From contig OX597832.1 in NCBI GenBank assembly GCA_951406725.2, positions 56,730,001 through 56,794,000 of the forward strand: a stretch of 64,000 bases of DNA. Direction: 5' to 3'. Source of the stretch: Octopus vulgaris. Lineage: Eukaryota. This document shows, in pieces, positions 1-64,000 of this stretch. A program made the translations under genes and the position numbers. The notes below the pieces were generated by a model that was not told where the DNA came from, did no database searches, and saw only the letters and a list, made by a program, of their open reading frames with translations. How positions within the stretch are numbered: position 1 is the stretch's first letter; each line of letters starts with the position of its first letter.

Positions 1-902
1 TGCTTCCATAATATCCAAAGTACAAAATGAAAATAAACATCTTTATTATGACTCCTACATTTTCACTCTATGTTAATCTATCTTTCTAGCTATCATGGAT
101 TCTATATACAAAGTCACACACACTCTGTCTCTTTCTCTCTCCCACTTGTACACAAAATGCACACACAGCGGCTCTCTTTCTCTCTCGCTTTCCCTCTCTT
201 GCTTGCACTCTCTCTCTCTCTCTGCCAAATACTCTATGCACACACAAACACACAGCCTATTCCTCTCATTTACACTTTGCCCTTTCACACTATATTTCCA
301 GTGCCTCCATCATAACCTTCAACATTTTAAATGAAACATATTCAACCAATCTTAGCCATCGAAAACAGGGAACTGCCAGAACAGCAGATTTCTTTCTGGA
401 ACATTCCGCCGCTAATTGCTTCTTCGAATTCTTATCAAATCAATTGTCTCTTATCTGTCTGTCTGTCTAAAGCCGACGTCTGTCAGTCGTTGACTAAATC
501 CAAAAGATAATTCGACAGCATCTGGAGATTTCTAACTTGACTACAAATAAGTAATACCATAATACCATCCATCATGTGAAGAAGACAATTTTCTACGTTC
601 GTTCGTATGGTTGAATAAAGAAACAATTAATGAATATTAATTGTTAATAACTTGAAACAGTTTTATTTATACTCAGGTCAGACATTTTACAGCTGGATGA
701 TTCTTATAGCGCCATTCATTCCATCATAAAATTAATGTTACAACTTGTTTTAGTGCTAAATGACAGAGGGTAACATTTATACCAGGGCAGTTTTAGTTAT
801 TTGAGTGCTTGCGTACGTGTGTGTGTGTATATATACATATATATATACATACACACACACATATACATATATATATATATACATACGTAGATATATATAT
901 AC

Positions 903-1303
903 TCTCTTTTATTATTTTATGCATTTCAGTCATTTGACTGTGGTCATGCTGGAGCACCACCTTTAGTCAAGCAATTCAACTCCAGGACTTATTCTTTGTA
1001 AGCCTAGTACTTATTCTATCAGTCTCTTTTGCTGAACCACTAAGTTACGGGGACGTAAACACACCACCATCGGTTGTCAAGTGATGTTGGGGGGACAAAC
1101 ACTGACAACAAACATATACACACACATACATATATATCATCATCATCATTTATATGACGGGATTCTTTCAGTTTCCATCTACCAAATCCACTCACAAGGC
1201 TTTGGTTGGCTCTAGGCTATAGTAGAAGACACTTGCCCAAGGTGTCACACAATGGGACTGAACTCAGAACCATGTGGTTGGTAAGCAAGCTAATTACCAC
1301 ATG
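903..1303 (-). mobile_element. tRNA-derived SINE family A (CORE-like centre, internal TA/CA microsatellite, CR1-type tail)
   Basis: Reverse strand reads GTGGTAA..AGCTTGCTTACCAACCACATGGTTC..CTTGGGCAAGTGTCTTC..GGTGCTCCAGCATG..CAGTCAAATGACTGAAA; more than 10 related copies in the window. Confidence 0.9.
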
Positions 1304-1461
1304 TCACTTGTGTGCTTATATAATGTATACTAATTATTAATGTTAGAAGCAATATTAATACCAAACGGTAATCGTTATATCCAACTTAATTGGGATGCTT
1401 TGTTAGAACACAGAATAGAGCAACAAGGCATAAAGATTATCTTTATATACATATGAATCAT

Positions 1462-1790
1462 CATTATCATCATCATCGTTTAACGTCCATTTTTCAGGCT
1501 GGCATGGGTTGGACGGTTCAACTGGGGTCTGGGAAGCCAGGAGACTGCACCAGGCTCCAGACTGATCTGGCTTGATTCTACAGCTGGATGCCCTTCCTAA
1601 CGCCAACCACTCCGTGAGTGTAGTGGATACTTTTTACAGGCCACCAGCACAGGGGCCAGAGGAGGCTAGCAATGGCCATGATTGGTTGGTTCTTTTTACA
1701 TGCCACCGGCACGGAAGCCAGTCAAGGCTGCATTGGCATCGGCCACGTTCAGATGGTGCTTTTTATGTTCCACCGGCACAGGTATCACGA
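1462..1790 (-). mobile_element. Family H: RTE-type retroelement 3' end or RTE-dependent SINE with (GAT)n tail
   Basis: Reverse strand has GTGCCGGTGGCA(C/T)GTAAAAAG units, then GGCGTTAGGAAGGGCATCCAGCTGTAG..CCAACCCATGC..GGACGTTAAACGATGATG; shared with 3420-3983, 14873-15137 and 51655-52000. Confidence 0.75.
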
Positions 1791-1800
1791 CTACAATAAC

Positions 1801-1848
1801 ATGTATATATATATATATATATATACACAAATATATATCTATATATAC

Positions 1849-1899
<51 letters not shown>

Positions 1900-1929
1900 G
1901 ATATATATATATGTATATATATATAATAC

Positions 1930-1967
<38 letters not shown>

Positions 1968-2151
1968 TTACATATGCATATATATATATATATCATACAC
2001 ACACACACACACACACACATATTTATGTATATATTGCTGATGAAGCAATGTACATTTATTACATAAATGTATTACATGTCTGTTATGGAAACATATTTTT
2101 CAGTAGTTATTTAAATAAATCCATTTATATGATCTATATGTATGCGTGGGC

Positions 2152-2212
<61 letters not shown>
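1801..2212. repeat. Compound (TA)n/(CA)n/(TG)n microsatellites
   Basis: Directly visible; representative of dozens of similar tracts in the window. Confidence 0.95.
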
Positions 2213-2214
<2 letters not shown>

Positions 2215-2760
2215 TGTGTGTCCATCTGTATATATACATACATATAGGCATACAGAAAGAGAGAGAGAAAGAGAGCAAAATAAATGCTTTTCTATAAACT
2301 TTTGCTTTCTGTGCAGTTTTATCTTCGAACCAACTCAGAAATTCAGGGAATTAATGTATCTGTTATCAATATATTTTGAGTCTTCTGAAGGATTTTTCAT
2401 GTTACATTATTGGACAGCAATACCAGGTAATTCCAGTTAAGCAGCCCCATGGCATGGGATTACTAAATCAAACAGTTGGTGATCCAAGGATCAACATATA
2501 CGATAAGAGTTACCTTCATCTACTTATCTCGGAGAATATTAGATTTATGTTATCTTATATTATTAATCCCAAACGACCAGAAGGTTAAGTTAACTTTGGA
2601 AGAAGAATTCAACAACCTACGGCACTCTAGCCTGTCAGCCAAACCAGTTAATATTATTTTACCTTTAGATATATTTGTTTGCAAACGTTAATTAACTTCG
2701 ACCACCGTAACTTTTAGGTTTCTGCAGTGCATGTCCAAGAGATAAACATGTGGAACCGTC

Positions 2761-3400
2761 ATCATCGTCGTCGTCATCATCATCATCATCATCATCGTTA
2801 AACGTCGGCCTTCCATGCTGGCATGGGTTGGATGGTTTGACAGGAGCCAGCCAGGTAGAAGATTACACCAAGCCACTGTGTCTGTTTTGGCATGGTTTTT
2901 TTTTTTATGGCTGGATGCCCTTTCTAACACTGACCACCCTGCAGAGTGAACTGGGTGCTTTTTATATGGCACCAACACAGGTGAGGTCAGTTTTAGCAAG
3001 GTTTTTTTTTTTTACATCTGAATGCCCTTCCAAATGCCAACCACTTCACAGTGAGGACTGGATGCTTTTTAAGTGGCACCAACACATGTGAGGTCAGTTT
3101 TGTTTTTACAGCTGAATGCCCTTCCAAATGCCAACCACTTCACAGTGAGGACTGGATGCTTTTTAAGTGGCACCAGCACTGGCAGGGTCACCAAATAACT
3201 TGCAAGACAAAGTTCCTTTGAGAGGGGAGGGAGCATTGGACGATGATGAATGATGATCTTGTGTCAGATGGTGAACAGTGCAATGGAGAGACAGAAAAAG
3301 GTGCTTTGCTATAGAGGAGGTATATAGTTACCCAACGAGAGAGAGGTAACAAAAAAGAGGACAGAAGCAGGTGTTCTACTGTAAAGATGATATTTGGTGT
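2761..3400 (-). mobile_element. Family H variant with an internal ~95 bp tandem duplication
   Basis: Starts with the (CAT)n-CGTTAAACGTC..CATGCTGGCATGGGTTGGA tail; CTGAATGCCCTTCCAAATGCCAACCACTTCACAGTGAGGACTGGATGC occurs at ~3018 and ~3112. Confidence 0.7.
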
Positions 3401-3419
3401 GGAATATGTAATTTTAATA

Positions 3420-3983
3420 GTAACCAGCCCACTTATGCATACCTTTCCTTCATTGGACACTAAACTCTGATTGTGAAGACCTGTTGAAGCAAGAAAAATC
3501 GAAATCAAATTCGATGACAGGCATTCATGCTAGTGGAGTGCTAAGAGCACCATCTGAGTGTGATTGTTGTCAGAGCAGCTGACTGGCTTCCATACCGGTG
3601 GCACGTAAAAAGCGCCAGTTGAGCATGATCATTACTCACGTCGTCTTACTGGCACTTGTGCTGGTGGCACGTGAAAAAACATTTGAGCGAAGTCGTTGCC
3701 AGTGCCACTGGACTGGCTCCTGTGCAGGTGGCATGTAAAAAAACACCACTTGAGCGCGGCCTTGCCAGTACCGCCTGACTGGTCCTCGTGCCGGTGGCAC
3801 GTAAAAGCATCCACTACACTCTCGAAGTGGTTGGTGTTAGGAAGGGCATCCAGCTGTAGAAACTCTGCCAGATTAGATTGGAGCCTGGTGCAGCCATCTG
3901 GTTCACCAGTCCTCAGTCAAATTGTTCAACCCATGCTAGCATGGAAAGCGGACGTTAAACGATGATGATGATGATGATGATGA
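3420..3983 (+). mobile_element. Family H RTE-type 3' UTR with four ~65 bp hairpin-containing tandem units
   Basis: Four GGTGGCA(C/T)GT(A/G)AAAA units, then GGAAGGGCATCCAGCTGTAG..GGACGTTAAAC(GAT)n. Confidence 0.8.
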
Positions 3984-4060
3984 AGACTAGAAAATGTAGG
4001 AATATGCCTCAATGAACAACTGGATATTGCAATTAGCTGTTGCATCCAGTCACTCCAAGA

Positions 4061-4061
<1 letters not shown>

Positions 4062-4096
<35 letters not shown>

Positions 4097-4138
4097 CATT
4101 ATTCATTATTATTATTATTATTATTATTATCATTATTA

Positions 4139-4185
<47 letters not shown>

Positions 4186-4275
4186 TTCTACTCTAATCAC
4201 AAGGCCAGGAATTTTTTTGGGGTGGGGTCAGTCGATTAAATCGACCCCAGTATGCAACTGGTACTTAATTTATTG
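4062..4275 (-). mobile_element. SINE-B 3' fragment next to a long (ATT)n tract
   Basis: CACAAGGCCAGGAATTT..TCGACCCCAGTATGCAACTGGTACTTAATTTATT is the reverse complement of the SINE-B core and tail 2. Confidence 0.7.
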
Positions 4276-5774
4276 GATTAGTTAGAGTTCCATGACTCAG
4301 GGATAAACTTTTAAAAACAAAAGCATGACAAATCCTTTGCTGTAAGATAATCTCTAACAATTACGAACCTATTTACCTCTTACATCGTATTTATTGATTT
4401 AACCTGGCAGTAACAGAAAATGGCACAAACATAAAAAAACTCCAAATAATAAAAAAATATGGGGGAGTTACAAATAATTTCTAAATTTTTCTATTGTTGT
4501 GTCTCCTGGGTTTTGAATTACAGTTAAACTACATTTCTTCTCGCTATTGTCTTCTTTGTTTTCAGCCTCCGTCATGCTTCCTCGCTTTTATTTTCTTATC
4601 TTGAAAGAATTAATTGTTTTTGGTTAAACAAACAAACAAACAAACAAAAAAAATGAATAAAATCAATGAAAAAAAATTTCTTTCTGGTTTTTTTAGTTCA
4701 ATTCGAAGAAATTTAAGAGAAAAATATTTATCTATTTATTTATTTAATTATTTACTTTCTTAATTTCCATGTTCCATCAGATATTGTCTGAAGGGCAATT
4801 CCTAAAACATTTGAGATAAAAATAGGAATATCTATAAGATCTGATGGTGTTTGGTGATGATGGTGGTGGTGGTGGGAGGGGAAGGATGTGTCAGATGTAA
4901 AGAGCAAGAAAGTAAGTCCAGAACCCCTTTCATTTCTAAGAGTTTTGCTGTGTTCTTTTAACCAAACATCTAACAGAAAAAAAGAAGGAAAAAGAAAAAA
5001 AGGAAAAGAAAAAAAAGAAAGCCAATCTGAAGATCTCTGATTGATCTTTATTTTAGAATTTCTAAGGAATTATCACTTTATCTCGTAACAAAAGGGAAAT
5101 GAAAAATATTAGAATGAGAACTGATATCTGAAACAAATCTATTTTTATAGACAAATAAGCTAAATATTAGTTTTACCGTCAGTTTAGAAAAATCAACAGA
5201 GATAGTAAAATGAAATTGCCAAGAGGAGTGGAAAAATCCAATATTTCAGACAGAGTCCTACCTCGGGATAAAGTTGACAGGAAGGAAATAAAAGGAAGAA
5301 ATAAGGATTTTCACATCCTCTCTGTTTGAGAAACTGGCTGCAGCTGATGAGGAACACATAACGTGACCTTCATATGTAGACAGGGAGTAGGAGGAGAGGA
5401 AAGCTTGAAGGAAAGAGAAACGAAATGAGAAGAAGCAGGCAAAAGTGAGGTGAAGGGAAAAATTGTGGTGGAGGTGTAAGAATAGGAGAAAAAATGTTTC
5501 ATTTAAACGAATTAGTGATTTGGTACAAGTTCAAGCATGAAATATTATTTCTTGCATTTCCATGAGCATGTGGACTTATGGAGTGTCAAGATGTCGTATG
5601 TTGAGAAACGGTTAATGGAACATTCCATCATTCTTGAAGTGACAGCCTGCTTGGCCAATGTAAAAAGTGTCATAAAGTTTGCAGATAAGACAATATATAA
5701 AGATAGAAGAGGTGCGACAGAAGCTCTGTGTAATGAGATTCTGTGGCTGAAGCCTGGTGATAGTTGCAGTGTTG

Positions 5775-6475
5775 TGAAAGCATATAGCTCAAAAGTTAGG
5801 GCACTTGGCTCATGATCATAAGGACATGAGTTCGATTCAAGGTAGTATACTCTTTTACTTGTTTCAGTCATTTGACTGTGGCCATGCTGGAGCACCGCTT
5901 TTAGTTGAGCAAATCAACCCCAAGACTTATTCTTTGGAAGCCTGGTACTTATTCTATCAGTCTCTTTTGCCGAACTGCTAAGTAACGGGGATGTAAATAC
6001 ACCACTATCAGTTATCAAGCGATGTTGGGGGAAGGACAAACACAGACACACAAGCATATACAAACACATACATATATATATATATATATATACGATGGGC
6101 TTCTTTCAGTTTCCGTCTACCAAATCCACTCACAAGGCTTTGGTTGGCCTGAGGCTATAGTAGAAGACACTTGCCCAAGGTGCCACACAGTGGGAATGAA
6201 CCCAGAACTATGTGGTTGGTAAGCAAGCTACTTACCACACAGCCACTCCTGCGCCTATGTCGTGTCCCTGAGCAAGACACTTTATTTCACATTGCTCCAG
6301 TCCACTCAGCTGGTAAAAATGAGTTGTACCTGTAATTAAAAGGGCCAGGCCCATCACATTTTGTGTCGTCCTGAATCTCCCTGAGAACTATGTTAAGGGT
6401 ACGCATGCCTGTGGAGTGCTCAGCCACTTGCAAGTTAATTTCACGAGCAAGATGTTCAGTTGCTTGGATCAACCA
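5775..6475 (+). mobile_element. tRNA/CORE SINE split by a SINE-A insertion
   Basis: Head with GAGTTCGATTC B-box at ~5828; resumes at 6257 with TCCCTGAGCAAGACACTTTATTTCACATTGCTCCAGTCCACTCAGCTGG; same family at 20158-20442 (-). Confidence 0.8.
5848..6255 (-). mobile_element. SINE-A, full length, inserted at TA
   Basis: Complete from the GGCGCAGGAGTGGCTGTGTGG head to the GAAACAAGTAAAAGAG tail. Confidence 0.92.
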
Positions 6476-6921
6476 AGAAAAAGGGCATAGGCACGGCAGG
6501 AGCAGCACTGGTGAATTTTGGGAAGCATGGAAGTTTTGAAGGATGCAGTGTCCTGTGTCCTGACAGCTAAGAACAGAAACAGAGAATTTATTCTATGGTT
6601 TGTCGATGCTGAGTGTCAAAAAAAATTTCTGGAAATTTATGCAAGTATCTAAATTTAAAGAATTATCAAACATATTTGAAAAAAAAAATATGGATAATAT
6701 TCGAAGAAAATGTATGTATAAACCACTCTGGCATGAATTTCTATAAAGTTCATTCATTTTTTTTCTCAAATTCTTGTGTATTGAACCACAAATATCAATA
6801 ATGATCAACATTCTATAAAACACTGATGGAATAACATGAGATAAGATTTATGTACCAGTTGCTGGTATCTTATATGAAAATGGAAATATGAGGAGATAGA
6901 ATGATATTCTGTTTTTGACAG

Positions 6922-6971
<50 letters not shown>

Positions 6972-7054
6972 CATATATATACTCACAGTCTTATATAATA
7001 TATATGCACAAACAGAGATATGTATATGCATACATACATGCATACATACATACA

Positions 7055-7087
<33 letters not shown>

Positions 7088-7356
7088 GTATAGCAGAACA
7101 GTGTCTTCAAGTGTGTCAGTATGAGGAGTATACATAAGCCTATGCTATTGTAATAGAAGAGTATTACCAAAGCTTCAGAGTGCCTTTAGTAAATTAGAAG
7201 AGATACACCAAGGGAAGATGAATGAGGCTGAATTGACTTTGCAGGAATGGACTATATACATACAGATATATACATATATATATATATATAAAGAGCGATG
7301 TACATACATATATATATATATACATATGTACATACATACATACATACATACATACA

Positions 7357-7430
<74 letters not shown>

Positions 7431-7504
7431 GATGTACATACATATATCTACATACATACATATATATATGCGTGTATGTTTGTATGTATGTATGTATGTA
7501 TGTA

Positions 7505-7690
7505 GGGGGAATTCACAAAAAGACGAAAGACAAAGACAGGTGGTGTAGACAACAAACAGATGTAATAGTTTAACGTTCGGGAAGTGAAAAAGTCTTTGAT
7601 GTTTTGAGCCTACGCTCTTCCACACAAAGGAACACAGAAAGAAACAAGGAGAGAAAATAAAGAATGTGTAGTGGCTAGTGATCTATCATG
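7505..7690 (-). mobile_element. Penelope-like pLTR-type repeat with a decayed minimal hammerhead (HH1 family)
   Basis: Homologous to 43832-43980 (+); reverse strand CTTT-GTGTGGA-AGAGC-GTAG-GCTC-AAAAC-ATC-AAAG at 7594-7629. Confidence 0.6.
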
Positions 7691-7696
7691 GTATTG

Positions 7697-7826
7697 AAGT
7701 GTACAGTGTTATATATCCATTACAGTTGATCTAACCAATCAGTTTCCCACTAGGGATTCAACGGAGTGATAGATAACAGTCCAAGTATGTAACCCTGTGC
7801 TCATCAGAGCTAGTTGTTATGGAATT
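7697..7826 (-). ncRNA. Repeat carrying a type I hammerhead-like ribozyme with extended stem II (HH2 family, copy 1)
   Basis: Reverse strand CCATAACAACTAGCT-CTGATGA-GCACAGGG..CCCTAGTGG-GAAAC-TGATTG-GTT-AGATCAACTGTAATGG; second copy at 59650-59780. Confidence 0.65.
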
Positions 7827-7877
7827 AAATATGGCGATTGCATACATATATACACATGTAGATATACATATATATGC

Positions 7878-7955
7878 TTATTAAGGCTATCTCTACAGAT
7901 TTTCTATAGAAATTATAGCCAGCACTGAAAATTTGTAGAGATAAACTTAACAAGT
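7878..7955. mobile_element. Small palindromic MITE-like element
   Basis: CTTATTAAGGCTATCTCTACAGATTTT ... AAAATTTGTAGAGATAAACTTAACAAG imperfect inverted repeat; the loop segment AGCCAGCACTGAAAAT recurs at ~13219. Confidence 0.55.
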
Positions 7956-8078
7956 GATTTAATAGCACTGCTAACACAAGACGACACAGTACTGACTTAT
8001 AAAGTATTTAATATACTTTGTAGTATATATTATGGTAGCATAATGAAATATGATATCCTTACAAATCATTTACATATA

Positions 8079-8400
8079 CAGGATGTCCCAAAAGTTACTA
8101 ATGGGTTTCAATTTTTAATAACTTCTTTAACTTTACAAATAAATGCATGAAATCTTGATACAATATAAAGGACATAATGGAAATTAATATGCACAAGTCA
8201 GATTTTGCAACACCACTACATCACATATGAAAAATGACATCGCTTAAATGGCAACCATTTTCAGCTTTGCATGCCTGTGAGCTTTCCAAAACTCGCACCA
8301 TAACATCCTCAAGAGTTTCAAACCCCACTTCTCGAATTTCTCTATTGATGTGCTCCAGAGTCCCCTGTTTGTTGACATAAACTCTCTCTTTCAGGTATCC
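8079..8400 (-). pseudogene. Tc1/mariner transposon 3' end with TIR and transposase C-terminus
   Basis: TA|CAGGATGTCCCAAAAGT terminus; ORF 8221-8430 reads GYLKERVYVNK..REIREVGFETLEDVM..C...NGCHL. Confidence 0.8.
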
Positions 8401-8454
8401 ATGATTGAGACCCTTTTTGTGTCCAGTCATTCAAAGTAGACCTCACACAAGGTT

Positions 8455-8728
8455 CCAGCAATATGAGGGCAACTGCTTATATGACAAGAGATAAAAATAC
8501 AGTTTCTACAGCTCCGGAGAGAGAATAATCTCTTGCTATGGCAATGTTGACTGACCTTTATGTTCCCCAGACTTGATGAGCTCAAATTTTTTCTTATGGG
8601 GATACCTGAAAGACAGGGTTTATGTCAACAAACCAGAGATCCTGGTGCAACTGAAAGAGAACATCAATAGAGAAATCAGAGAAGTGGGGTGGGAAGCTCT
8701 TGAGGGTGTGATGGTGCAAGTGGTCGAG
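8455..8728 (+). pseudogene. Tc1/mariner transposase catalytic-domain fragment, inverted relative to its neighbour
   Basis: Translates with stops/frameshifts as ..RIISCYGNVD*PLCSPDLMSSNFFLWGYLKDRVYVNKPEILVQLKENINREIREVG (decayed WPP.SPDL...DFFLWG motif). Confidence 0.8.
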
Positions 8729-9298
8729 TACACCTCAGCTACTTGTACCTAAATACAGTTCTCATTCAGAATCATCATGACACAACGACAAGGTTGGCCT
8801 ATTGTATTACAGGTGCAGTCCATTCAACAGGCTTCCACACAGTTTCCATAGATTCTGTTTCATTCACAAGATGCTATGAGACACATGGGTCTAATCTACT
8901 GCACTTGAAAGATGTGATGACATACTTGCTTAAGATGCCATGCAGTGGGATTGAACCCGGAGCTTCATGATTGACAGCAAAATCTTAAAATTCTCAGCTA
9001 TGTCATCATCTATGCTCTTGCAATTCCTATATATACACAATTCTTTCTCTCTTTATATGCATACAAGCACACGCACACAAACACACACACACACACACAC
9101 AAACATCTATATACATGCAAATGTATAACTGTAAATATATAAATGTATGTATGCTTAGATGTGAACAGGTATGTGTGTGTATGTATGTATGTATGTATTC
9201 ATACATACACATGCACAAAAACAAATGTGAATATGTGAATATGTGTGTGTGGGGTTGTATTTATACATATACAAACATATTTACACACATACACAAAC

Positions 9299-9342
<44 letters not shown>

Positions 9343-9537
9343 CTATATATATATGTATGCATGTATGTATGTGTGTATGTATATATACTTATGTATGTAT
9401 ATATGTATATATAAATATATATATATATTGATATAGATATATTTATAAATGTATGTATGTATGTATATATATATATATATATATATTGATATAGATATAT
9501 TTATGAATGTATGTATGTATGTATGTATGTATGTATG

Positions 9538-9595
<58 letters not shown>

Positions 9596-10155
9596 GCACA
9601 AACACAAATTCATATACATGCGCACGTGAGTAAATACCTGTTGTGCATATACATACACACATGAAATATTACAAATCTTTTGTAACTAACAAAAAAAAAC
9701 AAAAAACGAACATGTTCAGTGATGGAAATGAATGACGAGTGAATGAAAGAATAGCAGAATAGAGGAACATGTGAATGAATAAAAGAAGAATTACAAAATG
9801 AATGCATTTAGTAATAGCCAACATAACACACACACACACACATATGGACAAAACACAGCACAGAAACCAGATAAAAAAGGTAAATATTGTGTAGTCGTAG
9901 CCGAAGCCAGTGTGTAGAAGGTGTAGAAAGAAATAAATGATGACATTCTGAGGCAGCAGTTGCAGCAGCAGTCGAATGGATTTCCTGAAGATTCTTGAAA
10001 CTCAGGAAATTTTCCTGATGCATTTTTCCCACAATGCACTTTGGCGAGAAGAAGTCATTGATTGGTAGAGGTGAGAAATAGATGTGTTTAGGTGTTTTTA
10101 GACAGCGAAATGGACTGTGGGGGTAAATAACCCTAACTCTATAAATGGAAGGACC

Positions 10156-10190
<35 letters not shown>

Positions 10191-10289
10191 CAGATGGACA
10201 GACAGACAGACAGAATAGCCTTTGGGTGAAGCAATTAGTTGATAAGCCATCTGATGGCATATACCAAGTTTTTAGGTTTATATATACAT

Positions 10290-10338
<49 letters not shown>

Positions 10339-10449
10339 GGTGTGTGTGTTGATGTGCGCATGTTAATGTGTAAATTGTACACGAAAATGGTGAAACGTTA
10401 CCTGGAAAAGCACTTAGCACATGGATGTAGAAAATATATCTATATATAT

Positions 10450-10482
<33 letters not shown>

Positions 10483-10496
<14 letters not shown>

Positions 10497-10674
10497 GTAT
10501 GTATGTATACATATATGTGAGTGTGTGTAACTTTGTATTATATGTGTATATCTATGTATCAATGTAATATATATATATATATATATTACATTGATACATA
10601 GATATACACACATATAATACAAAGTTACACACACACTCACATATATGTATACATACATACAGAGAAAGAGAGAG
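10483..10674. repeat. Near-perfect ~190 bp palindrome centred on (TA)n
   Basis: Left arm ..GTAACTTTGTATTATATGTGTATATCTATGTATCAATGTAA is mirrored by TTACATTGATACATAGATATACACACATATAATACAAAGTTAC..; arms differ only by CA slippage. Confidence 0.9.
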
Positions 10675-10728
10675 AAAGATATATATATATATATATATGT
10701 AGATAGATATATATGCATATATATATAC

Positions 10729-10782
<54 letters not shown>

Positions 10783-10861
10783 CATACATACATATGCATA
10801 TATATACATTATATATATATATATATACATATGCACATATATATATACATATACATATATA

Positions 10862-10905
<44 letters not shown>

Positions 10906-11560
10906 TATATATATATACATATACATGTGTGTGCACATATATATAAAATGGAATTAGACTCAATACTGAGTATGACCCCATACACACACACTCACACCCA
11001 CACACATGAGAACAGGAAATTAGTTTTGCACAAAATGGTTTTCCCTCTGGTGAAGATATATTGTAAACCAACAAAGTGACCTGTACGTTTGTTTGACCCA
11101 AAAGAAATAACAGCCAAATCTCTCTCAAGTCAGACACTTCAGTCTTGAAATAAGGGAGAACTCAATGAACACTGTTCTGTTTGGTATACAAACAGACAGG
11201 GTGGTCACAACTGGAATGTCTGATCAGATGTCTAGTCAATTGGGGCCACACTGGATCTACCAGTACAATGCACTCCCCGTTCCATCAAGGAGAAATTATT
11301 GAATGGTGAGTATATGTGGTAAGATCTGGCCTAGGGTTAAATAACTAATTCTAGATGCACAATGCCCCCCCCCCGAATCTTTCCCACCAAACTGCCGGAA
11401 TGTCATTAATCATCAGTCTACTCTACTTGGACAGGTCTTAGCCTGGGGTTATACAGCAATAACTATATCCATTAACATACACACATTCATACAAACACAC
11501 ACACACACATATATATATATATACACAACAAATCACTAAGTATACATATACTACTATATA

Positions 11561-11865
<305 letters not shown>

Positions 11866-12366
11866 TAAGTTCAAAGATAATGACACGAAATTTGATTGAC
11901 AGCTAATTAGTCTTTTACTGGATTTTGACAGAACTTGATTATTAATGATCTGATTAATATTAATGATTTGTTTAACATTAATAACTTACTGAATATTAAA
12001 TTTACTAATAAATGATGGATGTGGAGAATTATTGGAAACAGGAACTGTTATGACATTGAGCTATAAATCTATATATTATAGTAGAAATATTGACACATAC
12101 ACACACATATATGAATAAATATAAACACACACACATATATATATATACATATACATGAGATGATGTGGTGGTAGTCCCTTGTAGTCAGGAAAGATGGGTT
12201 TGAAATTTTATGAAGAAGAACTAATAATAAATGATTTGTTTATAAAGGTGAAGTGTTTGTGCTGTACACAAGTCCATCCCCTCCATCAGACTGATGCTGC
12301 CTGGACAGGTGAACAGTATAGCACACAACAGGAGGTGAAGCAATTGCGGAAGAATTTGAGATGAGA

Positions 12367-12598
12367 AGGCGGCAAGCTGGCAGAAACGTTAGCACGCTGG
12401 GCGAAATGCAAAGTCGTATTTCGTCTGCCGTTACGTTCTGAGTTCAAATTCTGCCGAGGTCGACTTTGCCTTTCATCCTTCCGGGGTCGATTAAATAAGT
12501 ACCAGTTATGCACTGGGGTCGATATAATCGACTTAATCCGTTTGTCTGTCCTTGTTTGTCCTCTCTGTGTTTAGCCCCTTGTGGCTAGTAAAGAAATA
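12367..12598 (+). mobile_element. tRNA-like SINE family B (tail 1) with a 17 bp TSD
   Basis: GGCGGCAAGCTGGCAGAAACGTTAG..GAGTTCAAATTC..GCCTTTCATCCTTCCGGGGTCG..GCCCCTTGTGGCTAGTAAAGAAATA; GGAAGAATTTGAGATGA on both sides. Confidence 0.92.
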
Positions 12599-12790
12599 GG
12601 AAGAATTTGAGATGAAGTGTTTTTCTCAGGAATGCAATACTCCACCTGGTCTAGGAACTGAAACCTCAAACCTTCGATTGCCTCAACACAAAGGAAAGTA
12701 CCTTTTTAGAACTTGACTAAGATAGGAGGGCTTCTAAGCATGATGTTACTGGAAGTTTAACACTTTATTACTACTCATTTTCAAGTGTAT

Positions 12791-13195
12791 CTCTCTCTTT
12801 ACTTGTTTCAGTTATTTGACTGTGACCATGCTGGAGCACCGCTTTTAGTCGAGCAAATCGACCCCAGGACTTATTCTTTGTAAGCCTAGTACTTATTCTA
12901 TCAGCCTCTTTTGCCGAACTGCTAAGTTACGGTGATGTAAACACACCAGCATTGGTTGTCAAGCAATGTTGGGGGGGACAAAGACAGACACACAAACATA
13001 TACACACACATATATATATATATACATATATATGATGAGCTTCTTTCAGTTTCTGTCTACCAAATCCACTCACAAGGCTTTGGTCGGCCTGAGGCTATAG
13101 TAGAAGACACTTGCCCAAGGTGCCACACAGTGGGACTGAACCCGGAACCATGTGGCTGGTAAACAAGCTACTTACCACACAGTCACTCCTATGCC
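12791..13195 (-). mobile_element. SINE-A, full length
   Basis: Collinear with 5848-6255. Confidence 0.92.
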
Positions 13196-13469
13196 AACAT
13201 ATTCTCTAGAGAATTTAAAGCCAGCACTGAAAATCACAATATTTCGTATATGAATACATATATGTAAACAATGCAATCGAAGATAGAAAAATAGGTAATG
13301 GTTGGTGTATATACATATTTCAGGAGTTCTTGCTCTTTCTTCAGTATCTCATTCAACCCTTTAACCATCCACAAACACATTGATTAAATAGCTACCAAGT
13401 TTAGCGGTGTCACGTTATTACATAAACCAATTTATATATTAAATACATTCCTGGCAGCTGGGAATTACA

Positions 13470-13653
13470 TATTAATTGCTGGTAGGGACATCATGTTTTA
13501 TTTTGCAACAATAATATACTACCGAGGACATGAACAGATTATAAGTTAATACTACGTTCTATTTTTCACAGTATTGACTAATAAATCTTTAATATATTTG
13601 GCCGTAAATTATGGTTGCAAAACAAAATATGGTGTTTCTACCAGCAATTAATA
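13470..13653. mobile_element. Fold-back MITE with ~45 bp inverted termini
   Basis: TATTAATTGCTGGTAGGGACATCATGTTTTATTTTGCAACAATAAT versus the reverse complement of the right end, TATTAATTGCTGGTAGAAACACCATATTTTGTTTTGCAACCATAAT. Confidence 0.75.
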
Positions 13654-13929
13654 CTTATTACTATTGTATCACATTCCAGGTTTGGCATGACAGCTACATA
13701 TGATATGACAAAGCTTTTGTTGGACAAAGTCTAATGCTGACAGTAATAATGAATACGTTGTGATTGTATCCAAAGAGAAATACAAAGTTAGAATTAGGGT
13801 GGTATTTAAAGGAAATAGCTGTAGGAAATATAATAAAGGAGAGTGAGAACTGACAGTAAAACCTGAAGAGGGTTTTACAGATGTGAAGAACTGCCTACAA
13901 AGACAGTATTTGGTTGTTTCGACAGTCTT

Positions 13930-14848
13930 AAGACTTTAGCATCTAAACTGGCATATCCGTCCCAGATATTCTATTAGTTTTATGCTCAAATTGGCCAGAT
14001 CCATCCTTTTACACTTACCCTACAATGCCATACTAACCGAAGGGGGTCTTTATTTACTTTATCCGGCCCATATATTCTACCAGTCTTATATTAAAACTGA
14101 CCTGATCGAGCCTCTCACACCAACCCTACAATGTCATTCAAAGATGATGAACAATCACTTCTTTGAACCCTCAAAGCTACAAGATAAGGCATGATTGATT
14201 CAAAACAATATGGATAGGTAAGCATTACATTTAAAGGTGCATGGCTCAGTGGTTAGAGTGTCAAGCTTATGATCACGAGGTTGTGAGTTCATTTCCCGGA
14301 CCAGGTTGTGTGTTGTGTTCTTGAGCAAGACCCTTTATTTCACATAGCTCCAGTTCACTCAGCTGTAGAAATAAGTTGCGATGTCACTGGTGCCAAGCTT
14401 TATTGGCCCCTTTGTCTTTTCCTTGGATAACATCGGTAGTATGGAGAGGAGAGGCTGGTATGCATGGGTGACTGCTGGTCTTCCATAAAAACAACCCCAG
14501 GCTGTAGGTTCACTGGTGAGGCAATTTTCCATCTAGACTTGTACCCTGGAGGGCAACCTCTTAGGTGCACTCATGGTCATTTGTGACCGACGGAGTTGAG
14601 TGTATTTAGAAGAGTAATCTGAATGCTAAAGGTTAAACCAGCCATATCCAGCCAAAATATTCTACTTGTTTTATGCTCAAACCGGTCAGATCTGACCTCT
14701 CACACCAACCCTACAATGTCATTTTAAAAATAAAACAATCACATCACTGAAATCTCAAAGCTATGAAATAATGCAAGATTAATTTAAAAAACAACAGGAA
14801 TAAACATGCATTGCATTTCACAGAATTATCTGAAAGCTAAAGGATTAA
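13930..14848. mobile_element. Tandem piggyBac-type MITEs (family E); the first is interrupted by SINE-D
   Basis: TTAAGACTTTAGCATCTAAAC start; CTGAATGCTAAAGGTTAA end at ~14636; second unit ends CTGAAAGCTAAAGGATTAA; same family at 37298 and 62893. Confidence 0.75.
14235..14597 (+). mobile_element. tRNA/CORE SINE family D
   Basis: TGGCTCAGTGGTTAGAG A-box, TTCTTGAGCAAGAC..CTCCAGTTCACTCAGCTGTAGAAAT core; related to 21965-22297 and 37449-37776. Confidence 0.85.
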
Positions 14849-14872
14849 AGCATGAAAGACTAGTTATGAGAG

Positions 14873-15137
14873 TTTGGCTCTGGAGCTGGTGGCACATAAA
14901 AGCACCATCCGATCGTGGTCGTTTGCCAGCCTCATCTGGCACCTGTGCCGGTGGCACATAAAAAGCACCCACTACACTCACGGAGTGGTTGGCATTAGGA
15001 AGGGCATCCAGCCGTAGAAACATTGCCAGATCTGACTGGGCCTGGTGCAGCCTCCTGGCTTCCCAGACTCCAGTTGAACCGTCCAACCCATGCTAGAAGG
15101 AAAGCAGACGCTAATCGATGATGATGGTGATGATGAT
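14873..15137 (+). mobile_element. Family H RTE-type tail
   Basis: Two GGTGGCACATAAAA units, GGAAGGGCATCCAGCCGTAG, (GAT)n tail. Confidence 0.8.
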
Positions 15138-16210
15138 ATAGGGCCTTGCTGGCAGAAATGTGAAGCTCAGTCATAGGTGTTGGATTGGAGGGAATTGCTC
15201 AAGTGTGATTCTATGAGATTATTTGGATTCATTTTACTGAGATTGTTGGAGGCAGCACTGAATTGGTGATGATGGATTTCCTAGTCTACCTCTGAAGACT
15301 TCCCCCTGAAGTTTCTACAGCAGACTCAGAAGAACATAAGGAATCTGTGGCAGTGTATGAAGTAGTCATAGCACTGTTGGGTGATGGCATGAGTGGCAGG
15401 CCTTCCCAGATTGGAAGGCCTGGGGGATAATGTATGAAGAAACACGATTGAGAAATAATGCATAAACCTGGTAAAACAATAGAGACTATTTATGTTTGTA
15501 AACGCATGTATGGGAATATATGTAGCAATGTATAGAACAGTAAATAATGTATACTAATGTATAGTGAAGTGTTGAAATGCATGGAAGAATTAAATAATAT
15601 ACACATATGTACGAGGAAATGTGTTGAAATGTGTAGAGTAAGGTAAGCGATGTGTCAGAGAAAGACAGGATGTAGAAGAGGAATAATTCAATATTACTGA
15701 GTGGAATGTTATTGATGAAGATGTTAATGTAGATGTTAGTATTGATAATGTCATCAATGATGGTGATGATGATGATGATGATAACACACAAACAAAATAA
15801 ATAGTAGAAATAAAGCGAGGTTGATTAGAAGCTTAGCGATGATGGTGAAGTAGTTAAAATTAAGGCCTTCAGAAAATCAAATAAAAGAGATGAAGAATCA
15901 AAATGTTTCTAGTAGCAGAGAGACATAATCAGATGAAGTTGTTATTGATTTTCTCTGAATTAGTACTTATTGTAGCTTACGAAATGTTCTTAAGAGCTCT
16001 TAATACTTCAATCTATTTTCGGAAGCAGCATTTTCAGAAATGTGTCCAAGAAAAACTCTCTGAGATATCAGCAGATTTTTTTCTTCCCCCCTCAACAGTT
16101 ATCAGGAATTTTAACACAAAGTGTGAATAAATAATTAGAAATTCTCAAGTGATGCATTAATCGAACATAGGTTTAAATTATAATCATAGATATGTTCATG
16201 TAATAATAAT

Positions 16211-16254
<44 letters not shown>

Positions 16255-16324
16255 TTGGGCTTTGTATATTTGTACCCAAGTGTCATTTTGATGGCAAGTG
16301 CCATTTTCATAATAGTAATAATAA

Positions 16325-16534
16325 TAATCCTTTCTACTAAAGGCACAAGGCCTGAAATTATGGGGTAGGGGCCTAGTCAGGTGGATTGGCCCTTGCACTC
16401 AATTGGTACCTAATTTTATTGACCCCCGAAAGGATGAAAGGCAGAGTTGACCTTGGTGGAATTAGAACTCAGAATGTAAAGAGAAATAAAATTCTGTTAA
16501 GCATTTTGCCTGGTGTGCCAGCCCAATAATAATA

Positions 16535-16570
<36 letters not shown>

Positions 16571-16809
16571 GTGGTGATGGTGGTGGTTGTGGTGGTGGTG
16601 ATGGTGAATGTGATGGTGATGATGATGATGATGATGATGATAAGTAGTGGCTCTCATGGCTTCTGATCTTAACTGACTGGCAGTGTTATAATGTACATTG
16701 CTTTGTCTTGGTATAAAAGATGGGCTACAGCAAATATTCTGCTCAATACCATAGATTTGCTTGTCAGTTGTTTGATCTTAATGATAATAATAATAATGAC
16801 AATGATGAC

Positions 16810-16863
<54 letters not shown>

Positions 16864-17088
16864 TATAATTATTATTTAAAAGTTTTACCACAAGGGCAAC
16901 TTGGGGGAAATGGAGATGTTTCGATGACATTGACCCCAGTGTTCAACTGGTACTTACTTAATTGACCGCCTGAGAGGATGAAAGGCAAAGTTGACCTTGG
17001 CGGAATTTAAACCCAGAATATAGCAATGGGCAAAATACCGCTAAGTATTTCGTCCAGCGTGCTAACCTATTCTACTACCTTGCCACCT

Positions 17089-17129
<41 letters not shown>

Positions 17130-17510
17130 TAACATTGATTTTAAATTTTGGCACAAGGCCAGCAATTTCAGGAGATTACATCAACTCCAGAGCTGAATTA
17201 GTACTTATTTTATTGACCCTGAAAGGATGAAAGGCAAAGTCGACCTCAGCGGAATTTGAACTCAGAATGTAAGGACAAATGAAATACTGTCAAGCATTTT
17301 ATCCAGTGTGGTAACGACTCTCTTTTACTCTTTTACTTGTTTCAGTCATTTGACTGTGGCCATGCTGGAGCACCGCCTTTAGTCGAGCAAATCGACCCCA
17401 GGACTTATTCTTTGTAAGCCTAGTACTTATTCTATCAGTCGATGTAAAGACAGACGAAATACCGCTAAGTATTTCGCCCGGAGTACTAACGTTTCTGCCA
17501 GCTCGCCGCC
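16325..17510 (-). mobile_element. Cluster of at least four SINE-B copies (tail 2 where the tail is present) separated by (AAT)n/(GAT)n, plus a SINE-A 3' fragment at ~17320-17440
   Basis: Repeated GGATGAAAGGCA(A/G)AGT(T/C)GACC..GGAATT..AACTCAGAA at ~16432, ~16976 and ~17225; SINE-B head at 17440-17510. Confidence 0.85.
16645..16780 (+). mobile_element. 5' part of a non-coding repeat with a (TAA)n tail (longer copy at 53950-54497, - strand)
   Basis: GTGGCTCTCATGGCTTCTGATCTTAACTGACTGG..GGTATAAAAGATGGGCTACAGCAAATATTCTGCTCAATACC matches the reverse complement of ~54345-54481. Confidence 0.75.
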
Positions 17511-17788
17511 TGTCAGATTGCTGCTAATAAAAATTTAGCAGTGAAATAAATTTTCCACATGTAAAAAATTATTATTGCAAGCACGTGTTTTGTGAGCATT
17601 TAAAAGCAGTAACACAAGCAACAAAAACAGAGACTGCCATTTATTAGGCTCCGTGATGTGAACTGGTCTCAGATTTGTGGCTGGAACTGAAAAAAATCTA
17701 CACCAAACAAGAGTCACAGAAGCTGTCTTAAAATGCACAAATATGCTATTATATTCACTGTAGTTTATTTTGGGGTAATACTCTACAC

Positions 17789-18097
17789 CAGTGGTTCCCT
17801 AACCTTTTTGGGCTGAAGCCCCCTTGGCACCCAAGCCACATTCCTAGTGTCTCCACCCCAACTAACCATCACAAATATAGACCTTTTTCTGAAGCAAATT
17901 CAGAGCAACTGCATTTCACAAATATAACTTAACCTAATGGACCCATTATTTTGCTGTTTTTACATGAATCGCCACCCCATTATACCCCACCTTTTACATG
18001 AATCGCTATCCCATTATCACCCTACTTTTCTTCAATACCCCTTTGGAACTTTCCACTGCTCCCAGAGGGGCAATACCACCCACTTTGGGAACCACTG
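17789..18097. mobile_element. hAT (Charlie-like) MITE
   Basis: TIRs CAGTGGTTCCC / GGGAACCACTG; 8 bp flanks CTCTACAC / CTCCATAC (6 of 8 match). Confidence 0.8.
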
Positions 18098-18446
18098 CTC
18101 CATACTATACTGTGCCAAAACAAAAAAAGAGTCAGTTAGTCATTTGGCAGATGGAAACTGGAAGAAGCCTCTCATGCATGTGTGTGTGTGTGTGTGTGTT
18201 TGTGTGTGTGTATGTGTTAGGGTGTACCCTTGACTCGACATCAAGTGATGGCTGTGAGTCTCACCTTCATACAAGCAATGTTGTACCTTTCTAGTCTTCT
18301 GTGGAAAACTTGTCTGCCCACAAGGAAATATTTAACTTGCATGGAAGCAGGCGAATGTTGGTGACAGGAAAGGCATTCAGCAAAAGGAATTCTGATTTAA
18401 GAAAATTCCATCTGACTCACGCAAGCATGGAAAAGTGGACATTATA

Positions 18447-18610
18447 CGATGATGATGATGATGGTGGTGGTGGTGGTGCCGGTAGTGATGACGATGATGA
18501 TAGAGGTTGTGGTGGCAATGGCAGCAGTGATGATGATGGTGGTGGTGATGATGATGGTGGTGGTGATGATGATGATGATGATGACAATGATGGTGATGAT
18601 GATGGTGATG

Positions 18611-18641
<31 letters not shown>

Positions 18642-18860
18642 CAATGGTGATGATGGTGATGATGATGACAACGATGGTGATGATGACGACGATGGTGATG
18701 ATGATGATGGTGGTGACGATGACACTGGTGATGATGGTGATGATAATGATGATGATGATGATGAAGAAGATGACAATGATGATGATGGTGGTGATGATGA
18801 CAAGCAGTGGCGACGGAGGCAATGATTCTTGTGGCAGTGGTGGTGGTGGTGATGATGATA

Positions 18861-18900
<40 letters not shown>
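18447..18900. repeat. Compound (GAT)/(GGT) microsatellite extending from a family-H tail
   Basis: Preceded by GCAAGCATGGAAAAGTGGACATTATAC; explains the poly-D/G/H/M ORFs. Confidence 0.9.
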
Positions 18901-19581
18901 CAGCCGGCAACAGAGGTGGTGGACTTCGACGATGGTTGGAATCAGTGGTTGATACTGGCGATAAAGACGACGACGATAAAGACGACGACAAACACAACAC
19001 AACAAAACAAAACACAGACATAAACAAACACAAACAATTTATTTACTAAGCAATACGTCGAAAAATATGCTTAACTTCACTGACTCTTTTGACAGATCTC
19101 ACCAAATATTAAAGATTTTTTTCACGTCAATTGTTATTTACTTTTGTTTTGGCTTTTTTTAAAAAAATATTATTCGTTATTTGGTTGATTGGGTATCCAG
19201 TTTTGTCATATTTATTTAATTTTTTTTGTGTTTTGTTATTGTTATCCAATATTGTTTTATTTTATTTTATTTTATTTTAAATTATTTTATTTTTGTTTGT
19301 TATTCCATTATTTACTGCCGTTTCTCTATTTTAGGAACAAAAGTTTTACTTTCCAATAAACTTCACCGATCATGTCTGCGGTCTTCAAGTTACACGGTGC
19401 AAAAACAAAAATAAAAATAAAAAAAACCCCACAAAACAAAAATAACAAAAGACAAACAAACAAACAAACAAAACAATTCCAACAACTTGTCTTGTCTTTA
19501 TTTGTATTTTTGTTTTGATTTTATTTTGGTTAGTCGAATGATTTCTTGTTTAGAAGTCAACACAAAAATATTTGCACATTG

Positions 19582-19612
<31 letters not shown>

Positions 19613-20015
19613 TACTGTGTACAAACTTTTTTATTTGATTATTCAGTCAACAGGCATTGCAGTTGAATAACAAACAGTAAAGGCTACCACTGCTACCACC
19701 ACCACCACTATCATCTTCATCTTCACTTTTTGCCATCAACTGCATCAGCACTATCACACTACCACCAACACAACCACCACCACCACCACCACTGCCATCT
19801 CCACAAACACCACCACCATCATCACCACCACCATCATCACCACCACCATCATCACCACCACCACAACCGCCATTGTCATCATCATCATCAATATCATCAT
19901 CTTATCATCATCACCGCCGCCACCACTACCACCACCACCACCACCACCACCAATAATGACAAGCCAATGAGAAAAGCCTGACCTGCTAGAAACAACATCC
20001 AAACATACCTAGAAT

Positions 20016-20048
<33 letters not shown>

Positions 20049-20157
20049 CATCACCTAAAACACTATCCTTAGCTCCCCCCCACTGCTTTTCTCACCCTCA
20101 CCTTCAGTTGAATGAGTCATCATCATCACCATCATCAACATCAACTTCATTGTCCAT

Positions 20158-20442
20158 TCAACAAAACAACCTGCTTGTTAGATTAATGTGAAAGTGGCTG
20201 AGTACCCCACAAACACACGTACCCTTAACATAGTTCTTGGGAAAATTCAGTGTGACACAGAATGTGACAAGTCTGGCCCTTTTGTATTACAGGTATCTCT
20301 CATTTTTGCTAGCTTTGAGTGGACTGGAGGAGCAATGTGAAATAGAGTGTCTTGCTCAAGGACATACAATGTGGTGCTGGGAATTGAACTCACGACCTTG
20401 TGATCTTGAGCCAAATGTCCCTAACCACTGAGCCACGTGCCT
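20158..20442 (-). mobile_element. tRNA/CORE SINE, same family as 5775-6475
   Basis: Reverse strand GGCACGTGGCTCAGTGGTTAGGG..GAGTTCAATTCCC..TCCTTGAGCAAGACAC..AAGGGCCAG..GTTAAGGGTACG. Confidence 0.85.
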
Positions 20443-20454
20443 GTCTGTCATTAA

Positions 20455-20820
20455 TACAACACAATCACCATAATCACTACCACCACCACCACCAATGCTG
20501 CTGCTACTGCCACCATCACCAATACCATTACCACCTCCACCACCACTACCACTACCGTTGCCACCACTACCCACACCATCACCACCAATGCCCCCCAACA
20601 TCACCAAAACCACTACCACCACCACCACTACCCACATCATCAGCACCAACGCCCCCAACATCACCAAAACCACCACCACCACCACCACCACCACCACCAC
20701 CACCACAACCACCACCACAAACACAACCACCACCACCATCACCATTGCTGCCACCACCACTACCCATACCATCACCATGAACATCACCAAAACTACCACT
20801 ATTGCCACCACCACCATCCA
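20455..20820. repeat. (CCA)n-rich low-complexity tract
   Basis: Direct observation. Confidence 0.9.
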
Positions 20821-21964
20821 TTGCTCACTAGATTCTGCCCCTCCCCACTGGCACCTCTTCGTCTCCAAAGCCTACCCTATACTAACATCCTCAGCATCAT
20901 CATCAATCATCATTGAAGTCCTTCCCCATCCCCCACCCACACCAAAAACAACAGCAACAACAAAAACAACAAGAATGACGTAAAGTAACACGTGACACTT
21001 TTTACAATATTCTGATTGATAGAAAAATCTATCATCATGGTACTTGGGGGATGGCAGGAGGGGGAGGAGGAGAGCTGGGGGAGGTGGGAATAGGTAGAGG
21101 AGGAGGAGGAGGGGAAGCTATGTTTGTTTTCTTCGTTATTGTTTTTGTTATTCAAAGTGTTTTGTTTTAAATCAATAAGCAGAAAGAGAGAGATGGAAGA
21201 GAGTGAAAGAGAGAGATATGGGAGAGAGAGAGAGAGAGAGAAAGAGAAGGATATTGGAGAGAGAGAGAGAGATGGGAGAGAGAGATAGATGGGAGAGAGA
21301 GATAGATGGGAGAGAGAGAGAGAAGAGTGTTTTCAATACTTTCTAATTTTCATGGAATAAGTGCAGCAGAGACAGATTTTTGCAACAATTATTAAAAAAA
21401 AAGAAGAAAAACCATAAAGCAAAAATAAACAAAAAAACAATGCAAGCACAAAACAAAAACATTACCTCTCCCCTCCCCTGCCAAAAAGCCACTTTTTTCC
21501 CTTAAATTTTTTTTTGGTGTTCTAAACAATAATTTGACAAAGGAAACCCATTGAAACTGGAATTCATGTTTTGTTTCAATAAGAGTTCTTCACCATTTCT
21601 AAAACTGTTCCACAAGTGTACTTCGTTAACCGCTAGGAAAATTAATTCCTCTGTTTCTACCTTAACGATGAAGGAACAAATAATGAGGTTTGGTTGTATC
21701 TTTTTTTTTTATCTCTCTCACCTGCTCTCCATCAATTCTGATTCCATGCGTTCCACAGCCACAGTTTAATTAACAAAACTTTACAATGAGCCAATGGAGC
21801 CTGTACAGAGTATTTCAGCCTGCTAGAAATAGTGTTTAAATCAAATCCTACCTACATGCTGTCTTTCATAGAGGAAGGAAGAGCACTTGTAGTCCTAGAT
21901 ATACATTGTCTTGGAAGGACACATTGAATAATAAATAGTCCAAGATACACTATATCTAAATAAG

Positions 21965-22297
21965 GTAAAGACCCCTTTCAGTGATGACTGACTATGGGAT
22001 TGCACCTAGAAAGTTCCCCTCCAAGGCACAAGTCCAGGCAAGGTTGTTTATGGAAGACCAGCAGTCGTTCATACCAGCTTCTACTCTCCATGCCACCAAT
22101 ATTGTCCAAGAGAAAGGTAAAGGGGCCAATACAGCTTGACACCAGTGACATCACAACTCATTTCTATATCTGAGTGGACTGAACATGAAATAAAGTGTCT
22201 TGCTCAAGAACATGACACACAGCCCAGTCCAGGAATCGAACTCACAACCTCATGATTGTGAGCCTGATGCTCTAACCACTGAGCCATGTACCTTCAC
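21965..22297 (-). mobile_element. SINE-D
   Basis: Reverse complement of the 14235-14597 family. Confidence 0.85.
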
Positions 22298-22456
22298 ATG
22301 TTTAAATAGCAATATGTATATAGTGACATGAAAGCGCATGGCTTAGAGGTTAGGGTGTTCAGCTTACGATTATGAGGTTGACAGGAAAGCCCATGATATA
22401 CGAAGTCCAGAAAAAAAAAAACCGAAGAGATGGTCATGGATGAGACCATTTTTAGA

Positions 22457-22694
22457 CACACATGGCTGTGTAGTAAGAAGCTTGCTTCCCAACCACATGG
22501 TTCTGGGTTCAGTTCCACTGCATGATACCATCAGCAAATGTGTTCTGAAATAGCCTCAGGCTGATCTTGTGAGGGATCTATGAGATGGAAAGTGAAAGAA
22601 GCCCATCATGTGTGTGTGTGTGTGTCCGGTATTCGAACTCACAACCTCACAATCGTATGCTCAACGTACTAACCACTGAGCCATGTGCCTTCAC

Positions 22695-22727
<33 letters not shown>

Positions 22728-23059
22728 ATATATATGTATATATATGTATATATATGTGGAGGCACAATGGCCCAGTGGTTAGGGCAGCGGACTCGCAGTC
22801 GTAGGATCGCGGCTTCAATTCCCAGACCAGGCGTTGTGAGTGTTTATTGAGCGAAAACACCTAAAGCTCCACAAGGCTCTAGCAGGGGGTGGTGGCGATC
22901 CCTGCTGTACTCTTTCGCTACAACTTTCCCTCTTTCTTCTGTTGGCCTGCTATCTTAACTAGCAGGGTGGTGTCATTTGAAGGCTAAAACAATGCGAAGC
23001 GCATTGTGACCAGTGATGTATAGCAACATCTGATAGCCTGGTCGGTCACGGTGATCACG

Positions 23060-23108
<49 letters not shown>

Positions 23109-23295
23109 GTATATATGTGTTTGTGTGTCTGTGTTTGTCCCGCCACCATGATGCTGGTGTGCATACGTTCCCATAACTTAGCAATTCTGCAAAAGGGACC
23201 AATAGAATAAAGAATAAGTCCTGAGGTTGATTTGTTTTGACTAAAGGAGGTGCTCCTGCATGGCCGCAGTCAAATGACCGAAACTAGTAAAAGTA
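22457..23295 (+). mobile_element. SINE-A whose internal microsatellite hosts two further SINE insertions
   Basis: 5' half 22457-22625 and 3' half ~23110-23295; in between are a minus-strand tRNA head (22626-22694) and SINE-C. Confidence 0.8.
22758..23063 (+). mobile_element. tRNA(Arg)-like SINE family C
   Basis: GGAGGCACAATGGCCCAGTGGTTAGGGCAGCGGACTCGCAGTCG head (TCG in the anticodon-like position); tail GGTCACGGTGATCACGGTGA. Confidence 0.8.
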
Positions 23296-24070
23296 TATAA
23301 AGAATTTCAAATTTTATTAACAGCCATGGACAAAATATGGCGGAGGAATATTATGAGTTTAAATAAGATGTCTTTTTTAGAAAAAGAATTCTCCAGAAAG
23401 AAATCTAATTAGTTGTCCATTTATCTGATTTAATGCATAAATTGGTTCCTCAATTGATTTTTATTATATTTATAATGAGTTTCCCGTTATGAAATAGAAT
23501 TAACGATGAGGAGCAGTCAGAGGAGAGAGCTTATAAGGTGATGGCAAGTGGTTATTTCATAGGTGTTGGTGGGGGGAGCGGGTAGAGTTGTTTGAAAGAC
23601 AAAAAAAGAAAGAGAAGAAAACACGAGCAGCATGTTTGGGTCAGATGAAGACGAAATTGATGGATGATCAGTAAATATATGTCTTTTGGAGATGATCTCT
23701 CTCTCTATGCATGTGTGTGTGTTTGAGTACATGCATGCATGTGTGTGAATGTGTGTGTGTGTGTGTGTGTGATAGAGAGAGAGAGAGTCTGTGAAAAGGT
23801 AGATGGGCAAGAAAGAAGAAAGGGGGATGAAAGAAAGAGAAGAGAGAAATACACACACACACATGCAAATACACACACACATGCAAATACACACACACAC
23901 ACACACGCATATATACGCACACAATCATTTAATGCATTTAATGTCATGTTCCATCTGGGTATGCATATATATATAATTCATCATTATCATCGTATATATA
24001 CATATATATAAAATTCATCATTATCATCATATATATATACATACATATATATATATATATATATACATGC

Positions 24071-24251
<181 letters not shown>

Positions 24252-24577
24252 AAAAGATATATGAGTAAGTGAAAGATAAGCAGGAAGAAGGGAAGATAGC
24301 TAGATAAATAGAGACAAACAGAGACAAAGAGAGAGAGAGAGAGCAACCTGTACATTCCTTCGCACGAGATGTGATTTATTTCTACTAAAAAAAAAAAAAC
24401 ACCCAACCATTTCCCAAGAATCCGCTCCATCATATATAAGAGATATTTTCCTCTAATATATATGTATTAGACAGCTAACCTTCTCTCTTTCCTTCCACCC
24501 CTCCTGCACACTTTAAATATGGTGGTACATTTTATATATCATTACTCTGGTTGGAAAATACAAAATACAAATGTTAC

Positions 24578-24628
<51 letters not shown>

Positions 24629-24892
24629 GTTACAGTTTGCAACATTTTTATTCTGTAGGTCAACTTGCCTTTCTGCTTTCTTACTTTTCCCTTCCAAAAG
24701 TCAATCTTTCCTTCGCTCTTCCGTGTTTATGAATCTAGCTTTGTCTTTCTGCTCCGCCACGTTTTTGCGTCTGTTTTTTTTTTATTTTATTTCATTTTAT
24801 TTTATTTTATTTTATTTTATTTCAAAGATTCCAAGAACTGAAGTCAACACAAGCTCAGACTTGGTTATGTGGTTAAGAAGATTGCTTTGCAA

Positions 24893-25339
24893 AGGCGGCG
24901 AGCAGGCAGAAATGCTAGCACACTAGCGAAATGTTTAGCAGTATTTCATCTGTCTTTATGTTTTGAGTTCAAATTCCACCGAGGTCGACTTTGCCTTTCA
25001 TCCCTTCAGGGTTGATAATTTAAGTACCAGTTACGCACTGGGGTCGATGTAATTGACTTAATCCCTTTGTCTGTCCTTGTTTGTCCCCTCTATGTTTAGC
25101 CCCTTTTGGACAATAAAGAAATAAGAAACATTAGCAGGCCGGGCGAAATGCTTAGTGATATTTCGTTTGTCTTTACGTTCTGAGTTTAAATTCCGCCAAG
25201 GTCGACTTTGCCTTTCATCCCCTCGGGGTTGATAAGTTAAGTACCAGTTATGCACTGAGGTCGATGTAATCGACTTAATCTCTTTGTCTGTCCTTGTTTG
25301 TCCCCTCTATTTTAGCCCCTTGTGGTCAATAAAGAAATA
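24893..25339 (+). mobile_element. Head-to-tail SINE-B dimer inserted in an older SINE-A
   Basis: Two cores and two tail-1 ends; flanks AGAAGATTGCTTTGCAA / AGAAGATCACTTTGCAA; host SINE-A head at ~24860 resumes at ~25345. Confidence 0.88.
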
Positions 25340-25567
25340 AGAAGATCACTTTGCAACAGCAACCGTATGGTTTTTGGTTCAGTCCCACAGCACCACAGTG
25401 CCTTGTGAGTGAGTTTTGACAGATGGAAACTGCGTGGAATCCCATTGTTCATATATGCATGTACACACACATAAAAAGGCAGAAAAAGAAAAATTCTTGT
25501 GATTTGAGGAGACTTGTCACCAAATATCACAATAAAATACCTGCTAGCTAAATTAACTTGAACAAGT

Positions 25568-25607
<40 letters not shown>

Positions 25608-25609
<2 letters not shown>

Positions 25610-26120
25610 GATTTGACAGAGCAAAAATGTGGTATGAACATAAACCTGAAGGCATCATCAAAAATGATAATCCTATGGGATTTTATGATTCAGTGCGACC
25701 TTGAGATAGAGAATAAGAAACTAGGCATATGCATAGTTTTAATTGAGAAAGAAAGCAAACGATGCTGGATCATCGATATAGCATGCCCAGCAGGCAACAA
25801 GATATGTGATAAGGAGGAAAGAAAAGTTGATAGATATAACAGGTTAGCTTGGGAGGTTAAGCAGTTGTGGTCACTTAAAAAGGTGGTAGTAGTACCTAAT
25901 TGTCAGAGCCCTGGGAACAGTGAGTAAAAATCTTGAGAAGTAGATGGAATAAATAGGGGCTGTAATAAGAGTGGAGCACTTGCAGAAAACAGTACTGCTT
26001 GGAACCACTCGAATACTCCTGATGGTGCTCAAAAAATAAGGGGTGTTACCTTAGTTCACTGGTAGTGAACAGCTGACACCGTAGTACATCTCCAGCATTA
26101 GAAGCTGTGCAAAGGCAATA
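25608..26120 (+). pseudogene. R4/Dong-clade non-LTR retrotransposon 3' end (restriction-like endonuclease domain), 5'-truncated
   Basis: WYEHKPE..ILWDFMIQCDLEIENKK...IVLIEKESKRCWIIDIACP...KEERKVDRY..L..E...LW...VVVVP..ALGTV...LQKTVLLGTTRIL; (TAA)n on both flanks. Confidence 0.88.
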
Positions 26121-26134
26121 AATAATAATAATTT

Positions 26135-26602
26135 TTTCCACTAAAGGCACAAGGCCTAAAATTTGCAGTGGGGGAGGTTTAGTTGATTATATTGACCTCA
26201 GTGTATAACTGGTACTTATATCATCAACCATAAAAGGATGAAAGGCAAAGTCAGACTTGGCAGAATTTGAACTCAGAACATAAAGACAGACAAAATATCT
26301 CTAAGCATTTTGCCTGGCACGCTAACAATTCTGCCAGCTTGCTGCTTTAACAATAATAATAATAATAATAATAATAATAATCCTTTCTATTATAGACACA
26401 AGGCCTGAAATTTGGGGGCAGGGAGATAGTTGATTACATCGACCCCAATACTCAACAGGTACTTAATTTATCAACCCCAGAAAGATGAAAGGTAAATCTG
26501 AACTCAGAATGCAACTGAATTTGAACTCAGAACGTAGCGATGGGTGAAATACTGCTAAGCATTTCATCCAGTGTGCTAACAATTCGGCCAGCTCACCACC
26601 TT
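26135..26602 (-). mobile_element. Two SINE-B (tail 2) copies
   Basis: CACAAGGCCT(A/G)AAATTTG..GATGAAAGG..GAACTCAGAA..GCCAGCT occurs twice. Confidence 0.85.
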
Positions 26603-26820
26603 AACAACAACAACAACAACAATAATAATAATAATAATAATGATAATAATAATAATAATGATGATAAAATTTTGATGAGGCAGTCTTAGATATACCATGG
26701 TTGAAAATAAGATGTGAAGGCCATGGCAAGAACAATTTTGACACTGACCTGGAAGATTTACAACAGTAGCAACAACATTAATTGGTTCTGAAGTGTAGTG
26801 ACCCCTCCATTTCTTAGTAG

Positions 26821-26871
26821 CTTTCGATGACATTGTGTCTGATGCAAGAGAGAAGACCCAACCTGCTGAAC
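26821..26871 (+). CDS. Candidate 51 nt internal exon, phase 1-1, (A)FDDIVSDAREKTQPAE; unverified
   Basis: GTGAC-CCCTCCATTTCTTAGTAG| acceptor and AAC|GTAAGA donor; length is a multiple of 3; lies in non-repetitive sequence; no homology recognised. Confidence 0.2.
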
Positions 26872-27819
26872 GTAAGAAGCTTAGTGTTTATTACACTCCA
26901 GCGCTTGGCTGCAGATTAGAGGTGAGCGAGATGCAGTTACTAGATTAAGCAATAGTTTTTAAGACTCAATGGGCTTGCATGATCGCATCTATATTTCTGC
27001 TGATGCGTAAAACGACTAGGGAGTTATTAGAATCACGGCTGAAATAAAGGTAATGCTCTGTGTTCGGTATACCGTGAGACAAAGGAAACCTCCTTCTTTC
27101 GAGTGAGAAAAAGAGAGAAAAAAACACCAACAAAGGAAGAAATAAATAAACAAACAAACAAACACTGCCTATAATGTTTAGTTTCTGCATTGCCTCACGG
27201 CACGCAAAAACATATACTTTTCTGCTACCGTTTTTTTTTCTTCTTTCGTGTGTGTTTTCGGTTAAATTCTCAATCTGATTCATACAAAATATAGACACTT
27301 ACTAACATACCAATTCTAGCGACTATCATAATATTCGCAGAAGTATAGCATAAAAATAATATCCAATTCCATTAGAAACTTGAAGCAGAACTTTTCCTTC
27401 CTCCAAGATATTAACATAGTTTTATAGTATATTTTACAAGATTACCGAAGCAGCCGAGCCTTTTCCTCTCGCTGCTCACTCAAATATGTATGCACACATG
27501 CGTGCATGCATGCACACGTGTTTATGTGCGTGTGAAATGTCTATATGCATGTGTTGGTGTAATTCGGTTAGCCGAATATTGTTTCTCTGCTTCCAAAACA
27601 GCCTCCGAAGAACACGAATTAGAGTATTTCTATTATGTAGTTTACACAACATTGGTGAGATTATTGGCTGCTGTTTTATAAGCAATATTGAGTTTAAAAT
27701 GTCTGTTGGAACCAGTTGACTACTTCTGGAGATTTCCAGCTTCGGTGGGGGGGGATATTGTTGTTGTTGTTGTTGTTGTTGTTGCTGTTGTTGTTGTTAT
27801 TTTTTAATATTGGTTGGGG

Positions 27820-29360
27820 GTGATGTTGGTGTTGGTGGTGGAGCTGTTGGAGACAGAGATGGCGGTGGTGTGAGAGATGGTTGGTGGTGGTGGTGGTGGT
27901 GTTGGAGGTAGTGTTGGTGATGGTGATGGAGGTGGTGCTGGAGATGGTGGTGGTAGTGCTGGAGATGGTGGTGGTGGTAGTGCTGGTGATGGAGAGGGTG
28001 ATGACAGTGGTGTGGGAATTGGTGGTGGTGGTAGTGGTGATGGTGTTGGAGGTAGTGCTGGTGATGGAGAGGGTGATGACAGTGGTGTGGGAGTTGGTGG
28101 CGGTGGTAGTGGTGATGGTGTTGGAGGTAGTGCTGGTGATGGAGAGGGTGATGACAGTTGTGTGCGAGTTGGTGGTGGTGGTAGTGGTGATGGTGATAGT
28201 GATGGTGGTGGTGTTACAGATGGTGATGGTGTTGGAGATAGTAGTGGGTGGTAGTGGTGGTGTTGGAGGTAGTGTTGGTGATAGAGATGGTGATGGTGTT
28301 GGAGATGGGTGTTGGAGATGGTGATGGTGATAGTGATGGTGGTGTTACAGATGGTGATGGTGTTGGAGATAGTAGTGGGTGGTAGTGGTGGTGTTGGAGG
28401 TAGTGTTGGTGATAGAGATGGTGATGGTGTTGGAGATGGGTGTTGGAGATGGTGATGTGGTAGTGGTGGTGGTGGTGGTAGTGTTGGAGGTAGTGTTTGG
28501 TGATGGAGGTGGTGTTAGAGGTAGTGGTGGTAGTGCTGGAGATGGTGGTGGTGGTAGTGGTGGTGTTGGTGGTAGTGCTGGTGATGGAGAGCTGGTGATG
28601 ATGGGTGATGACAGTGGTGTGGGAGTTGGTGGTGGTGATAGTGATAGTGATGGTGTTGGAGATGGTGATGGTGGTGGTGTTTTAGATGGTGATGGTGTTG
28701 GAGATAGTAGTGGGTGGTAGTGGTGGTGGTGATGGTGTTGGAGGTAGTGTTGGTGATGGAGATGGTGATGGTGTTGGAAATGGTGGTGTTGGAGATGGTG
28801 ATGTGGTAGTGGTGGTGGTGTTGAAGGTAGTTTTGGTGATGGAGATAGTGTTGGAGATAGTAGTGGGTGGTAGTGGTGTGGTGTGGTGGTGGTGTTGGAG
28901 GTGGAGATGGTAGTGCTGGTGGTAGAAGAGATGGTGGTGCTGGTGGTGGTGTTGGAGATGGCTTTAGTGGTAGTGTTTGTGGTGGATACAGCAGTGGTGG
29001 TGGCGGTGGTGGTATTGGTGTTAACAATCATCTCAGTATTAGTGACTGTTATAGTGGTGTTAGTGTAGATGGTAATGATGGTGCTGGGGGTGGTGGTGGT
29101 GCTGGTGGTGGTGTTGTTGGTAGTAGTGGTAGTGGTGCAGATGGTGACAACAGTGTTAGGTGATGGTCATGGAGATGATGGTTGCGGTGGTGTTGCTAGA
29201 GGTGGTGCCGATCGTTTCATTGGTGAAAGTGCTTGTTGTAGTGGTGGTGGTAGTTGCTGTGATAATGGTATTGGTGGTAGCGTTGGGGGTGATACTTGTG
29301 GTGGTACTGAAGTGGTTGCGGTAGTGGTATTGATAGTGGTGGTAGTGGTGGTGGTGTCGG
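27820..29360. repeat. Long (GGT)/(GAT)/(AGT) compound tract with higher-order duplications
   Basis: AGTGCTGGTGATGGAGAGGGTGATGACAGT recurs at 75 bp spacing (~27979, 28054, 28129). Confidence 0.9.
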
Positions 29361-29469
29361 CGCTGCTAGAAAAATGGTTATTGACTTTATAAGAAATCAA
29401 TGAATGGATATTACAATAGCTGCTGTCTTCGTTCTGTTCAATAATCAACGAGAACAACTGACGGATGGG

Positions 29470-30145
29470 CCTGATAGGTAGACAGGTAGACAGGTAGACA
29501 CACAGACAGAAAGGCAGACAGACACAGACAGATAGGTAGATAGACAGACACATAGGCAGGCAGAAAGACACTCATTCAGGCAGACTGAGGCTGCTAGGCA
29601 GACTGACACACACAGACATGCAGACAGGTAGATAGACACACAGACAGACAGGCAGGGAGACACATAGGCAGACAGGTAGACAGACATGCAGAGAGACGTA
29701 TAGGCAGGCAGGCAGATACACAGACAGGCAGACACATAGGGAGACAGGTAGACAGATACACAGACATACAGGCAGACAGACAGACAGGTAGAGAGACATA
29801 GAGACGGGCAGACACACACACAGACAGGCAGATAGACACACCGACAGGCAGATGGACATGCAGACAGACACACTGACAAGCAGACAGACAGGTAGACAGA
29901 CACAGCGATGGTTAGACACACACACAGGCAGACAGACACACTGACAAGCAGATGGACATGCAGAGAGACACACAGACAAGCAGACAGACAGGCAGACAGA
30001 CACACAGAGAGGCAGACAGACACACTGACAAACAGATGGACATGCAGACAGACAGGCAGACAGACAGGTAGACAGACACATAGACAGGCAGACAGACACA
30101 CAGGCAGGCAGACAGACATACAGACAGACATGCAGGTAGACAGAG
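29470..30145. repeat. Degenerate (GACA)/(GGCA)n tract with an internal duplication
   Basis: Direct observation. Confidence 0.9.
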
Positions 30146-31119
30146 TGAAATAACTCCCAACAAGTACGCAAACCAATATATCTACCATACAGAACACCAG
30201 AAGCTAACCTGGTTACAGGACTTCAATGATAAGCAAAACAAAGAACAGATAAATAATGTAAATAATTATAAATGCCCCCCAAAAATCTAAGTAAATAAAA
30301 TAAAAGCGTTATATAAAAAAATATCAAAGAACATAATAATTGTGGAATTCATTCTTTTTGGCATTGATTTTCATGTAGAAAAATTTTCTGCTCTCAATAT
30401 AGCTTCTGTTTCGGGTTATTATCTAATTTCTTTCTGAGTTATTTATCTGAATTTCCTAATTTACTTCAGGAATAATCATAAATGGTCTGTTGATATTTAA
30501 AATCTCTTATTCAAATAAATAAGAATGCCATTGCAATAAAATAACTGATATAAAAGAGATAAATGATGAATAAATATAAATATGTATATATGTATATATA
30601 TGAAAAAATGTATTTGTAGAAAAAAAATTAAAAAACAAAAGCGATTACAAAACAAGGAAAAACAAAGCAAAACAAAACAAAACAAAAACGAGATAAGTTA
30701 TTTTATGAAATAGTTTTATAATTAATTCAATTTTCCAGAATTTCAAAGAGAAAAGCTTCCATTCAACATTGATTGAAATTCTTCGAATTAGATTTTGAAA
30801 TGAAAAATGGTTCAGTTTAGAACAGAATTTTTGCAGGAATAAATTCAATGAAAATCAAAGAATTCTAGTTGGAACATTAAACTCCACAGATACATTTTAA
30901 AACCAATGTAATGCAGCTTTGGAAATAAAATTTCTTCATATTTAATAAAATTTGTATCAAAGCTAGAAGGAATTTGGCTTGAATTTTATTGGTTGTTGTT
31001 TTGAATTCGGTTGTCCTGGAATGTCTTAAGACTGGACTGATTTGAGTAGGAATGACAGATAGATAAATAGGGTGACAGAGGGACAAACAGATATATATAG
31101 ACAAACTGACACACGGATA

Positions 31120-31131
31120 GCTAGCTAGATT

Positions 31132-31181
<50 letters not shown>

Positions 31182-31422
31182 CAGATAGATAGATAGATAG
31201 ATAGATAGATCAATAGATAGACAGACAGATATATAGATAGATAGATAGACAGACGGAGAGATAGACACACAGATAGATAGATAGATTGACAGATGGATAG
31301 ATTGACAGATGGATAGATAGACAGACAGACAGGCAGACAGATAGACAGACAGATGGATAGATAGACATACAGACAGTTAGATAGACAGGCAGGTAGGTAG
31401 ATAGATCGATAGACAGACAGAC

Positions 31423-31481
<59 letters not shown>

Positions 31482-31570
31482 CAGAGAGAGATAGACAGAC
31501 AGACAGACAGATAGATAGACAGACAGACAGACTTAGATAGATAGACAGACAGCTAGGTAGATAGATAGAT
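31120..31570. repeat. (GATA)/(GACA)n tract
   Basis: Direct observation. Confidence 0.95.
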
Positions 31571-31582
31571 AAACAATGTATA

Positions 31583-31735
31583 TATGGCACAATGGATATG
31601 AGGCACAATGAGTATGTGGGATAATATACATGAGGAACAAAGGATATGAGGCACAATGGGCATGAGGCACAATGGCATGAGGCACAATGGCATGAGGCAC
31701 AATGGGTTGAGGCACAGTGGGTGTGATGCACAGTG
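31583..31735. repeat. ~15-17 bp minisatellite TGAGGCACAATGG(G)CA, about 8 units
   Basis: GGCACAATG(G/A) recurs through the interval. Confidence 0.85.
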
Positions 31736-31848
31736 GTGAACTACAGGTTATATAGTCATAATTAGTAAAGTGGGTATTAATATATCTAATGCAGTGATAC
31801 TTTAATTAATTAAAATGACATCAATAATGAGAAGAAGCAATCATTATC

Positions 31849-32033
31849 TGAGAAAAACTGCAATAACAGTTAGACTGTGTTTTGCTGATGAGGTTCCACA
31901 GGGCTGAAACGTTCTCATGGTTATCTCTGTATTATAACAAAAGAGAAAACTCACTCCTCACTTCTTTTTGTATTTTTAATTAATTTTAATCAATTTAAAT
32001 TCTAAGGGTTGTCTTCTTTGCTTTTTCTGGACC
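31849..32033 (+). mobile_element. ~185 bp repeat with a hammerhead-like core (HH3 family, copy 1)
   Basis: CTGATGA-GGTTC-CACA-GGGCT-GAAAC at 31885-31910; near-identical inverted copy with the same boundaries at 43067-43253. Confidence 0.6.
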
Positions 32034-32489
32034 ATAGTTAGTCATCAACATACAAACACAGTCTTTTAATCATCAATAAAAGAAGGCTGTAAAAATTATA
32101 ATTATAACCTTTGATGATTACAGAGATAAAATTTGTTGGTTCACTACAATTATGCATGCTACCACCCACTTTACTACTTGTTTTTCATGCAGCGGGCATC
32201 CCTGAGTATTCCTGTTCTCCCTCTCTCTCTCTCCATTCTTTCTCTACGGCCTTTGATCTCATGACTATATTATCTTATTATTACTGCTTAAATCTTATTA
32301 CTGTTAACATGTTTTGCTATTTAGCAAAGCAGTTAATTCTCTTTGCCCCAATTTATTCCCCCCCCCCCCCAACAAAGACCTGCCTTCCTACTCACACCCA
32401 CTCCCTTTCTTCCTCCCTCTATCTCTTCAGCAAACAAACAAGTGTTACTCCTATTTCGGGCAGTTAGCAATAGGGGAGTATCCAGCTGT

Positions 32490-34255
32490 TAAAACAGATA
32501 ACTCCCACTTATTTCCAGTACAGAAAAATTAAAATTTAAAACAGAAATTTAAAGAAAAAAAAAACAAAATACATAATTACAAAATAATTATATTACACTG
32601 GACGAGATCGTCAAATAGATTGTCATTAGGAATGGCACTAAACATCATTAATAAACAAAAGACAGTTAATGAGAATTAGGAAAACCACCACCACCAACAC
32701 CATCACCGTTGTCATCATCATCGTTGTTATTTTAACATCTATGTATCCATGACAGCATGGGTTAGATGGAATTTGTTGAGGCAGAGTCTTTTTTTTTTAC
32801 AGCTGGGTGTTCTTCCTGTTGCCAAACCTTACTTGTTTCCATGTAATATTTCCAAAGTGGCAAGGTGGCAGAATTGTTAGCACACTGGGCAATAACGATG
32901 CTTAGTGGCATTTCATCTGTTTTTACATTCTGAGTTCAAATTCTGCTGAGGTCGACTTTGCTTTTCATTCAGGATATTAATCGTCTGGAAGCCGTTCAGC
33001 GACGTGCAATCAAAAGAATACCCTCCATCAGGCATTTGCCATATTCTAAATGCCTTACTTCCCAGGGCATGGACACATTGAAACTCCAACATCTGGCAGC
33101 TGACTTGGCAGACACCCATAAAATTATTAACCATCTTACAAACGATAACTCTGAGCACCTTTTCAAACTCCACCTGTCTAGCACCCGTGGACATATTTAC
33201 AAAGTCAGAAAACAGCACAGCTCCCATAACTTTAGGAAACATTTTTTCACGCTGAGAGTTGCTGAAGCATGGAACAAACTGCCGGCATCAGTTGTTAGTT
33301 GTCGGAGCACTGCATCCTTCAAAACTTCCATGCTTACTGAGATTCGCCAATACTACACCTGATTTTCTCCTCTCCATACATGCACAAGCATGTATCTGAC
33401 TCATACATTGTTCGCTTTCCAGACATTTTTACATTACTGCATATACTTTATACGCACTTTCTGACAAGTTGTGGTGCACCTGAGCACTGTATACAATAAT
33501 TTCATTATTATTATATTATTATTTATCCTTTTTGGAGGTTGATAAAATAAGTACCAGTTGAACACTGGGGTCATAATCAATTTAACCCCTTTCCTGAAAT
33601 AGCTGGCCTTTTTGGCTACATTTGAAATCAGTATTTTCTCATAGTCCGGTCTTAATAGACAAAATGACAGTTAATGAAAAACACAAAATTACCCATATCA
33701 TCATTATCATCATCATTTTAATGTCCACTTTCCAAGTTTGTATGGGTCAGACAGAATTTGTTGAGGTAGATTTTTTTTACAACTGGATGCTTTTCCTGTT
33801 GCCAACCCACCTCTATTTCCAAGCAAGGTAATATTTCCACATGGACAGACACATTTTCCCACAAAACAGTTAACTCTCACTTATTTACAGTACAAAAAAA
33901 TTAAAATTTAAAACAGAAATTTAAAGAAAAAAAACAACAAAATACATAATTACAAAATAATTATATTACACTGGACAAGATCGTCAAATAGATTGTCATT
34001 AGGAATGGCACTAAACATCATTAATAAACAAAAGACAGTTAATGAGAATTACAAAAACCACCACCACTACCACCACCCACATCATCATCATTATCATCAT
34101 CATTTTAATGTCCACTTTCCAAGTTTGTATGGGTCAGACAGAATTTGTTGAGGCAGATTTTTTTTACAACTGGATGCTCTTCCTGTTGCCAACCCACCTC
34201 TATTTCCAAGCAAGGTAATATTTCCGCATGGACAGACACGTTTTTCCACAAAAGA
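32490..34255 (+). repeat. Local mosaic duplication
   Basis: 32490-32700 matches 33865-34070 (unique sequence), and 33700-33865 matches 34085-34255. Confidence 0.85.
32969..33520 (+). pseudogene. CR1-group LINE ORF2 C-terminus plus 3' UTR with (ATT)n tail, inserted into a SINE-B
   Basis: QDINRLEAVQRRAIKRI...TRGHIYKVRK....RKHFFTLRVAEAWNKLP...FK; SINE-B is broken at GCTTTTCATTC and resumes at ATCCTTTTTGGAGGTTGATAAA. Confidence 0.92.
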
Positions 34256-34383
34256 CTGGAAACAGACAATATATCTGGGATGAAGCTGATGCTTGCTCAC
34301 AACTATCACGTGGTGTCAAGACAAGGCACAAATACAGACTGACACAATCACTTGTATAGAAAGTGTTTCTTTCTGTCAATACC

Positions 34384-34793
34384 TATTTCTTTACTGCCCA
34401 CAAGGGGCTAAACACAGAGGGGACAAACAAGGACAGACAAACGGATTAAGTCTATATTGACCCCAGTGCGTAACTGGTACTTAATTGCTGTTACGTTGTG
34501 AGTTCAAATTCTGCCGAGGTCGACTTTGCCTTTCATCCTTTTGGGGTCGATAAAATAAGTACCAGTTACGCACTGGGGTCGATGTAATCGACTTAATACC
34601 TATGTCTGTCCTTGTTTGTCCCCTCTATGTTTAGCCCTTGTGGGTAATAAAGAAATAGGTACTTAATTTATCGACCTCGGAAGGATGAAAGGCAAAGTCA
34701 ACCTCGGTGGAATTTGAACTCAGAACGTAAAGACAGACGAAATACCGCTAAGCATTTCGCCCGGCGTGCTAATAACTCTGCCAGCTCACCGCC
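34384..34793 (-). mobile_element. SINE-B containing an antisense nested SINE-B (34487-34657, +)
   Basis: Outer TSD CTTTCTGTCAATACC (34369-34383 / 34793-34807); inner TSD GGTACTTAATT (34476-34486 / 34658-34668). Confidence 0.92.
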
Positions 34794-34797
34794 TTTC

Positions 34798-35432
34798 TGT
34801 CAATACCATGTACCTGACACAAGGCCAGATGCAAACTAAATGCATATAGCCATAGATAGCAATTTAGCTTGCGTCTGGCCTTCTTTCAGGTATGTGGTAT
34901 CGACAAGTCACAAAAATGATGAAACATTAATATTTACTGCTCCTGTAACAGGGCCTGATGTGAGTTATCTCACTTGTCTATGAGTTCCAGGTGTTTTAAC
35001 TTCAGGCAAATTGATGAGAATATAATCTCTTACACCCATAAAGTGCAGCCTGCCCACGAACTGGCAAAACACATACATTGTGTATGTGTGTTTGATATTG
35101 TTTGTATCCCTTGATCAGCTTCTCATTCATATTTGAATTTTTTCTGTGGTGTAAAATGTTGGGACATACCAGCACATGGTTCCCACACCATTTTGCATAG
35201 AGCCATAGATAACAGTTTAGCTTGCATCTAGCCTTGTTTCAGGCACGTGGTATTGACAAGTCACAAAAATGACAAAACATCAATTTCTACTACTCCTGTA
35301 ATGGGACCTGATGCAAGTTATCTCCCTTGTCTATTAATTCCAAGTCTTTTAACACCAGGCAAATCGATGAGAGTATCTTCTCTTAGGTCTATAAATCGCT
35401 GCCTGCCCACGAACTGGCACAATACATACATT
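34798..35432. mobile_element. Unclassified repeat: two diverged ~235 bp direct copies preceded by a short inverted copy
   Basis: 34845-35080 resembles 35198-35432; 34798-34841 is the reverse complement of 34862-34905. Confidence 0.65.
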
Positions 35433-35576
35433 GGCATTAGGAAGGGTATCCAGCTGTAGAAACTCTGCCAGAGCAGATTGGAGCCTGGTGCAGCCATCTG
35501 GTTCGCCAGTCCTCAGTCAAATCGTCCAACCCATGCTAGCATGGAAAGCGGATGTTAAATGATGATGATGATGATG
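35432..35576 (+). mobile_element. Family H 3' end
   Basis: GGCATTAGGAAGGGTATCCAGCTGTAG..GGATGTTAAAT(GAT)n. Confidence 0.8.
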
Positions 35577-37297
35577 TGTATATATATATGTATATATGTG
35601 TGTGTGTGTGTGTATATGTATGCATAAATATGTTATGTATCATATATATGTATGTATATACACACACACATATATAGTCATATATGAATATATACATTCA
35701 TAGATTTATGCATATATACACACACATATACATATATACACACATACACTCACATATGCACACACACACACAGAGTTCTATTGGGGAAGTGCTTTTCAGT
35801 TTTACTTTAAAGAATTGAGCTGGTGGATGGACTAAACATGGCTGCAGGCCACATGTTTGACACTTACAAATTGAAGCGATTCGCAAGAAAAGACATACAG
35901 ACAGTGAAAACACTGAATTATTTATATAGTAATTTATTTCTGACAGTGTTTAAAATTTGTTTTATATTCTTGAGGCAGGCATAATACATTTTTGTTAGTG
36001 ACTGTTTTAAAACAACGTATGGGGCATCAAATGCTTAAAGTATGATATGCTACTCTCAGCTCAATTTATCTGCAATGTACGAAATGCAATCGTTCTTTAT
36101 ATATAACTATTTTAGGTTGTATAAAACCCCTTATATAATAAAACTCTTGTTCCAATATCCAGTAACTTTTATTCGTCTTTTATTCTATCAGGTGGGGGGG
36201 GGAAGGGGCATCCATTTTAGTAAGGGGAATAAATGGAAAATAATTTATTTTCTGTTCTTTATAAATTTTTTTTTTACTCTTATTTTTATTTTTTGGTCAA
36301 TACAGCATTCATGAATATGTATTGTGTACTTGAATATTTGGTGCTAAAGGCAACCAAATCATGTATTGATTTATGAAAACGGTTTCTTTGCACAAAAAAG
36401 ACTATCTGAACATAATCACAAAGTTATTGGCATAGAATAGTTGATATAGAGTTCAACTAGAGAGCAACAGATATAATTATTGTATAGCTTTGTCAATGCA
36501 GAGTTGAACAGTAGAGAAACAAATAGAATTGAAGAACAGTTGCTGGTATAGACTGCTTTGGTTTACAATTGAAACACTATGTGACGAACATAATTACAAA
36601 TCTATCGGTACAGCCAGGTTACTGCATGGAGCAAAAAGAGCAATAAAAATTAATTACCAATTTTTGTATAGCGCTTAGAGAATATGAAACTGAATAGTTG
36701 AGCAATAAACCTAAATGACAACAATACCAGTGTTTAACATTTAGAACACAAAAATAAAACAGCCTTTAGTTTGGTGTATTTTACAAGTTTTGTCTAATTT
36801 ATTTATGATAGTGGATTGAATCTGTGTAACTTATCTGCTTAGTTAATGAGGTAATACTCTTATCTTCGTTAGCATCAACCACAGAGTCTGAAACTGATAT
36901 AACGAGTATATTGTATACTGTTGCAGGAATTCTTACATGTGTATTCAATATGTTTAAATAAATACTTTTATAGGTTAAAGCAATATCTTATTTCTAACCA
37001 AAATATTTGGAAATCTCTAAAGTATTTCACGATTTTCTTTCTTTCTTTTTATTATTTTTTTTTGTTTTGAAAGTTTGTAAGTTTTCTCAATGACTAACAA
37101 AATGAAAATAATTATGAAACATAAACAAAGAAGGAATAATTTCTGTGGGTTAAGTTTAAAATGATAGTGAAATGTTTTGGTAACTAGGATACTAATAGCA
37201 AGAGGCTTTCAGGAGATTGCAATTACTCTGAAGAGAAAAAAAATTTTAAATCCTTCTGAAGGTTGTTGTAGAACAACTGAATATCAGGCCCAAGGCT

Positions 37298-37859
37298 TCA
37301 ACCATTTACCATTTAAAATGGCCATATGTGACCCAAATATTCTACATGTTTTATGTTCAAACTGGCCAGATCTGGCCTCTCAAACCTACCCTAAAATGTC
37401 ATCCTAAAAAAAAGCAATCACATCATTGAAACCTCTCAACTATGAGATTGAAACCCCCTTTGAAACTGACCGTGGGATTGCACCTAAAAGTTACCCTCCG
37501 AGACACAAGTCTGGGCAAGGTTGTTTATGGAAGACCAGCAGTGGCCCATGCATACCGGCCTCCCCTCTCCATGCCACCAGTGTTATCCAAAGGAAAGGCA
37601 AAGGCCGATACAGCTTGGCACCAGTGATGTCGCAACTCATTTCTACAGCTGAGTGAAGTGGAACAACGTGAAATAAAGTGTCTTGCTCAAGAACACAACA
37701 CAGCCCAGTCCGGGATTTGAACTCACAACCTCAGGATCATAAACTCGATGCTCTAACCACTGAGCCATGTGCCTTCACTATGAGATGATGTATGATTAAT
37801 TCAAAACAATGTAAATAAATAAGCATTATTTATGACTGAGTAATTTGCTAAAAGGTTAA
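37298..37859. mobile_element. piggyBac-type MITE (family E) interrupted by SINE-D (37449-37776, -)
   Basis: TCAACCATTTACCATTTAAA ... GCTAAAAGGTTAA; SINE flanked by the 10 bp TSD ACTATGAGAT. Confidence 0.8.
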
Positions 37860-38011
37860 ATATACCAAACTTCAGTCCAGTCTATGACCATTCGATAAAT
37901 AGCCATGTAATCATTTGTCATTTTTGTTGGTCAAGGTGAGACTTGACGGAGCAGACGTGGTACAAGATGCTTCATTCATGGCCATCTTCAGATTTTTTCC
38001 CAGGTATAATA

Positions 38012-38220
38012 CAGTAATCCATCACTATATCATGATTTATTATTTAAGCTTACGTCAATCCCTCTGTGGTGTTGTTTTGCATTTATAATAAAATAAATAT
38101 ATACAAATTATAAAGATAATAAAAAAAAATAAACAGTACAGTACCGTTTCTACTTTACGGATTTTCACTTATCGCAGGGGTTTTTGGAACATAACACCTG
38201 CAATAGTCGAGGGGTTACTG
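38012..38220. mobile_element. Tigger/pogo-type MITE
   Basis: TA|CAGTAATCCATCACTATATC ... ATAGTCGAGGGGTTACTG|TA. Confidence 0.7.
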
Positions 38221-38339
38221 TATATCTTGGACTATATTATCAATGTGTACTTTCTGTTTTAAGACAGTAAAGCTGGCAGGTATTTCTTCTAACTCAAGCA
38301 ACCGTGAAGTGAATCATCATTGACTAGACGTAGTCATCA

Positions 38340-38643
38340 CCTGTTCCTTTTGTTTGTTCCTTTTCGAGCCACGCCTGGTTCATAAGGGCCGGTTTCCCGG
38401 TTTCCTTGGCATATAGGTTCCCCACCTGGATGGAATGCCAGTCCATCGTAGGTGAGCTGCAAGATGCAGGAGGAAAGAGCAAGAGAAAGTTGTGGCGAAA
38501 AAGTCAGCAGTTGTTCACCATTACCTTCTGTCGGAGCCACGTGTTTCGCTCATAAACACACACATCGCCTGGTCTGAGATTTGAACCCATGATCCCTCGG
38601 CCGCGAGTCCGCTGCTCTAACCACTAAGCCATGTACCTCCACA
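38340..38643 (-). mobile_element. SINE with a family-C head and a V-domain-like segment
   Basis: Reverse strand GGCTTAGTGGTTAGAGCAGCGGACTCGCGGCCG..CCTACGATGGACTGGCATTCCATCCAGGTGGGGAAC. Confidence 0.8.
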
Positions 38644-38644
38644 A

Positions 38645-38900
38645 AAAATAAACGCACCCTTTTAAAGCTTAGCCAGGTTCATTGGCCCGGTTTCCCAGTT
38701 TCAATGGTGTATGTGTTCCCCAACTGGATGGGATGCCAGTCCATCGCAGTGTTACTCATTTTCACCAGCTGAGTGGACTGGAGCAATGTGAAATGAAGTG
38801 TTTTGCTCAAGAACATAACGCATTGCCCAGTCCAGGAATCGAAACCACAATCTTACGATCATGATGCTGACACCCTAACCACTAAGCCACGAGCCTCCAC
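38645..38900 (-). mobile_element. SINE with tRNA head, CORE and V-domain-like segment
   Basis: Reverse strand GGCTTAGTGGTTAGGG..TTCTTGAGCAAAACAC..CCACTCAGCTGG..CTGCGATGGACTGGCATCCCATCCAG. Confidence 0.8.
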
Positions 38901-38979
38901 AAGTCATCACTTGAGTTGGGAGCAGGGTGATAGTAAGGACTTACGACTTTGGCTTGGCTGTCCAATACATTTATACATA

Positions 38980-39500
38980 CCATAAATTCTCGAGTATAGT
39001 CTGCCCTTGAGTATAATACACAGGGGATTTTTAGGGGGCTGTACCTCTGAAAAACCTAAACCTTGTATATAATACGCACCCTTTCTCTAACTTGAGTCAA
39101 GGAGGTCTATATAACGTTCTTGGTTTGTAAAACTGTATATGGTAACGTCCTTTATTATTATTGTATATATAACATAATGCAAACGTGTAGCTTTTTTGTG
39201 CATTTTGTTTGCAGAAAATAAAGAAATAACAGTAATAATAGTAGTAACTTTTAAAAAATGTTGCTTACTGCAAGTTATGGATGATTCTTTTATGACTTCA
39301 TTGCTTTCAGGCTTAGCTTAAGGTATTTTCGCACCCAACATCACAAAATGCATCTGAATAAACATTGCCGGACAGCAAATAGAGACTCAGGCATTGCTTA
39401 GAAAATATTTTTCATTTTTAACCTCGTATATAGTACGCACTAGGGATTTTGACCTTTAAAGTTTGGGAAAAAAATGCGGATTATACTCGAGAATTTACGG
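38980..39500. mobile_element. Tc2/pogo-type non-autonomous element
   Basis: TA|CCATAAATTCTCGAGTATAGTC ... GATTATACTCGAGAATTTACGG|TA; subterminal GTATA(A/G)TAC(A/G)CAC repeats. Confidence 0.85.
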
Positions 39501-39721
39501 TAATCAAAAGCCATGGGGACAACCATAATTAAGTAGATAAAATCTAAGTAGAATCCATTGCTTCAAGACATTATCGGTTCCCTAGCATTGATCATAAATT
39601 AGATAAATGAGAATTTATTGGTAATTTGTGTACAATCTACCATATATAGGAAAATCTAACCTTCAAGACATCAAGAATTTCAAGAAGGACTGCAGATAAG
39701 TAGTTCTTTCTTTGGCTTCAG

Positions 39722-39739
39722 AAACTGGACTGATGTCAG
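39722..39739 (+). CDS. Candidate 18 nt microexon; unverified
   Basis: TTCTTTCTTTGGCTTCAG|AAACTGGACTGATGTCAG|GTGAGT; open in two of three phases. Confidence 0.25.
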
Positions 39740-39941
39740 GTGAGTGCACCACTGTCAAAGGTTTTGGTCATCAATCTTAGTGGTCAGTTTGTAATTTGTT
39801 CAGAGGTAAAGGAAATTATAATCTAGATGACCAGGAATAATTTATGTCACAGGTAATTGCTCCTAAAAGGTTTTCTTTTCTTCCAAATAAATCTTTACAA
39901 CCAGATTCTATATTTTAAGAACAAACTGTAATGATGTGGTT

Positions 39942-39943
<2 letters not shown>

Positions 39944-39989
<46 letters not shown>

Positions 39990-40275
39990 TGTGTTTGTGT
40001 GCGTTTGTGTGCGTGTGTGTGTCTATGTGTGCATGTGTGTGTATATGTGTGTTCATGTGTGTGTTTGTGTGCATATATATATGTGATTGTGTGTGTGTAT
40101 GAGTGTGTATATGTGTGTGTATGTGTGTGTCTGTATATGTGTGCGCATATATGTGTGTATGCATGTGTGTGTATATTATGTGTATGTCTGTATGTGTGTG
40201 TATGTGAATGTGTGTATGCATGTGTGTATATATGTGGTATGCGAGTGTGTATGTGTGTGTGTGTGTGTGTGCATG
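39944..40275. repeat. Degenerate (TG)/(TA)n tract
   Basis: Direct observation. Confidence 0.95.
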
Positions 40276-40723
40276 CATGAAGCAAATCAATTACAAAAAA
40301 GGCAAAATAAAATACAAACAACAAAAGCTCTAAGGACATTCACATTTGGTATTATTAGGGTGAGACTCAAAGAAGGGAAAAAGAAGAGATGAGCCAGAGG
40401 GTTCTGCCCAGTTCTATGTCTGCTTTGGCAAGGCTTCTACAGCTGGATGCCCTTCCAACCACTGGATGCCAGCCACTCAACAGAGTGTGCTCACTGCTTT
40501 TTTTACATGGCACCAGCACCAGTGAGGTTGCCAAATACCCACAAGATAAGACCCCTCAACTGAGCAAGTTGTAGACTGGAGGAATAAGGAACTATGATTG
40601 ATGGAGAGGAGCAGGTGAATACATGGCTTGCTTACCTGTAAAGTGAGTGAGAGAGAGAGAGAGACAGAGAAAGAAAGAGAGAGAAAGAAAGAGAGTAAGA
40701 GAAAGAGAGAGAGAAAGAAAGAA

Positions 40724-40803
<80 letters not shown>

Positions 40804-42016
40804 GGTCCAGTCACATTTCAAGAAATTAAGAACTGATAACCAATTTTCATGAAATTAAGTGACATTGTTAAGGAGAATATCTGATCTTGGTTTGCAGGCA
40901 GGGGAGACAACTATGAACATGTTTTGATGCTACTAAACCACATCAGCATATTACAATCTACTCAAGCTTGTTGGGATTTTGTTGATCTCTTTTTTTTTTT
41001 TAAACACTACATAAAGAGTTCCATGCATTTTTGTCTGGTATAATTTGTGTAGCAATATAACTCTGCGATGCTATACAGCTTTCCTTCCTTGATTCTTTTA
41101 TCACCACCACCATCACCTCCAGTTTCATTCCTCACTATCATTACTGCCATTCATCATCATCAAATTACCCCATGCCAACACGACCACTTTTATCTGCATC
41201 ACCACCACCACCACCACCATCACCACCACCACCACCACCACCACTGCCACCGCCGCCAACACCACCACCACCACCATCAACCATTATCATCGTCATTAAC
41301 ATTCCTGTGCCCTCACAACCTGCTGCTCCTGCAATTACCAAGTACCTCTTCCTGCCTTCCCACCACGACCACCACCACCACCACCACCACTCCCACCATC
41401 ATTATCATTAGCATCCCTATGCCTTCACCCCACCACCACCACCATTAATATCAACATTCCCATACCACCACCACCATTATCACCACCACCACCACCACCA
41501 CTACTACCACCACCATCATCATTATTATCAAGTATCAGTAATTTAAAGTAGCTAATTTGATATAATGTAACAGATTTTTAGCTAATTGAACAGAGATTTC
41601 TGTGAATAATGAGGAAAACTTGTTGCATGTGTAATAATCTCTATGTGATGTAATTAACAAAACGAGGAATTGCCACCAAAAAGTGGTCCTATTTAGAGGT
41701 AAGTAATTTCATTAAAAATAGATTAGACTGTTGTTCTTCAAAGCGGGGTCCCTGCACCACTGGTAGGAGCATGGTACTATTTTAGCAGAGCATGGGTGAC
41801 TTCAGAAAGGGGTGTATATAAGTAAGGAATGAGTGGATACAACCTGCAATAAAATTATATTTCAAACTTCTCTTGTATGTGTTTGTGTGCATGTTCTGGG
41901 TTCAGTCCCACTGCATGGCACCTTGGGCAAGTAGCTTCTACTGTAGCCTCGAGCCGATCAAAGTCTTGTGAGTGAATTTGGTAGAGAGAAACTGAAAGAA
42001 GGCCATCATATATATT

Positions 42017-43066
42017 GTGTTTCCCCGAAAATAAGACCTGCTCTGAAAATAAGCCCTATCATAATTTTTTCAGGATGTTTTTAATATAAACCCTACCCTG
42101 AAAATAAGACTTAGTCAAAAATGCATTGGTTTGTAAGCAAGACCATGTGATGTTTGCAAAATAAATCAACTACCGCAGCTTGGCTAAAGTCTGTGCTAAG
42201 CGTGCATGCATGGCGTTGACTCCCTTTGCTTCACTCTCTTGTCCCCCAGGCAAGATGAGTGCAAAAAGAAAGAGTTATTCTGTGGAGTACAGGAAAAGAA
42301 TTGTGGAAGAGTCACATAACAAGAATCTTATGGCTTTCTGTAAGGAGATGTTGGATCTCTGAATGGTTTGAAAATGGTGAGCAGAGTATAATAATCTCAG
42401 CAGACAGGTGGATGAGGAAAGTGCTAAGAAGCACAAGTATGGATCAGGTTGACAACCGTTATTTTTGGAGCTGGAGGATATCACTTCACGATGGATTGCT
42501 GACAGAAGAACAAAGGCTTTGGTCGTTTACCCTGGGCTGATATTCAAGAATTTGCTCTTGCAATGGCACCACAGTTGGATATACCCCCCAGAGATATTCA
42601 AAGCATCATCTCATTGGTTGGATAACTTCCTTTGGCAATATGAGCTCTCTCTAAGATCGACAGCACAGTTTAGGCTGGAAGATGCTGAAGTGATTCAACG
42701 TACACTTGCATTCAAGTCCTTCATTGATGGAACCGACTTTTCTAAATACAATCTTTCCAATATAATTGCTATGGATGAGACCACAGTATTTATGGGCCAA
42801 GGATCTAAAACAACAATTGAACAGACAGGTGCCTCGTCAATCTACGTTGCTTCAACGGATTACGAATGTGCAAGATTTACTTGCATTTTAGCAATTTGTC
42901 TTGATGGAACAAAAGTCCCACCGCTTATCACAGAGGGCAAAAAAAAAAGAAACAAGAAAATAGAATGAGTTTTGGGCATTTATGTCTGTCCTTAAAACGG
43001 AAAAGGCTTGGTGCACACAAACCGTTATAAGGAAATGGGTTGATTTAACTATACCACTTATTTTAC
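42017..43066 (+). pseudogene. Tc2/pogo-family DNA transposon 5' part with decayed transposase (N-terminal HTH, CENP-B-type HTH, start of DDE)
   Basis: TIR-like TGTGTTTCCCCGAAAATAAGAC with subterminal GAAAATAAG repeats; MSAKRKSYSVEY..ELED....W...R..FKASSHWLDNF..NIIAMDETTVF..RFTCILAICLDGTKVPP; stops and frameshifts. Confidence 0.88.
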
Positions 43067-43253
43067 ATGGTTCAGAAAAAGCAATGAAGACATCCCTTAG
43101 AATTTAAATTGATTAAAATTAATTAAAAATACAAAAAGCAGTGAGGAGTGAGTTTTCTCTTTTATTATAATACAGAGATAACCATGAGAATGTTTCAGCC
43201 CTGTGGAACCTCATCAGCAAAACACAGTCTAACTGTTATTGCAGTTTTTCTCA
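43067..43253 (-). mobile_element. HH3 family copy 2; the transposase relic ends at this element
   Basis: Reverse complement of 31849-32033 with few differences. Confidence 0.6.
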
Positions 43254-43831
43254 TCCCTCTTATATGTATGTAATATAATTTTTCTGAATCTTCAGATTTT
43301 TCTATATGCTAGACCACTGGTTTTAAATTGATATTAATCAAATTAATATTCAATTTTTCACCCGTATTATTTTAAATTTAAATTAAAATAACTATGTTCT
43401 CTAACCGGCAAAATTAACTGCAGAGAATTATTTTCTGCAGAATTATTTCCGGTATTTTGGTGTGCCAAAGTGAAGACTTTTGAAACATAACCCCAAATGT
43501 AATTGGTAGAACTATATACATGTTCAATCTCATGCAGACATCCTTTGCATAGTTCTGCATATTATATTTTGCTATGATGATCACATTGCCGAGTTGCAGA
43601 CATCTATGTAAGTGATTACATAAGTGGTAACAACGAAAGTAGTTTGTGATTAATCTATATATTTTGTATCTTTTCATTTGTCTTGCTCGCTTACATTTTG
43701 GCGTTTGCTGAACTTTCTTGAGAACATTCCTTTCTTAGTGGTAAGACAATAGAGGGTCAACTTCTAGCATAATGAACGTCTACTTAGTGGTCATCCCTCT
43801 TATATGCATGTTATATATATATATATATATA

Positions 43832-43980
43832 TCTTTGTTTTTTCTGTGTACCTTTCTGTAGAAGAGCGTAGGCTTGAAACGTAAATGACTTTTTCCCTTC
43901 CTGAGCGTTATACTAATACATCTGTTTGTTTTGTACACCACCTGTCTTCGTCTTTTGTTGTTTTTTCGTAAACTCTCCCC
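43832..43980 (+). ncRNA. Penelope-like pLTR-type repeat with a minimal type I hammerhead-like motif (HH1)
   Basis: CTTT-CTGTAGA-AGAGC-GTAG-GCTT-GAAAC-GTA-AATG at 43852-43887; flanked by (TA)n. Confidence 0.6.
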
Positions 43981-44076
43981 ATATATATATATAGATAGAT
44001 AGATAGACAGACATACAGATAGATAGATATGAATGTGTGTGTATATGTGAGTGAGAGAACTAGAGAGATAGAGATA

Positions 44077-44135
<59 letters not shown>

Positions 44136-45329
44136 AAGAGGGGAGTATAAACATTGGTGAGAAAACTAATAAACTGGTGTTTTTGGACAGAAAAGGCCTC
44201 GTATGGTTTTTTCTGTGTTTTGACACGCACCCATGTGATTTCCCACATAATATAACCTGTGGTAATGATTGGTCGATTGGGTTGGGGGAGGGGAAGACGT
44301 CTGTGACCTATGATGTTATTGATTACAATAATGTTATTGATCACAAACTGTAATATGAAAGAAAACAGATAAAATAATGGACGTTTTTGATTGAAACGAA
44401 AACAAAATATGTTCTGTTTCAATTTAATTTAAATTGATAGAAAAGCCAGGAGGGAATGCCAAAAATTGATTCCATCAACAGATCATAGAATATGGTAAAT
44501 TCTTTGAGGGACAGCCAAAGAAGAGGCCATAATGTGGCCACTCCAGTTACTAGATATAGCAGCCAAATCTCTTTTATATCACAATGTATCATCATAAAAA
44601 TAGCAAGAACACAACAAATAATATCAACTTAGATACACTATGTCAACAGAAAATAAGATTGGGTGGTCACAAATGGAACAACTTTGATCAGAGGTTTGTT
44701 CAATCAAAGCTGGCAGGGAACTTAACAACAGGGATTGAATAATCTGGATCCCAGAATATTGTAGAACAGAGGAATTTCTTAAGATATACAGATCTACATG
44801 TTGTTATTGGTGTTATTCTAGTATAAGTCCAAACTAGTAATACCAACACCAAAAATAACTGGTGACAACATTTCTACCCCTCGTACCAGAGGAACCATCA
44901 CAGCCAAGAGCACAACCCTATAACAAGTACCGATAATGTTGCTACCATTCCTATTAACATCAACACTGCCCAATCAAAATACCACCACCACCACTACTCT
45001 AACAATAACTCCACCAGTACTATCACACCAAGACTAACCAATATCAGGAATTAAATTATCTCCCCTTTTCTTTGTGTGTTGCTCATGAATGCCACTAGGT
45101 TTTTATTTTCTTTCTCTAAGAAAAAAATTTCCATCCATTAAGAATATTTGTGTGTGTGTGTGCTCGCCATTTCCTAGATCTATACCGTATGTAATTGACT
45201 GATTTAAATAGTATATCAATCAATGTAGCATTGATTTAAATAGTGTATCAGATATCAATATTTAACATATTCTATTATGGCTGTCATAGCTAGAACTCTT
45301 TGAAGTCTCCGCAATAATAATTATTATTT

Positions 45330-45339
45330 CAATAACAAC

Positions 45340-45417
<78 letters not shown>

Positions 45418-45489
45418 AAGAAAAAGAAAAAGAAGAATGATAATAATAAATAAGAAAATCAAGAATAATAACAATAAAAATAATTATTC

Positions 45490-45533
<44 letters not shown>

Positions 45534-45546
45534 CTACTACTACTAC

Positions 45547-45593
<47 letters not shown>

Positions 45594-45618
45594 GTAATAA
45601 TAATAATAATAATAATAC

Positions 45619-45656
<38 letters not shown>

Positions 45657-45721
45657 TCATCATCATGATGATCATGATGATCATGATGATCATGGTAACA
45701 AAAACAACAACAACAACAACA
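45330..45721. repeat. Compound (AAT)/(AAG)/(AGT)/(CAT)/(CAA) tract
   Basis: Direct observation. Confidence 0.95.
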
Positions 45722-47080
45722 ATATCTAGGAGTATTACAGTCTGACTGAGTACTAACTATAGAAATGAAAGAGAAAATTAAGGAGTACATCACAAAGGTG
45801 AAGAAGTTAATGAAGTCAAACCTAAATGGTCTGAATCTAGTGAAGGCTGTAAATACTTGGACAGGGTTGATAATTAGATATACAACAGCTTTTGTAAATC
45901 TATACAGAAGAACTAGGAATTCAATATGAATGGCGGACTCCTTCCTAGAGTAGGAGCAGCAAGATTGGATTTACCTAGGAAGGTGGTAGAGGCATATTAT
46001 TAGTAGAAGATTGTGTGGAGTTAGTACAAGTGGATATAGCCTCCTATGTAGGTAATATTGAAGAAATGTTATTAAGAGCTGCTAATATAACAGTAAAATA
46101 TAGGGAAATAAAAAAGCCAGAAATAAGGAGCAAGTTTATCTGACTGGCAAGAGAAAGCTTTGCACAGTAGATTTCCAAAGAGAGTAGCAGAAAATAGCAA
46201 TATTGAGACATAGTTGTGGTTGCCGAAAGGAAGGCTGGAAAGGGCAACAAAATGTTTGTTAGTAGCAGCACAAGTTCAGATATTAAGGACTAACTGGATA
46301 AAAGCCAAGATAAACAAAAATCAGGTAGATTCCCAGTATAGGTTATGGAAATTAAAAAAGAAAATGTTACTCATGTAGTTAATGAATGTAGTATGCTGGC
46401 AAAGAAAGAATACAACATAAGAGAGGACAATCCACTGGGAGTTATATACAGAGTTAGGATTTAACCATACTGATAAGTGGCATGAATATAAATCTAGTAA
46501 AATGCTAGAAGGTAAGAAAGGAAGGCTGAAAAGAGCAACAGAAAGTTTGTTAGTAGCAGCATAAGATCAGATATTAAGGACTAACTGGATAAAAGCTAAG
46601 ATAAACAAAAATCAGGTAGATTCCCAGTATAGGTTATGGAAATTAAAAAAGAAAATGTTACTCATGTAGTTAATGAATGTAGTATGCTGGCACAGAAGGA
46701 ATACAAGAAAAGACATGACAACTTAAGAGAGGACAATCCACTGGGAGTTACATACAGAGCTAGGATTTAACCATACTGATAAGTGGCGTGAATATAAATC
46801 TAGTAAAGTGCTAGAAAGTAAGAAATATAAGATGTGGGATTTTATCATTCAGACAGAAAGAGTAATAGAAGCTGGAAGGCTTGATTTAGTAGTAGAGACA
46901 AAGAAAATAGAAAATGACAGGTGATTGATTTTATAATTCCATATGATGAGAAAGTCAATGAGAGGTGGAGAGAAAATAGCAAAGTACCAGGATGTAACTA
47001 TTGATAGAGAACGTAGGCATAAAACCTAGTTTAGTGAAGCTCCAAAAGAAAAACAGCGTTATTAGGGGCAGCTAGGTTAT
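45721..47080 (+). pseudogene. Decayed R4/Dong-clade LINE: RT C-terminus, zinc-knuckle region, RLE
   Basis: YLGVLQSD..EMKEKIKEY..V.KLMKSNLNGLNLVKAVNTW; ENVTHVVNECSMLAQKEYKKRHDN; WDFIIQTERVIEAGRLDLVV; ~290 bp internal tandem duplication (46225-46515 / 46516-46825). Confidence 0.85.
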
Positions 47081-47460
47081 TTGTTATAGCCCGATGTTAG
47101 GAATTTTTCCAACAGTCTAATCTGTTGAAATAATGATAATAACAACAACAACAACAACCACCATCACCATCATTATAATCATCATCATCATCATCATCTT
47201 CATCATCTTCAACACTATCATCATTTCTGTGACCAGTGTCATCTTCAGTAATAACGCCACTCCTCTCTTCATCCTCAATATCACCAGAATTGCTATCAAA
47301 GACCCATTCATCCACCACCACCAACGACAACAAGAACTTCAACAATGCAACAGAGCCCATACATGATTGCTCGACCAGCAAGAAATAGTACTCAAATCCC
47401 CTACCCACCCATATTAGACCCTTTGTCTTGAAAATGAAAGGACATATTTGACTAAGTAGT

Positions 47461-47515
<55 letters not shown>

Positions 47516-47518
<3 letters not shown>

Positions 47519-47686
47519 GTAGGAGTGGCTGTGTGGTAAGTAGCTTGCTTACCAACCACATGGTTCCAGGTTAAGACCCACTGTGTGGTACCATGGGCAA
47601 GTGTCTTTTACTATAACCTCGGACCGACCAAAGCCTTGTGAGTGGATTTGGTAGATGGAAACCGAAAGAAGCCCGTCGTATATATG

Positions 47687-47732
<46 letters not shown>

Positions 47733-47933
47733 TGTGTATATATGTTTGTCCCCCCAACATCGCTTGACAACCAATGCTGGTGTGTTTACGTCCTCGTAAC
47801 TTAGTGGTTCGGCAAAAGAGACTGATAGAATAAGTACTAGGCTTACAAAAAATAAGTCCTGGGGTCGATTTGCTTGACTAAAGGTGGTGCTCCAGCATGG
47901 TCACAGTCAAATGACTGAAACAAGTAAAAGAGT
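47516..47933 (+). mobile_element. SINE-A, full length, within (TA)n
   Basis: Complete head to tail; (TA)n on both flanks. Confidence 0.92.
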
Positions 47934-48299
47934 ATATATATATATATATATACAGATATGATGGTCATGGGTGGAAAGCCTTGGATTATAGACCTTTACT
48001 CCATCAGGGTTTGATCTCTGGTTGAACAATTAGATTAACATCACCACCACCACAAACAACAACAACATCAATACCATATGAAACAACAAGACAACCCCTA
48101 CGTGGTTGCCATTGTGTTACAAATACTAACCAAATCTCCCTCAAATCGCATGCTATGATGTTCAAAAAATAAAAAAAAAGGAAAAAGAGAATGGACATAT
48201 AGAGTAATGTTGTTGGCAATATATTAAAAAGGCGTGATGGTCACGGTTGGCATACTGTTGATCACTTGCTTTGAAGGTAAACAATAATGTCATCAATAC

Positions 48300-48790
48300 C
48301 ACAATCACCACCACCACCACCACCACCACCACCACCACCATTTCTCGCACCTCCTTCTCCTCATCACTACCACCATCATCATCACCGCTACCATTATCAT
48401 CAACGGCATCATCATATCACCACACCACCACCACCACCACCACCACCATCACTACCATTTCTACCTCCTTCTCCTCATCACTACAACCATCGTCATCACC
48501 GCTACCATTATCATCAATGGCATCATCATATAACCACACCGCCAACACCACCACCACCACCACCACCACCACCACCACCATCACTACCATTTCTACCTCC
48601 TTCTCCTCATCACTACCACCATCATCATCACCACTACCATTATCATCAACGGCATCATCATATCACCACACCACCACCACCACCATTTCTAGCTCCTTCT
48701 CCTCATCACTACCACCATCGTCATCACCGCTATCATTATCATCAGCGGCATCATCATACCACCACCACCACCACTACCATTTCCGAGTTC
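48300..48790. repeat. ~100-130 bp minisatellite, 4 units, built on (CCA)/(TCA)
   Basis: CTCCTTCTCCTCATCACTAC..TCATCACC(G/A)CTA..ATTATCATCA occurs four times. Confidence 0.85.
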
Positions 48791-49151
48791 TTGCTGCCGC
48801 CGCCGCCCCCGCCACCACCATCAGCACCATAATCAGTGCTGCCCTCTGTCAATAATTAGAAAGAATTTATAAATAGCGCCCACCTCCCCAACCAGCCCCA
48901 CTCCACATAATTATATCTTCACTGGAACGACTGCAAGACATCAAACACAAACATTCACAGATAATCTTTAGATTTATAAATAAATTCAACAATAGATATA
49001 TCTCTGGCATCAATAATACCGTTATTAAATTGCGAAACGACAACACAGATTCCACAGGTAAAGACTTAAAGACAACAACGCAAACTCAATTCCTGCGTTG
49101 AAATTTCTTCTGGTTACGGTGGTACAGCTGTACTCTATTGTGGAATTGTCC

Positions 49152-49625
<474 letters not shown>

Positions 49626-49771
49626 TGAACGTCTAATTGAATAATCTAATTTTTATAAGAGAAAATGTCTTTAAAGACGATTTTTCATGCAAATCTTGAC
49701 TTCAGATGTGAAAAGAAATGACAAAAAAAAAAATCTGCAGGCAGACAGGCAGGCAGACAAAGAGAGAGAGA

Positions 49772-49810
<39 letters not shown>

Positions 49811-50193
49811 AGCGATGGAGGTTGGGGTGGGGGGTGGAAAGCGGAAGAGAGAATGATAGAATGAGGAGAGCAGCAGCAGACAGAGGTAAAAAAAAAAAAA
49901 AAGAGAGCTGGAGAAAGAAGGAAAGAAAGAAAGGAAAGGAAGAAAGGAAGGAAGAAGGAAAGGAAGGAAGAAGTAAGGAATGAAAGAGAGGCAGATGTGA
50001 AGAGGGGGAAGATGATGATAATAGGAAGCAGGAATAGAAATGAGGTAAGACAGAGAGAGAGAAAAATGAAAGGAAGGAGAGAGAAGATGAGAGAAATACA
50101 TGGAGAGGGAGAAGGAGAGAGGGAGGGAGGGAGGGAGAGAAAGAAAGAAATGATTGAAAGAGAGAGAGAGAGAGAGAGAAAGTAATGGCTGAA

Positions 50194-50245
<52 letters not shown>

Positions 50246-50288
50246 TAATGGTTGAAAGAGAAAGAGAGAGAAAAGAGAAATGGTTGAA

Positions 50289-50319
<31 letters not shown>

Positions 50320-50631
50320 GGAGAGAGAAAGGAAGGGGAGAGGGATAATACAGCAGAGATAGTGATAAATAAAGACAGGGATAAAGAGAGAACTAGAGAT
50401 ATATAAAGAGAAAGAGAGAGGGAGAGATAGAGAGAGAGGAAGAATAAGAAAAATAGAGATGGGGAGAGAGAGAGAGAGGATGGGAGGGAAAAGTGAGATA
50501 CAAGTAAAGCTGGAGATAGAGAGATGAGAGAAACAAAGACGGAGAGAGAAAGAGGGATAAAGGAAGAGAGATGAAAGAGCGAGAGAGATAATGAAAGAGA
50601 GATGAAGAGAGAAAGAGAGAGAGAGAGAGAA

Positions 50632-50857
50632 TAAGAGACTGATTTAAAATATTGAGAGATGAAGAGAGAGGGGGAGAGAGCAGGAGAGAAAGAGAGAGAC
50701 TAAGAGAGTGATTTGAAATATTGAGAGATGAAGAGAGAGGGAGAGAGAGCAGGAGAGAAAGAGAGAGACTAAGAGACTGATTTAAAATATTGAGAGATGA
50801 AGAGAGAGGGAGAGAGAGCAGGAGAGAAAGAGAGAGACTAAGAGACTGATTTAAAAT
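50632..50857. repeat. 69 bp tandem repeat, ~3.3 units, at the end of a ~1.1 kb purine-rich tract
   Basis: TAAGAGA(C/G)TGATTT starts at 50632, 50701, 50770 and 50839. Confidence 0.9.
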
Positions 50858-51599
50858 GTTTCTGCTAAATGTTGCCATTTTCTCGCTACCCTCAATAAAA
50901 ATTTTTTTCTTCGGTTTCCTAAAAATGTAGATGTAAATCGTGACATTACATTTAACTTTAACAAGTTGAAAATATTCAAGAACATTTCAAGAAAAATTTT
51001 CAAACATGCCATTTTTTTTTTATAAGACAAAAAAAAAAAGAAAAAAAAAACAAATAAAAATGAAGCAAAACAAACAAAATTTAAAAAATATAGAAATAAA
51101 AATGATTTAAAAAAAAGACCAATCCTAAACTTGGAATGTGAAAGTAAGCTAAAAATATATAAATGCAAAAAAAAATCAAAGAATTTCTCCCTGAGGAAGC
51201 AACTAGTAACTAGTATGTCGTTTGTATTTATGTACCAATGCTGTGGTCATATGGGTGAATGGTTAAGAAGTTTGCTTAGCAATCTAACGGTTACAGGTTC
51301 AATAATACTCCCTGTATGTCATGTCATATTGGTTGAATGTCTTTCTTTCATGTTAGTATTGAGTTGATCTAAATCTTGGGAGTGATGGAAACTTTTGGAA
51401 GCTTGTCAGATGGATAGTAGCAGTAATTACCAAAGGGATGGCCTTATCGCATGCTGCCATGCTGATCCAGTTTAAGAATTACATGAAGGCTACATGTACA
51501 TGAGGAATATCGTGTGCAGACAGGATGCTGAAAGCACTTTTGACAAAGAACAAGAAGCTGAACAGACACAATACTGAATGGACAGAAAGCCAAATGGAC

Positions 51600-51647
<48 letters not shown>

Positions 51648-51654
51648 TCCTATC

Positions 51655-52000
51655 TACAGAGCAGCCAACTGGCTTCCGTACCCGTGGCACGTACAAGGGC
51701 ACCATTCGAGCGTGATCGTTACCGATGTCGCTTCACTGGCACCTGTGCCGGTTGCACGTGTAAAAAGATTTGAGCAAGGTCATTACCAGTACAGCCTGAC
51801 TGACCCTCGTGCCGGTGGCACGTAAAAAGCACCTACTACACTCTCGGAGTAGTTGGCGTTAGGAAGGGCATCCAGCTGTAGAAACTCGGCCAGATCAAGA
51901 TTGGAGCCTGGTGCAGCCATCAGGCTCGCCAGTCCTCAGTCAAAATCGTCCAACCCATGCTAGCATAGAAAGCGAACGTTAAACAATGATGATGAATGAT
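51655..52000 (+). mobile_element. Family H RTE-type tail with three tandem units
   Basis: Collinear with 3570-3983. Confidence 0.82.
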
Positions 52001-52249
52001 GATAGTTTAATGACCATTTTAGACTGTCAAATGGTCATATTGTAGGATTAAAACAATTATCATATCTTTTAATTTTTGTATGTCTTTTTGGCATCTTGTC
52101 TATTCAGCTTTATGCCCGTTTGGCATTCTGTCTGTTCGGCTTCAGCAAAAGTGCAATCAGCATCCCATCCATGTACCAGGAATACATACACAGCCACACT
52201 AATTCAGATGATCAAGGAACTAAATCTTCATCACTGGAATCGGTAGAAA

Positions 52250-52815
52250 GTCGGTGAGCTGGCAGAATCGTTAGCACGCCAGGTGAAATGCTTAGCGATA
52301 TTTCGTCTGTCTTTACATTCTGAGTTCAAATTCCGCCGAGGTCAACTTTGCCTTTTATCCCTTTTGGGGTCGATAAATTAAGTACTAGTTGCATACTGGG
52401 GTCGATATAATCGACTTAATCCCTTTGTCTGTCCTTGTTTGTCCACTCTATGTTTAGCCCCTTGTGGGTAGTAAAGACATAGATATAGGTATTTCGTCTG
52501 TCTTTACATTCTGAGTTCAAATTCCGCCAAGGTCAATTAAATAAGTACCAGTTACGCACTAGGGTTGAGGTAATCGACTTAATCCATTTGTCCATGCTTG
52601 TTTGTCCCCTCTGTGTGTAGCCCCATGTGGGCAGTAAAGAAATAGGTCTTTCATCAGTCTTTACATTCTGAGTTCAAATTCCGCCGAGGCCAACTTTGCC
52701 TTTTATCCCTTTCGGGGTCAATAAATTAAGTACCAGTTGTGTACTGGAGTTGATCTAATAGACTGGGCCCCTCCCCCAAAATTTCGGGCCTTGTTCCAAG
52801 ACTAGAAAAGAATAT
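52250..52815 (+). mobile_element. SINE-B trimer (tail 1, tail 1, tail 2)
   Basis: Junctions ATA|GGTATTTCGTC (~52488) and GAAATA|GGTCTTTCATC (~52646). Confidence 0.88.
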
Positions 52816-53057
52816 ATTCACATGACTAAGAAATGCTTGCGAAGAATATTGGAAATGAATGACATTTATCTACAGACAATCACACAATGGAGATGCAAAC
52901 ATACACACGTATGGCAGGCTGTTTTTCAATCCACTTTGGCCAGCCCAGGGCTATATTAGAAGACACTTGCCTAAGGTGCCATGCATTGAGACTGAACCTG
53001 GAACCATGTGGTTGAGAAGAAAGCTTCTTAACCATACAACTATATTTGCACCTCAGG

Positions 53058-53095
<38 letters not shown>

Positions 53096-53166
53096 TCAAT
53101 GTATATGTGTATATATACATATGTATTTTTATATCAATAAGTATATGTAACATATGTATATATAAA

Positions 53167-53210
<44 letters not shown>

Positions 53211-53274
53211 CATACATATATATGTATATACATGTATGTATATATATATATAAATGTATATATATATATGTATG

Positions 53275-53305
<31 letters not shown>

Positions 53306-53949
53306 ATTCACTATGCACACATAAACACATAGCCAGAATGCTTTTGATCATAGATTCGCACAAGAGGTTGGCCTAAACAATAAACTGTCTTTGGGAAAAC
53401 CATGAACATCACGAGTTATTTCTATACCCTCCTCGAGCTAATAAACATTGATCTTCCATTGATAAGTATCTCTAATCACAAAAGATCAACCAATTGATTC
53501 TATTTACTATCGATTGTATTGATGTGTGGTGATATATTTATATAGTTTGTACATAATATAACAACATTTATCATTGGAAGTATCAGAGACCATAGAAGGA
53601 AGAACATAAATTCATTTGGAAGAAACTGAAATGGCAACAAATATAGAATGTACAGACAGCCAATGTTACCATTTTTGATACTATTCAGGTTTTTCATTTA
53701 TTTTTGCCAGCCAACGCTAATAATGGTTTCAAATTTTGGCACAAGGCTACTACGTTCTGGGGAGGGAGTAAGTTAATTAAATTGACCTCTTATTTTATTG
53801 ACTTTGAGAAAATGAAAGGCATAGTTCACCTTGGCAGAATTTGAATTCAGAAGGTTAGGATGGACAAAATGCTGCTGAGCATTTTGCCCCATCGTGCTAA
53901 TGATTCTACTAGTTTGCCAACTTAGTAAAAATAATGATTATTATAATTA

Positions 53950-54497
53950 TCATTATTGAGTGAGAGAGCAGTGCATGCCATCAAAGTGACACTGGGGTAA
54001 AATATACGAAGCCCAGTATGCACATCATGACTACCCATCTGATAAGGGTACACTAGGTACATGCATCACAACCATATGTACATGACATGGTGTTCTCATA
54101 TCAAGATAAACAGCACATGACCTTGCAGGTGGGCCCAGTTAGAATTTTCTTCTGGTCCAGTAGCCTATCCCGCTCAGAAGGTCCCTGAATAAAGATTGTT
54201 TAAGGATGTTGAATGAAACACCCATGTTTCCAGAGGTGAATGATCCAAACCTCTAAGAATTCCTTTCAACACACAGCAATGATGCTCCTCCACTACTTCT
54301 GCTTGTGATCAGAGATGCACATATCTAAGGGATATGGTCAACTGGTTAAGGTCAGACAACTGACAAGCAAATCTGTGGTATTGAGCAGAATATTTGCTGT
54401 AGCCCATCTTTTATACCAAGACAAAACATTGTACATGATAACACTTCCAGTCAGTTAAGATCAGAAGCCATGAAAGCCACTTCCTTGTACTGCAACA
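53950..54497 (-). mobile_element. ~550 bp non-coding retroposon-like repeat ending in a TAA-rich tail
   Basis: Reverse strand ends CTCTCTCACTCAATAATGATAAT; 5' part shared with 16645-16780. Confidence 0.7.
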
Positions 54498-54620
54498 GTT
54501 TGATTTGGCTCTATGCAAACTTATAGAAACCAAGTTTGTCAGAAACTGAGCTCAATAAACTAGGTTTCTGTAAAATGTCTATGAAAACTTTTAATTTGCA
54601 TGGGACCAAATCAAATTGTT
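54494..54620. mobile_element. Palindromic MITE with nested inverted repeats
   Basis: AACAGTTTGATTTGGCTCTATGCAAA / TTTGCATGGGACCAAATCAAATTGTT; inner TAGAAACCAAGTTT / AAACTAGGTTTCTG. Confidence 0.75.
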
Positions 54621-55631
54621 TTAAATAATCCTTTTGACTACGGGTATGAGGCCTAAGATTTTTAGGGTGGGGAATAGTTGATTACATTGACCCCAATATT
54701 TCACTGGTACCTAATTTGCCAATTCCTAAAGGATGAAAGACGAAGTTAAAATCAGAACCTAGAACCATATGGCTGAGAAGCAAACTCCATACTGCACAGC
54801 CACACAAACACCCCACCACCACTACCACCACCACAGCCCTCTGCAGATCATTTTGAAAGGACACACATCTACAAAACAACAGCGTAATTATTACATCAAT
54901 ATGTTGATTTTATGGTGGAAAACCCTGTGAAGTCACCGGTAAGTAATAAACAGATTTATCAGTCATATGATATTTGGGTTAACACAATAATACACTTTTA
55001 TATCCTAAATACTCATTATTAATCAAACACAGAATTAATTACAACTTCTCTAATGTTTAACTTTATTTGATATTATTATTAGTTTATATAGAGTGCAGTG
55101 AAATAATCACGGTACCAGCTTAAACAAGGTGTCTCCTTGCCAATCTACAATAATTCTCCTCATTTTCCTCCTTCTCTACAAATAATTATTATCAATTATT
55201 ATTATTACTATGGCACACAAAGGTGGTGAGCTCGCAGAATCATTAGCATGTTGGGCGAAAGAAGGCGACAGGCTGGCAGAATTGTAAGGATGCCGAGCAA
55301 AAGAAGGGGGTGAGCTGGCAGAATTATTAGCATGCTGAGCAAAAGAAGCTGAATCCATCCATCCATCCTCATTTATCATGATTGTTAGGGTCCAAAACAA
55401 CACCATGTTAAATGAATCAATGATAAATGAATAACAGAAGATAAGGGGGGAAAACAGGCTTCGTTCTGAGACCCCCAAGTTGTTCTGAGTATTGTGGAAG
55501 TCGGTGGGGTATGTTCTTGTGATAAAAGAGGAATCTTTGGTTGATCACAGATTTGTGTTATCAAGGATCAGTTCTGTGACAATCATAAGATGATTCACAA
55601 TGTGCGTATCATTATTCCAGATCAGTGTTAA

Positions 55632-56300
55632 CCCTCTTAAGACACCCGGGTCAATTAGTTGGTTCGGGTGATACAAGCTGGAAGGATTTTGAGGTCAAAC
55701 CACAGGCCGATGAAAGGAACATTTTGAAGTGTAATTAGCCAATGAGAGATCATCTTTCATCATCATCGTTTAACATCTGTTGTCCATGTTGGCATGGGTT
55801 GGACGGTTTGGCCGGGCCGGCACGCTGGAAGGCTGCACCAAACTCCAGTCTGATTTGGCATGGTTTTCTACAGCTGGATGCCCTTCCTAACGCCAACCAC
55901 TCCGAGACCATAATGGGTGATTCTATATGTCACTGGCATGTGTGCCATTTATCTGACACCAGTATCTGCCATGATTGATTTTACTCAGCTTGATGGGTCT
56001 TCGTCTCAAGCACAACATAATGCCAAAAGTTTTGGTCATTGCCTCTGTGAGGCTCAACACTCGAAGGGAGCTCAGCCACTTTGCCTCCATGAGGCCCAAC
56101 ACTTGAAAGGAACTCAGCCACCTCACCTCCATGAGTAAATATAAAGGCTGTGTGGTAGGTAGCTTGCTTACCAAACCACATGGTTCCGGGTTCAGTCCCA
56201 CTGCGTGGCATCTTGAGCAAGTGTCTTCTGCTATTGCCTCGGGCCGACCAATGCCATGTGAGTGGATTTGGTAGACGGAAACTGAAAGAAGCCTGTCGTA

Positions 56301-56345
<45 letters not shown>

Positions 56346-56695
56346 GTGTGTGTATATGTCTGTGTTTGTCCCCCTAGCATTGCTTGACAACCGATGCTGG
56401 TGTGTTTACATCCCCGGCAAAAGAGACCGATAGAATAAGTACTGGGCTTACAAAGAATAAGTCCCGGGGTCGATTTGCTCGACTAAAGGCAGTGCTCCAG
56501 CATGGCCGCAGTCAAATGACTGAAACAAGTAAATGAGTAAAAGAGTAATATAAATAACTTTACTTGCAATTAAAGTAGTTTTAGACATTTTATCTTTTTA
56601 TTTTCTTCATGCGCCCATCATGTTCAATCTCAAGAGAAAAAGACATTTCGGTCTTTTTGGTTACATATACCAAAACACCATGTGTCTCAAGAGGG
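55632..56695. mobile_element. Non-autonomous piggyBac-type element hosting a family-H copy (55757-56130, -) and a SINE-A (56146-56545, +)
   Basis: TTAA|CCCTCTTAAGACAC ... GTGTCTCAAGAGGG|TTAA. Confidence 0.75.
56146..56545 (+). mobile_element. SINE-A
   Basis: Collinear with 47516-47933, with a small internal deletion. Confidence 0.9.
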
Positions 56696-56932
56696 TTAAA
56701 CGAGGATAGATGTATGAGGATAGATGTACTGGGGTCAATGTAATGAACTAACATCCTCCCCCCGCCCACACTCCACTTGAAAATTGCAGGCTTTGTATCA
56801 GAATTTGAAACCCTGCATGTATTAAGTTCGCTCAATTTGTAATTAATGTAAGTTGAATTCTTGTTTTCTTTTTTTTTTTGCATGAATGGCTTATGTATGG
56901 AAATGCCAAATGTTTGATGAAATGTGTGTGAA

Positions 56933-56963
<31 letters not shown>

Positions 56964-58190
56964 ATTGATGCCTAACACTGCTTTCTTCCCAATGCTATGC
57001 TTAGGACAATCCTGTTAACATGTCACCTTTTGTTTTCTAATCTTGTTTGTCATCATCATCATCATTATCATCGTTGTTGTTGTTGTTATTATTATGATGA
57101 TTATTATTATTAAATCAAGTTCAATGAGTACAAATGTCTCAGATTCTGACATTTTGGCTTATTATTCTTCTCACCACCACCACTACTACCACCACCACCA
57201 CCGCCGCCGCCGCCGACACCACCACCACCACCACCACCATCATCATACTGTTATGGGTGATGGAGTGGCGGAGTCATTGGAAGGTTGGAAAGATGCCCCC
57301 CTCCCCCCCAGTATTTCTTTTGACATTTTATGTTCTGGAGTTCAACTCCTACCAAGGTCAATGTCACATTACATTCCTTCAGGGTCAAATAAAATCAAAT
57401 AAAATACTGCCTTAAGAACTACATGTGTGTATGTGCGTGTGTGTGTGGGGGGGGGGGCAGTGTCATCACCTGACCCCCTCCTCTCTGAATCACTGTCCTT
57501 TTTGCATAAATCAGAATCCAAGGGCAGTCAGCAAGAAAACTTGTTAGAATGGCGGGGGGGGGGAAATACCTTGCAGTATTTATTTTAGATTCTGAGTTCA
57601 AATCCAACTGAAGTCAGTTTTGTCTTTCATACATGATTCATTGAGATTCTTTCATCTCATCGCTCCATGTTACCGACAAATCACAAACTCTAAGTTTCTG
57701 TTCAACATGCAAAACATGAGGCAAGGCATAAACTCATTTACATAACGCTGCAAGGATTGACGAGGTGAGGTGGGCAAGGGCCAATAATTCCAAGAGAACC
57801 AATATATCATAGGTTATGAATAAATAAATGAATATCTATTTATTTATTCATAAGCCGCACAATATTGGCACCTTTGTAATTATATATACCTGTTATATTC
57901 ATCATGTATGGGAAAGTGTCAAAATATTTCTTCACGCATATATGACTTGGTTAGAGACGATATTCTACAGCAACTGTTGAAAGTCTTATTCGAAGTTAAA
58001 GAATGTAAGATGCTGAAAGGAGAAAAGAAATCGTTTCCTCTGTACCTACCTCACCTTTTCTCTCATAATTTATTCATTTTAAAAAAAAAATATATCTTTT
58101 ACTTTCTTACCTATTTATCTTGTTTCTTATCGAAGTACTTAATGATCTTTACATAACAAAAAAAAAATAATAAAAATAATAATAATGATA

Positions 58191-59175
<985 letters not shown>

Positions 59176-59190
59176 CATATATATATATTA

Positions 59191-59440
59191 TCTATTATAT
59201 AAAATCCCTTCTGTCTGTCTCTGTGGGTGTCTTTTAGGGTCTTGTGCATCCTCCATCCGATTGTGCTCAAATTTGATATGTAGATACCAATAGTATCAGG
59301 GTGTGTATAAGTCTTGAAATAATTACTAAAATCGATTCCAGGTGAGAATGTGATCAATAAAGTGAATAAAATCGTTTTTCTTTGGAATAGAAAAAAAGTC
59401 TATCTTTATTTCTTCTTTTGCTGGTGTCTCAAATTTAGGT
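59191..59440 (+). mobile_element. Probable non-autonomous Helitron/Helentron-like 5' fragment
   Basis: TCTATTATATAAAA start, a short TGTC repeat, then CCGATTGTGCTCAAATTTGATATG, resembling DINE-1/Lep1-like elements. Confidence 0.5.
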
Positions 59441-59649
59441 TAAATCAGTTTTTCTCAAAGGGGAGGCCTATGGGATGGTCAGACACCATCCATTGGACGG
59501 GGGGGGGGGGGGGGGGAGCGTTATGCTCCTATATACATACATATATATATATATGTATATATGTATGTATATATATCTATCTATCTATCTAACTATCTAT
59601 CTATCTATCTATATCTATATCTATATATGTATGTATGTATGTATTAATA

Positions 59650-59780
59650 GAAGTGTACAGTACTATATATCCATTACGACCGATCTTACCAATTGGTTTT
59701 GTGCCAGAGATTCAATGGAGTGTTTGGTAACAGTCCAATTATGTAACCCAGTGCTCATCAGAGGTAGCCATTATGGAATG
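59650..59780 (-). ncRNA. HH2 family copy 2 (hammerhead-like, G12 decayed)
   Basis: Reverse strand CCATAATGGCTACCT-CTGATGA-GCACTGGG..CTCTGGCAC-AAAAC-CAATTG-GTA-AGATCGGTCGTAATGG. Confidence 0.65.
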
Positions 59781-59799
59781 GAATATATACATATATATA

Positions 59800-60018
59800 T
59801 GTATATGTCTGTGTTTGTCCACCACCACTACCACCACTTGACAAGTAGTATTGGATTATTTACACCCCACATAACTTAGTGGATTGGCAAAAGAGACCAA
59901 TAAAATAAGTACCAGACTTGAAAAATAATAAAGTACAGGGATTGATTTATTTAACTAAATTCATCAAGGTAGTGCCCCAGCATGGCTGCAGTCCAATGAC
60001 TGAAATAAGTAAAAGATA
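59800..60018 (+). mobile_element. SINE-A 3' half, diverged
   Basis: TGTGTTTGTCC..TAACTTAG..GGCAAAAGAGACC..GTGCCCCAGCATGGCTGCAGTCCAATGACTGAAA. Confidence 0.8.
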
Positions 60019-60732
60019 GAAGGATGGTGAGAAATTGAACTGAAAGAGGTTTATTATTCAGAATGGTGTCGTTGAAATGGTGCAGGTGAAACATCAAAAG
60101 GAATGAAAATCTGATGTTGTTGCTGTTGTTGTTGTAAAAAAGAAAGGGTAAAGAAAACAATGGTAGAGGAACTGTCTAGATTTGGCTGTTATTTCTAGGA
60201 AGCAAATGTCTTACATACAGAGCTCCTCCTTAACATGGAGTTATGTGAAGTGAACCAAAGCATTGAAATGAAGCATGTAAAAGACATGACTAAAAAAATT
60301 AATGGTTAATTAAAGTATTGCATAATTAGAGACATAATTAGGAAAAAAAATTAATTAAATTTCATTGATGAATTTCAATTGAAAAGTGAAATAATGCACA
60401 CATGGCTGTGAATGAAGTGTTAGTTTGAAAAAATTGGTCAGGAAGAAAAAGAGGGGAATTCAACAGGAATATTTAGTATTTGAAAGTAAAAGGAAAATAG
60501 GGACCGGCATGGCTGTGGGGTTATGAAGCTTGGTTTGTAATCATGGCTTCAGGTTCAGTCCCTACACATGGCACTTTTGGGTAAGCATTTTCTTGCTATA
60601 ACCCTGGGCTGACTAAAGACTTGTGGAAACTGAAAGAAGCCCATTGTATATGTATGTATGTATGTATGTATATATGTATGAGAGAAAGAGAGAAAGAGAA
60701 AGAGAGATTGAGTGTGTGTGTGAGAGAGAAAT

Positions 60733-60767
<35 letters not shown>

Positions 60768-60833
60768 AATTGAGTGTGTGTGTGAGAAAGAGAGAGATTG
60801 AATGTGTGTGTGTGTGTCTGAAAGAGAGAGATT

Positions 60834-60866
<33 letters not shown>

Positions 60867-62006
60867 TGAAAGAGAGAGAGAGAGATTGAGTGTGTGTGGG
60901 TGTGGGTGTGTGAGAAAGAGAAAAATTGAGTGCGTGTGAGAGAGAGAAATTGAGTGTGTGTGTGTGTGTGTATGTGAGAAAGAAAGTGTGTTTGTGTCTC
61001 TTTGTCTTGGCATTGCATTATTTTAAATAAGTGTTGTACATTTCCAGTATTCTGCAAAAACCATATCTGGCCATGAGAAAATATTGCCTCGGTTGAAGCC
61101 AGGTAAGGATTGGCATCAGGAAAGGCATCTAGCCGTAGAAAATCTACTTCAATAAACTCTGTCCTGTCCAACTCTTGTGAGCATGGAAAAATGGACATCA
61201 AAATGATGATGATGATAGTGGCGACGGCTGCGGTGGCAATGATGACCGTGATGACAAAGATTGCGACGGTGACATCGACGGCGACAACTGTCAACCAGTA
61301 GAAAAGTGACTGCGATTATTCTGCAAGAATCTTTGAAACAATTCCCAAGATTTGGGGAGGCTTGTCGTCACCAAACCTCATGATACTATTTCTAACTAGA
61401 GTAAGCATGTAATCAATTTTGAATAATAATGTCAATGACATCAACAAAGACAGTGATAATAATAATGTATAGAATTAAAAACCTTCTATTGTGATAGGTT
61501 CAGTGATGAGGAAATGGTTGTCTGTTTAGAACGGTAGATTAATTTGGTGGTGAAGGCGGATGTACTTGTTGTTGGTCTGGCTATAAAATACAGACAATAG
61601 CAAACATCCAATCCATTAAATGAATAACTGAATTCTGCACAGATAAAAAATAAATAAATAATTTTAATTAGCTGATAAGAAATGAGGTATAAAGTCTAAA
61701 CACACAAAAAGACCTCCTCCATAGCCCATAAAAACTGACCAAAAACTGACTTTTGAAGCACATAATAGCATATTAATAACCAGGTTATAGGTGTATAACA
61801 AGAATGTTTATTTATTTATTTTTTACACTTCATGGTTTGCAAGACAATTTAAGAGGCAGCTGTCACTTGTGAATGAGTGTGGCTTGGTGGTATCTTCTAT
61901 GTTTTTGCAAACTGTTTTCAGTGCTTCTGAGCAGACATAGGAAGCCTCTTGTCTCTCCCACCCTTTCATCATAGTAGAACATCCAGGACATGCCGGGTTG
62001 GGGAGA

Positions 62007-62067
<61 letters not shown>

Positions 62068-62469
62068 ATGCCAGCATTCGGGGGGGGGGTAATTCTTTTG
62101 CAGTTGTGCAATGAAAAGTAAAGTGCCTTACTCAAGGACACACTGCACCATCCACCTTTAACAACAAGGCCACGTACCACAACAACGATGCTTTCGCCAA
62201 ATAAATCAATGGTGAATCTAATAATACAAATGTTGTTTCCATGGCTACCTTGATCCTAACCTGATGTATTGTGTATTTGGTTGGTTCAACCTGCTGCAGG
62301 GATGTTGAGCAATTGCAAAATTTAGAAATCGAACCAGGATCACTATCATCACCATCATCACCACCACCACCACCACCACCACCACCACCACCATCACCAC
62401 CACCACCACCACCACCATTTAACATCTGTTTTCCATGCTGGCATGGATCGGACAGTTTGGCATGGTTTC

Positions 62470-62637
62470 TACTCTTTTACTCGTTTCAGTCATTTGACTG
62501 CGGCCATGCTAGAGCACCGCCTTTAGTTGAGCAAATCGACCCCCAGGACTTATTCTATCGATCTCTTTTGCCGAACCACTAAGTTACAGGGACGTAAACA
62601 AACCAGCATCAGTTGTCAAGCGATGTTGTGGGGACAA

Positions 62638-62670
<33 letters not shown>

Positions 62671-62838
62671 CATTTATACGATGGGCTTCTTTCAGTTTCT
62701 GTCTGGCAAATCCACTCACAAGGCTTTGGTCGGCCTGAGGTTATAGTAGAAGACACTTGCCCAAAGTGCCACACATTGGGACTGAACCCAGAACCATGTG
62801 GTTGGTAAGCAAGTTACTTACCACACAGCCACTCCTGC
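62470..62838 (-). mobile_element. SINE-A inserted into a family-H fragment
   Basis: Host TTTGGCATGGTTTCTAC resumes as GCTGGATGCTCTTCCTAAC after the SINE. Confidence 0.88.
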
Positions 62839-62892
62839 TGGATGCTCTTCCTAACACCAAATCATCTTCAGCAATAATGTCTGGACGATTTG

Positions 62893-63120
62893 CTTTAAAG
62901 CTTAAAAATCTAAACTAGCCGTATGCAGCCCAAATATTCTACTTGTCCTATGTTGAAACTGGCCTGATCCAGCCTCTCACACCTACCCTAGAATGTCATC
63001 GTAAAAATAAACAACCACATCATCAAAATCTTGAAGTATGAGATAATGAATTATTGATCCAAAACAATGTGAATACATAAGCATTACATTTGGCAGAGGA
63101 ATCTGAATGCTAAAGGTTTA
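62893..63120. mobile_element. piggyBac-type MITE (family E)
   Basis: CCAAATATTCTACTTG..CCTCTCACACCTACCCTA..CTGAATGCTAAAGGTTTAA. Confidence 0.75.
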
Positions 63121-63434
63121 ATCTTTGTATCTTTGAGAATCAGCAAATCCAAAGATAGGGAATTCCTTACTCAATAACATAATCAGCAATCAAGAAGGGA
63201 GAGCAACATGTTTTTTTTCCTTCTTTTTTTCTTTTTTTTTTCTTTGTTGATTCTCAGATTGTGAAATATTTCTATCGTCATTCTGTTGTTGTGACATAGT
63301 ACTGTGACATAGTACAGCAAAATGCACCGTGCTGCAGATGCAGCGATAATGGAGAGGTTGACGAAAATAAGGATCAGAAGACGGGGGGGAAAAAAAAACA
63401 TTCCACCACCGCCGCCGCCAACATCACCACTACC

Positions 63435-63466
<32 letters not shown>

Positions 63467-63842
63467 CACATCGTGTGTTTAGTTTCCATGGCGAGTAGTT
63501 TTGATGTTTGAATTCATTGAACATTCCTTAATGAACTAAAATTGATTTTCTTTGGTAAGAACAAACGACAAATTAAATACAATTTATACAATGACAACAA
63601 CAATGACAACAACCACAATCCTGACAATATTAACGACAACAACAACTACAAAAATAACAACAACAGCATCGACATGTTGTAGTATCGTATTACAATTTTA
63701 ATGCAATTTGCTTTCAAATCTAATATCTAAATAATACACTCTCAAAATGAAGGACCAAACCAGGTCGAAATCTTGGGGGCTGTTGGTATGGCAATATCAG
63801 CAGCTGTTTACAGGAGTTCATTATCTCAGCATTTTATATGGC

Positions 63843-63892
<50 letters not shown>

Positions 63893-63929
63893 TAATAATA
63901 ATGATGATAATAATAATAATGATAATAAT

Positions 63930-64000
63930 CTTTTCTACTCTAGGCATAAGGCCTGAAATTTTTTTTTTTTTTGTGGGGGGCGGAGCAGTTGATTAGATTG
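63930..64000 (-). mobile_element. SINE-B tail-2 end, continuing beyond the window
   Basis: (AAT)n-CTTTTCTACTCTAGGCATAAGGCCTGAAATT. Confidence 0.7.

Follow-up and report, generated by a model that had tools for sequence, protein, structure and literature searches.

The closest described relative of the locus studied here is Hydra-1_Obim, a published octopus Penelope-like element (PLE) of the Hydra clade, which belongs to the C-terminal EN+ PLEs; its hammerhead ribozyme has a stem II of 23 nt (PMC8557442, Files S1/S2). Section 11 of that paper marks the clade by RWK, DKT, a CxCx5C linker, CxxC and CxH, and the 26 rows for Hydra hammerheads in its File S2 give a stem II of 12–26 nt. Two spike-moss elements in the same table, PLE-X1_sMoe and PLE-X1_sTam, have ~50–53 nt between CUGANGA and GAA, drawn as 9 bp with a 34-nt loop, with no subfamily comparison in the table, and flagged as deviating from the canonical structure; they are plant elements of another clade, endonuclease-less and rDNA-targeting. 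The animal Minimal/PLE hammerheads of PMC4209133 lie in the pLTR, with a helix II of 6–8 bp, longer than canonical, and a self-complementary stem III; they are mostly single truncated copies, of which low activity is expected. For Poseidon_Ac of the green anole, a member of another clade, PMC11167929 describes two internal RT starts behind the ribozyme that give an optional tail of 30–40 nt, extension of both strands, AT-rich targets and an ORF that starts inside the ribozyme. Type I hammerheads of PLE ancestry are also borne by the animal non-LTR retrozymes (PMC7229834; bioRxiv 10.64898/2026.07.22.740005), described as short tandem ORF-less repeats (PMC7229834). The stems of natural hammerheads span a wide range of lengths (PMC3088659), and the role of the hammerhead in PLEs is stated as an open question in PMC8557442.

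The window, i.e., the whole 64-kb stretch of octopus DNA that was analysed, carries two hammerhead-like motifs, both on the minus strand, and the parts of a type I hammerhead can be placed in both, as the preliminary description had it. The two copies are 80% alike over 140 nt (E 4e-32) and form the only such pair in the window, where the repeat search was dominated by microsatellites. Copy 1 (7693..7841, minus strand) is read as a 5′-truncated end of a Hydra-clade PLE, subfamily A (see below), that extends from −109 to ~+40 of the predicted cut. Its ribozyme starts with the 5′ arm of stem I (7808..7822; 2 bp at the core, an internal loop and distal pairs) and the core CUGAUGA (7801..7807), which leads into the 54-nt stem II (7747..7800), an irregular long hairpin in the family that carries here a G10.1-G11.1 mismatch. 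GAA (7746–7744), the 10-nt stem III (7743–7734) and U17 (7733) follow (7733..7746 in all), and beyond the cut, predicted between 7733 and 7732, lies the 3′ arm of stem I (7717..7732). The remaining 7693..7716 correspond to the short 3′ end of the element, located at ~+47 in the family, with no long tail. Upstream of stem I, a zone with a decayed CAGT-like motif (7826..7841, with the A at −107 at 7839) is the candidate transcript start, where the 5′ ends of copies pile up; the 5′ side of the copy is a TA-rich repeat.

Copy 2 (59642..59786, minus strand) is a 5′-truncated end of the same subfamily, reaching from −100 to ~+45 and flanked by TA-type microsatellites. Its hammerhead (59671..59776) consists of the stem I 5′ arm (59776–59762), the core (59761–59755), stem II (59754–59701), a G12A substitution at 59700, stem III (59697–59688), A17 (59687) and the stem I 3′ arm (59686–59671). 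The cut site in copy 1 and the damage called earlier, the mismatch in copy 1 and G12A in copy 2, are thus the same in our analysis. In 119 nt, copies 1 and 2 differ from the subfamily A majority at 16 and 13 positions, respectively, 7 of which are CpG transitions in each, in line with the CpG decay proposed before. Owing to G12A, copy 2 lacks the complete core CUGANGA/GAAA/UH, neither copy folds as a hammerhead alone in the predicted folds, and both are decayed and likely inactive. Since neither ORF nor UTR of the family was found elsewhere in the 64-kb window, these copies are bare ends of ~145 nt. The neighborhood is rich in other repeats. Upstream of copy 1, window ~8090–8400 (minus strand) resembles what we take to be the decayed end of a Tc1/mariner-type transposase. 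Another repeat occupies ~7530–7680 (minus strand), directly behind copy 1, and recurs at ~43800–43930 (plus strand, at 43861). It contains GAAGAGCGTAGGCT..AAAC and may represent a different family of ribozyme-like elements. An unrelated hammerhead-like motif with a short stem II occurs at 31885 (plus strand) and 43217 (minus strand), in an inverted pair 97% complementary over 187 nt.

In the 2.8-Gb genome, a DNA search with the motif gave 1400 first-look candidates, 40 of which were scored, and 43 matches. A pattern spanning the core was present at 93 places and its reversed control at none, so the motifs are not due to chance. Exact 25-mers from behind the cut occur at 137 places for subfamily A and at 97 for B and B2, from which we estimate ~1,100 and ~700 arms, respectively, at 7–8% divergence. 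After removal of duplicates and partial hits, 200 profile hits yielded 134 distinct full-length ribozymes. Four subfamilies hold 126 of them, namely A (56, including both window copies), B (26), B2 (14) and C (30), the other 8 falling into small clusters; this sample is biased by the queries used, and the counts are not genome proportions. The copy nearest to its subfamily majority is still 4 of 119 nt away, with medians of 10–15, and the family therefore looks extinct. Contigs of four sequencing runs (organisms coded B–E) match the ribozyme at 80% likeness, which shows its presence only. No hammerhead was reported by Rfam among the 150 listed of 192 window matches, nor at E≤10 on two near-consensus copies. 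As the core-only hammerhead search of PMC8557442, for its part, allowed 7–17 nt, standard searches miss such ribozymes.

The genomic copies form a 5′-truncation series, and most of the 30 loci picked 700 nt upstream reach the ribozyme. The longest ones enter a decayed ORF comprising an RT, a CxCx5C linker and a GIY-YIG-like domain with CxxC-LxEK, LN and CxH. The linker and endonuclease motifs were read by eye in decayed copies (L048, L052, L054, L046, L129), while RWK and DKT are seen at the N-terminus of the ORF in translations of L096, L097 and L101. The adjacent Penelope RT/GIY-YIG ORF that the preliminary description told us to look for, and with it the link to PLEs, is therefore found in the longer genomic copies. 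The ribozyme lies ~600 nt behind the endonuclease, near the 3′ end as in the Hydra clade, and together with its tail it also precedes the ORF in the most complete copies (L094, L096, L097, L101), where the ORF starts ~250 nt behind the cut. The unit of the element is ~2.95 kb, as measured on one copy (L091), which fits the single ORF of Hydra elements, generally <3 kb, and the TA or CA repeats after most 3′ ends fit Hydra insertion into TA. The pLTR, the tail at one end and the inverted 5′-truncated copy reproduce the insertion architecture of PLEs. Judging from motifs read by eye in decayed copies, the two window motifs are very likely pLTR ends of a Hydra-clade PLE. No CCHH motif was seen by eye in the decayed translations, which were read without an alignment to CCHH-bearing endonucleases, and no intact ORF of the family was found among 150 scored endonuclease matches and 50 fetched loci. 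Pfam returned nothing on two fragments of the family and, on a sister-family ORF, GIY-YIG at E 0.022, below the cut-off. In one copy (L038:795–1076, minus strand) the 5′ two thirds of the ribozyme are locally triplicated with a period of ~77 nt.

The family shares with Hydra-1_Obim, as documented in PMC8557442, the motifs RWK, DKT, CxCx5C, CxxC and CxH, the TA targets, a type I hammerhead near the 3′ end with a stem III of 3–4 bp, and a related tail. The ribozyme motif of Hydra-1_Obim is also found in the genome of the window, at 21 exact places, and our ribozyme, tail and UTR queries gave no DNA match to the ribozyme region of 15 of these 21 copies. Amino-acid identity between the two in the thumb, linker and endonuclease is 39–55% in decayed copies; a count by eye along one stretch of the RT gave 59 of 83 alike. 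The 3′ UTR is ~600 nt long versus <200 in Hydra-1_Obim, and a 5′ repeat is present, whereas "no pLTR" is noted for Hydra-1_Obim in PMC8557442. By sequence, the window family is a sister of Hydra-1_Obim and not the same family. The long tail (e.g., L048:2371–2436) has CTCTA and TTYTCCTGAYTTATG in common with the tails of Hydra-1_Obim (L398–L412), as noticed by eye, the ribozymes being unrelated in sequence. A third Hydra-like family (L144, L146; 600–900 nt behind the endonuclease) has 44% endonuclease identity and longer open frames, and the stem II of its hammerhead, with 31 nt, is intermediate between those of Hydra-1_Obim (23) and of the octopus family (54). The family described here was proposed to be an undescribed one from cephalopods. 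This stands in so far as neither it nor its ribozyme was found in the literature searched, the repeat databases Repbase and Dfam and the supplementary files to PMC4209133 and the 2026 preprint being places that may hold the family or long-stem examples; an octopus Hydra PLE with a hammerhead had, however, already been published.

The majorities of all four subfamilies carry the CUGANGA, GAAA and UH core of the type I hammerhead, which is intact in 41 of 95 copies not selected by the core pattern. Identity between subfamilies is 92–100% in the core, 100% in stem III, 65–94% in stem II and 74–94% in the upstream UTR; apart from N7, no difference separates the four in the core, GUA or stem III (ACCGAUUGGU). 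The ancestral stem III is ACCGAUUGGU and not ACCGAUCGGU as first reconstructed, since columns 89–90 of subfamily A read TG in 47 and CG in 2 of 56 copies, and the 3′ side of stem II is mostly UAGCGC where UGGCGC had been supposed. The perfect palindrome of copy 2 is the product of one CpG decay. Stem III is predicted to form 3 bp with a 4-nt loop in the monomer and ten pairs in a dimer (−12.4 kcal/mol); a dimer would be possible but is not required by the predicted fold. With stem I open, the three-stem layout is the predicted lowest-energy fold in B, B2 and C, apart from the stem I register, and in A it is predicted to cost 2.2 kcal/mol more. On 74 copies, 85% of cells are paired, versus 28–47% for slid controls. 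Stem I, which like stem II contains internal loops, has only two pairs at the core (three in C) and extends to ~12 pairs; a shifted register that captures C3/U4 is predicted to be as stable or more, and the active-like state makes up 0.3–15% of the computed ensemble in a model without tertiary contacts or Mg2+. In a full-length hammerhead, G12A lowered cleavage by a factor of about one million (PMC2553840); here it is a common decay (22 of 51 A copies). The ancestral ribozyme probably cleaved. Copies starting at the cut were considered as a sign of cleavage in vivo and rejected: they seemed enriched in A (3 of 66) and were absent in B (0 of 67).

Stem II is 54 nt long in all four subfamilies. 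The insert of ~38 nt that the preliminary description placed inside it pairs itself, and the whole is therefore one irregular 54-nt hairpin and no loop. It folds with 19–22 predicted pairs at z −3.8 to −6.6, a stability reached by at most 1 of 500 shuffles, and the inner 38 nt alone still give z −2.1 to −3.7. In sequence, stem II drifts at about the pace of the upstream UTR, with length and pairing kept: pair 32-73 (A-U/G-C) shows double-sided changes that do not come from CpG decay, pairing is also maintained by one-sided changes and register shifts, and subfamily C makes up for one nucleotide lost from the 5′ side with one gained on the 3′ side. The same number of random substitutions costs much stability, with P 0.001–0.02 in 7 of 12 directions between subfamilies and 0.05–0.27 in the other 5; the low values are mostly those towards A, B or B2, with 0.05–0.12 towards C and 0.27 from B2 to B, and four related masters represent few events for such a test. 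Against conservation of the shape, RNAalifold on 74 decayed copies retains only 8 pairs at −0.27 kcal/mol. Likewise, 18 pairs with a double-sided change do not exceed the shuffles (71 of 500 as high), and many of the C-G/U-A "compensations" are double CpG decay. On balance, stem II was probably kept as a helix; selection likely acted on its shape, as judged from few events, and it would have been kept for shape and length rather than for sequence. With ~20 bp and bulges, it is far from the helix II of the animal PLE hammerheads cited above. The length of 54 nt, called unusual at the outset, indeed lies outside the range published for Hydra and is new for the clade within the File S2 table, but not for PLEs, because of the ~50 nt of the spike-moss elements.

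The copies end on the 3′ side at one of two points, ~+47 or ~+110 from the cut, where TA or CA repeats take over. We studied a sample of 140 arms picked only by the 25-mer at +12 to +37 (the first 70 of 137 places for A and the first 70 of 97 for B and B2), in which a few insertions are counted from both arms in the twin-arm counts. An inverted partner accompanies 60 of the 140 arms. A long-tail partner is found for 33 of 38 short arms and for none of 22 long arms: twins combine one short and one long end. By analogy with Poseidon_Ac, we infer two internal RT start sites and extension of both strands, the optional tail being ~63 nt here and thus longer than in the anole element. In nearly all copies the sequence runs through the cut site unscarred, which implies a template that was either uncut or religated.

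At the 5′ side, only 3 of the 133 arms at risk start at the cut. By contrast, 46 of 140 5′ ends fall between −86 and −130, i.e., 1.6% per nt versus 0.3 and 0.5% on either side (binomial P 4e-11); this interval was chosen after seeing A and was met again in the fresh B sample (24 of 70). Both window copies start inside this zone (−109 and −100). Arms with the long tail have their peak there too (17 of 32 at risk, ~3 of 60 rows being mis-anchored in this test), and the pile-up is therefore tied to position and not to length, which excludes a fixed cDNA length of ~150 nt as its cause. At −107 lies the A of a CAGT motif that looks like an initiator element. We lean slightly towards the view that the pile-up marks the 5′ end of the RNA just before stem I. 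Against a start at −107, the pile-up is broad (45 nt) with no spike at this position, and in some 5′ repeats that connect to the ORF side the start lies farther upstream, at −168, −390 and −444. Two other causes were discarded: a long-range helix between −118..−111 and the tail, acting as a block to the RT, is found in A and B2 only and is unsupported, and TA microhomology is at odds with the few ends in the more TA-rich −60..−50 stretch of B. A selection by the 5′ UTR gave 39 loci, of which 30 remained once 9 overlaps had been removed. In 13 of the 30 (within L223–L256) the 5′ UTR or ORF start (+218 to +538) is joined directly to a piece starting at −90 to −160, and one of the loci, L235, reads as one full turn of a 460-nt stretch in circularly permuted order. 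The junctions of the 13 joins all differ and show no splice signals, which rules out splicing; the joins fit an RT that jumps after reaching the end of the RNA.

Considered jointly, these observations are best accommodated by decayed ends of a Hydra-clade PLE with a long-stem-II hammerhead that was copied from uncut RNA, a reading we hold with good confidence. The RNA would start near −107, just before stem I; the RT would start at +47 or +110, just behind the ribozyme, and run to the RNA 5′ end, starts in the 3′ repeat giving the longer copies. The ancestral ribozyme would have been slow or conditional and would have served the processing of the element's RNA. Unscarred crossing of the cut site is also expected if the RNA was cut by both ribozymes, circularised and copied round, as in the model proposed in PMC4209133, with the ~−105 pile-up reflecting an RT block by structure or bound protein. 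This alternative, which could also account for the more-than-unit and permuted pieces (L224, L229, L235, L240), is doubtful in our eyes: no conserved structure exists at −100 to −130, the helix to the tail being confined to A and B2, with none in B or C; the long-tail arms, which would have opened such a helix, show the same peak; and a linear uncut RNA needs fewer steps.

A non-autonomous tandem retrozyme, i.e., a short ORF-less repeat copied via circular RNA, had been offered in the preliminary description and would suit the short and ORF-less nature of most copies, the 13 of 30 direct joins of ORF start to ribozyme and the single turn of the 460-nt piece in L235. Yet many copies have the ribozyme and the ORF in one continuous stretch, no two of the 13 junctions are alike, so that they do not stem from one amplified master, and no same-strand arrays were present among the places listed, including 100 of the 137 A 25-mer places. 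The family is thus made of dispersed, ORF-linked pLTR ends, unlike the animal retrozymes; the tandem retrozyme reading is largely refuted for it and we regard it as very improbable. The ribozyme could also be a catalytically dead relic, whose long stem II is neutral or only a handle for the element's protein. The lack of an excess of copies starting at the cut and the predicted weakness of proximal stem I with its competing register would agree with this, as would the observation in PMC11167929 that ribozyme mutants of Poseidon_Ac do not impair insertion. However, all core positions but the free N7, together with GUA and stem III, are unchanged between subfamilies whose UTR differs by about a quarter, and a relic seems quite improbable. 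As an extension of the preferred copying from uncut RNA, a slow hammerhead at the RNA start might have been a protein-gated switch between copying and processing, an idea that we rate as unlikely. With two pairs, stem I would allow C3/U4 to shift to an inactive register; the 54-nt stem II would be a handle or ruler for a protein dimer that holds the RNA uncut while two RTs start. If this were true, the positions of the copies' 5′ ends would trace the promoter of an element now extinct.

The window family is a variant of a known arrangement and no new kind of element. It combines a pLTR-borne hammerhead with long helix II and mostly truncated copies, as in other animal PLEs, with the two 3′ ends and AT-rich targets known from Poseidon_Ac, from which it differs in the place of its ORF start, behind the ribozyme and not inside it. 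Its four subfamilies constitute a natural series in which a very long stem II appears to have been kept by shape, and the ends of its copies give genomic support to two RT start sites and to the copying of uncut RNA, now in a second clade.
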